A stretch of DNA of 62,278 nucleotides, filler included, from Globobulimina sp. (lineage: Eukaryota): NCBI GenBank assembly GCA_003354225.1. It is 33 parts of 33 records of this genome, joined end to end, with 100 filler letters (N's around TTAATTAATTAA, not from the genome) between each part and the next. Parts side by side here need not be neighbours in the genome. Positions count along the whole stretch, not along the records: positions 49,156 to 50,944 come from PIVH01011925.1; 32 more parts are not named here. One strand, given 5' to 3'. Positions 1 through 62,278 of this stretch are shown piece by piece. The notes under the pieces were generated by a model. The model made no database searches. It was not told the DNA's origin and saw nothing but the letters and a program-made list of their open reading frames with translations. The stretch's first letter is position 1; each line of letters begins with the position of its first letter. Position numbers and translations under genes: made by a program.

Positions 1-161
1 TTAATACTAAATTGGGTTAAATTCATTAATGGGAAACCGATTTAAAGTTGGCAAACTAAAGCGGAAGTGACATGTAATTGAACTTTTAAGTTATAGCTCA
101 CAGAAAAAAGTTAGTTAGCAGTAGTCTAATGTTATAGCAAACCGTTTCTGAATCTGAAAAG

Positions 162-765
162 CGTTTCTCAGATAATTGAATAAAATGTATACAACTTATC
201 GACCAGGGGGTGGGGGTTATCTTTTGGAATATACCGTTGAACGATATATTTCAAAAGATAACCCACCACCCAGTGGTCGATAAGTTGTATACATTTTATT
301 CAATAGGGCTTTCAGATATGTACTGAAAATGTCAAAAACTTTTTGAACACCACCCTACTCAGTACATCCAGTTTGAAAAGTTCGAAAAGTCGCAGAATGC
401 CAAAAGGAGCCACAAGTACATCCATTGATACTGAAATTACTGAATTCATGATTGCTGTATTTTGTTTTTTTGTCCGTTTTTATTTTGTTGTTGTTCTGAC
501 AGTCAGATCTTATCCTTGCACAAATAAAATATAATTTTCTCAGTTAAACAAACTCATTCCCATATTTCGCAATCAACACTAAATAATGCGTTAAATCATT
601 TACTTTCTTGCTGTTTTTGCTCTTTTTTCTCATCAAATCTTAATTTCTTGTGTTTCTTTCGATGTTTTATAGCATCGGATAACATATTCCTCAACGATAT
701 ATTCCAAAAGATAACCACCCCTGGTCGATAAGTTGTATACATTTAATTCAATTATCTGAGAAACG
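162..765. mobile_element. Foldback/MITE-like inverted-repeat element with an internal palindrome
   Basis: 162-240 (CGTTTCTCAGATAATTGAATAAAATGTATACAACTTATCGACCAG...) is the near-perfect reverse complement of 691-765. 175-304 is itself an imperfect palindrome of the same unit. Confidence 0.65.
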
Positions 766-1299
766 TGTTTGTTATAACTTTGTGTGGGGTTTGCAAATCG
801 ATAACAAAGTCAAAACAAATTTATAATTGAATTTTCGGTATACAAATGGGGGGGTTATTCAAACGGGGGGGTGGGGGATCTTTTGGAATATATCGTTCAA
901 TGCAACAATCTTCATTTGCATATATTCCTCACTTATCGGCTCATTATCCTCTTCATCGCCAAACGCACTTTCACTGAGTTTTAATTTTAAGCTGAATAGA
1001 GCCTCAGCCATACATTGTAATGTTGATTGTAATGGTGATTGTAATGGTGACATTGCGTCGAGAATATGTGTTGATTTTTTTAAAGCATTGGTATATATAC
1101 AGATCTTGGGATATATCTGGATATAGCTGAGATAAATCTGGATATATCTTGGCTACATATGAAGAAACAAAAGAAACAAAAAGATAAATCAAACGATAAT
1201 TAGCATAGTTTACATTTTATTGATTACGTTTTTTTTGCTGTTTACAGCAACGTACATATTTAAGTCAATCTTTTTATATATTTTCAAAATTAATTATGT

Positions 1300-1441
1300 G
1301 ATATAGCTCAGATATATCTAGATGTATCTCAAATATATCTAGATACTTCTCGATGTCTCTAGATATATCTCAGCTATATCTACATATATCTGACATATAT
1401 CAGATCATTCCTTAGATCCTTCCTTTTCAGAAAATCCTTTG
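1300..1441 (+). repeat. AGATATATCT-type ~10-11 bp minisatellite ending in TTCCTTAGATCCTTCCTTTTCAGAAA; dispersed repeat family copy 1
   Basis: Periodic GATATATCT variants; the same array and 3' tail occur at 26695-26837. A further array lies at about 1095-1160. Confidence 0.8.
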
Positions 1442-1792
1442 TGAATATCGAATAACGCTTTAATTTGCTGTTAAAACTTCGTTTAATAATAAGTTTGCTG
1501 CGCATTTGCGTATATAGCGAATATTTGGATAATTGAATTGTTTGATAGAGATTTGTTTTAATGCGGAGATGCTATTTATATCTGACTTATTACAGTGGTG
1601 TATCGGATAAGATGCAGACGCTATGACCACTTTTTCAATATGACCACTTTTTTTTTTTTTTTTTTTAAAGGGGATCCTGTCCTGTCATATTGGTCATATT
1701 GGTCATATTTTATTTTGGTCATATTTGAAATTTTGATAATATTTGACTATTGATATGACCAAAATAAATCAGGTGAGGGTTTTGCGTGTAAA

Positions 1793-1892
1793 NNNNNNNN
1801 NNNNNNNNNNNNNNNNNNNNNNNNNNNNNNNNNNNNTTAATTAATTAANNNNNNNNNNNNNNNNNNNNNNNNNNNNNNNNNNNNNNNNNNNN
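1793..1892. other. Artificial contig linker (N44-TTAATTAATTAA-N44); first of 32 identical linkers separating 33 contigs
   Basis: An identical 100-nt block recurs about every 1,890 nt. TTAATTAATTAA gives stops in all six frames. Contig lengths fall steadily from 1792 to 1789. Confidence 0.99.
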
Positions 1893-3058
1893 CTAAATGT
1901 GTTATTATTCCAATTGAATTCATCACATAAACACGCCTCAGGACAGACATTGCAGCAATATCCATACATCCACCATTCATCGCAATTGCCATCTCCTGCT
2001 TGCTGCTGGCAAGTGGGCTGTGCACTCATTCCATCCGTTGGAGGTGGCTGCTCATTGATTCTGCAATCAAATGGATTGGGATAATATTCGCTGTACGCGA
2101 TATTATCTACATCTCCATCATAACATACATTCAAACACGACTGGAAGCCACAGGTCAAACAACAGTATCCTCCCATCCATGCTGCATTGCAATTATCCCA
2201 TCTATATTGTGCCAAGCAACTCGGCTGCACACCATCTGAACCTGCAGGTGGCGCCATATCTTGCTCACAATCGACATGGTGCGCAATGGAAACTGTGCTC
2301 GTTACTGTACTGGGTTCAGATGCATTGCTTGGACAATGGCAGGCTGCGGGACATGATTGGCAACACTGTCCTGTATTTTGCATCCATTCTGCAGAACAAT
2401 CGCCCCATTGTTTGAACTCACTGCATGTGTTGACAGCGTTGGGTGAAATGTCGCTGCTGCAATCAAATGGCGTTAACAGGTCAGGCGGAACATTGTTAAT
2501 ATCGCCATCGTAGCACGAATCGAGACAGGAGATGTAGCCACATGTCGTGCAACATTCATCCACCATCCATATGGCACTGCAATGGCCCCAGGTATAAAAA
2601 TCTAAGCAAGTGTCCACTTCGTTTGGTGAAATGTCGCTGTTGCATAATGATTGTGTGGTAATCGGAGGTATGGTATTGTTGCATCTGCAGGCTCCTGGAC
2701 AGGATGCACAGCAATGGCCATATACCCAGTTCTCAGCACATGAGCCCCAAGATGCTATCTCTTGGCAGGTCTCGTTGTTGGGTGGTATGTCTGATGAACA
2801 ATTATATGGTGTTAATCTATCTGGTGGCACATTATGTATATCGCCATCATAACACGTATCCAGACAGGAGATATATCCGCAGGTCACACAACATTGATCT
2901 ATCATCCATAGCTCAGTGCAAAATTGCCAGGTATGGAGTTGCAAACACGTGTCAGAGTTGGGTGAGATATCTGTGTCGCATATTGATTGAGAGTCACTCG
3001 TCATAAGAATTGTAAATGTTGATATCAAAATTGTCATTTTAGTTTGTGCCGCAGTCAT
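1893..3058 (-). CDS. Secreted cysteine-rich protein with six ShK-like repeats (3' end at contig edge)
   Basis: Hydrophobic N-terminus, then six copies of C-x2-D-x2-P-xn-C-x5-W-x2-C-x3-W-M-xn-CC-x2-C in alternating A/B types. Confidence 0.8.
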
Positions 3059-3111
3059 GTTGAGAATAACTGAAAAACAAATACTTGACTTGACATTTAG
3101 TCACTCACATC

Positions 3112-3684
3112 ATGGCAGGTAGGCTAACTTTAATGGAAGAATTGAAATTAAAATCAAAAGAACGAGCATCCTACAAAAAAGATGCCACAAATGCCGAAGA
3201 ATCAACTCCCATCAAACACGCACCCACCAAAAATGCATCAACTAAACCCAACGCCAGCAACACCAACGACGCCTCGACCAATAGCAACACACCCAAACTC
3301 GCGCAAAATCCAGCCACTAAAGCAGTGCTATCCCAGCTCTTAGCTCGGCGCAAACCAAATCCTAAACCGTCAAAAGCACACAAAACATCGTTATCAAACA
3401 TAGTCGGGTCGACGGACCATATGTGCACAGCATTGAATGTCAAGGATACCATATTCGACGAAGAGGAAAAATACGATGAATTGCTGAAAAACGAAGATAC
3501 AATGTCTATCTACACAGACAGTACATATATAAGTACCACTGCCTCCATTCAGTCGTTCAATGGCAGGAAAAAGAAGAAAAAGAAGAAGAAGAAGAAAGCT
3601 ACCATCATCCACCAGGGCAGCCACATAACCTGCAACAAACCACGCAAAATCTCCGTGTCACGATCCAGTGATATCCCTCCAATC
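3112..3684 (+). CDS. Hypothetical Lys-rich protein, 3'-partial
   Basis: ATG-initiated ORF open to the contig end, divergent from the Cys-rich gene; contains a poly-Lys tract. Confidence 0.55.
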
Positions 3685-3800
3685 NNNNNNNNNNNNNNNN
3701 NNNNNNNNNNNNNNNNNNNNNNNNNNNNTTAATTAATTAANNNNNNNNNNNNNNNNNNNNNNNNNNNNNNNNNNNNNNNNNNNNAATATTTTGCTTTATA

Positions 3801-5474
3801 ATGTCATTATCATTATCATTAATTGTTAATGTTGTGTACTATTTAATAAATGCACATATTTCATTATTGTCATATTTGATACTTCCAATGGCGATATTTT
3901 ATGCAATTGGTCATACAATAATGATCATAGTGTTTCTAGATGCAATGAAAACATACATAGAATCATATAATGTAACAAACGGTTGTTGTAATTCTAGCAA
4001 TATATTTATTACAATATCATTCATATTATTACCAATTCCTTTTCTCTCTTTTTGTGGGATAATAATAATGCCCACATTTACATACATTTCCTTACTATTT
4101 TCCATATGGATATTATTTGAACTATTTATTACAATCAATGTGATTTATTTATATTTGAACCAATTATCATATCTTCATCATTTACCGTATAATAACAGTG
4201 AATTAAATACAATGATACGAAGTACATGGAACATAATATGGACACTATCACTCTCATTTTTATCTATTATTTGTATTGTTTCCCTCAAAGATTCTCATTA
4301 TAACATCATATTATCGCATTTTATTCTGTGTATAAATACATTTATGTCTGTTCTATGTATCACTTCGTTCATTGACAATATTGATACATATATGCCATTT
4401 ATGTTGCAATTATTATGTAATGTCGGCGATTATTTCTGTGGATGTTGTTATTGTTGTTGTTGCGATCGAAAAAAGAAGAAAATTGATGATAAACCATTGA
4501 CTCATTCAGAAATCCAGCGGCAATCCATACAAATGACTGCAATAAAAAATTGTGACTCAGATTCTGAACAATCTTCACATTCTGCCAAATCTGTGCACTC
4601 TGAGGAGAAAAATGAAAACAATGAATTAATAAATGATGAAAAAGAAATTGAAAGCTTGCAATTGGAGATTGTTGAAAATAAACGATGGCTGAACTTGAAT
4701 GCAAATACATTCCTGGTACGACCCAGAGGTTATTATTGTGCTATCAATAAAAAACGAGATGGCGCAAAAAGGGTAGCATCAAAACCAGCGTTGTATGAAG
4801 TGTTTGAAGTGAATGCATATAGACTCAATACAGAAACACATGGCAAAAAATATAATATTGACATGCAGCTTAATACAGACAACATTGAAGCAAACTCGTT
4901 GAATTTACCGTACTTTATTATCATTCATATTTTATTGCCTTTGGGTGATGCTTGCGATGGGGATCTGAATGGAATGCAATTGATTATAAAATGTAAGTTA
5001 TCTGCGGAGAGTCGAGAAATATTAAAAAAGAATGAGAATCTGCGGGATTCCATGAAATTGTTGTCAGCATTTATCGATGCAGTCGCATTTAAAGAAAATA
5101 ATGATTTTAAGAATGCATTTCGAGTAACGATGCGAGTGAATAATTTATCTGAAACAACATTGTCATTCATTATCAAAACATTGATAAAAAAAGGAAACGG
5201 GAAAACAGTGGCAATCAAAGAGAAAGGAGCATATTCAATGGATTCGATGAATGGCATAAATACATATTTTACGATTGATATTGATGGACATAAATTATCG
5301 AAACAGGTTAATAAAATATGGAATAAAACGCAGTCATGTTTGGCTTCAATGATTTATGATGTTGCCTTTTTTGTGGGAGCACGGGAAATTGGAGATTACC
5401 ATGAACAAATATTGGCTTGTACTACCATTCATAAATGGTCAATTCAGGACATGTTGTATCAATTTAGGACTTAG
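3801..5474 (+). CDS. Multi-pass membrane protein with C-terminal EDR2_C/DUF1336-like domain, 5'-partial
   Basis: About six hydrophobic segments, a Cys cluster (CGCCYCCCC), then W...FLVRPRGY...PALYE, YFIIIHILLP, YFTIDID and DVAFFVGA...EQILAC motifs resembling DUF1336. Confidence 0.7.
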   Translation: MSLSLSLIVNVVYYLINAHISLLSYLILPMAIFYAIGHTIMIIVFLDAMKTYIESYNVTNGCCNSSNIFITISFILLPIPFLSFCGIIIMPTFTYISLLFSIWILFELFITINVIYLYLNQLSYLHHLPYNNSELNTMIRSTWNIIWTLSLSFLSIICIVSLKDSHYNIILSHFILCINTFMSVLCITSFIDNIDTYMPFMLQLLCNVGDYFCGCCYCCCCDRKKKKIDDKPLTHSEIQRQSIQMTAIKNCDSDSEQSSHSAKSVHSEEKNENNELINDEKEIESLQLEIVENKRWLNLNANTFLVRPRGYYCAINKKRDGAKRVASKPALYEVFEVNAYRLNTETHGKKYNIDMQLNTDNIEANSLNLPYFIIIHILLPLGDACDGDLNGMQLIIKCKLSAESREILKKNENLRDSMKLLSAFIDAVAFKENNDFKNAFRVTMRVNNLSETTLSFIIKTLIKKGNGKTVAIKEKGAYSMDSMNGINTYFTIDIDGHKLSKQVNKIWNKTQSCLASMIYDVAFFVGAREIGDYHEQILACTTIHKWSIQDMLYQFRT

Positions 5475-5720
5475 CTTGCCTAATACATTCTATTTTAAGT
5501 TTAATTTTTATATAACATTAAAAAACTTCACTTTCGAGCATGGCAGAACAAAAACAAAAAGTGTTGACAGAATGGANNNNNNNNNNNNNNNNNNNNNNNN
5601 NNNNNNNNNNNNNNNNNNNNTTAATTAATTAANNNNNNNNNNNNNNNNNNNNNNNNNNNNNNNNNNNNNNNNNNNNAAAATTCTTCATTTTCATTTCTCC
5701 TTTTATTTAACATTAATTAA

Positions 5721-5749
5721 ACATTAACACAATTAAAATTTAATGTCAA
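5721..5749 (-). promoter_or_regulatory. Sigma-70-type promoter (TTGACA-17 bp-TAATGT, extended -10 TG) for a divergent gene starting near 5688-5694
   Basis: Minus strand reads TTGACA ttaaattttaattgtgt TAATGT, followed by GGAG and ATG AAA ATG AAG at the contig edge. Confidence 0.55.
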
Positions 5750-5788
5750 CAGTTATTTGTAAATAAAAATAAAAATAAAGGAAAAAGT

Positions 5789-6220
5789 ATGCCAAGATAT
5801 AAAAATGAAACAGCAGCAAACATAGAAATTGTGAATGGTGATGGTTTCAAACAAGTTTTAGCTCCAGGAGATGAATCTGATGCAGCAAAATATTATCCAA
5901 CTTCAGTTGGACTCACAAAAATTTCAGATGAACCTTTCATAAATATCATTGAAGAATATAATATCGAAACTTTTGTAGCACCAGAAACAAGAACTCTTGT
6001 TTTGTCATCTCCCTCTATTGCAAAAATTAGAATTCAAAAAGTCACAGGAATAATTAATATTTATTTGCAAGATATAACAAATACTCCTGCAATTTTGATG
6101 GATTGGACAGCAGATGATTTTCCTGTTGATATTATAATTGATGGTAGGGCAGATCAAATTGTTATTGACAGTATTAATCCAATAGGTTCTGTTCAAATAT
6201 TGGAGATTAAAGCAAGATAA
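5789..6220 (+). CDS. Phage-like hypothetical protein
   Basis: AAGGA Shine-Dalgarno upstream; its stop overlaps the next start (TAATG); no introns. Confidence 0.7.
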   Translation: MPRYKNETAANIEIVNGDGFKQVLAPGDESDAAKYYPTSVGLTKISDEPFINIIEEYNIETFVAPETRTLVLSSPSIAKIRIQKVTGIINIYLQDITNTPAILMDWTADDFPVDIIIDGRADQIVIDSINPIGSVQILEIKAR

Positions 6221-6441
6221 TGAAAATACAAAAAAGTGGTATAACAGAAATAAATCTTATAACTTCAGATGAAACGATGCAATTAGAAGGTCCGTTGTCT
6301 GTTACTGATTTTATAAATCCTTTTTACATAATGAAAAGAACAGTAACTCCAATTACAATTTGGTGGAATACTGTAATGAGTCCATATTGGACTACTCCTA
6401 TGTCAGTATTATGGGATATACATATGGACTCGGAGGTATAA
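6220..6441 (+). CDS. Phage-like small hypothetical protein
   Basis: Translationally coupled to the upstream ORF; 3-nt gap to the next gene. Confidence 0.6.
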   Translation: MKIQKSGITEINLITSDETMQLEGPLSVTDFINPFYIMKRTVTPITIWWNTVMSPYWTTPMSVLWDIHMDSEV

Positions 6442-6444
6442 AAG

Positions 6445-7468
6445 ATGCCTAAAACGGTAATTGTACAAGCAGACACACTTGGTGAAGGTTGGGAAAAACA
6501 AAATTCCATGAACACGGAATTGTACGATAGGGAAGATGTTCCTATTTCCAATTCAACAGAATTTTTATATATAAAAGGCAATGCAACAACAGATGATAGT
6601 TTAAGAATTTCAGTAGACGGTACAACAGGATCTATGAGATTAGAAAAACGTGTTTCTGGTACTTGGGAACGATCGAATGTTGAATTGAAATCAACTGACT
6701 ATGATGTTGATTTGGTTAAAAGTGCTTATAAAGCGGGAAGATTTGGATACAATTCAACTTTGAAAGTTCATACAGCAGATACAGGTTATCCGAATGTTAG
6801 TACAGATATAGGTCGTGAACTACATTTAGAAGTTTATAATGCCACAGCAGCACAGATAAATAATGGTGATCCTGTTTCTGTAAATTTTACATTCACTGGA
6901 GATTTACCAAATGTAGTTCCGGCTGATTCTGGTAATATACTCCTTTCTCTTGGATTTGTTGGTGTTGCTACAATGGATATTCCTATAGATGAACCAGGCA
7001 TTGTTTCATCTTTTGGTCTTGTGAAGGATGTTAATACACAAGCTTTAACGCAAGGATTTATTTATATTGACGATGCTGGATGGTATACACAAACAAGACC
7101 CACTTATCCATTAGAAAGAGTAATAGTTGGTGGCGTTGTAAAAGCAGGTGTTACAGACGGTATGATATTTGTATCACCTCAAAATATATCTCGTAGATCT
7201 GCAAGTAGATCTTATACATTTAGTTCACAAGGTGTTAGTGCAGGCACACATTATGCGGCTGGATTTTATGAATGGTCGGGTACAGATATAACATTAGATG
7301 AAGGATCATTAACTGTTACACACGGAGCAGCAAACTTAACAAAAGCAGCACATGTGGGTATTGTTCCCTCAGCAGCAGGGTTAGTAGATGCAGGACAAGT
7401 AGGATTACAAGTAACAGGAACCTTAGATAGCGAATCTGGCACACAACTTGCTTCACAAACGGCTATAA
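6445..7468 (+). CDS. Putative phage virion/tail-fibre-like structural protein, 3'-partial
   Basis: GGAGG SD at about 6432. Gly/Thr/Val-rich, with a VYNATAAQINNGDPV...GVATMDI...G.V..FGLVKDVNT segment of the kind seen in phage structural proteins. Confidence 0.6.
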
Positions 7469-7844
7469 NNNNNNNNNNNNNNNNNNNNNNNNNNNNNNNN
7501 NNNNNNNNNNNNTTAATTAATTAANNNNNNNNNNNNNNNNNNNNNNNNNNNNNNNNNNNNNNNNNNNNGATTACCATGTTTACCAAAGGACTTTCATATA
7601 AAAAAATAAATATAAAATAGTTTTACCAGCCCTTTGTGTATGATATTTATTTTAATATTATATAATAGCCAACATGTCATGTTTCGTACAATTATTTGAG
7701 TGTTTCACTTAAAACCGCGTGCGAAAACTCTATGAGAATGAACTTTAAGAGGAGTTGGATTTATGTATAGAATGAATAATCATTTAAATAGCACACACAC
7801 CATATTATATTGTTATTATTTCATTTTAATGTCCATATGTCATT

Positions 7845-9359
7845 TCATTTTATTTTATTTATGTTACAACTGTTGAATACACTGATAACATTTTGCTTTA
7901 ATTGATTAAAACTATGAATACATTGATTTCTCTCATTTGTGATTTTCACAATTTGTGCATTTAATTTCTGATTATTATTGTTGTATTTCATAAGCAACAA
8001 TTCATTCTTTCTCTTTTCACAAATATACATTTCTTTTAATTTCTCATATTCACTGCAATTTTTATATTCCGATGCGTCTTTTTCCTCTGTACTCGGTGGC
8101 GTTGTACTTATACTCATATCAATATACACGCCATTATCTAGTCGTTGTCTTTTCTGCGATGGCTCATAATACTTATTATTGGCAATCACCTTTGCTTTAA
8201 ATTCAATTTCATGTTGAATTAACACACAAATTGCACATTGATCAAAGTCATTACATGCAATACAAGAAAAATAAAAATCTTGTTTGTATATTTCCTCACT
8301 GGCTTTCTCATCCAATAATGTAAATGCTATACATCGTTGTTCTGGGGATAATAGTTTCTGTTTCTCATAATATAACGAATGCGTATCACACCAAATAGGC
8401 GAAGATATATCATTGCTGGGAAACGTGTGCGACGACATAAATGTTGTTTTTTTGCCACATTTCTTGCAAAAAATGCGCACTTTCTTAAATCTCAACGCAT
8501 TCGAATCAGTTTGATTTATATTATTGTTCTCTTCATCTTTGTCAATAAATGTCAATGACAATCCATCCGCACTCAATATACCTTTTGTGAATTGCGTTTT
8601 ATTTGAATGCGTTTGTGTGACATGAAACATTTTTTTATTTTTATTGGGATTGTTGTAGATAACCGCTTCAGTTATGTGTCTTTTGTGTGTTTCTGAGGAG
8701 AATATCAATTGATAATATATTCGATTTGCATCTGATTCAAACCGTATCGCTTCATACCACAAATCATTTCCATGTACAGCGATATCTAAAAAACATCCAT
8801 AAAACGCCAAATCGTTATTTATTTTCACTTGTTGCGAATTGTAATGTCTCTCCGCACAAATTTCGCATAAAAACACGGAATGACATTTAATCAAATCATG
8901 GTCAGAATGTTGGACATTTTGTTTTTCCGAACAGCCTGCTATGCAATGATAATACCATATATTTATGTCATTTATTTGCATTTCACACTCATTGCAGTGC
9001 GGTGTTGCCTCCATTTGTAAAGTCTCATTAGTTCCGTCCTCAATGTTTAGCACATTATGAGAGCGTAAAAGAGCGTGACAATTGACATGAAATCCGCACA
9101 TAAATCGCAACGGTTTGCCGCAAGTACCACACAATAAACATTTACGTACTTTATAATTGCCATTGGAATATTTGACAACAGCGATTTGTTTATTTTCTTG
9201 GTTTTTTTTAAGTCTTTTTGATCGTCGTCGGGATTCATATAGATTTTTATATTCATTTGGCCAGTATTTCTTGATTAATTTATTTGATTTTGTTCTTAAT
9301 TTTAGTGCATTTTGGTATATTTCATGTGATTGTTGGTTAAAAAGCTGTGCGTTCTCCCA
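7845..9359 (-). CDS. Bromodomain (C-terminal part) plus Cys/His zinc-finger protein, 5'-partial
   Basis: The frame of ORF 7845-9134 stays open to the contig edge and reads WENAQLFNQQSHEIYQNALKLRTKSNKLIKKYW (bromodomain helix B-Asn-helix C pattern). Two ZZ-like CxxC clusters and a coiled coil follow. Confidence 0.7.
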   Translation of the reverse strand, partial: WENAQLFNQQSHEIYQNALKLRTKSNKLIKKYWPNEYKNLYESRRRSKRLKKNQENKQIAVVKYSNGNYKVRKCLLCGTCGKPLRFMCGFHVNCHALLRSHNVLNIEDGTNETLQMEATPHCNECEMQINDINIWYYHCIAGCSEKQNVQHSDHDLIKCHSVFLCEICAERHYNSQQVKINNDLAFYGCFLDIAVHGNDLWYEAIRFESDANRIYYQLIFSSETHKRHITEAVIYNNPNKNKKMFHVTQTHSNKTQFTKGILSADGLSLTFIDKDEENNNINQTDSNALRFKKVRIFCKKCGKKTTFMSSHTFPSNDISSPIWCDTHSLYYEKQKLLSPEQRCIAFTLLDEKASEEIYKQDFYFSCIACNDFDQCAICVLIQHEIEFKAKVIANNKYYEPSQKRQRLDNGVYIDMSISTTPPSTEEKDASEYKNCSEYEKLKEMYICEKRKNELLLMKYNNNNQKLNAQIVKITNERNQCIHSFNQLKQNVISVFNSCNINKIK

Positions 9360-9474
9360 TNNNNNNNNNNNNNNNNNNNNNNNNNNNNNNNNNNNNNNNN
9401 NNNNTTAATTAATTAANNNNNNNNNNNNNNNNNNNNNNNNNNNNNNNNNNNNNNNNNNNNAGCATGTATATGCT

Positions 9475-9990
9475 GTGGAAACAGATAAAATGAAAGTTAC
9501 ATTGGATGATTTGAAACAAGAAAATGAGAATAGATGGGTTGAGATAGCAGATGATTCTGCGGGACTATTATTGGGTTCCTTGGATAAATGGATGGAATAT
9601 GATCAAGTGTTGGAAATCGGTGTTGATATTGTTCGCGGGAATACGTCATCATTCAATCCAAAAATTAATACATATAATCGTATAGAATGGATATATTCGT
9701 TACAAATTGGCGATATTATTGATGTGTATAATAATGCGGCGAAACGGTGGTGTGCAGCAATGATACGATATATTTCTGATACTTTGTTTTATATTCATTA
9801 TATTGGTTATTTGGATAACTGTGATGAAATAATTGATGTAACGGATATTTTGCATGCAAGGACCTCGAGATTACAGGAAAGATATTCACAGTGTTCGCAT
9901 GACAGAGAAATTCAATCAAAAAAGGAAAATGTCAATAATTTAATATTTTGTTGGCGAACAGAGTCAGAATATGACCTGAAAGCAAACTAA
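9475..9990 (+). CDS. Protein fragment with a Tudor/chromo-barrel-like domain, 5'-partial
   Basis: LQIGDIIDV...WCAAMI...YIHYIGYLDNCDEII matches the Tudor-knot/MBT-like pattern. Confidence 0.6.
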   Translation: METDKMKVTLDDLKQENENRWVEIADDSAGLLLGSLDKWMEYDQVLEIGVDIVRGNTSSFNPKINTYNRIEWIYSLQIGDIIDVYNNAAKRWCAAMIRYISDTLFYIHYIGYLDNCDEIIDVTDILHARTSRLQERYSQCSHDREIQSKKENVNNLIFCWRTESEYDLKAN

Positions 9991-10051
9991 AAGTCAGAAA
10001 AACTTCTAATTTAACGCTATAAAAGCAAGACAAAAAAACTTTAGTTAAAGT

Positions 10052-11209
10052 ATGAGTATCGAAATTAAGTATGCAGGAGAAACGGAAAATAAACAAAGTG
10101 AAAAAGACACAACAAAGAAATGTGAGAAAGATGTGACTGTATTAGGAATGCGTGTACGTATTGATCAGTTAATAAATATTGATACATCAAATCAAAGATA
10201 TAATTTAGCCGCAGTGTTTGACAAAACATGGCCAGCCACAGAGAAAGAAGTACGAGAATGTGAAGAAAATGCGAGAACATATGAACCAGAACAGGTTCCA
10301 CGAATTGATTTTAAAAACTGCATTGATATGAACAATTTTAGATATCAGACATGGTCAACAAGTAATATTTTTAAAATAAAAAAATCTCCAAAAGATGGCA
10401 AACTTTATAATTGTCAACGTATGAAATTTCATGGTAATTTCACGGAGGAATTTGAAGTTGCAAATTTCCCCTTTGATGTTCAAGATTTATCGCTGGTATT
10501 TGCTCCACCAACCATACCAGCAAAGTATTTTAAATTTATTCCAGATATGCTTCGAAACGAAAGTATGTCCATAGATAAGACTTGGTGCGCTGTCACGGAT
10601 TGGAATATCATTTGTGTGGATGTGAGGACTACAGAGATTGACAGAGTTGCGGCGAGAACTGAAGGCAAAAGAAAAGGTGGCGTCAATGACATATATCCAC
10701 GGATTATATTTAAAATACAAGTGCAGCGAAAATGGAGAGGTGTATTTCACAGTATTGTTGTTTGGATGTTTCTGTTGGGCTTGTTGTCGTTTTGTATATT
10801 TGGTTATGAATCGTCAGATATTGAAGGAAGATTAGGATTTGCCATAACTATGGTTTTAACCATTGTGGCCTTTCAATTTGTGATATCTTCAGAATTACCA
10901 AAGGTTTCCTATTTGACTATAATTGATAAATATAATTATTTTGTTTTTGGTAACGTTGTGATGTTGGCAATGGAATCTTTAGTGGTTGGCTATCATTCGG
11001 AAGGTATATTTGGAGAGCTATCCGAGAATATTGATTTTAAACTTAGTGTTGTTATGTGTGGTTTATATATATTGGGCCATATAGTATTTGCAGTGTATTG
11101 CCGATTGAAATATTTGGAGGAAGGACGTAAATTACATAAATGGAATAAGTTAAAAAAAAGTATTTTAGTAAAAATGTCGGATAGTAAATATGAATTTTCA
11201 CGTTTATAA
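10052..11209 (+). CDS. Cys-less (Pro-loop) pentameric ligand-gated ion channel subunit
   Basis: Pro-loop ANFPFDVQDL, pre-M1 Arg (VQRKW), M2 RLGFAITMVLTIVAF, LPKVSYLTIIDKY and four TM helices. Confidence 0.9.
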   Translation: MSIEIKYAGETENKQSEKDTTKKCEKDVTVLGMRVRIDQLINIDTSNQRYNLAAVFDKTWPATEKEVRECEENARTYEPEQVPRIDFKNCIDMNNFRYQTWSTSNIFKIKKSPKDGKLYNCQRMKFHGNFTEEFEVANFPFDVQDLSLVFAPPTIPAKYFKFIPDMLRNESMSIDKTWCAVTDWNIICVDVRTTEIDRVAARTEGKRKGGVNDIYPRIIFKIQVQRKWRGVFHSIVVWMFLLGLLSFCIFGYESSDIEGRLGFAITMVLTIVAFQFVISSELPKVSYLTIIDKYNYFVFGNVVMLAMESLVVGYHSEGIFGELSENIDFKLSVVMCGLYILGHIVFAVYCRLKYLEEGRKLHKWNKLKKSILVKMSDSKYEFSRL

Positions 11210-11351
11210 TGTGAATTTTATTTTGTGTGGCCATATCCCATACTCATATAGNNNNNNNNNNNNNNNNNNNNNNNNNNNNNNNNNNNNNNNNNNNNTTAAT
11301 TAATTAANNNNNNNNNNNNNNNNNNNNNNNNNNNNNNNNNNNNNNNNNNNN

Positions 11352-11603
11352 CTTAATTGTCCAGTTGTATATAAAAAATGTTCTATTTGTAATGAATTGA
11401 TTGCATTAATTAACAATGGGCATGCTCCATTCGTAAAACATTTAAAGAAGTTTCATAATTCTAAACAATGTATATATTGCCATGAACCTTATATATATGG
11501 CGAAGAATGGAATCATTACACACAAAAAAAATGCATGATATTATATGCCAATTATGGATTAGAATGTATACAAAAATATCCTAAAACATCTAAAGATTAT
11601 TGA
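11352..11603 (+). CDS. Zinc-finger protein fragment (TRAF-like), giant-virus-like contig, 5'-partial
   Basis: CPVVYKKCSICNE...H...H...CIYC...H...C pattern. Confidence 0.5.
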   Translation, partial: LNCPVVYKKCSICNELIALINNGHAPFVKHLKKFHNSKQCIYCHEPYIYGEEWNHYTQKKCMILYANYGLECIQKYPKTSKDY

Positions 11604-11614
11604 GTTCATAAAAA

Positions 11615-11845
11615 TCAAATCATTAATATAAACTCTAACGAATCCCACACATCAATGTCATCATTTTCAATGTCATCATTTTCAATGTCAGAATCGCCAT
11701 TTCTGATTTCTTGATATCTCACCATTCTATTCGGATATATTTCTCGCTTGGTATCTACACAATGTTGATTTGTCCAATCAAAGTTATCTTTGTGTAAAAA
11801 TCCGAATGCGCCAACGATAATAATAAGAAATAATAAAAATCGCAT
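11615..11845 (-). CDS. Small secreted or membrane hypothetical protein (giant-virus-like)
   Basis: N-terminal hydrophobic segment, a DIEND repeat, and AAAATTGA upstream. Confidence 0.55.
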   Translation of the reverse strand: MRFLLFLIIIVGAFGFLHKDNFDWTNQHCVDTKREIYPNRMVRYQEIRNGDSDIENDDIENDDIDVWDSLEFILMI

Positions 11846-11872
11846 GGTGGAAGTTATTAAACAATTATTTAT

Positions 11873-11880
11873 TCAATTTT
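11873..11880 (-). promoter_or_regulatory. AAAATTGA Mimiviridae-type early promoter motif
   Basis: Exact octamer about 28 nt upstream of the ATG at 11845. Variants precede 11973 (AAAAATGA) and 12890 (AAATTTGA). The DNA is AT-rich, so chance occurrence is possible. Confidence 0.5.
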
Positions 11881-11972
11881 TTTATAATATTGAATAATCA
11901 TAGACCAAGATTTAATTTCTGTAATATGGCGTCTAATATCAAAAATGAAATTATTATATTATAATTAATATA

Positions 11973-12536
11973 ATGGGTACGTTATTTAGTAGCTGCAACG
12001 ATGTCATATATGACGAAATAGTTTCCGTAAATAAATGTAAAGAACAATACCTTCATACATTATTCTATAATGTATTAATACCTGCAAAGATTTTAGAAGT
12101 TAAAAGCGGAAACTTAATATTGGTGTGTTTTTATATATCAATTGGTGGTAAAGGAGAAGTTGTTCAGCATACAGTTGAACTATGTAATATATTTCCTAAA
12201 ATTCCGGATGATTATTGGGATAATTGTATGTTTTCCGAAAAAAGTAAAAAATTTTTAGGATGTCTAGTGAAAGATATGAATGAATGGTGTATTATTAATT
12301 GCTTCGGTTTAAATAATAAACAACATATAGTGGGCACTATATATGATATGCGTAAAACTAATATCAATAAAGTAATTATTTCACACCATTCTCGCAAAAT
12401 CCCTTATGATTTCTGCCCTTCGTATTTTGACATTATGAATAAAAATCATTTCAATGAAATAGTGCAAAATATAAAGAAAGTGCAAGCTTTGACAAAACAA
12501 AAAAATAAATATGAATCTTTATCCATAGATGAATGA
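11973..12536 (+). CDS. Hypothetical protein with possible N-myristoylation (MGTLFS), giant-virus-like
   Basis: Complete intronless 187-aa ORF with an MGxxxS N-terminus. Confidence 0.65.
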   Translation: MGTLFSSCNDVIYDEIVSVNKCKEQYLHTLFYNVLIPAKILEVKSGNLILVCFYISIGGKGEVVQHTVELCNIFPKIPDDYWDNCMFSEKSKKFLGCLVKDMNEWCIINCFGLNNKQHIVGTIYDMRKTNINKVIISHHSRKIPYDFCPSYFDIMNKNHFNEIVQNIKKVQALTKQKNKYESLSIDE

Positions 12537-12575
12537 TTTTTTGTTATATACAGTTGCCTAACATCTAAAATAAAG

Positions 12576-12800
12576 ATGAATTTTGATTTGGTACGATTTG
12601 TTCTATCTTATTTAGATATTGATAGTTTGGTTAAATTAGATAATACATTGTTAGACTTTTATATAATAAGCAACTATAGGAAGATAAAAAGTAGCTGAAA
12701 ATATTGGATTTAATAACAATATTACAGATGATGAAATTAAAAACTTACCATTAACAACTTTACATCTTGAAGTTAGTAATAATATTAGTTTTGACTATCA
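12576..12800 (+). pseudogene. Degenerate paralogue of the downstream F-box-like/LRR gene
   Basis: MNFDLVRFVLSYLDIDSLVKLDNTLLDFY stops early; another frame then gives NNNITDDEIKNLPLTTLHLEVSNNI (LRR). Confidence 0.7.
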
Positions 12801-12889
12801 TTCAAAATTTGAAATGGAACCCACATTGCGACAAAGAGGATGTAAGATTTTTTATTAAATTTGAATTTTATTTTTTTGTATATATTCAG

Positions 12890-13142
12890 ATGTCATCTGA
12901 AACAAAGATGAATACTGATTTGGTGCAATTTGTTCTATCTTATTTGGATGCTGATGGTTTGATTAAAATAGATAATACAATATTGGAATCTTATTTATAT
13001 AATCCTGCAATTTGGAAAGGTAAAAAAGTGCACAATCGGGAAATTGCCATTAAGTTTCCCATCGAAATTCTATTTTGTGATGGAAATATTACAGACGCAG
13101 GAATACCTTCCGGATTGAAAGAATTGCATTTAGGATGGAATG
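12890..13142 (+). CDS. F-box-like plus leucine-rich-repeat protein (giant-virus type), 3'-partial
   Basis: MNTDLVQFVLSYLDADGLIKID followed by NITDAGIPSGLKELHLGWN. Confidence 0.7.
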
Positions 13143-13242
13143 NNNNNNNNNNNNNNNNNNNNNNNNNNNNNNNNNNNNNNNNNNNNTTAATTAATTAANN
13201 NNNNNNNNNNNNNNNNNNNNNNNNNNNNNNNNNNNNNNNNNN

Positions 13243-14555
13243 CACTCCAGACGCAGATTAAACGATTTCTTTCGTATTGGTGCTTTAGTGACTGCGTCAT
13301 TGCATATTATGGATGCATTATCGGATGTTTTTTTTACTATAAATATTGCTAACACAACAATACTAACCATATCAATTATATTTATCATTGGTCCTATTTT
13401 ATTAACTTTCTACCAATTATACCACGCTGTGAATAAATGGAAGAGAATCGATGTGCTCAGTCAATGGATATCTAACCATGTACAGTTTTTATATTTTATT
13501 TCGGCATTTACTGGGAGTGCATTTGCCGGAGTGGCTGTCTGTACATCGAATGCATTTAATTTGGCACAAACAGATATGCCATTGAACAAAACACAATTAC
13601 TACAATTCCAAACAAAACGAATGTACTCCACTGTCCTGGTTGAAGTTTAGTATAACATTTAATTTATATATTCTATATTTACATATACAGTGATTGACAA
13701 ACAACCAACCCATAAACAAGAATGTCCCCCAGATAGGATTACAAATATGGCTTTTGATATCGTATGGCTCCGGAAACGATATTATTTATATTTCAATGGC
13801 ATTTTCTATTTTGTCCGTAGTCGTTTCTGTTTTGACCACAATATCACAAAGAAACGTAGTACGATCCCGGGATTATGTCATCATTAAATATGACATTACA
13901 GGCTCAGTGATTGTGGCGAATATGAATCAATGCAGAAACAGTGCGCGTAAATTACAGATACAAATTGCAGCATTGTTGGGAGTGAATAGGTCTTTAATCG
14001 AAGTAACCCGAGCTAAAGAAATCAAAAATGGCCTCCGTGTTGCCATAAATGTTTTTGTTAATAATGCAACAGCGATTGATATGAATATAGAAAAGGAAAT
14101 GCATGATTTGAAACAATCGGATAAGTTAGCTGAGATTATGAAGATTTCATGGGATTTGGATCTATTCTCCTTGCTATCCATTGGAAATGTAAAATGTTCA
14201 AAATATGAATCAAAAGAAAGACGCGTTAATAAAGTTTTTATAAAAGCATGTATCAGAAAGTGAAATGTCTCCGGCAGAAAGTGAAGGATATGCAGTTCAA
14301 TCGTTGCCTCCTAAAATACCAAGTGTTCATGTAACGAGCGGTGCATTTAATGATGAATATAGCGATGATGAATCTATACAAAATAAAGCATTGCCAGTAG
14401 TGACTACAAAGGGAAATGATAAACCATCGGAATATACAATGAATGCTGCACATAGTGGGAAAGACGCACATCATGCATTTGTGGAAGCTATTGATGAGCC
14501 GTATAATGCGGATATTATATATGCGGAAGATAATGTTTATTCGACTTATTTGTAA
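13243..14555 (+). CDS. Multi-pass membrane protein, 5'-partial; intron 13645-13720; probable 1-nt frameshift near 14245
   Basis: Removing the GT..AG intron joins VLVE to NVPQIGLQ (ExxPQxxLQ). Removing one A from the AAAA run near 14242-14245 joins the frame to the 14265-14555 ORF. Confidence 0.65.
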
Positions 14556-14708
14556 ATATATAAATAGTTTATTAAAATTGTCATATTATTTTAATTTTTT
14601 TAGAATTCCAATTATTTGTACCCAGAATCTTGAAAATTGAAAGTGGTTCACTTAAAAGAGAAAATTTAAAGTAGTTGATTTTAAAACTAATCTACTGAAG
14701 AGCTGAAG

Positions 14709-15033
14709 ATGCTAAATCCACTGAATCACAAGATAGGATGCGTACTGATGATAAAAAGATTGGTTTTTCCACGCTGTTCACGCATCAACATGAAAATATT
14801 ATGGGTTGTGCTCATGATTGTAAGTTTGATGGTATTTTTGGTGGATTACCGAACGAGCACATATCTGATATCTATAAACCCAATGACCCATTTATTTGAC
14901 AGTAAATCATTGAATGAAATCGATGTATTGAAAAATAGCATATTGGACGCAAAATATTTTGTTCATAATGCAGCAAATAGTTTATGTACAAATGAAACGT
15001 ATTTGAATGATTTAAATAACATTTCCAAATCTA
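14709..15033 (+). CDS. Type II membrane protein, 3'-partial
   Basis: Single TM segment (ILWVVLMIVSLMVFLV); open to the contig end. Confidence 0.45.
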
Positions 15034-15133
15034 NNNNNNNNNNNNNNNNNNNNNNNNNNNNNNNNNNNNNNNNNNNNTTAATTAATTAANNNNNNNNNNN
15101 NNNNNNNNNNNNNNNNNNNNNNNNNNNNNNNNN

Positions 15134-15518
15134 ACGATTTGGCTGCGACTTGATGGCCGGCCATGATACCTTTGGGGCCCTCATGGTTCTGCACAGCGTA
15201 TGGCTGCCGGTGGTTTTTATTCATGTTTGTGTGCACAAAATTCACTAAATCCGCACGGATTGGGGATAACATAATGTCTGGCATTGGCAGGAGTTTCTTG
15301 GAGGCTTTGCCGTTGATGTTATAGACGGTTACCAGAGGACGGGATGCGGCTGTTTTCACCACTCGTTTTGCGATTTGTACTGGCGGTTCGGGTGATTTCT
15401 TATCGTCTGCCACTGCGTCGTCTACGGGCTTATCTTCTGCTGTTTTGTCTTCGGTCACCTTATCTTCGGCCATCTTATCTTCTGCCATCTTAACGTCTGC
15501 TATCTTGTCGTCTGCCAT
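15134..15518 (-). CDS. RPL4: 60S ribosomal protein L4 (uL4) N-terminal part with an acidic repeat extension, 3'-partial
   Basis: ASRPLVTVY...PIRADLVNFVHTNMNKNHRQPYAV...AGHQVAAKS is the eukaryotic RPL4 N-terminus. Confidence 0.93.
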
Positions 15519-15614
15519 TTTTGGTGATATTCTTTGTGTCAACGAAGGATTGTTACGGAACGATTTTTTTTTAAGTACAGTTTTCTGACACAAATCCAAA
15601 CTCTCTTTGCCAAA

Positions 15615-16556
15615 ATGCTTCAAAATGCAGTGTCTACCACCAAAGTGGAAGCAAGATGGATAAAAATAGTGACTGCGTTTTTATATATCACAGTGGTATG
15701 GAATGTGATCGAAGGTGCAGTCTCTGTATATTTTGGATATATAGGCAATGACATCTCATTATTTGCATTCGGTATTAGTTCTTGGATCGAAGTATTATCC
15801 GCCTCATTGGTCTTATACCATATGATATTTACCTCCTTACCCAAGATGAGCGCCGCAACGCCCTTGAAAAACAGTACTAAAAATAAAGCAACCTTATTCT
15901 CCTTGGAAACGGAGCGCAAATTGACATTGTTTATAGGATTTTTATTAATTATATTTTGCTTATTTGCCTGTGTTGGTGGCATATTCCGTTTGGTGGAAGG
16001 CGTTCCACCATCCTCCACGAAGTGGGGCATTATCATCGGTGCCATCTGTATTGTTGCTATGTTCGTTATGTATTATTATAAAACCAAAGCTTCAGTCATA
16101 TTAAATTCAGCGACATTAGCCAGTGACGCGGCGTGTTCCTTTGGATGCATCAAACTGTCGACGGTATTACTAATTGGGTCCCTTTTATATGAAATATCGA
16201 GCAAATTATGGTGGATTGATGCAGTCACTGCAATTATTATTGGTCTAATTGTTGGCTATGAAGGTTATCAAACTGTGAAAGTGGCAAAAGATAAAGAAAA
16301 GTTCAAAGGTGGATGTGGTTGTTGTGGTGCATCTGATTCCGGGCTGGCTAACTATTTTAGGAAGAAATTTGAGAAAGAATTGGAGCAATCCGCTGGTGTG
16401 ATATATGATATTAAGGAGGATGTTTGTTGTGGTAATACAATGGGGAAAGATGATTGTTGCGGTGCGTCAAATGTTGAGTCATATGGCGCTGTTCATATTG
16501 CCAAAGAGGAAAAATCATCTGGATGTGGTGGTGGTGATTGCTGTTCTTCAAAATGA
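15615..16556 (+). CDS. Cation diffusion facilitator (TMEM163-like) transporter with a Cys-rich C-terminal tail
   Basis: WNVIEGAVSV, SLFAFGISSWIEVLS, LNSATLASDA and WWIDAVTA motifs; six TMs; CC-rich tail. Confidence 0.85.
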   Translation: MLQNAVSTTKVEARWIKIVTAFLYITVVWNVIEGAVSVYFGYIGNDISLFAFGISSWIEVLSASLVLYHMIFTSLPKMSAATPLKNSTKNKATLFSLETERKLTLFIGFLLIIFCLFACVGGIFRLVEGVPPSSTKWGIIIGAICIVAMFVMYYYKTKASVILNSATLASDAACSFGCIKLSTVLLIGSLLYEISSKLWWIDAVTAIIIGLIVGYEGYQTVKVAKDKEKFKGGCGCCGASDSGLANYFRKKFEKELEQSAGVIYDIKEDVCCGNTMGKDDCCGASNVESYGAVHIAKEEKSSGCGGGDCCSSK

Positions 16557-16703
16557 TTTAAATGAACTAGACACAATTGACTTTCATTTTTTTTAACAAT
16601 TAACCGACATTATTTGACATATTTGCAAAAAACGTTGCTTTTCGCATGATGTTTAAAGTGGAGTGGGTCACTTAACTGTGTCTATAATACATTCACATCA
16701 TAA

Positions 16704-16924
16704 ATGTCAATAAAAAGCAGGTATAATTGGGGAATAATTGGATGTGGTAAAATAGCAACGGATTTCTGCAACTGTTTGTTAAAATATCGCCGTGTAAATA
16801 TTATTGCATGTGGTGACAGGACACTTGTTTGTGCACAACAATTTGCCAACAAATTTGACATTACATATGCATATCCATCATATGATGGCGTAATAAAAGA
16901 TAAAAATGTTGACATTGTATATGT
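16704..16924 (+). CDS. Gfo/Idh/MocA family oxidoreductase (DHDH-like), 3'-partial
   Basis: WGIIGCGKIA Rossmann motif, AQQFA, and SYDGVIKDKNVDIVY. Confidence 0.88.
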
Positions 16925-17024
16925 NNNNNNNNNNNNNNNNNNNNNNNNNNNNNNNNNNNNNNNNNNNNTTAATTAATTAANNNNNNNNNNNNNNNNNNNN
17001 NNNNNNNNNNNNNNNNNNNNNNNN

Positions 17025-18815
17025 CCCGCCGCCTCCATTTTATTGCCCCGCCATCACCAATTTGCCCACAAAAAGCATTCGCCGCTGCCCCTTGACCACA
17101 AAGCGCCGGCCGCCAAAAAGAAGCACAGCGCAGAGAACGGCTACCAATTAGTCGACAAATACTCGACGCATTCCGCCGGCGGCTGCTTCCAAGAGATCAA
17201 CATTTACCGCTACTTCCATGTGGTTCTGGGCAATTTGTGGTGTTTATGGGAGTTGGCGTTGACCGGCCAGGCTTTGTTAGTGATCGCGAGCTCTGCGCAG
17301 GAATGCAGCCATTCGGTGTTGGGCATCATGTCGCTGATCTCTCCCATTGCGTATCACGGCGACTTCCGGCCTTATTTCACGATCTACGACGACGATTTCA
17401 AGCATTTCTGCAACTTGCACGATAGGGACATGTTACCGCCGTTGATTTTAGGCGTGACCAACCCCTTCTTTCTCAAAGTTATGCCCAAATTCCCGCACAT
17501 TCTGGTGTTGTCCAACGGGAACATCGCCAATAATATGATGGGCAATGCGGAGAACCACGAGAATGAGCAGGCGGACCAGAACAAGAACAGCGACGATGAG
17601 CACGATGAGGAGATGGATGAGGATGAGAGCGAGAAAAGGGATAAAAACGCCAAATCAGTGATGACCATTCATGTGAAAACCACCAATACGGACCAGCACC
17701 AACCGACAGTGAAGAAAAACTCGCAAAGAGCCTGGGGCCCCGTAAAGGAAGTCGATGTCGCCAAATCCCATAATACCATCATCTCCAAGTCGACGCCTTG
17801 TCTGTTCCCCGACGAACAGGTTCTGTCCCGATTGCTGACCGTGTCAAAAGCGACCACCTCCTCCGGCATCACCCTCAACACTGTCTGTTATCTGTCACAT
17901 TGCACTTTATTCAGTAATTCCAGTTTGCAAAATGATGTTTTTGATTGTTGTTATAGAATGAATTGGAGATTGAGCAGGTCTGCATTTTGAACAATGCCAC
18001 GTTGCGGAAATATTTCCAACATTTAACTGAGAAATTTCTAGAGCCATTCCAGGAATATTTCACATTCAAAGTGGCGTCGGGAATGTGGAACCCTTACTTA
18101 AATCCGCCGAATTTGAAAACGTTTCAGAAAGACAATTTTTTGAATATAATCCGGGATATTCCCAAGAGTTTTTTGAACGAAATACCGCTACGAACCTCGA
18201 CATTGCCGACGGGCAAAAGATCGGTTTTGGTGAAATTGTATTCGAAATTTCTAAAATCTCCGCATTTCCCCTCCTGGTTTAATAAAAAAAGGGAGAGAGC
18301 CAAGAGGAAATGCGACAAAATCATACATAAAATGATCCGCAAAATAAAGTTTGAACGCTTGGTGGAAGGCAAACCGGTTCGGGAAGGGATTAAAATGTAT
18401 CAGACCATACATCGCCATATGAATAATAACAACCAATCCGCAAAACGTATGTTTCTCCTAATTTTTTGCAGAAAGTCTCAAGAACACAAATTGAAAATAT
18501 ATACACAGCAAAAGCGGATTTAAATGATGTGCTAATCCGACACCGCGCAGTTTTACGCTCGGCTTTGCCGTCGCAGATAATCGAGGCATTGGACGAACAG
18601 GTCGAGAAAATGAGGAAAGATCAGATCAAAAAAAGAAAAGAGTGGCAAATCAAATACCAACAACACTTAAAACAACAGCGGGCAGTCTACAATTTGGATG
18701 ACCATGGAAATGATAATGACAATGAAGAAGAACTAAAAAACGATTTCAACGATGATTCTTCCTCTCATTCCCTCGGAAATACGCCGTCTGAACAAATATC
18801 GCGCTCAAAATCCTT
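17025..18815 (+). CDS. DENND6: DENN domain protein, DENND6/FAM116-like, partial at both ends; introns 17883-17956 and 18447-18508
   Basis: LWELALTGQALLV, SLISPIAYHGDFRPYFTI, ILGVTNPFF and LYSKFLKSPHFPSW motifs. Both GT-AG introns restore the frame. Confidence 0.85.
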
Positions 18816-18915
18816 NNNNNNNNNNNNNNNNNNNNNNNNNNNNNNNNNNNNNNNNNNNNTTAATTAATTAANNNNNNNNNNNNNNNNNNNNNNNNNNNNN
18901 NNNNNNNNNNNNNNN

Positions 18916-20706
18916 GGCAACCACAACAACCACAACCACAAATAACAAACCAATTATGAATTCTGCCAATTATAATGTTAATAATGGTAATAATACGAGA
19001 ATGCGGCGCGCCATAAACAAGAAAGCTACACTTAAAGCATATCCGTTGCAACTGGAATTTGAGGGCATCGATAATGAATCATTGCGGGACAATAATGTAG
19101 AAAAACTACATCACCACAATGAATACACCAATGCAATACAATATATCTGTGGCGGGGATAGCAGTGACAATAAACAAACGGAGAGAGATATAAAGGATAA
19201 AAGGAATATATCCTCCACAAATTGCACTGATGTGGGCAGTGATGTATGTAAAGCATTGCCGTGCGATAATATGTATTTGAGTGCGCAGCATATAATGGAG
19301 ATCGGCAACCATTTAATTCGCAGAAAGAATTTCTTGAACAATGCAACGACACAGAGAGACATTATAAATACAAAAGAGAAATATGAGAAAGAATGGAAAA
19401 GGAATCAGTTTGAAATCAATAAGAATCAGCAGAATAAGGATGATTTTTTAGCAGCATTCAACACCGATATTAATAGGTTGCGACAATCGCTGCACACGCA
19501 ATTATTTCGACCCATTAATGATCCAAATATTATAAATACGATTATTAACAATGGAATCAAACCATTCTTATTTGCATTACATTCATCAAATATCAGTTAT
19601 AATGGAAATAAGCAGTCGGATAATAATTCAATAGGTTTCTCTCAGCCACAAACACACAAAATAATAAAGAATAAACCATTGAAAGCATTGAAATGCAAAA
19701 AGGAAATGGATGACTCTGATCCCAGCGATACTGACTCGGATGAAGATATTCCAATAAATGAACGATTGAAAAATGAAAAAGAGCAAAAAGTGGAACACAT
19801 AATAAACCAAATACGGATAAATAGGAAACATAACATATCAAAAAGATTACAAAAGAGATTGTCCATCGCGCCACATAACCTCATTGCAAACAATAAGCAT
19901 CACAGCAACAACACATTGGATAGGTCTAATCACAAAGATAATAACAACAACAACGAGATGGATGATCATAATCTCAATCGGGTGATAAACCCGGTTCGAT
20001 ATGAGAGTGAAAGGAAATTGCAATTAGCAGCAATGCTAAACATTGAGGCGCCTGGTTATGAGGATGAGAATGGTAATGAATGTTGGATTGAATGCATACA
20101 TAAAGCGTATTCAGTGGATGGTATGGCGGATATTCCGCATCTTCATCAATGCAATGTGTATGGAATAAGTAATTGTTTGCTTTCAGAGCAGCAGTATCAT
20201 ATTCCCAGCAAACAACAACAACAAAAAAGAAACCAACAATGGAGACAAGAATATGAGTATGAGGCTAATCTGTTATCCATGAAACATAACAACAACGATG
20301 ATGATCAGAATAGCAATGATGACGATATTAATCATATACCAACAAAGGAAAAAAGTAAAGCAAAGCCACCAATTGATGCCTTGCACCGACAGCCATATTT
20401 AATGAATCCCAATCCATATAAAGCTGATGCCACTGTGTATGGAGCAGGGCCAATACGTATGTTACGACGTATTGGTCAGCCTAAAAAGCAGCAACCTAAA
20501 AATTCATATCCCAGCGGTATACCACCAAATATCCATCCAATACCAAAGAATTACGATCCAAATCAGTTTCCTTCGCCGCATGGTCCTGGCCCATCGTATA
20601 ACTTTCATCATCCATATAACCGGTATGGATATGGCTCAGTACCTGCCTCCATATCGCCTATTCGCAGAGGGCGTACTCGGTCTTGTCTGGGGGTGTCTGG
20701 TAAAGG
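18916..20706 (+). CDS. Low-complexity Asn/Gln/Pro-rich hypothetical protein, partial
   Basis: An ORF of about 590 codons spans the contig; no recognisable domain. Confidence 0.6.
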
Positions 20707-20807
20707 NNNNNNNNNNNNNNNNNNNNNNNNNNNNNNNNNNNNNNNNNNNNTTAATTAATTAANNNNNNNNNNNNNNNNNNNNNNNNNNNNNNNNNNNNNN
20801 NNNNNNA

Positions 20808-21266
20808 TTGAATGCATGGTTAGCTACATTCCGTTTAATGGATATTATGAATAAAAATGGTTTTACAAACTATACAGTGATACAATACAAACATTTAATC
20901 GATTTTCAGCGTCCTCTTATTGCTTTGAATGAAATCGATAGAATTGTGCAGTTCTTATATGTCAATGGATATTATCAACAACAAAAAGATATTTTACATG
21001 TAAAGATGGACTGCATCATTCATTATTTGATGCCAATGGATTACAAAAGATTTGGTGTGATTCACAGAGCAAAGCCCGATCCGCGAATCCATTTAACAAT
21101 GCAATATGCATACAAAGCTTTAGAGGAATATGATGGTGGCTTTATTTGCAATGCGTGGAATCGAATCAAAAATAGAGCGGAAATATATGACTTTGGTGTA
21201 CCAAATGGTATTGATTGTAACAATAAAACAGCACAAGAGCTTTATCGTTCGATGAGATGGAATTAA
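20808..21266 (+). CDS. C-terminal fragment of a hypothetical protein (weakly sulfotransferase-like)
   Basis: 152-codon open frame; YTVIQYKHL...LNEIDRIVQFL loosely resembles the sulfotransferase YExL region. Confidence 0.45.
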   Translation: MNAWLATFRLMDIMNKNGFTNYTVIQYKHLIDFQRPLIALNEIDRIVQFLYVNGYYQQQKDILHVKMDCIIHYLMPMDYKRFGVIHRAKPDPRIHLTMQYAYKALEEYDGGFICNAWNRIKNRAEIYDFGVPNGIDCNNKTAQELYRSMRWN

Positions 21267-21398
21267 ATACTAAAACAATAATATAGATCTTTTTTTTCTC
21301 CGTAATTCCGATATTTTATAGACAATGTAGGTTTGTTCTGTGAATCACACCAAATCTTTTATAATCCATTAGCACAAGTTTTTAACTTTCAATATTTC

Positions 21399-22548
21399 AT
21401 GGCACATCTGGTAGTTAGAGAAGGCTGGCTTCAACGCCAAAGTACGCACACTCAGAAATACCGCTAACGTTTAGATTTACTTGTTGTGGATTTTATTGTG
21501 CACTTTAAAAGGTGATTGGTTACGCAAATGGCAGCCAACATGGGCTGTTTTAGACAAGCAAACTTTGCGGTTGTTTCAAAAAGAGAAGGAATATGTAAAT
21601 GCAACCCATACAATTGACTTAACCATATTTAACAACGTTAAATCATCGGAAGATTATACACATAAAGCGTACTCATTTGATGTTTATAGCTCAAAATCAC
21701 GACATTCCTTTGTGGCAAAATCTGAGCAGAATAAAGAAGACTGGATCAGAGATATTGGTACAGCCATTATACAATTACATCAACAAAACAAAAGACAGCA
21801 TAGCGATGATATTCAATATAAACAACAGCCTCACAATTTAGTTGAAACATTGCTTGCAGAGAATCATAAATTGCAACAACAATTTAATGAATATAAACAG
21901 CAACGTGTTTTTAACCAGAAATTGGATGACAAAGATGCTCAAATTAAACTGTTACAAGCTGCGATTTCCGACAAAGATAAACAAATTGGCTTTTTACAAT
22001 CTAAATTGCAACAAACAGAAGTTTTACTGGAACATCATTTTGATGAAAAGGAAAATAATGAGCTCGAAGATGTGGATCATTGTAAAATTAAATTTGAAGG
22101 TTGGTTATCTAATATTGTGCGTTTACCACAATATTTAACAGTGTTTCAGGAAAAGGAATATAATGATCTACGATTGATTGAATTTTTTGACAAAGATACG
22201 ATTGCGAATGAGATTGGTATTGAGAAAAAATTACATTGCAAATTGTTATTGAAAATGGCAAAGGAGTTTAGATTGTCACAAATGGCTTTTGATCAAAAAC
22301 TGTATGGGAAATATCATGAATTGCGAGAATATAAACAAGTGTTTGCAGGGAATGGTATTTTGACAGCACAGCATTTTAAAAATGAAATCAATGACAAACA
22401 AGATTTTATAAATAAATTCGATATTACTGACGAAACTGCAATAAATTTAATGTGGCGTATCATGTATCCTCATAAACAGAATGCAAATGTGCAAGAAAAT
22501 AACGAAGGTGACGGAATTAATGATAATGCAACTTCGTACCTACAATGA
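21399..22548 (+). CDS. PH domain - coiled coil - SAM domain protein; intron 21442-21511
   Basis: Spliced start MAHLVVREGWLQRQSDWLRKWQPTWAVL (PH), EDWIRDI, and WLSNIVRLPQYLTVF (SAM). The intron has a GCTAAC branch-like site. Confidence 0.85.
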
Positions 22549-22697
22549 AGTTGGTCTGGTTCGATAAATTTTGTGTTTGTTTCTGTTGTTGTTTGTANNN
22601 NNNNNNNNNNNNNNNNNNNNNNNNNNNNNNNNNNNNNNNNNTTAATTAATTAANNNNNNNNNNNNNNNNNNNNNNNNNNNNNNNNNNNNNNNNNNNN

Positions 22698-23451
22698 AAT
22701 ATGTATAAGGTTGCATAGCTTCAAAATACAATCCGCATAATAACGATGCTAAAAACAACTGATTTGTTAAAATTGCAATTCCGAACAATGTGGAATGCAA
22801 AGTAATGATTTCTATCATGTTTTTTGATGAGCGATAATGAATTGAGAATTCAGCATTAAACTCCATGATATTTTGCGATTCAATGCTTAGCACAGTTTTC
22901 TTCAGTTTCAATATAAATAATAAAATCAAGCTGCTGTTTAAAATACAATCATTAATCATCAATACAATAATCGCAGGCACTGCATATTTATAAAAGAATG
23001 CTACAGAATCCATGAAACCAACAATTATTATGTAATACACTGACGTTACAGTTGTGACAGTTATAAGGAGAACAAATAACAAATATAATTTGTTACTTAT
23101 TTGATATTGAGTTTCGTTAAAAGTTATATGTATACGAATCATTGCAATGATATAAAAGGAATTTGTTCCTAAATAATATCCAAAATCACCAAATATATTG
23201 ATTTTTGTGATTATTGGATGGAATAAAAATATATCTAATAAAGAGCAATAATAGAGGCGAGAGGCATCGCTTATTAAACATAATAAACATCCGATGCAAC
23301 ATATAATGGACACTGTAACATACAATTTGGATAATGACCGCATGTTGTAATATGTTTTATAAATGAACATAATTGCAACTACTACTGATAACAACAGACA
23401 CGCTGTGATTGGTGGAATGCATGTATAATAGAATAAAGTAAAATCATTCAT
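22698..23451 (-). CDS. Multi-pass (7TM/GPCR-like) membrane protein, 3'-partial
   Basis: Six regularly spaced hydrophobic helices with a longer polar loop after TM5. Confidence 0.65.
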
Positions 23452-23617
23452 GATTTTTGACTAAATTTAGTATTCTTGACTTGCATCTAAGACTAGTTTT
23501 TCTCTCATTTTAAGGATGACTTCTTATTAATAAGGTTTAATAAATGTCCTGACACATTACTTACACCTAACACATAACACGTACATTTACAATGAAACAG
23601 ATTATATAATGTAAATG

Positions 23618-24235
23618 CTAAAAACGGATTGCATTTGATTCATTAACATTGATATTACTGGCATTAGTTATATTGAGTGTGTGGTCATTATTTAATTGCT
23701 GTAACCAGACACCAACAATCCTCCGGGAGTGCATAACTGCGGACCTACTCGTTGAACCATCCCAAGACTCGCGGAAATACGATAGTCTTTGCATGTTATC
23801 TCTTCCACTGTTATTAAAACATGATTTATTTTGGATTCTGTAAACTCTGCCGTAGGATATATCTGCCCAAAGAGATGGTAATGTATTAGTTTTTTGTATA
23901 AATTGGCGCCTAGGATTTTTTGTCAGATTTTTTCTTCGTTGACGAGCAAATTGTGTCAGTGGATTTTTAGTCATTTGCTGATGAGCAAATGGATTTATTG
24001 TCAGTGGAATTCTTTGTCTGCCAAGTCTGTCCATAACTGGAGCCGAGTTATTACCCGCTCGGTTCCTGCTAATTGTGCGAATCATCGCTAATAATTTTTC
24101 ATCTGCTGCTTGACGTGGATCTGTTGCATTGCTCTTTTTTGTTTTTATAATTTCTCTAATGTTTTGTCTCCGTAACGTTGCATCTAAGATCCAAAAAGCA
24201 TTGACAACCAATAAAATAAACAGAAATGTTGACAT
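23618..24235 (-). CDS. Hypothetical secreted basic protein
   Basis: Complete 205-aa ORF with a signal-peptide-like N-terminus. Confidence 0.5.
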   Translation of the reverse strand: MSTFLFILLVVNAFWILDATLRRQNIREIIKTKKSNATDPRQAADEKLLAMIRTISRNRAGNNSAPVMDRLGRQRIPLTINPFAHQQMTKNPLTQFARQRRKNLTKNPRRQFIQKTNTLPSLWADISYGRVYRIQNKSCFNNSGRDNMQRLSYFRESWDGSTSRSAVMHSRRIVGVWLQQLNNDHTLNITNASNINVNESNAIRF

Positions 24236-24948
24236 TCACTAAAAAACGGAAGGAAAATAGGTTAAAAATATAATGTTAAAAGAGTCGCCCATCTGGTGAA
24301 TTGATTGGTTTCTTGGTGAACATTTTTAAGGTTTTTCATATAATGTTAAAAACAAAAACTGTATTTAATTCGCTTAGATTTCTAACAAAACATACTCGCG
24401 ACTATAATAAACAATATACAGTATAATTAACATTTCATATTTCATCATGCTTCAAAAAAACGTTTTTAACATTATTAATAAAATGTTANNNNNNNNNNNN
24501 NNNNNNNNNNNNNNNNNNNNNNNNNNNNNNNNTTAATTAATTAANNNNNNNNNNNNNNNNNNNNNNNNNNNNNNNNNNNNNNNNNNNNGTACAAACTTTT
24601 GTTGATTACTGTATTATGTATCATCGTAGCACAGTACAGAAGTGCAGGCGATAGACGACGTTACGGAAGGAAAAAGAGAGACCGACGGAAGGAGAAAAGG
24701 CAAAACAAACAGACATACATACGAAACATCTACTTATACATCCGTCGGCGGTTAGTCTGTCCGTCTGTCCGTCTGTCCGTCTGAGGTCTATACAAATCGT
24801 CAATTTGAGAGTTAGCGCTTTAATTTTTTTTTTATTAAGTTCAGTATACTTCACAATCCAAGCACTCGACATTAGTTTTTTAAATTAATGCTTAAATTAA
24901 ATTAAATTAAATTAATTATTGAATCAATGTTTAGTAATAAAAATTGTT

Positions 24949-25722
24949 GGCAGAGACGAAAAGGCGCAACACCGCATTTTACGCACTGTACGTGTAAGAC
25001 GCGACGAAAACAGCGCCAGTGGTTGCTGAACTGCTCCGAGCATAGGGCTAAAGATAAAAATTCGACAAATTAAATCTCTTTAAAGTAAAATTCACGAAGC
25101 GACAACTTTATTAAAGAGAAAAAAGAAATTACACACACGACACAAACGACATTTACATTATATGGTACTTAATATCTGCTTAAATAAAAATATCGACATT
25201 TTTTCACCAAACAGTTTATGTACTGAACAAAACAATTGTTTCCTCTTCTCCTCGCAGTCTATTTAGTTAGGTGAGTGTAGTGTTGGCAAAATATCGGTTT
25301 CAAAAACACGTGTATGTGTATGGCATCACTAAATTACAAAGTGTGTGTGTGAATGTGTATACACATGCTCAAAATTGACGTGTATACACGTGTATGTGTA
25401 TACGACGTGTATACACATGCCAACACTACGTGAGTGCTACAAGTAATTGCGACATTTAGTGTTTTGTAAACATTTTTAGCCCCATCTTTCAACCTTCAAC
25501 CTTCAATAATAATATTATTTGGTTGTCTATTTTCTGAATTATTTGCCATTTTTTATTCATTTAATTGCCTTTATTCTTTTTTAAAAGTAAAACGAAGAAA
25601 TACAACACACGTCGCACCATACAACGTGATTTCACAATCATTAACAAAAGAAAACGGTGCGATGGGCGCTGTTTGGTGCTGTGTATTGCGGTGTTGCGGT
25701 GTTGCGCCTTTTCGTCTCTGCC
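24949..25722. mobile_element. Non-autonomous Mutator-like DNA transposon, 774 bp
   Basis: 28-bp TIR GGCAGAGACGAAAAGGCGCAACACCGCA at both ends. Perfect 9-bp TSD AAAATTGTT at 24940-24948 and 25723-25731. Confidence 0.85.
25278..25428. mobile_element. hAT-like MITE (151 bp) nested in the Mutator-like element
   Basis: TIR TAGTGTTGGCA/TGCCAACACTA; 8-bp flanks GGTGAGTG and CGTGAGTG (7/8 identical); internal ACACGTGTATGTGTAT repeats. Confidence 0.8.
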
Positions 25723-26694
25723 AAAATTGTTTATGCTATCTGAGTTAGTTAAAACAGTCTGCAATCAATAAGTAAAAAACCGAACTGCTAAATTTCAACA
25801 AATATTAACAAAATATAAGATAATGTTATTACAATATCTGAACCTGTTATATAAAAAATATTATAAAGATACAATATTGCTATTATTTGTTTTGCGATAT
25901 CATTTTTACCCGTCATAAAAGATCATTTTGTTACCAGACCTCGCAATCTGATCTCTGATACTAAGGATTCGAGAAAAATTGCAAAAAAATTAATAAAAGC
26001 GAGACATTTTTGTTTTCAGTCATTTAATTGTTGGGTAAAGTGAGGAATTTTTTGTTCTAAAATAATATCTGTTTGCGTTTCGTGACAACACAATACTGCT
26101 TTTCGAATAAGGTAAGTATTTCACTGTCTTTTAATAAAAAATAATATTGTTGTGCAAATGCTAATCTACACCAACTACACGAACCCACCAAACTGCACCA
26201 ACTACACCAATCCTCACATATCTACTAATCGACGGGTAATAATTAATTATTTTTTGTTTTCTTTTTGGTGAGGTTGATCTTTTCTACATTAAATACATTT
26301 TATTTATCTCTTCTACATTTCTATATAAAATACAGTTAACATAACTTCTTTGGTCTTGCGAAGCAAGACGCATTTTCTNNNNNNNNNNNNNNNNNNNNNN
26401 NNNNNNNNNNNNNNNNNNNNNNTTAATTAATTAANNNNNNNNNNNNNNNNNNNNNNNNNNNNNNNNNNNNNNNNNNNNTCCCAACAACAAAGCAACAAGA
26501 TGGGAAATGATTGGGTCAATTACAAAATAATTCAGATTATCAATTACAAAATAATGCAAATAATGAACATCAGTCACCACAATCACCAATATTTAAATTC
26601 GCACATTGCCCACCACATAACCATCATCAAATATAATCCATAATGTGCGTAAACCAAAGAAATTACCACACGCCGCTGCCATACGACGAAATGG

Positions 26695-26837
26695 AGAGAT
26701 ATCTCTAGATACTGCTCAGAAATATCTCGATGTATACAGATGTATCTCAGATATATCATATGTATCTAGATATAACTGAGATGTATCTAGATATATCATA
26801 TGCTTCCTTAGATCCTTCCTTTTCAGAAACTCCTTTG
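26695..26837 (+). repeat. AGATATATCT minisatellite plus conserved tail; dispersed repeat family copy 2
   Basis: Ends TTCCTTAGATCCTTCCTTTTCAGAAACTCCTTTG, nearly identical to 1408-1441. Confidence 0.8.
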
Positions 26838-26993
26838 CTTAAGTCGTCTAAATATAAATACGAGCGTAGAGTACGCTTGTACGCACCCCGGCATTTACAT
26901 GCAGGGCAAGGTGTACGCGTCTCCACGCTCGAATTATTGACTTTCGTAAGTTTCATTTTTTATCTTTTGAGATCCGTTTTGATATTGGATTGA

Positions 26994-27064
26994 TGCGAAT
27001 CACATGATACGCATCATAAAGTATCATTTTTATATCAATTATGATGCGTATCATGTGATTCGCA
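26994..27064. repeat. Perfect 26-bp inverted repeat (hairpin/mini-MITE)
   Basis: TGCGAATCACATGATACGCATCATAA, a 19-nt loop, then TTATGATGCGTATCATGTGATTCGCA. Confidence 0.85.
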
Positions 27065-27458
27065 GCACTTAAAAAAAAGTATCTTTTCATCATCATTCAT
27101 CCAAATCCAAATCTTTTTTTTTCTTTTTTTTTCCTCCAATTTTTCCATTCAATCCGTGGTCATCCAAGGCCACAAATCCTTTCTTTCCAAATTCCTTTAT
27201 TTTCTTTTTTTCTTTTTTCAATTTTTCTATTCAATCCGTGGTGGCCTTTCCTTCTTTTTTTCAAATTTTTCAATTTTTTGCTTTCAGTTCGTGGTGATCA
27301 CAGACCATCATCTTTTTCTTCATTTTTTTTTTCTTCACCTATATTAATAAATATATGATCGAAATTTTTAAACTCGCAACTTGGCATGATTTTGAAGGGA
27401 AAACTGACACCTTCCCCTTAGGCTAACTTGGAATACATTCCCCTTAGGGTTTGGTTCA

Positions 27459-27648
27459 AATAAACCTCGACCAACATTGTCACCAAGCCCCGTCATAAAT
27501 AAATCTCGACCACTATATCACCAGCGGTCGCCCGGGATAAACCTCGACCAACATTGCCACCAAGTCCCCGTTAGAAATAAATATGTGACTATCCGCCAGC
27601 AAACCAGGTTTTGGTCGAAATAAACCTCGACCACCACGTCACCAAGTC
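27459..27648 (+). repeat. Degenerate ~39-40 bp tandem repeat with an ATAAACCTCGACCA core
   Basis: Four clear copies and one degenerate copy at about 40-nt period. Confidence 0.7.
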
Positions 27649-28475
27649 GTAACATTTTTTTTTTGTAAAAAAACGTAATATGTGCATGCAGTTGCTGGGA
27701 AAACTGTCGCGGCGTCAAAGGAATTAAATATTTCTAAGGGTACCCTTATGCGTGGATGTATAAGTTCGATTCCACCTTCTGCGTGGAGTTTACTCTTAAT
27801 TTTATTTTTACATAACTGTCATTGATACATTGGTTTAACAGCGTCGCACCAGCATTTGGATGATAGTAAAGCATATTGAACATAACTGAGATATAAAATA
27901 TTTATGCTTAAATGAGCTGCCCATGCTATTTGGTGCTTTGCTTGACCATTAAAATGGGATATGGACATTTTGTTCATTAAACACATTTTATTCTCTACAA
28001 CTATCAGCATTCATTCTCTTTCAATTTACAGTGTATCTGAGTGTAATATTTTGTTGGAGAGTCTACAAAATTTCAATGAGGGCTTGAGCTTTGTCGCTCG
28101 CCTAAATTAAAATTTTCCTATGCTCACTCTTTAACAATGTTTATTTTACAGTATAATATGTGTTTTGTTGCAATGTGTTTTGTTGCAATGTGTTTTGTTG
28201 TAATTCGATTGATAATATTAATTTAGTTTGTTTTGCTTCAAGTTGTGATATGTTTTTGGGGGGGGTGGNNNNNNNNNNNNNNNNNNNNNNNNNNNNNNNN
28301 NNNNNNNNNNNNTTAATTAATTAANNNNNNNNNNNNNNNNNNNNNNNNNNNNNNNNNNNNNNNNNNNNCACAATTCAAAAAGCGACAAATAGTACTCAAT
28401 GGTCATGGAATCGTGCGTCAAATTGTACCTACAATATCTACAATATTTATTCTCGATCGATAGCGATGGTATTCG

Positions 28476-29452
28476 TCATTTGCGCCTTTTGAAAAATGTT
28501 TTTTTCACTGCGACGATTTGGGAATCATTCAATTCATATTTTATATCATTTCCGGTCAAAACTATTAAATCCGAACGAGATAAGTCTTCATCGTCATCCA
28601 TCGAGATTTGATGCACCATCATCGAGGCACCGCCCAAGCTCTTCTTTGAATTTCTTAATATAGCACAGAAACATATGCATTGGCAATGTGGTATGGCGTA
28701 CATTGCATATTAATTCGCAGCATTACAATACATATGTTGCTGTTCTATAGCTATATACCTTAAAGACTTTGCGGTTTTTTTAATACACTTTCCTTTTAAC
28801 TGACGATCGGATTCGCGAAAGGTTATGATGTCCCCAACCGAATACTGACGCAAACTGTGATTGATTGGACTGAAATATTCCTCATTAAATTGTTGATGTC
28901 CAAATGTTAGCGCAAATGCAATGATTTCAAATGCAAACCAATAAACATAAAAAAGATACGCTAACACGTTAAATGGTGGTGTTATTATACTGCGCGATCG
29001 ATCCAACTCATATATTGTATCTATTTTCTGTTTGTTTACTTCCTGCAATGATTTATCTTTTACCATCTCGTAGGAGGAGGCCATCATTGCGATTAATAAA
29101 TTTAACAATAAAATGGTACCAAATATGCTGTAAAAAAACAACAATGACTGCAACATATTCGATCGAAAAGTACCAAATACTTCAACGTCACCAATATCCG
29201 CTGATGCTGTTTTATCCCAATCTTGCTGACCTATCAAGGTTTTGAATATATAAAATGAAACAGATGAAAATGTGCCTAAATGAACATCCACGACATTCAT
29301 TAAATCATTCCCAATGATATAGTATGCTGCAAATGAACCTCCAATGAAAAATAACGCCCAAATTAGAAAAAAATTCACGATATCACCCAACATATTCATT
29401 ATCATTCGAATTAACGGTCCGGCTCTCTCCGAGATTTTAAATAACGATGCAA
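28476..29452 (-). CDS. TRP channel C-terminal portion (S4-S5 linker, S5, pore, S6, TRP region); intron about 28654-28758; 5'-partial
   Basis: GPLIRMIMNMLGDIVNFF, LLLNLLIAMMASSY and TPPFNVL motifs. Confidence 0.85.
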
Positions 29453-29541
29453 CTAAATATACATTACATAGACAAACAATTATGAATAATTGTCCATAAT
29501 CCCGCTATATTTCTATAAATATCAATCAAAAATAACAAAAC

Positions 29542-30158
29542 ATGTCACAACAGCGTTTACGAACAACTTATAAAGGGTTAAAAAACGACTTCAGAGCCAC
29601 TCAAGAAAATGCACAAACTCGCTTGCAAGCACAGCATGCCATCACCAAGCAGCATTTTAATAAATCCATGAATGCGTTGGAACAGCAATTCAAAGAAACT
29701 GAGCGCCAACGCAAAATGCAGCAACTTATGTTGTCCAAACATTACAAGCATCAAAAAGATATTATGCAACAGAGACATGAGGAGATGCTGCGACTCAAAA
29801 AACAATTGAATGATATTGCAAATCATGAACAACATCAAACCAAACATGAGGAAAAATTACAAGAAAGACATGAAAGATTGATGCAGATCCAGACGGATTT
29901 TGATGTTCGAAGCATGAAAATCGATTCGAATCGCAAGTTATTAGAAGACAGAAAGAATGTAATTTTGCGAGAAATGAAGAAATTTGATGATTTGACCCAG
30001 GAAATGGGTAAACTCAATTTGAGCGGTGGGCAGTTGACTGAACAGCAAAAAAAAGAATTGGATCAATTTGTGGCGCAGCATCCAGAGGCAGTGGATGAGC
30101 CGTTTACTAAAATGAATAGTAAAACGGACAGTGATGGTGATGTGATTGGCGGTGAATA
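29542..30158 (+). CDS. Gln/Glu/Lys-rich coiled-coil protein, 3'-partial
   Basis: ATG in AAAACATG context and a long charged helical ORF. Confidence 0.65.
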
Positions 30159-30457
30159 NNNNNNNNNNNNNNNNNNNNNNNNNNNNNNNNNNNNNNNNNN
30201 NNTTAATTAATTAANNNNNNNNNNNNNNNNNNNNNNNNNNNNNNNNNNNNNNNNNNNNAAAGTACATAAAGATAATGCAGATAGAGATTTGCGAATTAGA
30301 CAAATGAGCCATTCACTTTTGATTGACGGTAAACATACAAGATTTACATATCACAATACAGAATATCATCCGTTGTTGGCTGTGGACATGTATGTTTCGT
30401 TGATATTTTATAAAAAACATGTGCAATTGTGAAATTTTGTAAAGGATTAATAATACA

Positions 30458-31394
30458 ATGATTGCTGGATGCAAAATTCCTGAAAAAACAAATATAATAA
30501 GCAAAAGATTTGGTATTAAGGGTTCACGAAGAGAATCTTTGCATTGTAATGTTATCTTTGGATATAACAAACAATTTAAATTAACATATTTACAAGAAGG
30601 GAATGGAGTTAGTGAGGATGGTGAATTGGATCCAATACATGGTTGTTATAAATTAAATGACAGTTTATTATCTGCAAAAAGTACTGAGGATGGTGCTTAT
30701 ATTTCAGTGTTTGTAGATATGAAACAAAATCCAAATAAACCAAGATTTGTTGGATCACATTCTGTGCATGGAAAACACAAAAAGTTATGTGAGAGATATT
30801 TTAACGTTTGTTTGAATGCATGACAAAGTAAAATTTGTTCAAAACAGAGCAAATCTTCCAAATGTAATATTTGCTGGCACTAGTTTTGAGAAAGTGAATG
30901 AAGAATTAGATGCAATTTTAAGGACATTTGATTTTAAGAATGAGATAAAAGATTGGAATTGTTATTTATATTGTGATTTTTGGAGAGAATTAACTTTACA
31001 GACTGTGTCTAAAGGAAATATGGTTCAAATTGCAAAATACAATGTATTGATGTTAGTTGAGTATATTGCACGTATTAATTTTGTAGATGGCAATAAAGAT
31101 GATTTTATCTTTGGATTTCAAGTGGAAAAAAAACGTTATTTACCAGGAAAAGTTTTTAAATATGGAAGAATAAACAAAGAAACGTTTTGTTATTTCAGAG
31201 TACAAGAAATTACATCTTTAGTGCGGTATGATCATTATTGTAATGACGATTGTTTATGGAAATCAGATTGTATTGAACATGATTGGTCAAACCCAAACAA
31301 AGTTATATTTCATTGGTTTACTAAAACTGGTGATAAAGGATTATATTTCCCGTTGTTGCAACGTGAGGCCAAACACATTTGCAAAAATGTTTAA
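30458..31394 (+). CDS. Hypothetical protein split into two overlapping frames (frameshift near 30820 or pseudogene)
   Basis: ORFs 30458-30823 and 30816-31394 abut with similar composition; no domain recognised. Confidence 0.4.
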
Positions 31395-31612
31395 CATTGT
31401 ATGTAAGTTATACCACACCAAAATAAATAGCTCGCTACATTGAAATAATGTAGTGCTACTGTTTGTAAATGAATAGCTCGCTACATTTTGTACTTGCAAA
31501 ACTTTTTAAGTCAACATCTTTGCAAATTGGTCATGGCGCTGTCCTGACACAAACAAACCGCTACACACAGACAGTCAGCCAGCCAGCCTAACAAACCACA
31601 AAAATCGACAAA

Positions 31613-32048
31613 ATGGCTTGCTTAAGTGCTAAACAATTGGATGGTTCATCTGTTCAAATTGCCGCAACTTTCGTTAATGATTTATTCACAGAGAAAAAAT
31701 CAAATAGCAACATTAATTATAATTTGGCTAAATATAAACTGCCAACACATAGTATAAATTCACACATTAAACAAGAGACTGTTATGAGTGTTAAGATTGA
31801 TTCTCTGTTAGATATAGACGAAGATTATGACAACAAGTATAGTAATCTAATGAAAATAAAATGGATTCAATTTTTGGCAAAAATGAATATTTATGATGAT
31901 TTTTCGTTTGTAACAAATACAAGACATAAAATGGAATATAATTGTGATGAATTGTCAGTTTTGGCATTGGTGATGAGTGATATATTAAATGAAGAAACGA
32001 TTGTAAAATATATGTTAAATGCAACTCATAGAGTTGAGTTGCAATCTA
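31613..32048 (+). CDS. Hypothetical protein, 3'-partial
   Basis: AAAATGG start; open to the contig end. Confidence 0.5.
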
Positions 32049-32211
32049 NNNNNNNNNNNNNNNNNNNNNNNNNNNNNNNNNNNNNNNNNNNNTTAATTAA
32101 TTAANNNNNNNNNNNNNNNNNNNNNNNNNNNNNNNNNNNNNNNNNNNNAAAAACTTTCTTGAACAATAAAAAAAGAAACAGTGTCAAACGTATACTAAGC
32201 AGCGTCACCGG

Positions 32212-33429
32212 TTGTTGAAATCCTGTCAGAGCATGATTTTGACCCTACAATTGATTTTATTACTAATATCGGCTTTTCCGGTGACAGGAATGGCATTTGT
32301 CACCTCACCGACTGGATACATCATAGTCTCTTCCTGCATTGGCATAGTCGGCGCAGCCTTCGTCATCACGCAACATCATACCACTGCGATGTTTGCGGGC
32401 AACACCGTTGGAACAGCCAACGGAACAGCGGCTGGATGGGGCAATTTTGGCGGAGGCTGTGCCAATTTCTTTATGCCGCTCTTATACGACCATTTAAAGC
32501 ATACTTACAATTTATCAAATAGCACATCGTGGCGATTATGTATGGTTATCCCTGGCTTGTCCTATATTGTCATGGCTGTCATATATTGGTTTGTCACTGT
32601 TGATAAACCAACAGCGAGCAAAGAAAAAACAGTTGACACAGAACAGCAAAATGAAACGCAACATCAAAAAATCGAATTGCCGAATTTAGCGGCACATTCT
32701 GTAGCGGATAAATCCTTTTCAGAGTTGGAGAATGCAGAACCGCTCCAACATAAAACAGCAACAGATGATGGTACATCTGTTTTTAGTTTGGGTTGCATGG
32801 ATTGTCGAACATGGATATTATTTCTAACATACGCTGCATGCTTTGGAATCGAATTAACTGTCTTACGATTTGCAGTGGAATATTTAATGTATTCTCTCGG
32901 TGTGGAACAGGAATTTGCGGGACTTATTATTTTATTTTTTGCATTTTGCAATTTGTTTGCAAGGTCGCTGGGTGGCTTTATTGCCGATGTGGTCTCTCAA
33001 TATACAGACAAATCGTTGCAAGGTCGAGTATGGTCGTTGTTCATTTTATTGTTATTGGAATCTGTGTTTTTAATCTTATTTAGTTTGGGCGAATTTGTTG
33101 ATAGTCTGTCATATACGGTATTTATGCTAATAATGTTTAGTTTGTGCGTTCAGGCCGCAGAAGGTGTGACATTTGCGATTGTGCCATTTGTTCAGCCAAA
33201 TGCAATTGGGATCGTTGCAGGGATTGTCGGTGCCGGAGGCAATATGGGCGCGATGCTATTCGCCTTTTTTATATTCACGAATGTTCCGCACATTTTGTCT
33301 TATTTTTATGCATGGCTAATATTAGGAATATTTGTATTCATTGCATCATTCGCGACTTTATTTATACAATTCTCTGAAGAGGAAATAAAAGCTGCTGATC
33401 AACTCAGCAAATCAGAGCCTGCCGTATAG
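32212..33429 (+). CDS. NRT2: High-affinity nitrate/nitrite transporter, NRT2/NarK (NNP) family, 5'-partial
   Basis: Nitrate signatures GTANGTAAGWGNFGGG and GIVGAGGNMG, plus FGIELT and ARSLGGFIAD; MFS topology. Confidence 0.93.
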   Translation: MLKSCQSMILTLQLILLLISAFPVTGMAFVTSPTGYIIVSSCIGIVGAAFVITQHHTTAMFAGNTVGTANGTAAGWGNFGGGCANFFMPLLYDHLKHTYNLSNSTSWRLCMVIPGLSYIVMAVIYWFVTVDKPTASKEKTVDTEQQNETQHQKIELPNLAAHSVADKSFSELENAEPLQHKTATDDGTSVFSLGCMDCRTWILFLTYAACFGIELTVLRFAVEYLMYSLGVEQEFAGLIILFFAFCNLFARSLGGFIADVVSQYTDKSLQGRVWSLFILLLLESVFLILFSLGEFVDSLSYTVFMLIMFSLCVQAAEGVTFAIVPFVQPNAIGIVAGIVGAGGNMGAMLFAFFIFTNVPHILSYFYAWLILGIFVFIASFATLFIQFSEEEIKAADQLSKSEPAV

Positions 33430-33577
33430 TCGATTGACTTGCTAATACTTTATGGATATGGCTCAAATATTAAATGAATATATACTGTAATCGTTGAATC
33501 ATAACGAATCTCTTGCATTGTAAATCAAAATAATTATTGTGAATTATTAATTATATGTATTACAGAACACGAGAACA

Positions 33578-33705
33578 CTGAGAGCAGTTTCTGGATGGAA
33601 TACATCTGTATGCATATATGTACTGACCAGTACTGATACGTATAGAGATGTACCGATATCCCGATAGAAACAGATGTACGTATTCCATCTAGAAACTGCG
33701 CCCAG
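33578..33705. repeat. Imperfect inverted repeat, MITE-like
   Basis: CAGTTTCTGGATGGAATAC pairs with GTATTCCATCTAGAAACTG. Confidence 0.55.
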
Positions 33706-34092
33706 AAACACTTGTTGCGGGTCAAAATTTAGTCAAGACGTAAATTAATTCAAAAACAAACTTTTAGGTAGGGAATGTTAGTAAATTACGTAATTAAAAT
33801 TGGATTGTAAAGAAGTTGGATCGCCATAGATCGATCATGTGATACATATCCCAAGGGGGAGGGGTCAGACTATGCCATAAAGTCGAGCAGCGGAAAAGTC
33901 ACACACATAAAAACACATTAAAAAAAATATAAAAAAAANNNNNNNNNNNNNNNNNNNNNNNNNNNNNNNNNNNNNNNNNNNNTTAATTAATTAANNNNNN
34001 NNNNNNNNNNNNNNNNNNNNNNNNNNNNNNNNNNNNNNAGTGTTTCAAAATCAATCGTTTGTAAACAAACGAGGCGAGAACATACAGTGAAA

Positions 34093-35699
34093 TCATGTAT
34101 TTTTTTGTTGAATATAGTCCAACAATTTCAGTTTATGCCCTAGTTTGTCAATACCAATGCTATCTAATTCATTCATCCTTAAATATTTGATGGAATCCAA
34201 ATCATCAAATCCATTTTTGACAAAAACAAAATAATATTGTTCCAAACCAACAATATCTTTAAGCCACAAATACAATTCGCTTTCTTTTATTTCTTTTAGT
34301 TTTAAATTGCTTTCTCGGTCAACAATACCATGACAATGACCATGGCAGTCACAGCAGCAACAATTTGTATTTATCTTCAATTCATTTACAATGGATAGCA
34401 ATTGCGTTATTTGTGAGTTAATGCATTGTAATTCCTTCCTATATGAATTATGTTTTTGTTTTTTCGAATCAGAAATTTCCTGAAAATATTTATTTTGTTT
34501 CAAATACCAATTCCAATCCGATTGTGTATCACATAACAAATCGCCTTTTAAATCATATTTATTTTTAATCAAAATATCTGCTTCGAAAGTCACACTGTCA
34601 TATTTTTTGAACAGCTGAAAAGATAAAACATCATGGCTCCATTTCGCAGATTGGTCATTGTCATAATCGAACTCCTTCACGCGGCGGTCTTTACTCTTTG
34701 TCTCTACGCAGGATAAACTATATTCGATCTCCAATTTGGATATATTCGACGGCAAAGAGCATAGTTGAATGTATAATTCAACATCACCTTAGCATGCAAT
34801 GTGCATTTGGATTGATCGTAAATTGAATGCATTTGCTATATATGCAATCGCAATGCATTCAATTTGCGATCATATAAAGTCAACCTTTTGACGCTGCATT
34901 GTCACCATTCGGAAAACATTGAATGCAAAACAAGCCTTCTTTTTCTATATTGCTTTCATAACATTTGCCAGTATTGCTTTGCTTCATTTTTTCCATCAGA
35001 GCTTTATTTATTTTCCATTCGATATTATGCACCTTTCTGTCTTCATTTTTGCTGCAGATTTGATAGAAAATGCGATTTTCTACCAATTGGATTCTGTTTT
35101 ATAGACACATAGTTTGTGCTTTATATAGTTAAATTTGTCATAATTATGTACCTTAAAATGGTGATTCGAATTATAAATGTCAACTGCGTGAAATTTGACA
35201 CTTCTTTCAGTGACAATGCGCCGTCACACCAACCAAAACTCGAATCCTTTTCATACGTAGCTATGCACGTATATTTTGAGCAGGATTCAATGCATTCGAT
35301 AGTTCTACGAACGATGATGTGATCCCATTTAGGTGGCAACGATAATAATTTAACAAATATATCAAATAAACCAATGCTGTCTTCATCAATTCCATTCGGA
35401 TAAGCTTGGATTATCCATTTTAGTCTGCCAATCTCAAATGGATCAGATCCAAATTGTTGTTTGTTTGATGCTGATGTCATGTCTTTAAATCGTTTATGGT
35501 CTGAGATGGTCCATTTGTATGTGCCAATATGAAGCATAAAATGATCCGATACATATGATAAACACAGAGCTGATATCTCATGTGGAATATTAAAATATGC
35601 ACAATTTTTGTTATCATTCAATAATAATGATTCTATCTGGCGAATGAATCCAAACACGATGTATTTTGTGCATTCATCCATTTCCGATCGTTGTGCCAT
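34093..35699 (-). CDS. Tandem MATH-domain plus C-terminal SAM-domain protein; introns 35094-35151 and 34788-34884
   Basis: YKWTI...SDPFEIGRLKWIIQAYPNG and IEWKI...FCIQCFPNG (two MATH domains); WLKDIVGLEQYY...GIDKLGHKLKLL (SAM). Both introns are GT-AG and restore the frame. Confidence 0.88.
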
Positions 35700-36307
35700 T
35701 TTGTATTTTAATGAAGTTTTTTAGTACATATATGAGTGCTGAAAACTGCAGTGCTGCTTCACTCTCACCGGGATGTTCAAGCAATCACCCACTACTGGAT
35801 GTTCAATGGAGCCAGACTTAGATACTGGNNNNNNNNNNNNNNNNNNNNNNNNNNNNNNNNNNNNNNNNNNNNTTAATTAATTAANNNNNNNNNNNNNNNN
35901 NNNNNNNNNNNNNNNNNNNNNNNNNNNNATTTGGCTGGGAGTAGTTTTAAAATGATTAAATAATAATTTTGTGATTAATTCTCTTCCAACAGATTTAGTA
36001 AATTGATTAAAAAATTCATCATCAGTTAATTGCGTGTCTAAATGTCGAAATCGGATCAAAGGAAGCAACGACATGGAACTGTCTGAAGAAGCTGCAAAAT
36101 ATGGATCTCTACTCCAAGTAAACAAGAAAAAGCGTCTTTTTGTCTTTTGTTTTTGTCTTTTTTACAAATATTACAATCCAAAGGACAAAATATAAAAATA
36201 AAAATATTATCTGAATCATTCGTTATAAAAAATCACACATCTCTTTAACTGTCGCTCCGCACGTAATGACTCATTAAAATTGCATTATAATCAGCCAGCT
36301 CGATCTG

Positions 36308-37718
36308 CTACAAAAGATAATTGAACATTCTTTCTGTGATCAAAGAAGCTGTTCGATTTTCACCCAAATATTCCTTCACATCAATTGTTGTCCAAATCCA
36401 TAATTGCTCCAATTCCAACACCATTTGCTTTGTAATAATATCCTTTGTTGCCATATCCCATAATCTAATCAATTCATCATAATGCCACATCAGTTTATAA
36501 TATGCTAGATTATGTATCTTCTGCTCGTCGCGCAATCTCCGCAATGCCAATGCCTGCAACGAATACAAATTGCCATCAACAATAGCTCTCAGCCAATTTG
36601 CTTCTTCCTCCTCAGGAATAACAGGATCATGCCGTTGAACCATAGTTGCATACATTTCGTTCAATGATTGAATTTGTGGGGAAAAAAATAACCATGTTCC
36701 AACAAACGGAAATATTTTGCCTCCGATATTCCTGCTTGCCGGTAAACTAAAACCTAAACCAAAATCAACCAACCAATATAAGCCACTTTTTGCATCAAAT
36801 AAAATATTGCCATGACTAATATCACAATGACCGATTCCCAATTCACCTGCAAATATGATAGTTGGTGTTAACTGTTGCAACATATTCATGGCATCCCGCT
36901 CATTGAATGTTGACATGTGGCTCAATGACACCGCATCAATATATTCCATTAGAATTGCAGCTGATGATCGACAACTAATTTCGATAAAATCGTCAACATT
37001 TCCAGCCCAAATGTAATCAACAATCATCGGGATTTGTATCGATTCATTTGTATAAAACGCTGCACGCCTGATTTTGCGCAAAATTTCTTGCTCAGCAAAA
37101 CATGAGTTAAGCTCAGGTTTTTTGAATATTTTTAATGCATAAAGTTTTCCAGTAATCGTGTGTTGCACTTTAAGCACAGTTGCTTGTGCTCCGTGACCAA
37201 GCTCTGCTACAACACGCAAAAACGCTTTACTAATCAAGCAAACATAAGGTTTGTAATAACTCCACGCCAATAGTAACCAATCAATTTGGGTAATTCCAAG
37301 TTTCTTTGTAAACGCAAATGTTTTAGTATAATATTTTGAAACCTTTTTCAATGTTCTTATCTGCTCATCTCTGGCTGTTGTGGTTCCATTAATTAGTGTT
37401 TCTAATTCACGAATTAACACTGTTAGACTGATAGATTGTTTTTTGGCCATTCCAGTGCTTTCCATCCATTCTAGAATCGATGTATAAACAATTAATGCAG
37501 TTTGTGCGCAACTACTCGATTCTTGCACTGACACTGTCTTTACATAAACTCCATTAATATCCACGTCAAAAGGAGCTGGTTGTTGCGGCGATGCAATTTG
37601 TGAAATCAATTTGTTCATTGCAATGATCAACGAATTTTCATTCTTGATGGTAGCAATCCATTGTGGTTTCTCGAATGCATAATAAGGTTTATAACTTGCT
37701 CTGAAGTCACAAAGAAAA
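36308..37718 (-). CDS. Divergent protein kinase with a FunK1-like catalytic loop, 5'-partial
   Basis: LGHGAQATV, YALKIF, HCDISHGNIL, DFG and GTWLF motifs. Confidence 0.85.
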
Positions 37719-37818
37719 NNNNNNNNNNNNNNNNNNNNNNNNNNNNNNNNNNNNNNNNNNNNTTAATTAATTAANNNNNNNNNNNNNNNNNNNNNNNNNN
37801 NNNNNNNNNNNNNNNNNN

Positions 37819-38531
37819 AACCACAGCATATTGAGAAAATTGTAGATGTCATTTTAAATAAATCCAATGGAAACACGGTGATTGTCTTCAATTGCATGAT
37901 GGGTAAAGGCCGAACGACGGAAGGGCTGATAATGGCGTGTTTGATTAAACAAATACAAAACGAAGAAATGGAAGAGAAACAATATGATATTATTAGTAAA
38001 AATAAATGGCCACATGATATACCTGAGGAATGCGAAGAATTTGTAGCATTTAAAAAAAAATTACAAAATGAAAAGGATATGATGATGGATGAAAAAAAGA
38101 ATGGGAACGATATTAATGAGGTGACTCAATTGAGTGAGGATGATATGAAAAAAGGGAATTTTGATTTAATTATAAAATTAGTAAATATCTTTAAAAGCGA
38201 ATATGGATTAAATGGCGATGCGATAAAGAAAGAGACGGATGATATTATCGATCGATGTCAACATTTACAGAATATGAGGGAATGTATTTATTTATCATTG
38301 CTAAGATATGTGAATGAATCGAGGCAAAAACAGAAAGAATATTGGAAGAAAATATCAAGGCAATATTTGCAAAGATATTATGTGTTAATTGCGTTTAATG
38401 CGTATTTGAATGATGTTGTCAAGAAACAAAAGAAACAATTGAATCAAGTTAAATATACGGAATGGATATCGGAGAAACCTGAAATTTATGGGAGTATCGC
38501 AAAATTAATATCCACATTCAATTGGAATTAA
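37819..38531 (+). CDS. Paladin/PTP-like phytase family phosphatase, C-terminal part, 5'-partial
   Basis: VFNCMMGKGRTT (CX5R), DDIIDRCQHLQNMRECI and YLQRYYVLIAFNAYL. Confidence 0.88.
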
Positions 38532-38627
38532 ATTAAAAACATATTTTAGTTTACTTTTTTTTTTTGCTTTGAATTGCTTTCGTCAAAATCCATAATTTTA
38601 CAGTGATTGTGTTTGGTGGTGAAATAA

Positions 38628-39176
38628 CTAGAATTGTGATATGAGAATATCTCCACATTCTGAGAATGGCAAGAATCCATCCTTTGAGACTGCAAAAATT
38701 GATAAACATAAAGGCGAAACAACACAATCTTTGAATGAAGGATTTGGATTATTTTTAGAAAGCAAATCTTCAACAAAGCAATAATTCGATTGTTTATCTT
38801 CCAATTTGCATGCTATTTTAATCAATGTTCCTTTGATAATTTGATATCTTCCTTTATTTTTAGATTTTGATTTTTTTTCATGTTTCCTATTTTGTTCCCT
38901 TTGTAAGATTTGGGATAATTTTCCTTTGATTAGCGCCAATAACTCAACATACAATTTGTTATTATTTTCCTTAAATTTAGGTAACTCGTTCTGTGGAATC
39001 ACCCAATATCACATAACCTTTTTTTGTGTCAAATGTATTTGTAAATTCTGTATGGAAATTAATACCACAAATCATAATGCATACTTACCAAGTTTAATAT
39101 GCACCAATTGGTAACTTGATACATTCTCATTTGAATGATTTGATACATTATTTGATTTGCTGTCTATGTTTGCCAT
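38628..39176 (-). CDS. Hypothetical spliced protein (exon structure uncertain)
   Basis: ATG at 39176, a GTAAGT donor near 39088, and a downstream 124-codon open frame. Confidence 0.4.
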
Positions 39177-39248
39177 GTTTTTAATGCAACTGTAGTGTCA
39201 GTGAATACGCACAAAAACGGGTGCTTTCAAATGTTAGATCAGAGTCAT

Positions 39249-39490
39249 TTAGATTTTGCCAATTATTATTCGTGTTTCATAACATCCAGGATACATTTCA
39301 AGAATTTCTTCATCTTTATCAAAATAATTTGAATTAAATAATATATTCTGGCGGATTGGCATCAAGAACATATAAACATTGATTACATTCGTTGTCTCCC
39401 CATAAATAATAGCCACCATCTGTTTTAATGATATTATGACTTGCACCACATTTAATGTCAATAATTGTTTCCTTTTTTAATGTTTCATTT
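39249..39490 (-). pseudogene. Degenerate RCC1-repeat gene 3' fragment
   Basis: Reads IIDIKCGASHNIIKTDGGYYLWGDNECNQC, then shifts frame before EILEMYPGCYETRII; upstream frames are broken. Confidence 0.6.
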
Positions 39491-40558
39491 GAAGACTTGC
39501 ATTTTAAAACCAAACCTTACTCTTTGTTTTGTTTAACTTCCATCAAAATCATCAAGAACGTGCTTAACCACATTAAAACCAGTTGTTTAATAAAGTTCAA
39601 ACGGTGTTNNNNNNNNNNNNNNNNNNNNNNNNNNNNNNNNNNNNNNNNNNNNTTAATTAATTAANNNNNNNNNNNNNNNNNNNNNNNNNNNNNNNNNNNN
39701 NNNNNNNNAGTTTAATTGTATTTTTAGATTGAATGTTGCTAATTTATTGTATTTTTAGATGAATTATGATTATGTTTATAATTTTGGGTGAATTATGATT
39801 ATGATTAGATAGTTTTCATCATTAACTTTTCTTTATCAAGCAAAATGAAAGAATTAAACATTGTATTTTTTTATTTTAGTTGTATATTTTTTATAATTGG
39901 TATCTCAACAATTGACTAAAGTCAACTAACTTCTAAGCTTTAAAAGTTAAAAGCATGTCACTTTTACAGTCACTTCTAGCCGAGATTGGATTTTTAAACT
40001 ACGATAGCAGTTTCTATATGAAACATCTATGTAATATATGCATATGCTATCTTAGTTTAAAAGCAATCTCAAAAACAACAGGCGATTTCTCACAATGGGA
40101 TTAATATTGTAAACACATAGAAATGGATCAATTTAACCGGCATAATATCCATGGATATTGTACATGCGCCAGATTCGAAGGAATATAATATCGCGGCGCC
40201 GACGTTTAATATCGCGATATTGCGAAAACGAAGCGGAAAACGAAGCGGAAAACGAAGCTGTAGTTTATAAATATAAAGAAAGCGAGAAAAGTGGATATAA
40301 AATAATATTATTGACTGAGTGCATGGATTTATATTTGAGGAAGAATATGTATCATTTTCTATTTATTTTATTTAGAAATGAAAACATTATTTTTGATTTG
40401 TTGCGACTGTGAATATAATTTGTTTACAATTTTATATGGTTTTTTGTTATATTTTGCAGTGATTTGCAGTGTGCTCGCACCGAATCCTCTGAGAAAACGC
40501 TGGTTTCATTTAAGTCCGAAAGAGTTATTGTTGCAATAAATATATCACTCCCAACCAA

Positions 40559-41497
40559 TTACTTTTTACTCAATTCAAAATCCTTAAACCTAAACACAGA
40601 TTTTTCAATTTTTTTATGTTTATCACTATCAACCAAATCATTCTGCGTCTTTGGATTTGGCAATAAAAATTTATCCCTTTTCTTTTTCTTTGTTTTCTTT
40701 TTCTTGTGTTTTTCATCCAAATTTAACAATCTCCCACCAATTCCAACTCCATATCTATCCTTTAATAATTTTTTATCTTTTATATATTTGCCAATCTCAA
40801 ACGTATTATTTGATTTGTTATCTATTCCGGATACACTTTCAATGGGATTGCTCCACCAATGCCCTCTCTCTTTATCCAGAGCTTCAATCTCTTTCTGTTT
40901 CCTTTCCTTTTCCGCTTTAACCTGATTTGGCAATGGATCGTTAAATGTGTTTTGATACACAATCGTTTGTAATATTTTTATTGTTTCCAATGGTTTGTCA
41001 TTCTTTTCATTGACGGCTACCTCTTCCATTCTGTTCAACACATTCATACCGCCCACCAACCGGCCAAACACAGAATGTTTATTATCCAAATGAGGCGAGG
41101 CCTGATATAGGATATAAAACTGCGATCCATTTGTGTCTGGCCCACTGTTCGCCATTGCAATAATGCCTCGTTCGTCGTGCGACAATAATTTATGAAACTC
41201 ATCCTCAAATTTTCCACTTGTAGTTTTCCAAAAACACTTCCCGCCATGGCCGCTGCCTTCGGGATCGCCGCCTTGCAGCATAAACGACATTATGTTACGA
41301 TGAAAGATGGTGTTGTCATAATACCCATTCTCGCAAAGACCTAAAAAGTTATAACACGTTTTTGGCGCATAATCACAGTCTAATAAGAAATTTAAACTGC
41401 CCATATTTGTAACGAGCCGAGCATAGCCTTTCTTGCCATGACCTTTGACATTTCGCCATTTTTCTTTGCGAACTTGCTCCTCTGTAAACGGCTGAAG
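40559..41497 (-). CDS. PPIL2: Cyclophilin-type PPIase, PPIL2/Cyp60-like C-terminal part, 5'-partial
   Basis: KKGYARLVTNMGSLNFLLDCD, FHRNIMSFMLQGGDP, AMANSGPDTNGSQF and HLDNKHSVFG. Confidence 0.85.
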   Translation of the reverse strand, partial: LQPFTEEQVRKEKWRNVKGHGKKGYARLVTNMGSLNFLLDCDYAPKTCYNFLGLCENGYYDNTIFHRNIMSFMLQGGDPEGSGHGGKCFWKTTSGKFEDEFHKLLSHDERGIIAMANSGPDTNGSQFYILYQASPHLDNKHSVFGRLVGGMNVLNRMEEVAVNEKNDKPLETIKILQTIVYQNTFNDPLPNQVKAEKERKQKEIEALDKERGHWWSNPIESVSGIDNKSNNTFEIGKYIKDKKLLKDRYGVGIGGRLLNLDEKHKKKKTKKKKRDKFLLPNPKTQNDLVDSDKHKKIEKSVFRFKDFELSKK

Positions 41498-41818
41498 TNN
41501 NNNNNNNNNNNNNNNNNNNNNNNNNNNNNNNNNNNNNNNNNNTTAATTAATTAANNNNNNNNNNNNNNNNNNNNNNNNNNNNNNNNNNNNNNNNNNNNAC
41601 TAAGCAACAAAAGTTAAATATAACTCTTTGAAACACATTGTTTTTAAAATCCGCAAATTCGCAAAGTCGTTTTGTTAGGAGATGGTGATGACCTCTCCAC
41701 ATAGGTCCATTTCATCTCAAGATAATGCAGAGTGAACGAAAACGACATTTGATGAAATGAACCTTTGATGGTAGTGGCTCATAAATGTTGCAACTGAAAG
41801 TTTTAGACTTTATTTTAA

Positions 41819-42985
41819 ATGGCAGTTAATTTATTTGACGCAATCACCGATGATGATACATTGAACACAAAATATTTAAAATTCATTGTGTCCCAACAAT
41901 CACGAACAATGAACGTTTCTCTTGGTGAGGATATAATTCACATAATTTCAATTTACAGCATCACTTATAATTGGCATGGTCGTTTCAAATGGTTTCCCAT
42001 TCAAACAGTTTTCCCATTCAAAGCGTACTCATTATTTCCCATTCAAACAGATTCAATTATTGCAATAAAAAGCATTGATTTTGAAGAAATTTATATTGTT
42101 CATTGCAGTACACCAAATTCACATTGTTATAATTATTATCCATATAAAGATAAATTTTATGAGTTTATGTCTAGAAAACCAACATATTCCAGAAATTCAC
42201 ATAGCACATTAATGAGTGATGGAAGACTTATATCAATGGGCGGTTCAACAAAACATATCGACATTTATGATCCACGAAGTGGTATATGGATAAATCATAA
42301 TTACTATCAAAATATAACTGATTTTGGTGATAAATGTGTTATTGTTCAAGACCAACTAAATTCAAATATAATCCATTGTGTTGGTGGCAAAAATATAACA
42401 TATAATGCATTACATTCGATGGACACTCGTCAAGGATTTAGATGTGTTTCTACCAACAAAATTTGTATAAATGGAACAAATCCATTAATACCATTACAAA
42501 AATTATTAATACCATTACAAAAATTAACAGGACATGCAGTTGTTATGAGTGATATGAATCGAATGTTATTATTTGGAGGACGTGCTTTAAATGGAGTATA
42601 TAAAATAAATTTGACTCAAAACGCAATGGATGAAGATGATAATAGGAAAACAGCGGAATGGGTCGGATTGTTAGATCGGTCATTATTTGGTTATGATATA
42701 ACACCGGATCGGAAATATTTAATAGTTGCGGGAGGATATGACAATGCAACATTTAGCAGACGGAGTACTATAAATATATTGGATTTGTGTCATGTGGATG
42801 GAGGGAAATATCCTTTGAATTTGATGCCGAACTTACAATTAAAATTACCAACAACACTGACTTCCATTGGTATTGCAACGCTCGATGATACTATTCATAT
42901 TTTTGGCGGTTTTGATGGACGAACTCGTACAAATACGCACTGGGTAGCAAGAACAAGAGATATCGTCATGGGTTCGGAATACTGA
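41819..42985 (+). CDS. Kelch-repeat beta-propeller protein
   Basis: Repeated GG motifs: LISMGG, IHCVGG, LLFGG, IVAGGYD and IHIFGGFDG. Confidence 0.85.
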   Translation: MAVNLFDAITDDDTLNTKYLKFIVSQQSRTMNVSLGEDIIHIISIYSITYNWHGRFKWFPIQTVFPFKAYSLFPIQTDSIIAIKSIDFEEIYIVHCSTPNSHCYNYYPYKDKFYEFMSRKPTYSRNSHSTLMSDGRLISMGGSTKHIDIYDPRSGIWINHNYYQNITDFGDKCVIVQDQLNSNIIHCVGGKNITYNALHSMDTRQGFRCVSTNKICINGTNPLIPLQKLLIPLQKLTGHAVVMSDMNRMLLFGGRALNGVYKINLTQNAMDEDDNRKTAEWVGLLDRSLFGYDITPDRKYLIVAGGYDNATFSRRSTINILDLCHVDGGKYPLNLMPNLQLKLPTTLTSIGIATLDDTIHIFGGFDGRTRTNTHWVARTRDIVMGSEY

Positions 42986-43490
42986 TTGTTGATAAAATCA
43001 ATCGTTGTCAATGAAAGAAATGCATTAAAGTCAGAGGTTTGAGAGGTTGAGAGGTTCAGAAGTTGAATTATTAATGAAACAAGAATCAAATTCTACGATA
43101 CTTTTATCCACCAACTTCCGAACATCCCAACCTCTCAACGCATAAACTTCTGAACCTCTCAACCAATGTGCAAGGATCAATGTCATGTTTCTTTTTAGCA
43201 ATAATTTTACATTCGATCCACACACATTCTAGTTTTGAAACAATGAAATAAAATAATGAAACATTTTTCCGATTCAAATTGATCATCAAACATTGCACTT
43301 CCTTGATAATTCAGTGGGCTTTTTTCCTATGCATACTGATGTATAATACTATAAATGTTTTGTAATATAAAATTGATTGCAAATCAATNNNNNNNNNNNN
43401 NNNNNNNNNNNNNNNNNNNNNNNNNNNNNNNNTTAATTAATTAANNNNNNNNNNNNNNNNNNNNNNNNNNNNNNNNNNNNNNNNNNNNCC

Positions 43491-45277
43491 TCATTTTCAG
43501 GCATCAATGAGAATAAAATAATATTGTATCAATATTTAATATTTGTGACTCGTAAACAAAAACCATTTTACGTGACCTATCCGGCAGAATGGTGCTGGGA
43601 CATAGAAGGCCAATGGTTCGCATTCCAACAACATTATGCCATCAATCCAGCGGAAGCAGAGAGGGAAGACAGTCGTTTTAGTATTGGTGGCGCCAACAAA
43701 CACAATAATCATTTCATGGTTGGCGACTTATTAAATATGGTGGTAACAGATAATAACACCGGACATGAATATGAATTCAAACGAACGCATAAATTAATCG
43801 GTTCATTAATAGCTTTTGGACAGATTGAATTTGAGCGGTATTACAGTTCGAGAGAGAAAGAGATTTTTTTATATGATCGAAAGACTGGTTATGATGCGTC
43901 CGCAGTTGAGGATGATTTGAAAATTGGCGAAAAGGTCACCTTTGAAGCGTGGTGGAATAAAGACGATAAAGACAAATATATCTATGATGTGACAAAAAAG
44001 GTAGAAATGAGCGATGATAATGACACGGACATACAATATGCGATTCATTTTGAAATGTTTGCCTTTAATGTAAAAAAAGCAGCGCTCCGAGAGACGCAAG
44101 AGCTGACTGGTTGCAATAAGGTGTCCTGCGATGTTGAAGAGGTAGATAAATATAACGAGAGTGCTGCGAACAATCCCTTATTAGCAGCAGATATGCGGTT
44201 AAGTGCAGCGCTGGAAACCTTGGCCAGTGCGGAGCCTTTGGCAGCGGCTGAATTTGGAGGGAAAAGGTTCGAAGGTTTGTTAATTAGCCTACGGAGGGAC
44301 GATACGGGTTTAATTGTATGTTATCCATATCGACATAAACCGAAACAGGATTTGACATTAATATTTCATAAGAGATTTGTGAAAAAAGCAGATAGATTTA
44401 GATTGAGTGTAAATATGAATCTGGAATTCAGTATCGGTGTAAATGCAGGAAATTCGAATGTGAGTCGAGATTTGTATGGATATGTTGCTATGGATATTAT
44501 TATCACCAAACATGGGTTTGCGAATAAATTTGTACCGCTTGCCATTGAGTCTGTGAGTAGAAAATTTCGAGGTAAAATCATCGTCACTCCGCAGAATGTC
44601 AATAAGTGTGGCTTTATATATAATGACTGCGCGCATAACATGTGCCGATTGGAGATACAGTCTGAGAAACAAATGCATGATTACAGGGTCGCAATGTATG
44701 TGCGATACAATGAAAAGAAGATATCACTGAAACGGAATGCGAGAGATACATTTAAAATAATTGCAACGGATGTAATTGCGATACAGAAAGTGCATCAAAA
44801 TGCATTAACTCTCTATTATACACACGATAATTTTATAAAATATAAAGCGAAAAAATATATTTTTAATCAGAAATTGAAGATTGATAACACATTGAACAAA
44901 AATATTGAATTTAAACTTACAAAATGCGACAAAAATGAGTCTAGAAAGTATTCGGATTTATATTTAATAATCGAAATGGCAGAAACGTATTTAAATGCGT
45001 TTTTAAATACGTCCGGTGGCGCAATATTTTTTGGTGTGAGAGAGGACGGAACCATTTGTGGCCAAAAATGTATGACTAAAAATAAAAGAGATTATATCCG
45101 TAATACCATTGGGCAGCGGATCAATCATTTTAAACCCAGTGTGCCGTCGGAATATTATTCTGTAGAATTTAAACCAGTCATTGATTTGCAAGGATATGCC
45201 ATTGTGGATTGTTATGTTATTATTGCACACGGCGCGAAATTGTATGTTGGTAATGATATTAAACAGCAAATAAAGTT
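43491..45277 (+). CDS. Protein with OB/cold-shock-like repeats and an AlbA_2 (Schlafen) domain, partial at both ends
   Basis: NIEFK...YLNAFLNTSGGAIFFGVREDGTICG is the AlbA_2 signature. Upstream segments (RFEGLL..., KFRGKI...CGFI, LKIGEKVTFE) look like OB/CSD folds. Confidence 0.8.
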
Positions 45278-45495
45278 NNNNNNNNNNNNNNNNNNNNNNN
45301 NNNNNNNNNNNNNNNNNNNNNTTAATTAATTAANNNNNNNNNNNNNNNNNNNNNNNNNNNNNNNNNNNNNNNNNNNNTTTTGTAGTTTGCATTTTTAATT
45401 AAAGTGTGATCATTATATTTATAATTATATACGTATTACAATTGTCTCAATTAAAACATGCTGATTTGATATCCAGTCAGGTGTCGTGGAATATG

Positions 45496-45688
45496 GATGA
45501 CTAGCTCACTCCAAGAAAATCTTAATATCAGGGTTCTCACCTCATAGATCGACGACAAATTTTTAGCTTTATTGCAATGATTTGTCTCGTCTTTCATATG
45601 CTAGAATCCTGGAAAAATCTATCCTTGCACTGTCGTCTATGAGGTGAGAACCCTGATATTAACATTTTCTTGAAGTGAGCTAGTCATC
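45496..45688. mobile_element. MITE (193 bp) with ~55-bp TIRs and a 7-bp TSD
   Basis: GATGACTAGCTCACTCCAAGAAAATCTTAATATCAGGGTTCTCACCTCATAGA is inverted at the right end; GAATATG flanks both sides (45489-45495 and 45689-45695). Confidence 0.85.
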
Positions 45689-45773
45689 GAATATGTGTTA
45701 AATACTTCAACTAGAAACAGTACGCTGTTTTTTATCGTAAAGTCATTATTTTCCGTAAATTTCAGATTGAACC

Positions 45774-46763
45774 ATGGCATTAAAAAAGTTTTTTGTACAT
45801 AAATTCAATTATCACCCGTCAATGTTGCATCAAACGAAATATTTTTGCAGTGCCATTCCAAAACAAAACATTGCTCCTCCATCATTATTGAAACAATTAC
45901 AACCAGAATCAAACGCAAGTTTCACAAAACCAACATTTGATGATGAAGATACCCATTTATTTACGCGTACACTTATAACTCCAAAGCCATTTAACCGTTA
46001 TCATCATTTATGGCTTCATAAAACATTAACAAATGAGAAACGAATTAGCAATTTGCCGATTCCAACACCAAATCATAAAATATTACCCATCATCACCTGT
46101 ATCATACATCATATTAATCTCAATGGTCCAGCCACATTGGAAAGTTTATGGAGAGGGTTACGTCCATTGGGCATTGTAAGAAGCAAAAGAAGATTAAAAA
46201 AAACAATAAAAAAATATACTGAAAAGTATCCAGAAACATTGCCATTTGTCAATATCAACAAACATAATCTGGAAACACAAACAAATAAAGCTGACCATGC
46301 AATTGATTCTGATATCGATTCTGATATTGATTCTGGAACTGAGTCTGACGCAGAATTTAAAATTGATTCAGATTTTTCAGACTCAGATTCAGCTGTATCT
46401 ACTGATTGGGATACGGAGGGATTGCAACCAGCAATATATGGTATAAGGCCAGAGAAAAAAGAAAAAATTATCAAAAAATATGACAAAAGATGGAGTGATA
46501 TCGAAACTGATATTGAATCTGGCAAAATACCATCGTACCATGATAACACAGGTACGAATGTGTGGTGGTATTCTATTCATGAACATGCTAAACCTGTGGC
46601 AAAAGGGCCAATTTTATGGGACCAACTAATTGAAAGGGCCAAATCTGATAAAAAGAGTAAAGGCAAATTGAATAAAAATAAGATCACCAATCAAACGCCA
46701 GTCTTCAACTTTGCATACATGGATCATTGGAAATTACTTGTCGATGTCATGAAACATGTGTGA
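45774..46763 (+). CDS. Hypothetical protein with a possible mitochondrial targeting peptide
   Basis: Complete 329-aa ORF; basic N-terminus lacking acidic residues; internal Asp/Ser tract. Confidence 0.65.
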   Translation: MALKKFFVHKFNYHPSMLHQTKYFCSAIPKQNIAPPSLLKQLQPESNASFTKPTFDDEDTHLFTRTLITPKPFNRYHHLWLHKTLTNEKRISNLPIPTPNHKILPIITCIIHHINLNGPATLESLWRGLRPLGIVRSKRRLKKTIKKYTEKYPETLPFVNINKHNLETQTNKADHAIDSDIDSDIDSGTESDAEFKIDSDFSDSDSAVSTDWDTEGLQPAIYGIRPEKKEKIIKKYDKRWSDIETDIESGKIPSYHDNTGTNVWWYSIHEHAKPVAKGPILWDQLIERAKSDKKSKGKLNKNKITNQTPVFNFAYMDHWKLLVDVMKHV

Positions 46764-46890
46764 TTATGAAAAAACTTTCTAAATTTGTCTCTCCACTAAA
46801 CAATCTTCTACCAAACAAAAACCACATTCCACACCTTTCAACTTAACACCTTTACACCTTACACCTTACACCAATCAATCATTCCACGCG

Positions 46891-47166
46891 ATGTCTCGTG
46901 GCAGAACCATGTCTCGCGGCGGTGGCGGCAAAACAATGTCCCGTTACCGTCTCTATGTCGGTAACATTTCGCATCGTGCTCACCCGCGCGATGTGGAAGA
47001 CTTATTTCGCGATTATGGCGAATTGGTAGATTTCGATTTCAAGGATCGAGGACAACAGGTCAATTTCTGCTTTGTTGAATTTAAATCCTCGCGCGATGCT
47101 GAAGACGCTATGTACGAATTAAATGGTCATCGGTTATTAGGCGTACCTATTATCGTGGAACCAGCC
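46891..47166 (+). CDS. RRM protein, SR splicing factor-like, 3'-partial
   Basis: RLYVGNI (RNP2), FCFVEF (RNP1) and RDAEDAMYELNG. Confidence 0.88.
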
Positions 47167-47266
47167 NNNNNNNNNNNNNNNNNNNNNNNNNNNNNNNNNN
47201 NNNNNNNNNNTTAATTAATTAANNNNNNNNNNNNNNNNNNNNNNNNNNNNNNNNNNNNNNNNNNNN

Positions 47267-48689
47267 AACCATTTTCCAGCGCAATATCGCTGCATTTTGA
47301 GATTAAAGCGTATAACTTTACAGATGGTAACAATGGGCATTCGAATGGTGGTTCACCTTCGACTTCATTTAATTTTCGCGACCGTTTGAAATTAGAAATG
47401 TGCTGCGGAAATAAAAACGTTTTATGATATTCCGCACCAAACAATGTAGCCACAAATCCGCTGCCATTTTGGCGATCCGCAGCGGAATCATAACTCAATA
47501 AAGCACCATCCGGTTGAGTCAGAGTCCCATTTAAAGCCAACAGCACTGCCTCCACAGCGCACGTATCCCATTTTTTTGTGCCAAATTGAGGGAATATGAA
47601 TGCATCGGCGTCGCCTTCAATAATCAACAAAGCTTTCCCTCCGGCACCGCCTGCTTGCACCAACTTAGCCGCTTTGCAACACGCGATATATTTCTTCATT
47701 CCATCGCGGAAATGTATCTTTGTAGTAACTACATACCTTCTCGGCGACGGCAGTGCTACTCGTTTGGGTAAATCTTGCATTATTTGTTGGAATGTGTTGC
47801 CGTGATATTTTGCATTATTTTTGTAGCCAAAGCCCAAACATACAACGCCTACAATGGCAATTATGCATTGTCCAGTAAACGGTCGATGGATAACTCCAGC
47901 AATGGGTCGTTTGGTGCGTTGGTCGGCAATGCCAATTAAAGTGGTCACTGCGCGTTGTTCCCCTTTTAATAATGCCTTAGTTCCATCTAACGGGTCCAGC
48001 CAAATTATGATGTTCTCGACGTTATGAGTCATAGTTTGCGATTTGATGATAATATCTGCGCCGTTATCATCCACCAATGTATCGACTGCTTTTTCCAATA
48101 TCGCAGTTTTATGCTCTTCCAATTCATTGTATTCAATGTCGCCTTCTTCGGAAATTATATGGATTCCTGGGAAATGTGCGCGGAGCGAACGTACTATAAT
48201 TTCATTGGCAGCTAAATCTATACATTTTATATATGGTCAGATGAAACATTAATATTTTTATTAAAAACGTTTCTAATTAACATTTTTTACGGTTTGTGTA
48301 TAAATATGTGTACCTGCTTCAGTGCGAGGATCGAGTGACCGCAATGATGTTTGCTTTGTGTGTCGTAATAGATTTTTGGGATTATTTCCATACTCTTTTT
48401 CTTCTTTTTCTTTTAGTTCGAGTTCTTTTTGTTTGAAATACTCCATTTTTTCTATGGATGTTCTTTTGTCATTGAAGATAACTCTGTATTCATCACCTTG
48501 TGCATTTTCATATATATCACATATTTCCTCTCCTGCGATTCTCGCCAATTCCTTACATGTCGCAACCAATGAAACTATATTAACTGTACTAGTTAAGTTG
48601 TGTTGTTCTGGTGGGTCAACATTGCTGTTGTTTTTCTCAAATTCTTCATATTCTTCATCCCCAAATCCACAAAATTTTAAACAGTCCAT
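47267..48689 (-). CDS. BPNT1: 3'(2'),5'-bisphosphate nucleotidase (inositol monophosphatase family); intron 48218-48313; 3'-partial
   Basis: Spliced DPRTEA|DLAANEII...FPGIHIISEE, WLDPLDGTK, GGAGGK and KKWDTCA. Confidence 0.85.
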
Positions 48690-49155
48690 CTACGTTTCCC
48701 AAGAATACTAAAATAGAAGAATATGTAACCAAGCTGAAAACCTGGTTCAGTTTGAGTACCCTATGTAGGGATGACCACACTGACTCTTTCGTCATTTTGC
48801 TTGCTTCTTGAGTTGTTGTATTGTGTTTGTATTCTATCAATCCGATAGATTCTAAAAGGAAAGACTTCAATTCTTCGATTTGACAAAGTTAGAAATTGTC
48901 AAATTTTCACTTTTTGAAAAGTTGATCACAAGTTTCTATTTTGTTTGTTATGTGAATTAAAGAATGTATTTTGTTGTTTTGGGTGATATAGATAGCTGTA
49001 CAAACAATATCAAACAGTTTCATTAACAGAAGATTTTGAAAAGTTAAGGACGACANNNNNNNNNNNNNNNNNNNNNNNNNNNNNNNNNNNNNNNNNNNNT
49101 TAATTAATTAANNNNNNNNNNNNNNNNNNNNNNNNNNNNNNNNNNNNNNNNNNNN

Positions 49156-50944
49156 CCAATTGGTGTGTAGATATTTTGATATTAAGGTCAATGGTATACA
49201 GTTATTGAGTGATGTTGATATGATATCAAATAAAAATAATGTGGTTCATTTTTATAAACGGTTTATTAATGAATTAAACAATGAAAACATAATGAATATT
49301 GATTATATTTATAAAAATAAATTGGTATATAAATGGAATAGTGAATGCGTAGAGCGTTGGTGTGATGAGAATGGTTTAGTTGGCATCAAAAATATTATTG
49401 CAAAATGGTGTAATAATGGCAGTAAATTGATGGCAGCAAATACAGATTGTTTATCCTCGAAAATGTCGCTGAATGAATTTAGAATGATGAGAGATGAGGG
49501 ATTTTTTGAGAAATTGGCCATTTTAAAATTGGATTCGAAGCAAATATTGAGATTGATTTTGAATAATTACGTCGATGATTATATTTTATTTTTGCCACCG
49601 ATTTTATGCATTGCAGAGGAGATATTTGCTAATTTTTGTAAATATTTACACATTCTGGGTCTGGATGAATTACCTAAAAAAAGGAAGGGACCATTAACGA
49701 TGCTTGAAATTATTGGTTTGATTATAGATTCGTATAATATGACCATTGCAATATCAGATGTTAAGAAAAATAAAATTAAACAATTACTGTATGGCGCATT
49801 ATTACATGAGGCGATATTGTTGGATGAGTACGAATCGCTGATCGGTAAATTGCAGGACGTTGCTAATTTGAAATGGCCGGGAAAGGCGTTTTTGAGGCGT
49901 CTACGAAAGCGATTGTATGAATGCATAGCTTTGCATGGCAGAAAAAATGTAGTCATACAGTTATTGCCATGGGAATTGAAGGACCTTTGGTGGTGGAGTC
50001 AGTATTTGGATGCTGTTGCTGTTGCGTCGATAATTGATTTGGCAGACACTGAAATGCCAACAGATGTCATGCACTTTGATGGGGCAACGAATGGTTCGCG
50101 TTTAACGGGATGGTGTCCGGGAATTGACGTATTTTATCAGGGACATTGGATCTCAGTGCCAGTGCCTGAAAAATATACAAATGTATTCGTATCACATAGA
50201 GAGGAGTATGAGATAGATTTTGCAATTGCTCATTTTGAAATGGTTGCAAAATGACGTTTAAGCATTTGTTTCGTCCAAAAACGAAATTACTGTTAAAGAC
50301 TGATAATAAGCACGTTGAGTCTGTATTGTTGCAGAAAAACTCGACGGATGAATTCCTACAGTCTTGCTTACGTTGGATTTGTATGTGGTGCATCATCAAT
50401 AATATGCAGGTATACGTTAATTATGTGAATACAAAATTGAATAAATTGCCAGATTTGGCATCGAGATTTGATATGAGTGAATTCAGCAAATTGGCATTGA
50501 AAATATGCAATAAAAATGAGTGGGAATTAAAACCATTCTCTGCGCCATTCACTTTCCCAGATATACATCAATGGTAATCATATTTGAAATGCGTACAAAT
50601 GATATGTATCTATTTATGATATTGACTTGAATATATTTCATGTGCTTATAAGTCGACTACATAGATTTAGATATCGCCATAAGAACCAACCGGAAGGTGC
50701 CATCCTTCAACCTTACTTAAGGGGGCCTAAACTTACATGTTTTTTATTTTGTTTTAAAAAACACAAAGTAAGACTGCAAAAGTTCAAAAGTCCCGTATTT
50801 GATTTGGTACCAGCAATATATCGGGAGATATTATTAATAACTTTGAATGGTGGAATAAAAGCATCATCGGAGGGTACAAAGACAATTTTTTGGAATTTTG
50901 GAGGACAATGCGCAGATTGAATATACCGGATAAATGGGTTTGGA
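49156..50944 (+). mobile_element. Degenerate DIRS-type (tyrosine recombinase) retrotransposon: RT-RNase H (49160-50577, frameshift near 50252) and possible start of the recombinase ORF (about 50750 onward)
   Basis: YVDD, IIGLIIDS, LIGKL...PGKAFLRRL, DLWWW, FDGA, IAHFEM, TDN and YVNTKLNKLPDLASR follow the DIRS RT/RNase H motif order. Confidence 0.85.
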
Positions 50945-51046
50945 NNNNNNNNNNNNNNNNNNNNNNNNNNNNNNNNNNNNNNNNNNNNTTAATTAATTAA
51001 NNNNNNNNNNNNNNNNNNNNNNNNNNNNNNNNNNNNNNNNNNNNTA

Positions 51047-52192
51047 AAATACGATGAAAATGATGTGTCATCATCCACACTGATACAAGAACAGACCGCT
51101 ATGTTAGATATGGGTTATTTGGAGAAATATGTACAAATCTTACAATCGTATCTATGGACCAATAAAAGACAGGAAAATAAACCGAGCAAAAAAAAGAAAA
51201 AAGAAAGGAAAAATAAAAAAGATAAAAAAGAAAACAAACCGAATGAATTATTGTATGATTGGCCTGCCGGACCATCGAAAATCAGCGAAAAAGAGTCCGT
51301 GCAGCATATATTTAAAAACTATCGCGGTAAGAAAAAGGCGTTAATGTGCCAGCTATGTAAACATAAACCATTGGGGGCCTCCACTGCGCACAATGATATT
51401 TGGAGACATTTCATGATTCGACATTATAATTTATTGGAGAAGCATATCAATTTAGGTAAAGAGTTTAAGAAACTGCAAAATTCATTGGATGGCGGTGGCG
51501 ATGGCGATGACGGAGTGCCGTCGGACCCACGCTTTAAGAATTTGAATGAGGAATATGTACAAGGTTTGGCTGTGATGGGATTTCCAATGGAATGGTGTCA
51601 ATTTGCATTGGCGGAATGCAACAATGATATCGCCGCGGCGTCAGATTGGCTGTTAAATCATTTGGATAATATTGATGAGATTATGCGGCAACGAGAAGAG
51701 CAGAGAATGCTGGAAAAACGTAAGAAAATGGACGATAAGAAGCGGAAAGCTGCACAATTTATTATGGAATATCAAATGCAATATAACGAAATCAAAGAAT
51801 TTGGGAAACGATATAAGAAAAATGATTATTTGGATACATTAACACCGCTGAATATTGTGAAGAAATCGAATAATAATAATGTTTATAATACGATAGCAAA
51901 TAATAATTCATATTCAATCAATGATTTTGGTCGAAAGTATCGAGCTCGTTCATCCTTTCGTCAATTTGAATTAAATAATCTGTTATCGCGCATTACGGAT
52001 AAATACACATTTTATCAAATACAGTCATTGTTAGCAAGGGGACAGTTCCATTTAGCAACCATGTATTCGAGGAAATTGATCTCTTTATTGCTGCATCATT
52101 CCCATTCACAGTCGCATTCGATACGGAAATTAAATATATTCACTCAGGACATGACACAAATGGATGACAATAAACAAGATACATTAAGTTAA
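51047..52192 (+). CDS. Fragment of a large protein with a BED-like zinc finger and a UBA domain, 5'-partial
   Basis: CQLC...IWRHFMIRH, and LAVMGFPMEWCQFALAECNNDIAAASDWLLNH (UBA). Confidence 0.75.
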   Translation, partial: KYDENDVSSSTLIQEQTAMLDMGYLEKYVQILQSYLWTNKRQENKPSKKKKKERKNKKDKKENKPNELLYDWPAGPSKISEKESVQHIFKNYRGKKKALMCQLCKHKPLGASTAHNDIWRHFMIRHYNLLEKHINLGKEFKKLQNSLDGGGDGDDGVPSDPRFKNLNEEYVQGLAVMGFPMEWCQFALAECNNDIAAASDWLLNHLDNIDEIMRQREEQRMLEKRKKMDDKKRKAAQFIMEYQMQYNEIKEFGKRYKKNDYLDTLTPLNIVKKSNNNNVYNTIANNNSYSINDFGRKYRARSSFRQFELNNLLSRITDKYTFYQIQSLLARGQFHLATMYSRKLISLLLHHSHSQSHSIRKLNIFTQDMTQMDDNKQDTLS

Positions 52193-52340
52193 GTTTGTAT
52201 ATAAATTATCAGTCACATTTGATAGAACAAGTGAGTGGTTGTTGCAATTTAAAAAAGGAAAAATAAACATTCTGTTCAGAGCTATTTGTTGTTGTTATTT
52301 GTTTCTTGTGATTGAGAATGATTCTTTTTAGAATTTGGTT

Positions 52341-52568
52341 TTATTGAATGATGCAACATGCTCCGCCTTCCGGTTTTGCCCAATCGTTTTCCGGCGAATT
52401 GAAGGGATCTTGAGATTTTTGTATAAATGCAATGATTTCTGCAGCAGCGTCGGTTGTATCCATTGCGTTTTCTATTTTCATCATATCGTCAGTTAGAAAT
52501 TTAGATTCTTCCTCCAAACGGATTATTTCGTCCTGCATTTGTTGCTCTTTATTTTGTTTTCGCGACAT
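52341..52568 (-). CDS. Heterotrimeric G-protein gamma subunit
   Basis: 75 aa; N-terminal coiled coil, DPF...ENDW motif, and C-terminal CCIIQ (CaaX). Confidence 0.85.
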   Translation of the reverse strand: MSRKQNKEQQMQDEIIRLEEESKFLTDDMMKIENAMDTTDAAAEIIAFIQKSQDPFNSPENDWAKPEGGACCIIQ

Positions 52569-52933
52569 TTATTTTGTAGTTGTTTGTTGTTTAATTGTTT
52601 TGACTGTGTAAGATTGACTGTGTCTATTTATCTATTTATCTGTTTATGAGTGTAAATTACGTCAATGGATTATGATTGAAATATTGAGGTTTGTTTTTTT
52701 GCACAAAAATTACTTCTATAATCCACACCAAATACTGTTTTTGCATAAATATAAAATACGTGCATGTAAAAAATCAATTTTAATGTGACTGATAATTATA
52801 TATTTTTGTATGTAATGATTGAATGTGAAATAANNNNNNNNNNNNNNNNNNNNNNNNNNNNNNNNNNNNNNNNNNNNTTAATTAATTAANNNNNNNNNNN
52901 NNNNNNNNNNNNNNNNNNNNNNNNNNNNNNNNN

Positions 52934-53584
52934 AATAGAAATGGATGGCAATCCACTGCGGATATTTTTGATATTTATAAAAGTATAAAATGGAATGTTG
53001 CTCAAGACACTGCAGAGTGTGTGGACAAAATTGGTGTGTTATATAATTATTTGATTGAACAAGTTGCTTTGTGGCTGTTATCCTTTTCCAATTCGTATTA
53101 TTTTGACGATAATGGCTTAATTATAAACTTTCAGACTATGAATGATAATAAGATTTATATTGATATACTCGATTCGTGGATCAATATCAATACAGGAATT
53201 GCAATGAATGTGCCACATTCACATCCAAATAGTGATTTGAGTGGAATCATATATATTGATATTCCGGCAAAGACCCATAAAAATGTAGATAATTTTGATG
53301 GAGATGCGTTTTTTGAGGATCCACGGACAAATTTATTCGATAATAATATGCATTTACAGTTTGCGCAATTCAATGAACCATTGCAGATTACACCGCAGGT
53401 TGGAAATGCTGTTTTATTCCCATCGTGGTTGAGACATTGGACTATGCCGTCATATGAGCCACAGCCAAGGATCTCACTTGCATTCAATGTTAGATTTAAA
53501 GGGATTCATTTAAAGCCAAATGAAAAAGGAAAGGAAAAGGAAAAAACCAGAGCTGATATTCAAATCCTTAAAAGAGAATTATAA
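52934..53584 (+). CDS. 2OG-Fe(II) oxygenase (TIGR02466-like), 5'-partial
   Basis: GWQS, SWININ, PHSHPNSDLSGIIY, FEDPR, LFPSWLRH and RISLAF. Confidence 0.85.
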   Translation, partial: NRNGWQSTADIFDIYKSIKWNVAQDTAECVDKIGVLYNYLIEQVALWLLSFSNSYYFDDNGLIINFQTMNDNKIYIDILDSWININTGIAMNVPHSHPNSDLSGIIYIDIPAKTHKNVDNFDGDAFFEDPRTNLFDNNMHLQFAQFNEPLQITPQVGNAVLFPSWLRHWTMPSYEPQPRISLAFNVRFKGIHLKPNEKGKEKEKTRADIQILKREL

Positions 53585-53662
53585 ATTATTTCATCGATGA
53601 ATATGACTACTCGGTACGCATGCAGACATTTTGAAGTTTTCCGATCGTTTTCCTCCTTAAAC

Positions 53663-54722
53663 ATGTCTCAAAATGAGCTCTCTGACGAAAACGGACGCAG
53701 ATTAAAAATAGCTGGTACTTCTGTGTTATTATTGCTAGCACTGTGTTATTATAAATATTATTATAATAATTGTGCAGCAAAATCAAATACAGAATCAAAA
53801 TGTTGTGATGCAAAAACGAAATCATCATGTTGTGACCAAAAAAAAACACTTTCAAAAGAAGAATCCGCCGCAATAGCACAACAGATAAATTCCCTGTATT
53901 CCGCCACAGCACGTAATTTTAACGAATATTCTGACGCAGAGCAACAAAAAATACAAGCCATAGCAAAGGTGTTCGGATATAGTGCTCAAGAATTATCTGA
54001 AATTGGCACTGACGCAAATATGGGCTTATCCTGTGGCAATCCAGTACGCCAAGCAAACTTAAAGAAGGGAGAGGTAGTGTTAGATCTCGGCTGTGGGGCT
54101 GGAATGGATTTATTTTTAGCAAAGAAGTATATTGGCGATAGTAAGGATGGCGGTGAGTTATTAGGCGTGGACTTTAGCAAAGATATGATTGCCAAAGTTA
54201 ATAGGAATGCGCAGAGGAAAAAAGACAGAAAAGGTGTTGATATATCAAATATGAAATTTATGCATGCTGAAATTGAGCATATGGAGGAAGCAGTTGGTTA
54301 TAACAGAGTTGATTGCGTCATCTCAAATTGTGTTATGAATTTAGTGCAGAATAAGTTGAGTGCGTTTAAAGAGGTTTATCGAGTGTTAAAAGCAAACGGT
54401 GGCAGAGTATGTTTAAGTGATATCGCATTGAAAAAAGAACTGCCATTGAAATGGAAGAATGATATAACTGCTATTACAAATTGCATTGGTGGGGCTATTT
54501 TAGCAAAGGAGTATGAAGAGTTGCTGTATAAAGCAGGCTTTAAAAATGTACAGTTGGTGAATAAAAATGTTGATTTGAATGTGTGGAAGGAATGTTGGTG
54601 GACTATGGTTGGGGATGGCGATGAGAAAAAAGAGTCTGTTGGCTGTTGTGGTGGAGGTGGTCAAAAAAAAGAATCGAGCGGATGTTGTGGTGGAAGTAAT
54701 GATAATTTAAGCGCAGAAAAGA
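53663..54722 (+). CDS. arsM: Arsenite S-adenosylmethionine methyltransferase (ArsM/AS3MT) with an N-terminal TM anchor and Cys-pair extensions, 3'-partial
   Basis: NMGLSCGNP, VLDLGCGAGMD, DCVISNCVMNL and CIGGA motifs. Confidence 0.9.
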
Positions 54723-55004
54723 NNNNNNNNNNNNNNNNNNNNNNNNNNNNNNNNNNNNNNNNNNNNTTAATTAATTAANNNNNNNNNNNNNNNNNNNNNN
54801 NNNNNNNNNNNNNNNNNNNNNNACAGACAACTGAGGCAAGCATATGAAGAGTTTAATACCGCACGTGTTTGTGGTACGTACGTTGATCGTTTGAAAAAAC
54901 AAAAACGGAACATCAAAACGACTGGACCACGATATAAATTACCATCAAAACATACATTAAAAAAAATGAAAACACAAAACAATAACAATATCATTATGAA
55001 TCGA

Positions 55005-56611
55005 TTAATCATTTCCTTTATGCAAAGTGTTTCTAATCTCAGATTTCTTTGTTTCAATTAATAAATTTAAATATTTGATGCACCGCATAACTTGTTTTAT
55101 TTGCAATTTTGAAGCAGGTATTCGCGTTAAATGATATTCCACTTTGTTTAAAGTGTCAGAGAGCACATTCACATTCACGTCCATCTCTTTCACGTTGATG
55201 TTCTCCAACAAAATAGATATCCATTCTATATATTTTATAGTTGCTTCTTTCAAATCCGCAAAAAAACAAACCAATTGATTCAACAAATCAAAACTAACCA
55301 TATATTTATTTTTATCTTTTAACAACGTCTCAATGTCATATTTATCAAATAACTCAATCACTAAATCATAATTATTTGTTTTCATCATCGCTTCGATGGC
55401 TTTGAAAGGTTGGTTTAAATCACAATATTGCTGCATCAATGACAGTGACTGCTGTCTCTTCTCTTTAATACTAACATTATTATTATGCGACGAGGAACTG
55501 TGTGATATTAAACTTCCCGACGACGCCGATGCAGCTGCGGCCACTTCGGTAATTTCTCGATTGCTCTCATCATTGTTATCCGTCGAGCGACGTGATTTTG
55601 TATTATTATTATTCGCAGTATTATGAATATTCATTTTCAGCTCATATTCGCTCATTAATTCCGATATTTTCCCTTGCAATTCAAGCAAAGGGTTATTACC
55701 ATTCACATTCTCATTGTAAAAGGTACTCGCACTGTCATTTGCTTTTGAATACGACGCATACATTGCATCCGATGACTGTCCCGGCTGTGGTTGGGGCTGT
55801 GGCTGCGGCTGCGGCTGTTGCTGTTGCTGTGGATGTATGTGACTTAAATGCGGTGAATGTTGATTATAATACGGTCGATGTTGCTGTTGCTGATGTTGTT
55901 GTTGCGTATTATTTGTCAACTTATCCAATTGCATTTGTAGCGCCAATATCTTATCATTGAGCATGTCATTATGATGCTGTTGCTGCTGCTGCTGATGATG
56001 TTGATTTTGGTTATACGAATGCATGGGATACAGATTATAATTATTATTCTGATGCTGCGGTCGTTGATGCGTCAATTGCGGAGACGATAAATACGCATAT
56101 TTGCCAGCACCACTCCTTTGAGTTTGACTTTGATTGTGCTGCGTATGCGGCTGTGCCATATACGGATCATTATGATACAAGCGGTCCTGTTTAATATTGG
56201 GATTGTTCCGCTTCATGGATTGCATACTCTGCATCGCATTGGACAGCCCAGCTTGCGACGTCTGTACACTCTTAATCTCATCCACAATATTCTTAAACTG
56301 CTGCTGTATGGAATCGTTGATTTGATTCTGAAACGACTGCGAAATGCTCGTATTTGCATTATTTAGCTCGCGCTGGATCTGCAACAACGCCTTTTGCAGC
56401 TGATTCTTGATGATGTTACTCAACGATTTGTTGATTAACTCCAGCGTTTGCTGCAATTGCTTATGCACTAAATTTGCAATTTGTTCGTTGGCTTTCTCCG
56501 ATAAGATGGCAGACACCGTCTCCTTGTCTGCCACCACCGCATCGCCGCTCTTATCGTCCTGTTTGCTCTCAATTATTTTGTCATGGATCTCATCAAAGGA
56601 CAGTTGGATAT
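55005..56611 (-). CDS. Coiled-coil, Gln-rich protein with a C-terminal helical domain resembling EDC4/Ge-1, 5'-partial
   Basis: KAIEAMMKTNNYDLVIELFDKYD...VSFDLLNQL...IEWI resembles the EDC4 C-terminal pattern by eye. Confidence 0.5.
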
Positions 56612-56711
56612 NNNNNNNNNNNNNNNNNNNNNNNNNNNNNNNNNNNNNNNNNNNNTTAATTAATTAANNNNNNNNNNNNNNNNNNNNNNNNNNNNNNNNN
56701 NNNNNNNNNNN

Positions 56712-58500
56712 TTCGGCGATGGCGCCAATATCCACTGGTTGTATGGGTATTGCCATATTCAACTCTGGATTTGCCTGTACTGTGGCTGTAATTCGTTTAG
56801 CCATACGGATCCAATTTGGTTTATCCATTCCAGACAAATATTGTTGTGCCATTTTGAAGTTTTCTCTATTGACTTTCCGTAGAAATTCTCGGCACATTCG
56901 TCCATCTCTGTTGAACATGAACTCACCTGGTGGATATGCACTATCGAAATAAATTCGAAATACATTAATAAATTCTAAAAACGTCATATTACCCTGTTGA
57001 AGTCTATCGTAAGCATCAGCTGACGCACTTCGAATATTGAACATATTACTGTAACGATCTTTCAATGCACGTAAGGCCATATAGGGACGAAAATCTTCCC
57101 CTTTTTGTTTCTGTATTTGTTTGTATAATTGTCTTGGCTCGCTCCCCAAAAAATCAAATAAATGGTCTTCAAAATAATTATGGTTACCCTGCAATTTACA
57201 TGCAGCGCGCGCTTCGTCGATCCAGGACTCTAAATTTTCGTCCTGCAAACCCAAAAACATTGGAATAATACGATAATCGAATTGTGGACATGGTTTGTCA
57301 ACAAAAATCGTCCGATCGATTTTTTTATCGGTTTTGGTTCCCTTTAAATAATGGTTGTTTTGCAACGCCGTTTCTCGAATTTCTGAACGATCGACTTGAT
57401 TAACTCCACTAGCACCATCTCGATCGCTAAAATTGGACAAACTTGGTTTTCCCCAACTGTCTCTCGCATTGATTCGATTTTCGGGACAACTACAAAAATC
57501 GTTTGGGTTGCTTTCGGCCGGACTGTCATTTTGTAAATTGCCCTGCACCCCTTTCGCATGATAATATTTCTCAAAACCATCCTGACTAGTATCTCGTTGA
57601 CCATTGGTCGAAAGTCCACGTCCCTGACGTGCCTTGGTCACTAATTTAGGCAATACTTGTTCCTGACGGCCCAAGATAATAGGTACCGGCTGACTACGGT
57701 GACTACTGTCCCGTGTCCTGCATGATTGTTCTTGATGGCCTACTGTAATAGGTACCGACTGACTACGGTAACTGCTGTCCCGTGTCCTATGTTCTTCTAA
57801 TAATTTTTTATCTGCTGTGGATATTTTTATTTCAACCTTTATCGGCTGGAGCAACTTTCCCTGTAATTTACCTGGACCATGTCCGGACGGCGATTTGGGA
57901 ATCCGTGAAATATCCTGAAGGGGTCTTGGTGACTCTTGAATGTCTTTGATCGCATTGTTCACCATGGTATTCTTGTCCACATGATCATGTGACGTTAATT
58001 GGGATTGTAATTGATCTGAAAAAAAAGTTTGCGTTACTTGAACGATCGGATCATTAACTAAGGACCGTATTAATTTCTCTGTCGAATTTAATTTACTTTT
58101 CACTTCTGCATTTTCGGTTTCGAGTTGACGCGTACGTTCTAATAAATTTTTATGCATCATATCGCGATTTTGTTCGACAATCGATGACTCTCTACGGTTT
58201 TGCGCATTTGTAAATTTTAACTGCTCGATTTCTTTCCGTAAACGAACGTTTTCTTCGCACGCTTCCACTTCGGTTACTATAACGGGTTGTTCAGCTAAAT
58301 TTGACTGAGTTTGTTGCCTATACGACAGAGCACCCGAATGATCGAAAAAACTCGAAATAACACCCGTAAAGTTGTCTACAAAACCGATTCCGGTCGAAAA
58401 TACAATTGGTTTGCTCGATCCAATCGATGACAATTCTTGTTCAGGATTTTCTTCCTCTTCGGTCAACGCATTTTGCAACTGATCGTTGGGCTTTTTGTTC
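56712..58500 (-). mobile_element. LTR retrotransposon gag-like ORF, partial at both ends
   Basis: IPMFLG...ENLESWI...FLGSEPRQLY...LKDRYS...LQQGNMTFLEFI (capsid/major-homology-like region), preceded by a coiled coil and a 23-aa tandem duplication. Confidence 0.7.
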
Positions 58501-58618
58501 NNNNNNNNNNNNNNNNNNNNNNNNNNNNNNNNNNNNNNNNNNNNTTAATTAATTAANNNNNNNNNNNNNNNNNNNNNNNNNNNNNNNNNNNNNNNNNNNN
58601 GCAACTAAATCCCCATTA

Positions 58619-59116
58619 CTATTTACATTTGTTCCAAAAGGAAAGCCATAAATAATCATCGTTGAGCTGTAAACAATCTATTAATAAATTCAATGATTGA
58701 TTTGAAATACTTCCAATTTGATTAAATAATTTGATTACACTGCACTGTGAGTCAATGTTTTGGTCGCTTTTTAAATTTAGAATTATCATCTTATATTTTG
58801 ATGACAATGTCAATGATGATAGCTCATAAATAATTGAATTATTCCTTTTTGTTTTATGTTTTTTTAAATTGTTTAAAATTAAAATAATTAAATTTAGCCA
58901 TAAACTTGATAAATAAACGTTTTTTATAACAATTTTATACACAGAATCATCAAATAATTCAATACAGTTTGGTGACAAATTAAAGTACTTGTTAATTATT
59001 TCATTATTTTGTTCAATTAGCTTGGTAAAATTAAATAATCCCTTTCGAATTAACATAGCATCGTTAGATTGGATTGTTTGTAAAATTAAACTTAATTTTT
59101 TATTTGAGTCGTTCAT
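58619..59116 (-). CDS. N-terminal exon of a helical-repeat protein resembling URB1/Npa1, 3'-partial
   Basis: KGLFNF...KYFNLSPNCIELF resembles the Npa1 N-terminus; the frame ends at a probable GT donor. Confidence 0.45.
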   Translation of the reverse strand: MNDSNKKLSLILQTIQSNDAMLIRKGLFNFTKLIEQNNEIINKYFNLSPNCIELFDDSVYKIVIKNVYLSSLWLNLIILILNNLKKHKTKRNNSIIYELSSLTLSSKYKMIILNLKSDQNIDSQCSVIKLFNQIGSISNQSLNLLIDCLQLNDDYLWLSFWNKCK

Positions 59117-59229
59117 TGTTGACTGAATTGTTTTTTTTTGCCGCAGCAGCTCACCAGTTATATTTTACATTATGGCGTTTAGAATGTGAATTAAGGAGAT
59201 CATTTATGTGCATTATGGATACTATATTA

Positions 59230-59490
59230 CTTGCAGTGTTTTATTGCATTGTTTGGATTTTTGTCAAAATAGTTATTTCCGTCAAAATAATTATTTCCGA
59301 AATAACTGTTCAAATTATTATTTTGGTGAATATTCAAAATATCCGAGAGATGCTGGCATGATGATATGAAAGAGAGATACCTATAATTATTTTTACCGAA
59401 ATAATTATTTTAACGAAGATAATTATAATAGTAACTATTTTGGCAACCTTGGCTCCAAAACTCTAAAAAAATGCAGTAAAACACGGCAAG
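59230..59490. mobile_element. MITE-like inverted-repeat element
   Basis: CTTGCAGTGTTTTATTGCATT pairs with AATGCAGTAAAACACGGCAAG; internal inverted AAATAATTATTT repeats. Confidence 0.6.
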
Positions 59491-60489
59491 GATTGCCAAG
59501 GATAAAATTAAAAGCTAGTTTTCACGATTTGAAAAAAAACACATTAAAAAAAACCAAACCGTTTCGAAAATAGTAATATTAAAATGTAGAAATATTTAAC
59601 ATTGTCAATATCATTAAACAGAGAGTCATTGTCGCGATCGATCGTTTTCAATAAAATCATAAATTCTAACAATTGTATTATGATTATTATGACATGGTGG
59701 ATAACCCACATTTAATGGACGTAAAACTTTGCAGTTTGGATCTTTGATTAAATGATATATGACTTATTTTGTTTAAATCGTATTCGACTATTCATATTCG
59801 CCATGATTATAGGATATAAATAATTTATTTTGAACTAACATAATAAAATTCCGATAATGCACAAATATTTCATTTCCAATCATTATAAAATGAATTAAGA
59901 TAATTTTTATTTTTTTCAATATAATGATTACATTTTGATTTTACTGATTCACTATGATGCAAATCATCATATATTTCCATTGAAATACATCCAAATAAAC
60001 TTGCATTTGTTGATATTTTCTCAAATTTCAAACTCTGTTTCTTCAATAAATGTCAAATTTTATCCTCATTCTCCAATATATTTAAAATACACATTTCATC
60101 ATTAATAACATTATTTTTTTCAAAATTCTTTTTTTCTTTTTCCGAGTGATCTTAAAAATATATTTTGTGTACCAATCACTGTACATTCTTTCCATTCGGA
60201 TTCATATTTTCGTTTCTTTATAATATTTTGGATATACAATCATTGCTTCATCACCTTTTTTATGATAAAATTGTAACACTTTATAGCATAGTATTAAATG
60301 ATTCATATTACAACCGGTATATTGTGATAAGGAGTATTAAATCAGTATGGTGCAAATTGCAAAAACAATATTGTGACTCTAAACTTTTTNNNNNNNNNNN
60401 NNNNNNNNNNNNNNNNNNNNNNNNNNNNNNNNNTTAATTAATTAANNNNNNNNNNNNNNNNNNNNNNNNNNNNNNNNNNNNNNNNNNNN

Positions 60490-61750
60490 TCTCTGAGAAC
60501 TTTACCTGAGACAGATTTTGATCTATTTCTGTCTTTGGATATCCTCTCCTTAACAGCCTTTCTGTAAATTCAGATCTATAAACTGAGAAATCTTTTTCAT
60601 TAGTGCAATTTCTTAATGCTCTAGTGGCCTCTCCCTTAATGAATCCTTTGAAAACGGAATCTGGATGAGCGGAAGTTCGGTGGAGGTATTGAAATTTGTT
60701 TGTTTTCTTTATATGGATTTTATGGTCTAAGTATCCCGAGTTATAGAATCTAGCACCTTTAAAGATTTCCAAATCCAGGAAGATACATTTTCCTGGTTCA
60801 GCATTCTGTTCAAATTTAAGGGATTCGTGTATTGTATTTGCTTTATTTTCGAATGTTTTTAGATCCTTTAGTGAACCTTGCCATCCGAACAAAATGTCAT
60901 CCCTGTATCTCCACCAAAATCCAATGTTAGTACCAGCTATTTCAAGCAGCTTGCGTTCGACCGGGTGGAATACTATGTCTGCAATTTCGGGACTTGATTT
61001 GCAACCCATGCTTACTCCATATATTTGATGAAATAACTCTCCATTAAATTCAAAACAGTTTCGGAACAGTACAAATTCAAGCATAATTTTCAAACTTGAC
61101 AGTGATAAATTTGACAAATCTTTTAGTCCTTCCCAATTTTTTTCTAAAGCTTCACTTACAACTTTAAGTGCTTCATTTTGCCCGACATTCGTATACATGC
61201 TAGAAATGTCCCAAGTACATAGAAATGTAGATCTTAGTACATGTGTTTCTTGTAACATACTGATAACGTGTGTACTGTCCCGCAGGTAGGTATTTTGATT
61301 TGACGATATCTTTATCAAATAGAAGTCTAGCGTTTCAGCTATACGTTCCAGTGGTGAACTACATTGACTAATTATTGGTCTGCCAGTGTGTGGCGGATTT
61401 TTATGAACTTTTGGCAAAAAATATATTACAGGCGTTCTGACATGGTCCGTAAATTTAGGAGATAACCATTCCATAAATTCGGCTGTAATTTGATTTTTTA
61501 ACAGCAAACTGTGGCTAAAATCGGTGACTAATTTAGCCGTGTCTATGGTTATGTCCTTCGTCACCTTTTTGTAATATTTACTGTTAGATAATTGGCGTTT
61601 AGCTTCAAGCAGGTAAGTTTCCATGTCAAGTATGGTAATCATGCCACCTTTATCGGCCTTTTTTATTATGATTGTCGAATCGTTAGACAGATTTTGTAGT
61701 GTTCTGTTCTCTTTGTCAGAGAAGTTTGGAGTGACCTTGTTGGCATTGAT
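60490..61750 (-). mobile_element. Penelope-like element reverse transcriptase, partial
   Basis: IIIKKADKG, YFLPKVHK, GRPIIS, DISSMYTNV, GVSMG, RYRDDI, FLDLEI and YLHRTSAHP; uninterrupted frame. Confidence 0.92.
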
Positions 61751-61850
61751 CGGGAGATCGGATTCGGCTGCGTAAATCCAGATCTTGGATTGGCTAATTT
61801 CGACAGGATTCTCTCAATTGAGGGAGTCCTGATTTTTCTTTTTGCGGTGA

Positions 61851-62278
61851 TCCGCTCGGCTCCGCACCGAACTGGACCGCAACCACGCCTCCGCCAAACA
61901 GCTCGACGAAATCGAAACCAAACTTCGCTGGGCGACTCTCCTCAAACAACGCATCATGGCGGCAAATCTCCGCACCCTCCTCGCCACCCTCGAAATCCAC
62001 GTCGGCGCCTCACTCCTCAACTCCAACCGTAACGAACTCCTGAAACTCCACCGCCTCGCAATCGTTACCCTCTCCCGAACCGTCGATCAATTCGACCCCG
62101 CCCGCGGCCAACGCTTCGGCATCCTCCTCAGTTTCAATCTCCGTCGCGCCCTCGCCCAATTCGCACCCCAACCGACCGCGCCGACCCAAACCGAAGGGCA
62201 ACCCGCCAAAGCCCGCGCCAAACGCGCCGGCCCCCGCCACCGAGAACTCAGCCTCAACACTCCGCAAAATGTCACCAA
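61851..62278 (+). CDS. GC-rich bacterial fragment encoding a divergent sigma-70 region-2-like sequence (not in the ORF track)
   Basis: Open frame ARLRTELD...KQRIMAANLRTLL...TLSRTVDQFDPARGQRFGILLSFNLRRAL parallels ANLRLV...RAVEKFDPxRGxRFSTYA; strong C-ending codon bias. Confidence 0.65.

Follow-up and report, generated by a model that had tools for sequence, protein, structure and literature searches.

The contig at positions 49156-50944 of the window, the 62,278-base stretch of DNA that was analysed, is very probably a fragment of a decayed retrotransposon of the DIRS order, one whose reverse transcriptase (RT) belongs to a clade in which a SAM-domain insert was gained once and has been kept. 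The insert is about 115-130 residues long, lies within the RT palm, and consists of two helices, a linker, and the SAM domain.

The window consists of 33 separate pieces with N44-TTAATTAATTAA-N44 linkers between them, each piece being about 1,790 bases long, and has a GC content of 34.5 %. The piece carrying the element lies between two N-linker stretches, 49056-49155 and 50945-51044, and a tblastn search of the 32 remaining pieces found no second copy of the element. The features of the element are:

49156..50944, plus strand: retrotransposon fragment; a single 1789-base contig that truncates the element at both ends.
49157..49279, plus strand: tail of the motif B helix (QLVCRYF...), then two extra helices that open the insert (residues 1-41).
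49301..49552, plus strand: SAM domain inserted within the RT palm (residues 49-132), from the model, the fold searches, and the profile.
49568..49579, plus strand: RT motif C, YVDD (residues 138-141), read directly from the sequence.
49580..50062, plus strand: remaining RT palm, then thumb/connection region, with 36-45 % identity to the relatives P0001 and P0004.
50063..50577, plus strand: RNase H domain (FDGATNG, HFEM, TDNK, PDLASRF), frame-broken near 50243-50254.
50753..50943, plus strand: N-terminus of the next ORF, a putative tyrosine recombinase truncated by the contig end; in two frames, with the change near 50857-50878.

The frame at 49157-50251 encodes 365 aa without a stop codon and is terminated by the TGA at 50252-50254; the RT/RNase H ORF as a whole ends with ...FPDIHQW and the stop codon at 50575-50577. 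Placement of the first part of the insert (49157..49279) is based on alignments with P0001 and P0004 and on the modelled helices at residues 2-12, 14-26, and 29-41; in the alignment, this two-helix part is missing from P0018, P0026, P0032, and P0036. For the recombinase, the first 60 or so residues only are present in the window, and 50753-50943 matches the ORF3 N-termini of three metagenome contigs, L001-L003, with E-values of 5e-5 and 2e-5 (tblastn, with one contig as the search space).

The original prediction concerned residues 58-141 (49328-49579), the last four of which are YVDD. The 136 residues preceding YVDD were said to lack motif B', which is correct and is due to the start of the contig: it begins at 49156, within the RT gene and 14 residues past motif B, therefore the motif is missing from the window copy. 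In alignments with relatives, the contig's opening residues, QLVCRYF, fall at the end of the motif B helix, where P0004 has WGTRSGSKHTQDVGQLVCRAF. The SAM pattern read in this stretch holds in part. The W...V-x2-W-x4-GL arrangement is present, however the first spacing is W-x4-V rather than W-x3-V, such that the stretch reads W-x4-V-x2-W-x4-GL and then N-G-x2-L.

Relatives were sought by an exhaustive HMMER search over 1.84 billion representative proteins, which gave 635 matches at E <= 0.001, the listing covering 150 of them. Seventeen of the 150 listed matches start at query residue 57 or before, so they span the whole of residues 58-141. Also among the matches listed is P0011, a fragment match beginning inside this stretch, from residue 110, and the remaining listed matches begin only at about residue 115-137, i.e. 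from YVDD. Word-index protein searches added P0001-P0003 and P0153-P0159. In alignment A1, the insert is present in 19 of the 23 rows. The four close relatives without it (P0018, P0026, P0032, and P0036; 26-36 % identity to the query) have about 20 residues between GSKHTQEFGELMIACFI and YIDD. A few tens of residues between motif B and YxDD is the norm for DIRS RTs; the distance from the motif B helix to YVDD in the window copy is about 130 residues, as against about 20 in the insert-free relatives. Y138, D140, and D141 are invariant across the 23 aligned relatives. Motif B is WGTRSGSK in the SAM clade and PFGLRSAP in more distant relatives.

The distance from motif A to YxDD is bimodal. Among 79 stored relatives with both motifs, it is 52-76 residues in 56 and 176-226 residues in 23, and no protein (0 out of 79) falls between 76 and 176. 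Twenty-one of the 23 insert-bearing proteins have a distance of 176-189 residues, and it is 185 residues in the metagenome ORFs of L002 and L003. The same insert is found at the same site in 23 database proteins and two metagenome loci; the long spacing between motif B and YxDD is real and not due to chance. In these sister copies the insert occupies the position that it has in the window copy, and their intact ORFs include motifs A and B ahead of it.

The identity of the insert was investigated with an AlphaFold2 model of query residues 1-140, based on 19 aligned family rows. The mean pLDDT is 88.4, with residues 51-120 at 91-98, and helices are modelled not only in the first part of the insert but at 48-53, 62-71, 75-84, 88-93, 96-102, 105-113, and 116-127. 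In a Foldseek comparison against the PDB, all of the rows shown (ranks 1-48) are SAM-bearing chains. The best of these is 3bs7_A, with a target-normalised TM-score of 0.74, an rmsd of 2.9 over 76 columns, and a probability of 0.96. Foldseek E-values for the SAM region are all 0.7 or worse, none being <= 0.001. VIA-align, which is independent of Foldseek, was used to compare the model with 48,161 representative solved chains, the SAM matches falling on model range 49-132. By title, 46 of the best 50 entries are SAM, PNT, or TEL-SAM, and eight chains have Z >= 8; the four non-SAM entries in the best 50 are three mitoribosomal chains and one ZAK-bound disome. SARM1 is at the top (Z 9.2, 77 aligned, rmsd 3.3), and close matches include 3bs7_B (Z 8.8, 73 of 75 residues aligned, rmsd 2.7) and 5j8y_D (Z 8.7, 70 of 70 residues aligned, rmsd 2.4), with Z of 8-9 being a range that is common for helical models. 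Both searches thus find SAM domains from the model, as had been anticipated. Since the Foldseek E-values are weak and such Z values are common, the SAM assignment rests on the uniformity of the hit lists plus the profile E-values.

The profile, A5, was made from the insert alone (19 rows) and searched against 177,635 PDB sequences. At E <= 0.001 it matches 18 distinct PDB sequences, all 18 of which are SAM-bearing. The match to liprin-beta-1 (3tad_C) has an E-value of 1.3e-9, summed over three SAM domains, and that to the SARM1 SAM an E-value of 1e-7 in one stretch, between profile positions 7-80 and chain residues 19-91. Further matches are to TIR-1 (4.7e-6), the Shank2 SAM (5.2e-4), and the SMS1 SAM (8.2e-4). 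Pfam matches to single inserts are below the curated cut-offs: SAM_1 in 3 out of 19 (best E 5.8e-4), SAM_PNT in two, and SAM_3 and SAM_2 in one each. The window's own copy matches no family in Pfam, SAM and RT models included, and the single 365-aa window protein has no match among the PDB sequences. From the predicted fold and the family profile, we conclude that the SAM domain in the insert is genuine, though divergent, and that two extra helices and a linker come before it. The placing of a SAM-like domain just before YVDD in the original prediction is thus supported by a high-confidence model, fold searches, and a sequence-profile match.

The insert has the helix-bundle fold of the SARM1/TIR-1 and liprin-beta SAM domains (for 3tad_B, Z 8.9, 82 aligned, rmsd 3.3), and shares with them the signatures W..eV..WL and FF.eL.eLK. 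It differs from these SAM domains in being embedded in a catalytic domain, rather than forming a separate module, and its model has one short helix more than the classical five-helix SAM.

For the surrounding enzyme, a model based on 51 aligned rows was built of P0004, a full-length family member of 728 aa with 45 % identity to the query; the model has a mean pLDDT of 92.4 and a pTM of 0.89. In this model, the motif B helix at 243-265 is followed by the extra helices at 267-278 and 282-290, a low-confidence linker at about 291-304, the SAM helices at 305-378, and the YIDD hairpin at 385-397. The insert sits in the loop joining the motif B helix and the YxDD-bearing beta hairpin. The best structural matches of the P0004 model are CaMV RT (E 2e-12), Ty3 (7.7e-12), foamy virus, MMLV, XMRV, and HIV. 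Across the 51 rows of alignment A4, the positions of P0004 D391, D392, D559, and E612 are invariant, and those of D206, D638, and D688 are nearly so; these conserved acidic positions are the motif A and motif C aspartates and the acidic residues of RNase H. The insert is kept together with all of the RT and RNase H catalytic residues, therefore it appears to be part of a working enzyme. Pfam recognises RT_RNaseH in 10, RVT_3 in 6, and RVT_1 in 4 of 19 relatives. In a comparison with the protein atlas, the leads were to eukaryotic RVT_1 clusters and all scored under 0.9.

As in the SAM clade, the Ty3 and caulimovirus RTs (4ol8 and 8r0s), which are the closest structures to P0004, have the RT followed by RNase H. 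RTs of this type differ in the distance from the motif B helix to YxDD, which, judging from the insert-free relatives, is about 20 residues, as against about 130-140 in the SAM clade. Other RTs are known to have insertions between conserved motifs, such as the telomerase IFD and the '4a' of group II intron and non-LTR RTs. These are likewise accessory elements between RT motifs, but they are at another site or are much smaller, and to our knowledge none of them is a SAM domain.

The history of the insert was reconstructed from a maximum likelihood tree (IQ-TREE, quick search) of 54 rows, with the insert columns removed. The rows were 24 insert-bearing sequences, including that of the window, 8 close insert-free sequences, and 22 distant sequences hand-picked from the remaining hits; the fragments P0011, P0015, P0017, P0022, and P0031 were excluded. 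The 24 insert rows form one clade with an SH-aLRT of 100, for which a single change of state suffices. A wider clade, also with a support of 100, unites these 24 rows with the 8 close insert-free rows and leaves out the distant DIRS-like rows. Terminal branches inside the insert clade are long, at 0.12-1.33 changes per column. When the root is placed on the distant rows, the tree reads as a gain of the 115-130 residues once, long ago, with retention since; because the clade is deep, the gain would be old.

It had been proposed that the lineage captured a SAM module, a domain said to be common in host genes here. Two SAM-bearing host ORFs were identified among 36 scanned in the window, at 21475-22545 (PH + SAM_2) and 34096-34788 (SAM_1). 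When the insert profile was searched against all 639 window ORFs, however, the element alone scored, with the two host SAM ORFs at E 2.7 and 5. Likewise, a search of the insert profile against a 5.8-billion-protein word index of longer proteins found five family members and no cellular donor, which is weak evidence as the index requires shared 5-residue words. Since the host SAM ORFs are not recognised and the index search returned only the family, there is no sign of recent capture from the host, and such an origin in its SAM genes is not supported.

The type of element was assessed from the context of the insert in relatives, using the three metagenome contigs L001-L003, which are about 4 kb each and probably incomplete. 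All three encode an RT/RNase H ORF containing the insert. The first ORF of L003 (2-763) has a CCHC knuckle, for which zf-CCHC has an E-value of 0.0025 and 18.3 bits, under the 20.8 cut-off; the corresponding part of the element lies outside the window copy, whose contig begins within the RT. ORF3 of L001 and L002 (470-480 aa) matches Phage_integrase with E-values of 1.3e-5 (25.5 bits) and 0.0045 (17.2 bits), respectively, against a cut-off of 27.1, and bears HGLRKGFA...GRW...Y; L003 contains the beginning of the same ORF. In all three contigs, the RT/RNase H ORF stops right after RNase H, the recombinase ORF is next, and there is no methyltransferase. A gag - RT/RNase H - recombinase arrangement without a methyltransferase is an Ngaro-like rather than a DIRS1-like layout. 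By its gene order, the element looks Ngaro-like.

Retrotransposons with a tyrosine recombinase make up the DIRS order, which has the gene set found in L001-L003, and whose termini consist either of split direct repeats or of inverted repeats plus an internal complementary region (PMC6681497). A search of these contigs of about 4 kb, which are probably incomplete, turned up short tandem repeats only and no terminal repeats. The relatives carry CCHC gag-like and putative tyrosine-recombinase ORFs, therefore the label DIRS, as originally assigned, is probably right in the sense of the order. The SAM clade shares with the order an LTR-type RT/RNase H and occurrence as a repeated, decaying family, and has a putative gag-like ORF and a putative tyrosine recombinase. 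It is unlike the known members in having about 115-130 extra residues inserted between motifs B and C of the RT.

A SAM insert in the palm of the RT of a tyrosine-recombinase element has apparently not been described before, making this a known retrotransposon order with a new foreign domain. No SAM domain is described in the RT of these elements in the full-text literature covered, outside which are most subscription journals and the Repbase reports. LTR-type and tyrosine-recombinase RTs are compact, and the palm is among their most constrained parts, yet here a complete foreign interaction domain is found between motifs B and C. Because a deep clade has passed this domain on while keeping its catalytic residues intact, the palm loop can host a whole domain, and it may interest RT engineers as a natural insertion-tolerant site. 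The insert is also a clear marker of an undescribed tyrosine-recombinase lineage in marine metagenomes and eukaryote data sets, and offers a handle on how reverse transcription is organised, whether through RT multimerisation or recruitment by a partner.

It is most likely that the SAM domain would serve in protein-protein association, as most SAM domains do, ahead of RNA binding or a role as a passive spacer. This ranking is based on the closest SAM domains by profile, those of SARM1 and liprin-beta, which assemble with other SAM domains, and on the absence of a conserved basic face. The association might be of RT molecules with one another, or of the RT with a partner that it docks onto, either bearing a SAM domain or encoded by the element. 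Conserved columns in the insert lie chiefly in its core (W16, W24, G44, L79, and K80, and the FF.KL..LK signature) and are nearly all hydrophobic; since conservation is confined mostly to this hydrophobic core, there is no conserved surface indicating a partner. The more specific suggestion, that the RT self-assembles into dimers or rings in the manner of SARM1, or plugs into SAM assemblies of the host, is tentative. If true, a mobile element would have built an oligomerisation or host-mimicry module into its polymerase core, and retained it while radiating for a long time among diverse eukaryotes.

Binding of RNA by the SAM insert, helping the RT to find or hold its template in the unusual replication of these elements, is unlikely. 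The SAM domains of Smaug and Vts1 bind RNA hairpins, so RNA-binding SAM domains do exist, and the insert is located in the palm of a nucleic-acid polymerase. In 19 sequences, however, the insert has a net charge between -9 and +7 (median 0) and a median pI of 7.1, which shows no conserved basic character, and the best profile matches are to oligomerising SAM domains, with no Smaug or Vts1 among 53 rows; each of these is weak evidence against RNA binding.

Equally doubtful is that the insert is a passive structural spacer, tolerated since this loop of the RT accepts insertions. Other RT classes have small insertions between motifs B and C, which would be in keeping with such tolerance, as would the pattern of conservation, with the conserved columns mostly in the hydrophobic core (W, W, V, L, G, L, FF, L, LK) and the surface variable. 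A useless insert of 120 residues would, however, be expected to shrink or vanish from a mobile element, but the full-length domain has been retained across a clade with branches of 0.12-1.33 changes per column, and its length is tight, as seen in the narrow motif A to YxDD distance (176-189) of 21 of the 23 proteins.

The window copy itself is, from its reading frames, a dead one, with two frame breaks, one in RNase H and one at the start of the recombinase. The first is the downstream frameshift noted in the original prediction: the frame 49157-50251 ends at its TGA, and RNase H resumes in 50239-50577, the change being near 50243-50254. When P0001-P0003 are aligned to the contig by tblastn, the frame shifts at the same point in RNase H. 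Read support was assessed by aligning contigs from four public runs, of one sample in one study, to the stretch. These are probably from the window's own sample and are therefore not independent support. Contigs from the runs cover 49318-50874 without differences, and one of the run contigs crosses the first frame break (50101-50370). The end of one contig diverges just upstream of 50254 and continues the RNase H frame as in the relatives. Other run contigs represent a diverged copy (49599 to 50075, of the same length) and a variant in which 70 bases are skipped (50446 to 50517). The presence of diverged and deleted copies shows that the host has several diverged copies, and that the breaks belong to the window copy.

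These data also bear on whether this could be a host gene, domesticated from an RT, rather than a mobile element. This is very improbable and was rejected, given the two frame breaks in the window copy, the repeated decaying copies, diverged or deleted, in the same sample, and the gag and recombinase ORFs that flank the RT in relatives. Nothing specific favours it, and the contig does not reach the ends of an element.

Least probable of all is that the junction of SAM and YVDD is an assembly chimera, or the SAM domain a chance helical match, as might be supposed from the highly fragmented assembly, with contigs of about 1.79 kb, and from the lack of a Pfam SAM match for the window's own sequence; this is ruled out by the same-site inserts in 23 database proteins, from several sources, and two metagenome loci, by the profile matches to SAM domains (E-values of 1e-7 and 1.3e-9), and by a 223-base run contig (49534-49756) that bridges the junction with no differences, though this contig probably shares the window's sample of origin. 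A chimeric junction just before YVDD had been named as a risk to the original prediction; since the same junction recurs in 25 independent sequences and one contig spans it, it is not chimeric.

The retroelement, a decayed DIRS-order retrotransposon fragment with a SAM domain inserted in its RT palm, is present in the host as a multi-copy, diverging family. In contigs from same-sample runs, one variant copy is missing 70 bases of the RNase H part (50446-50517), and a diverged copy of equal length is seen between 49599 and 50075.

SAM domains are also encoded in the window by two host ORFs:

21475-22545, + strand, host ORF with PH and SAM_2 domains (SAM_2 E 2.7e-7)
34096-34788, - strand, host ORF with a SAM_1 domain (E 4.1e-12)

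The SAM domains in both of these ORFs are genuine. When the profile of the insert, consisting of two helices, a linker, and the SAM domain between RT motif B and YxDD, was compared with the window ORFs, no relatedness of either host SAM ORF to the SAM domain of the element was detectable beyond the fold family.

Among database proteins related to the RT/RNase H of the element, two (P0023, from EukProt, and P0151) have the RT/RNase H and a tyrosine recombinase read together in a single protein. The RT part of P0023 is without the insert, and the chain terminates in ...LPHGLRKGFA. Either a fusion of the ORFs or a gene model that reads through from one into the next may account for these single proteins.

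Repeats were observed in two of the metagenome contigs encoding relatives of the element. In L003, a 61-base unit repeated three times in tandem (906-1088) lies in the stretch separating the gag-like ORF from the RT ORF. The 5′ end of L002 (1-268) has one repeat family of 85 bases at a spacing of 138 and another of 42 bases at a spacing of 129. The repeats in both contigs could have a promoter role or one related to the primer.

The host is an AT-rich eukaryote. Window positions 1-62278 consist of 33 individual contigs, each approximately 1.79 kb long, ordered by length, with N44-TTAATTAATTAA-N44 linkers between the pieces. Because these are separate, length-sorted contigs that have been artificially joined, adjacent pieces are not genomic neighbours. 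The host ORF at 10049-11206 (+) has weak matches, below the Pfam cut-offs, to the two halves of a neurotransmitter-gated ion channel of the Cys-loop type. Further long ORFs without introns in the window are EDR2_C, kinase, cyclophilin, Kelch, and MFS.
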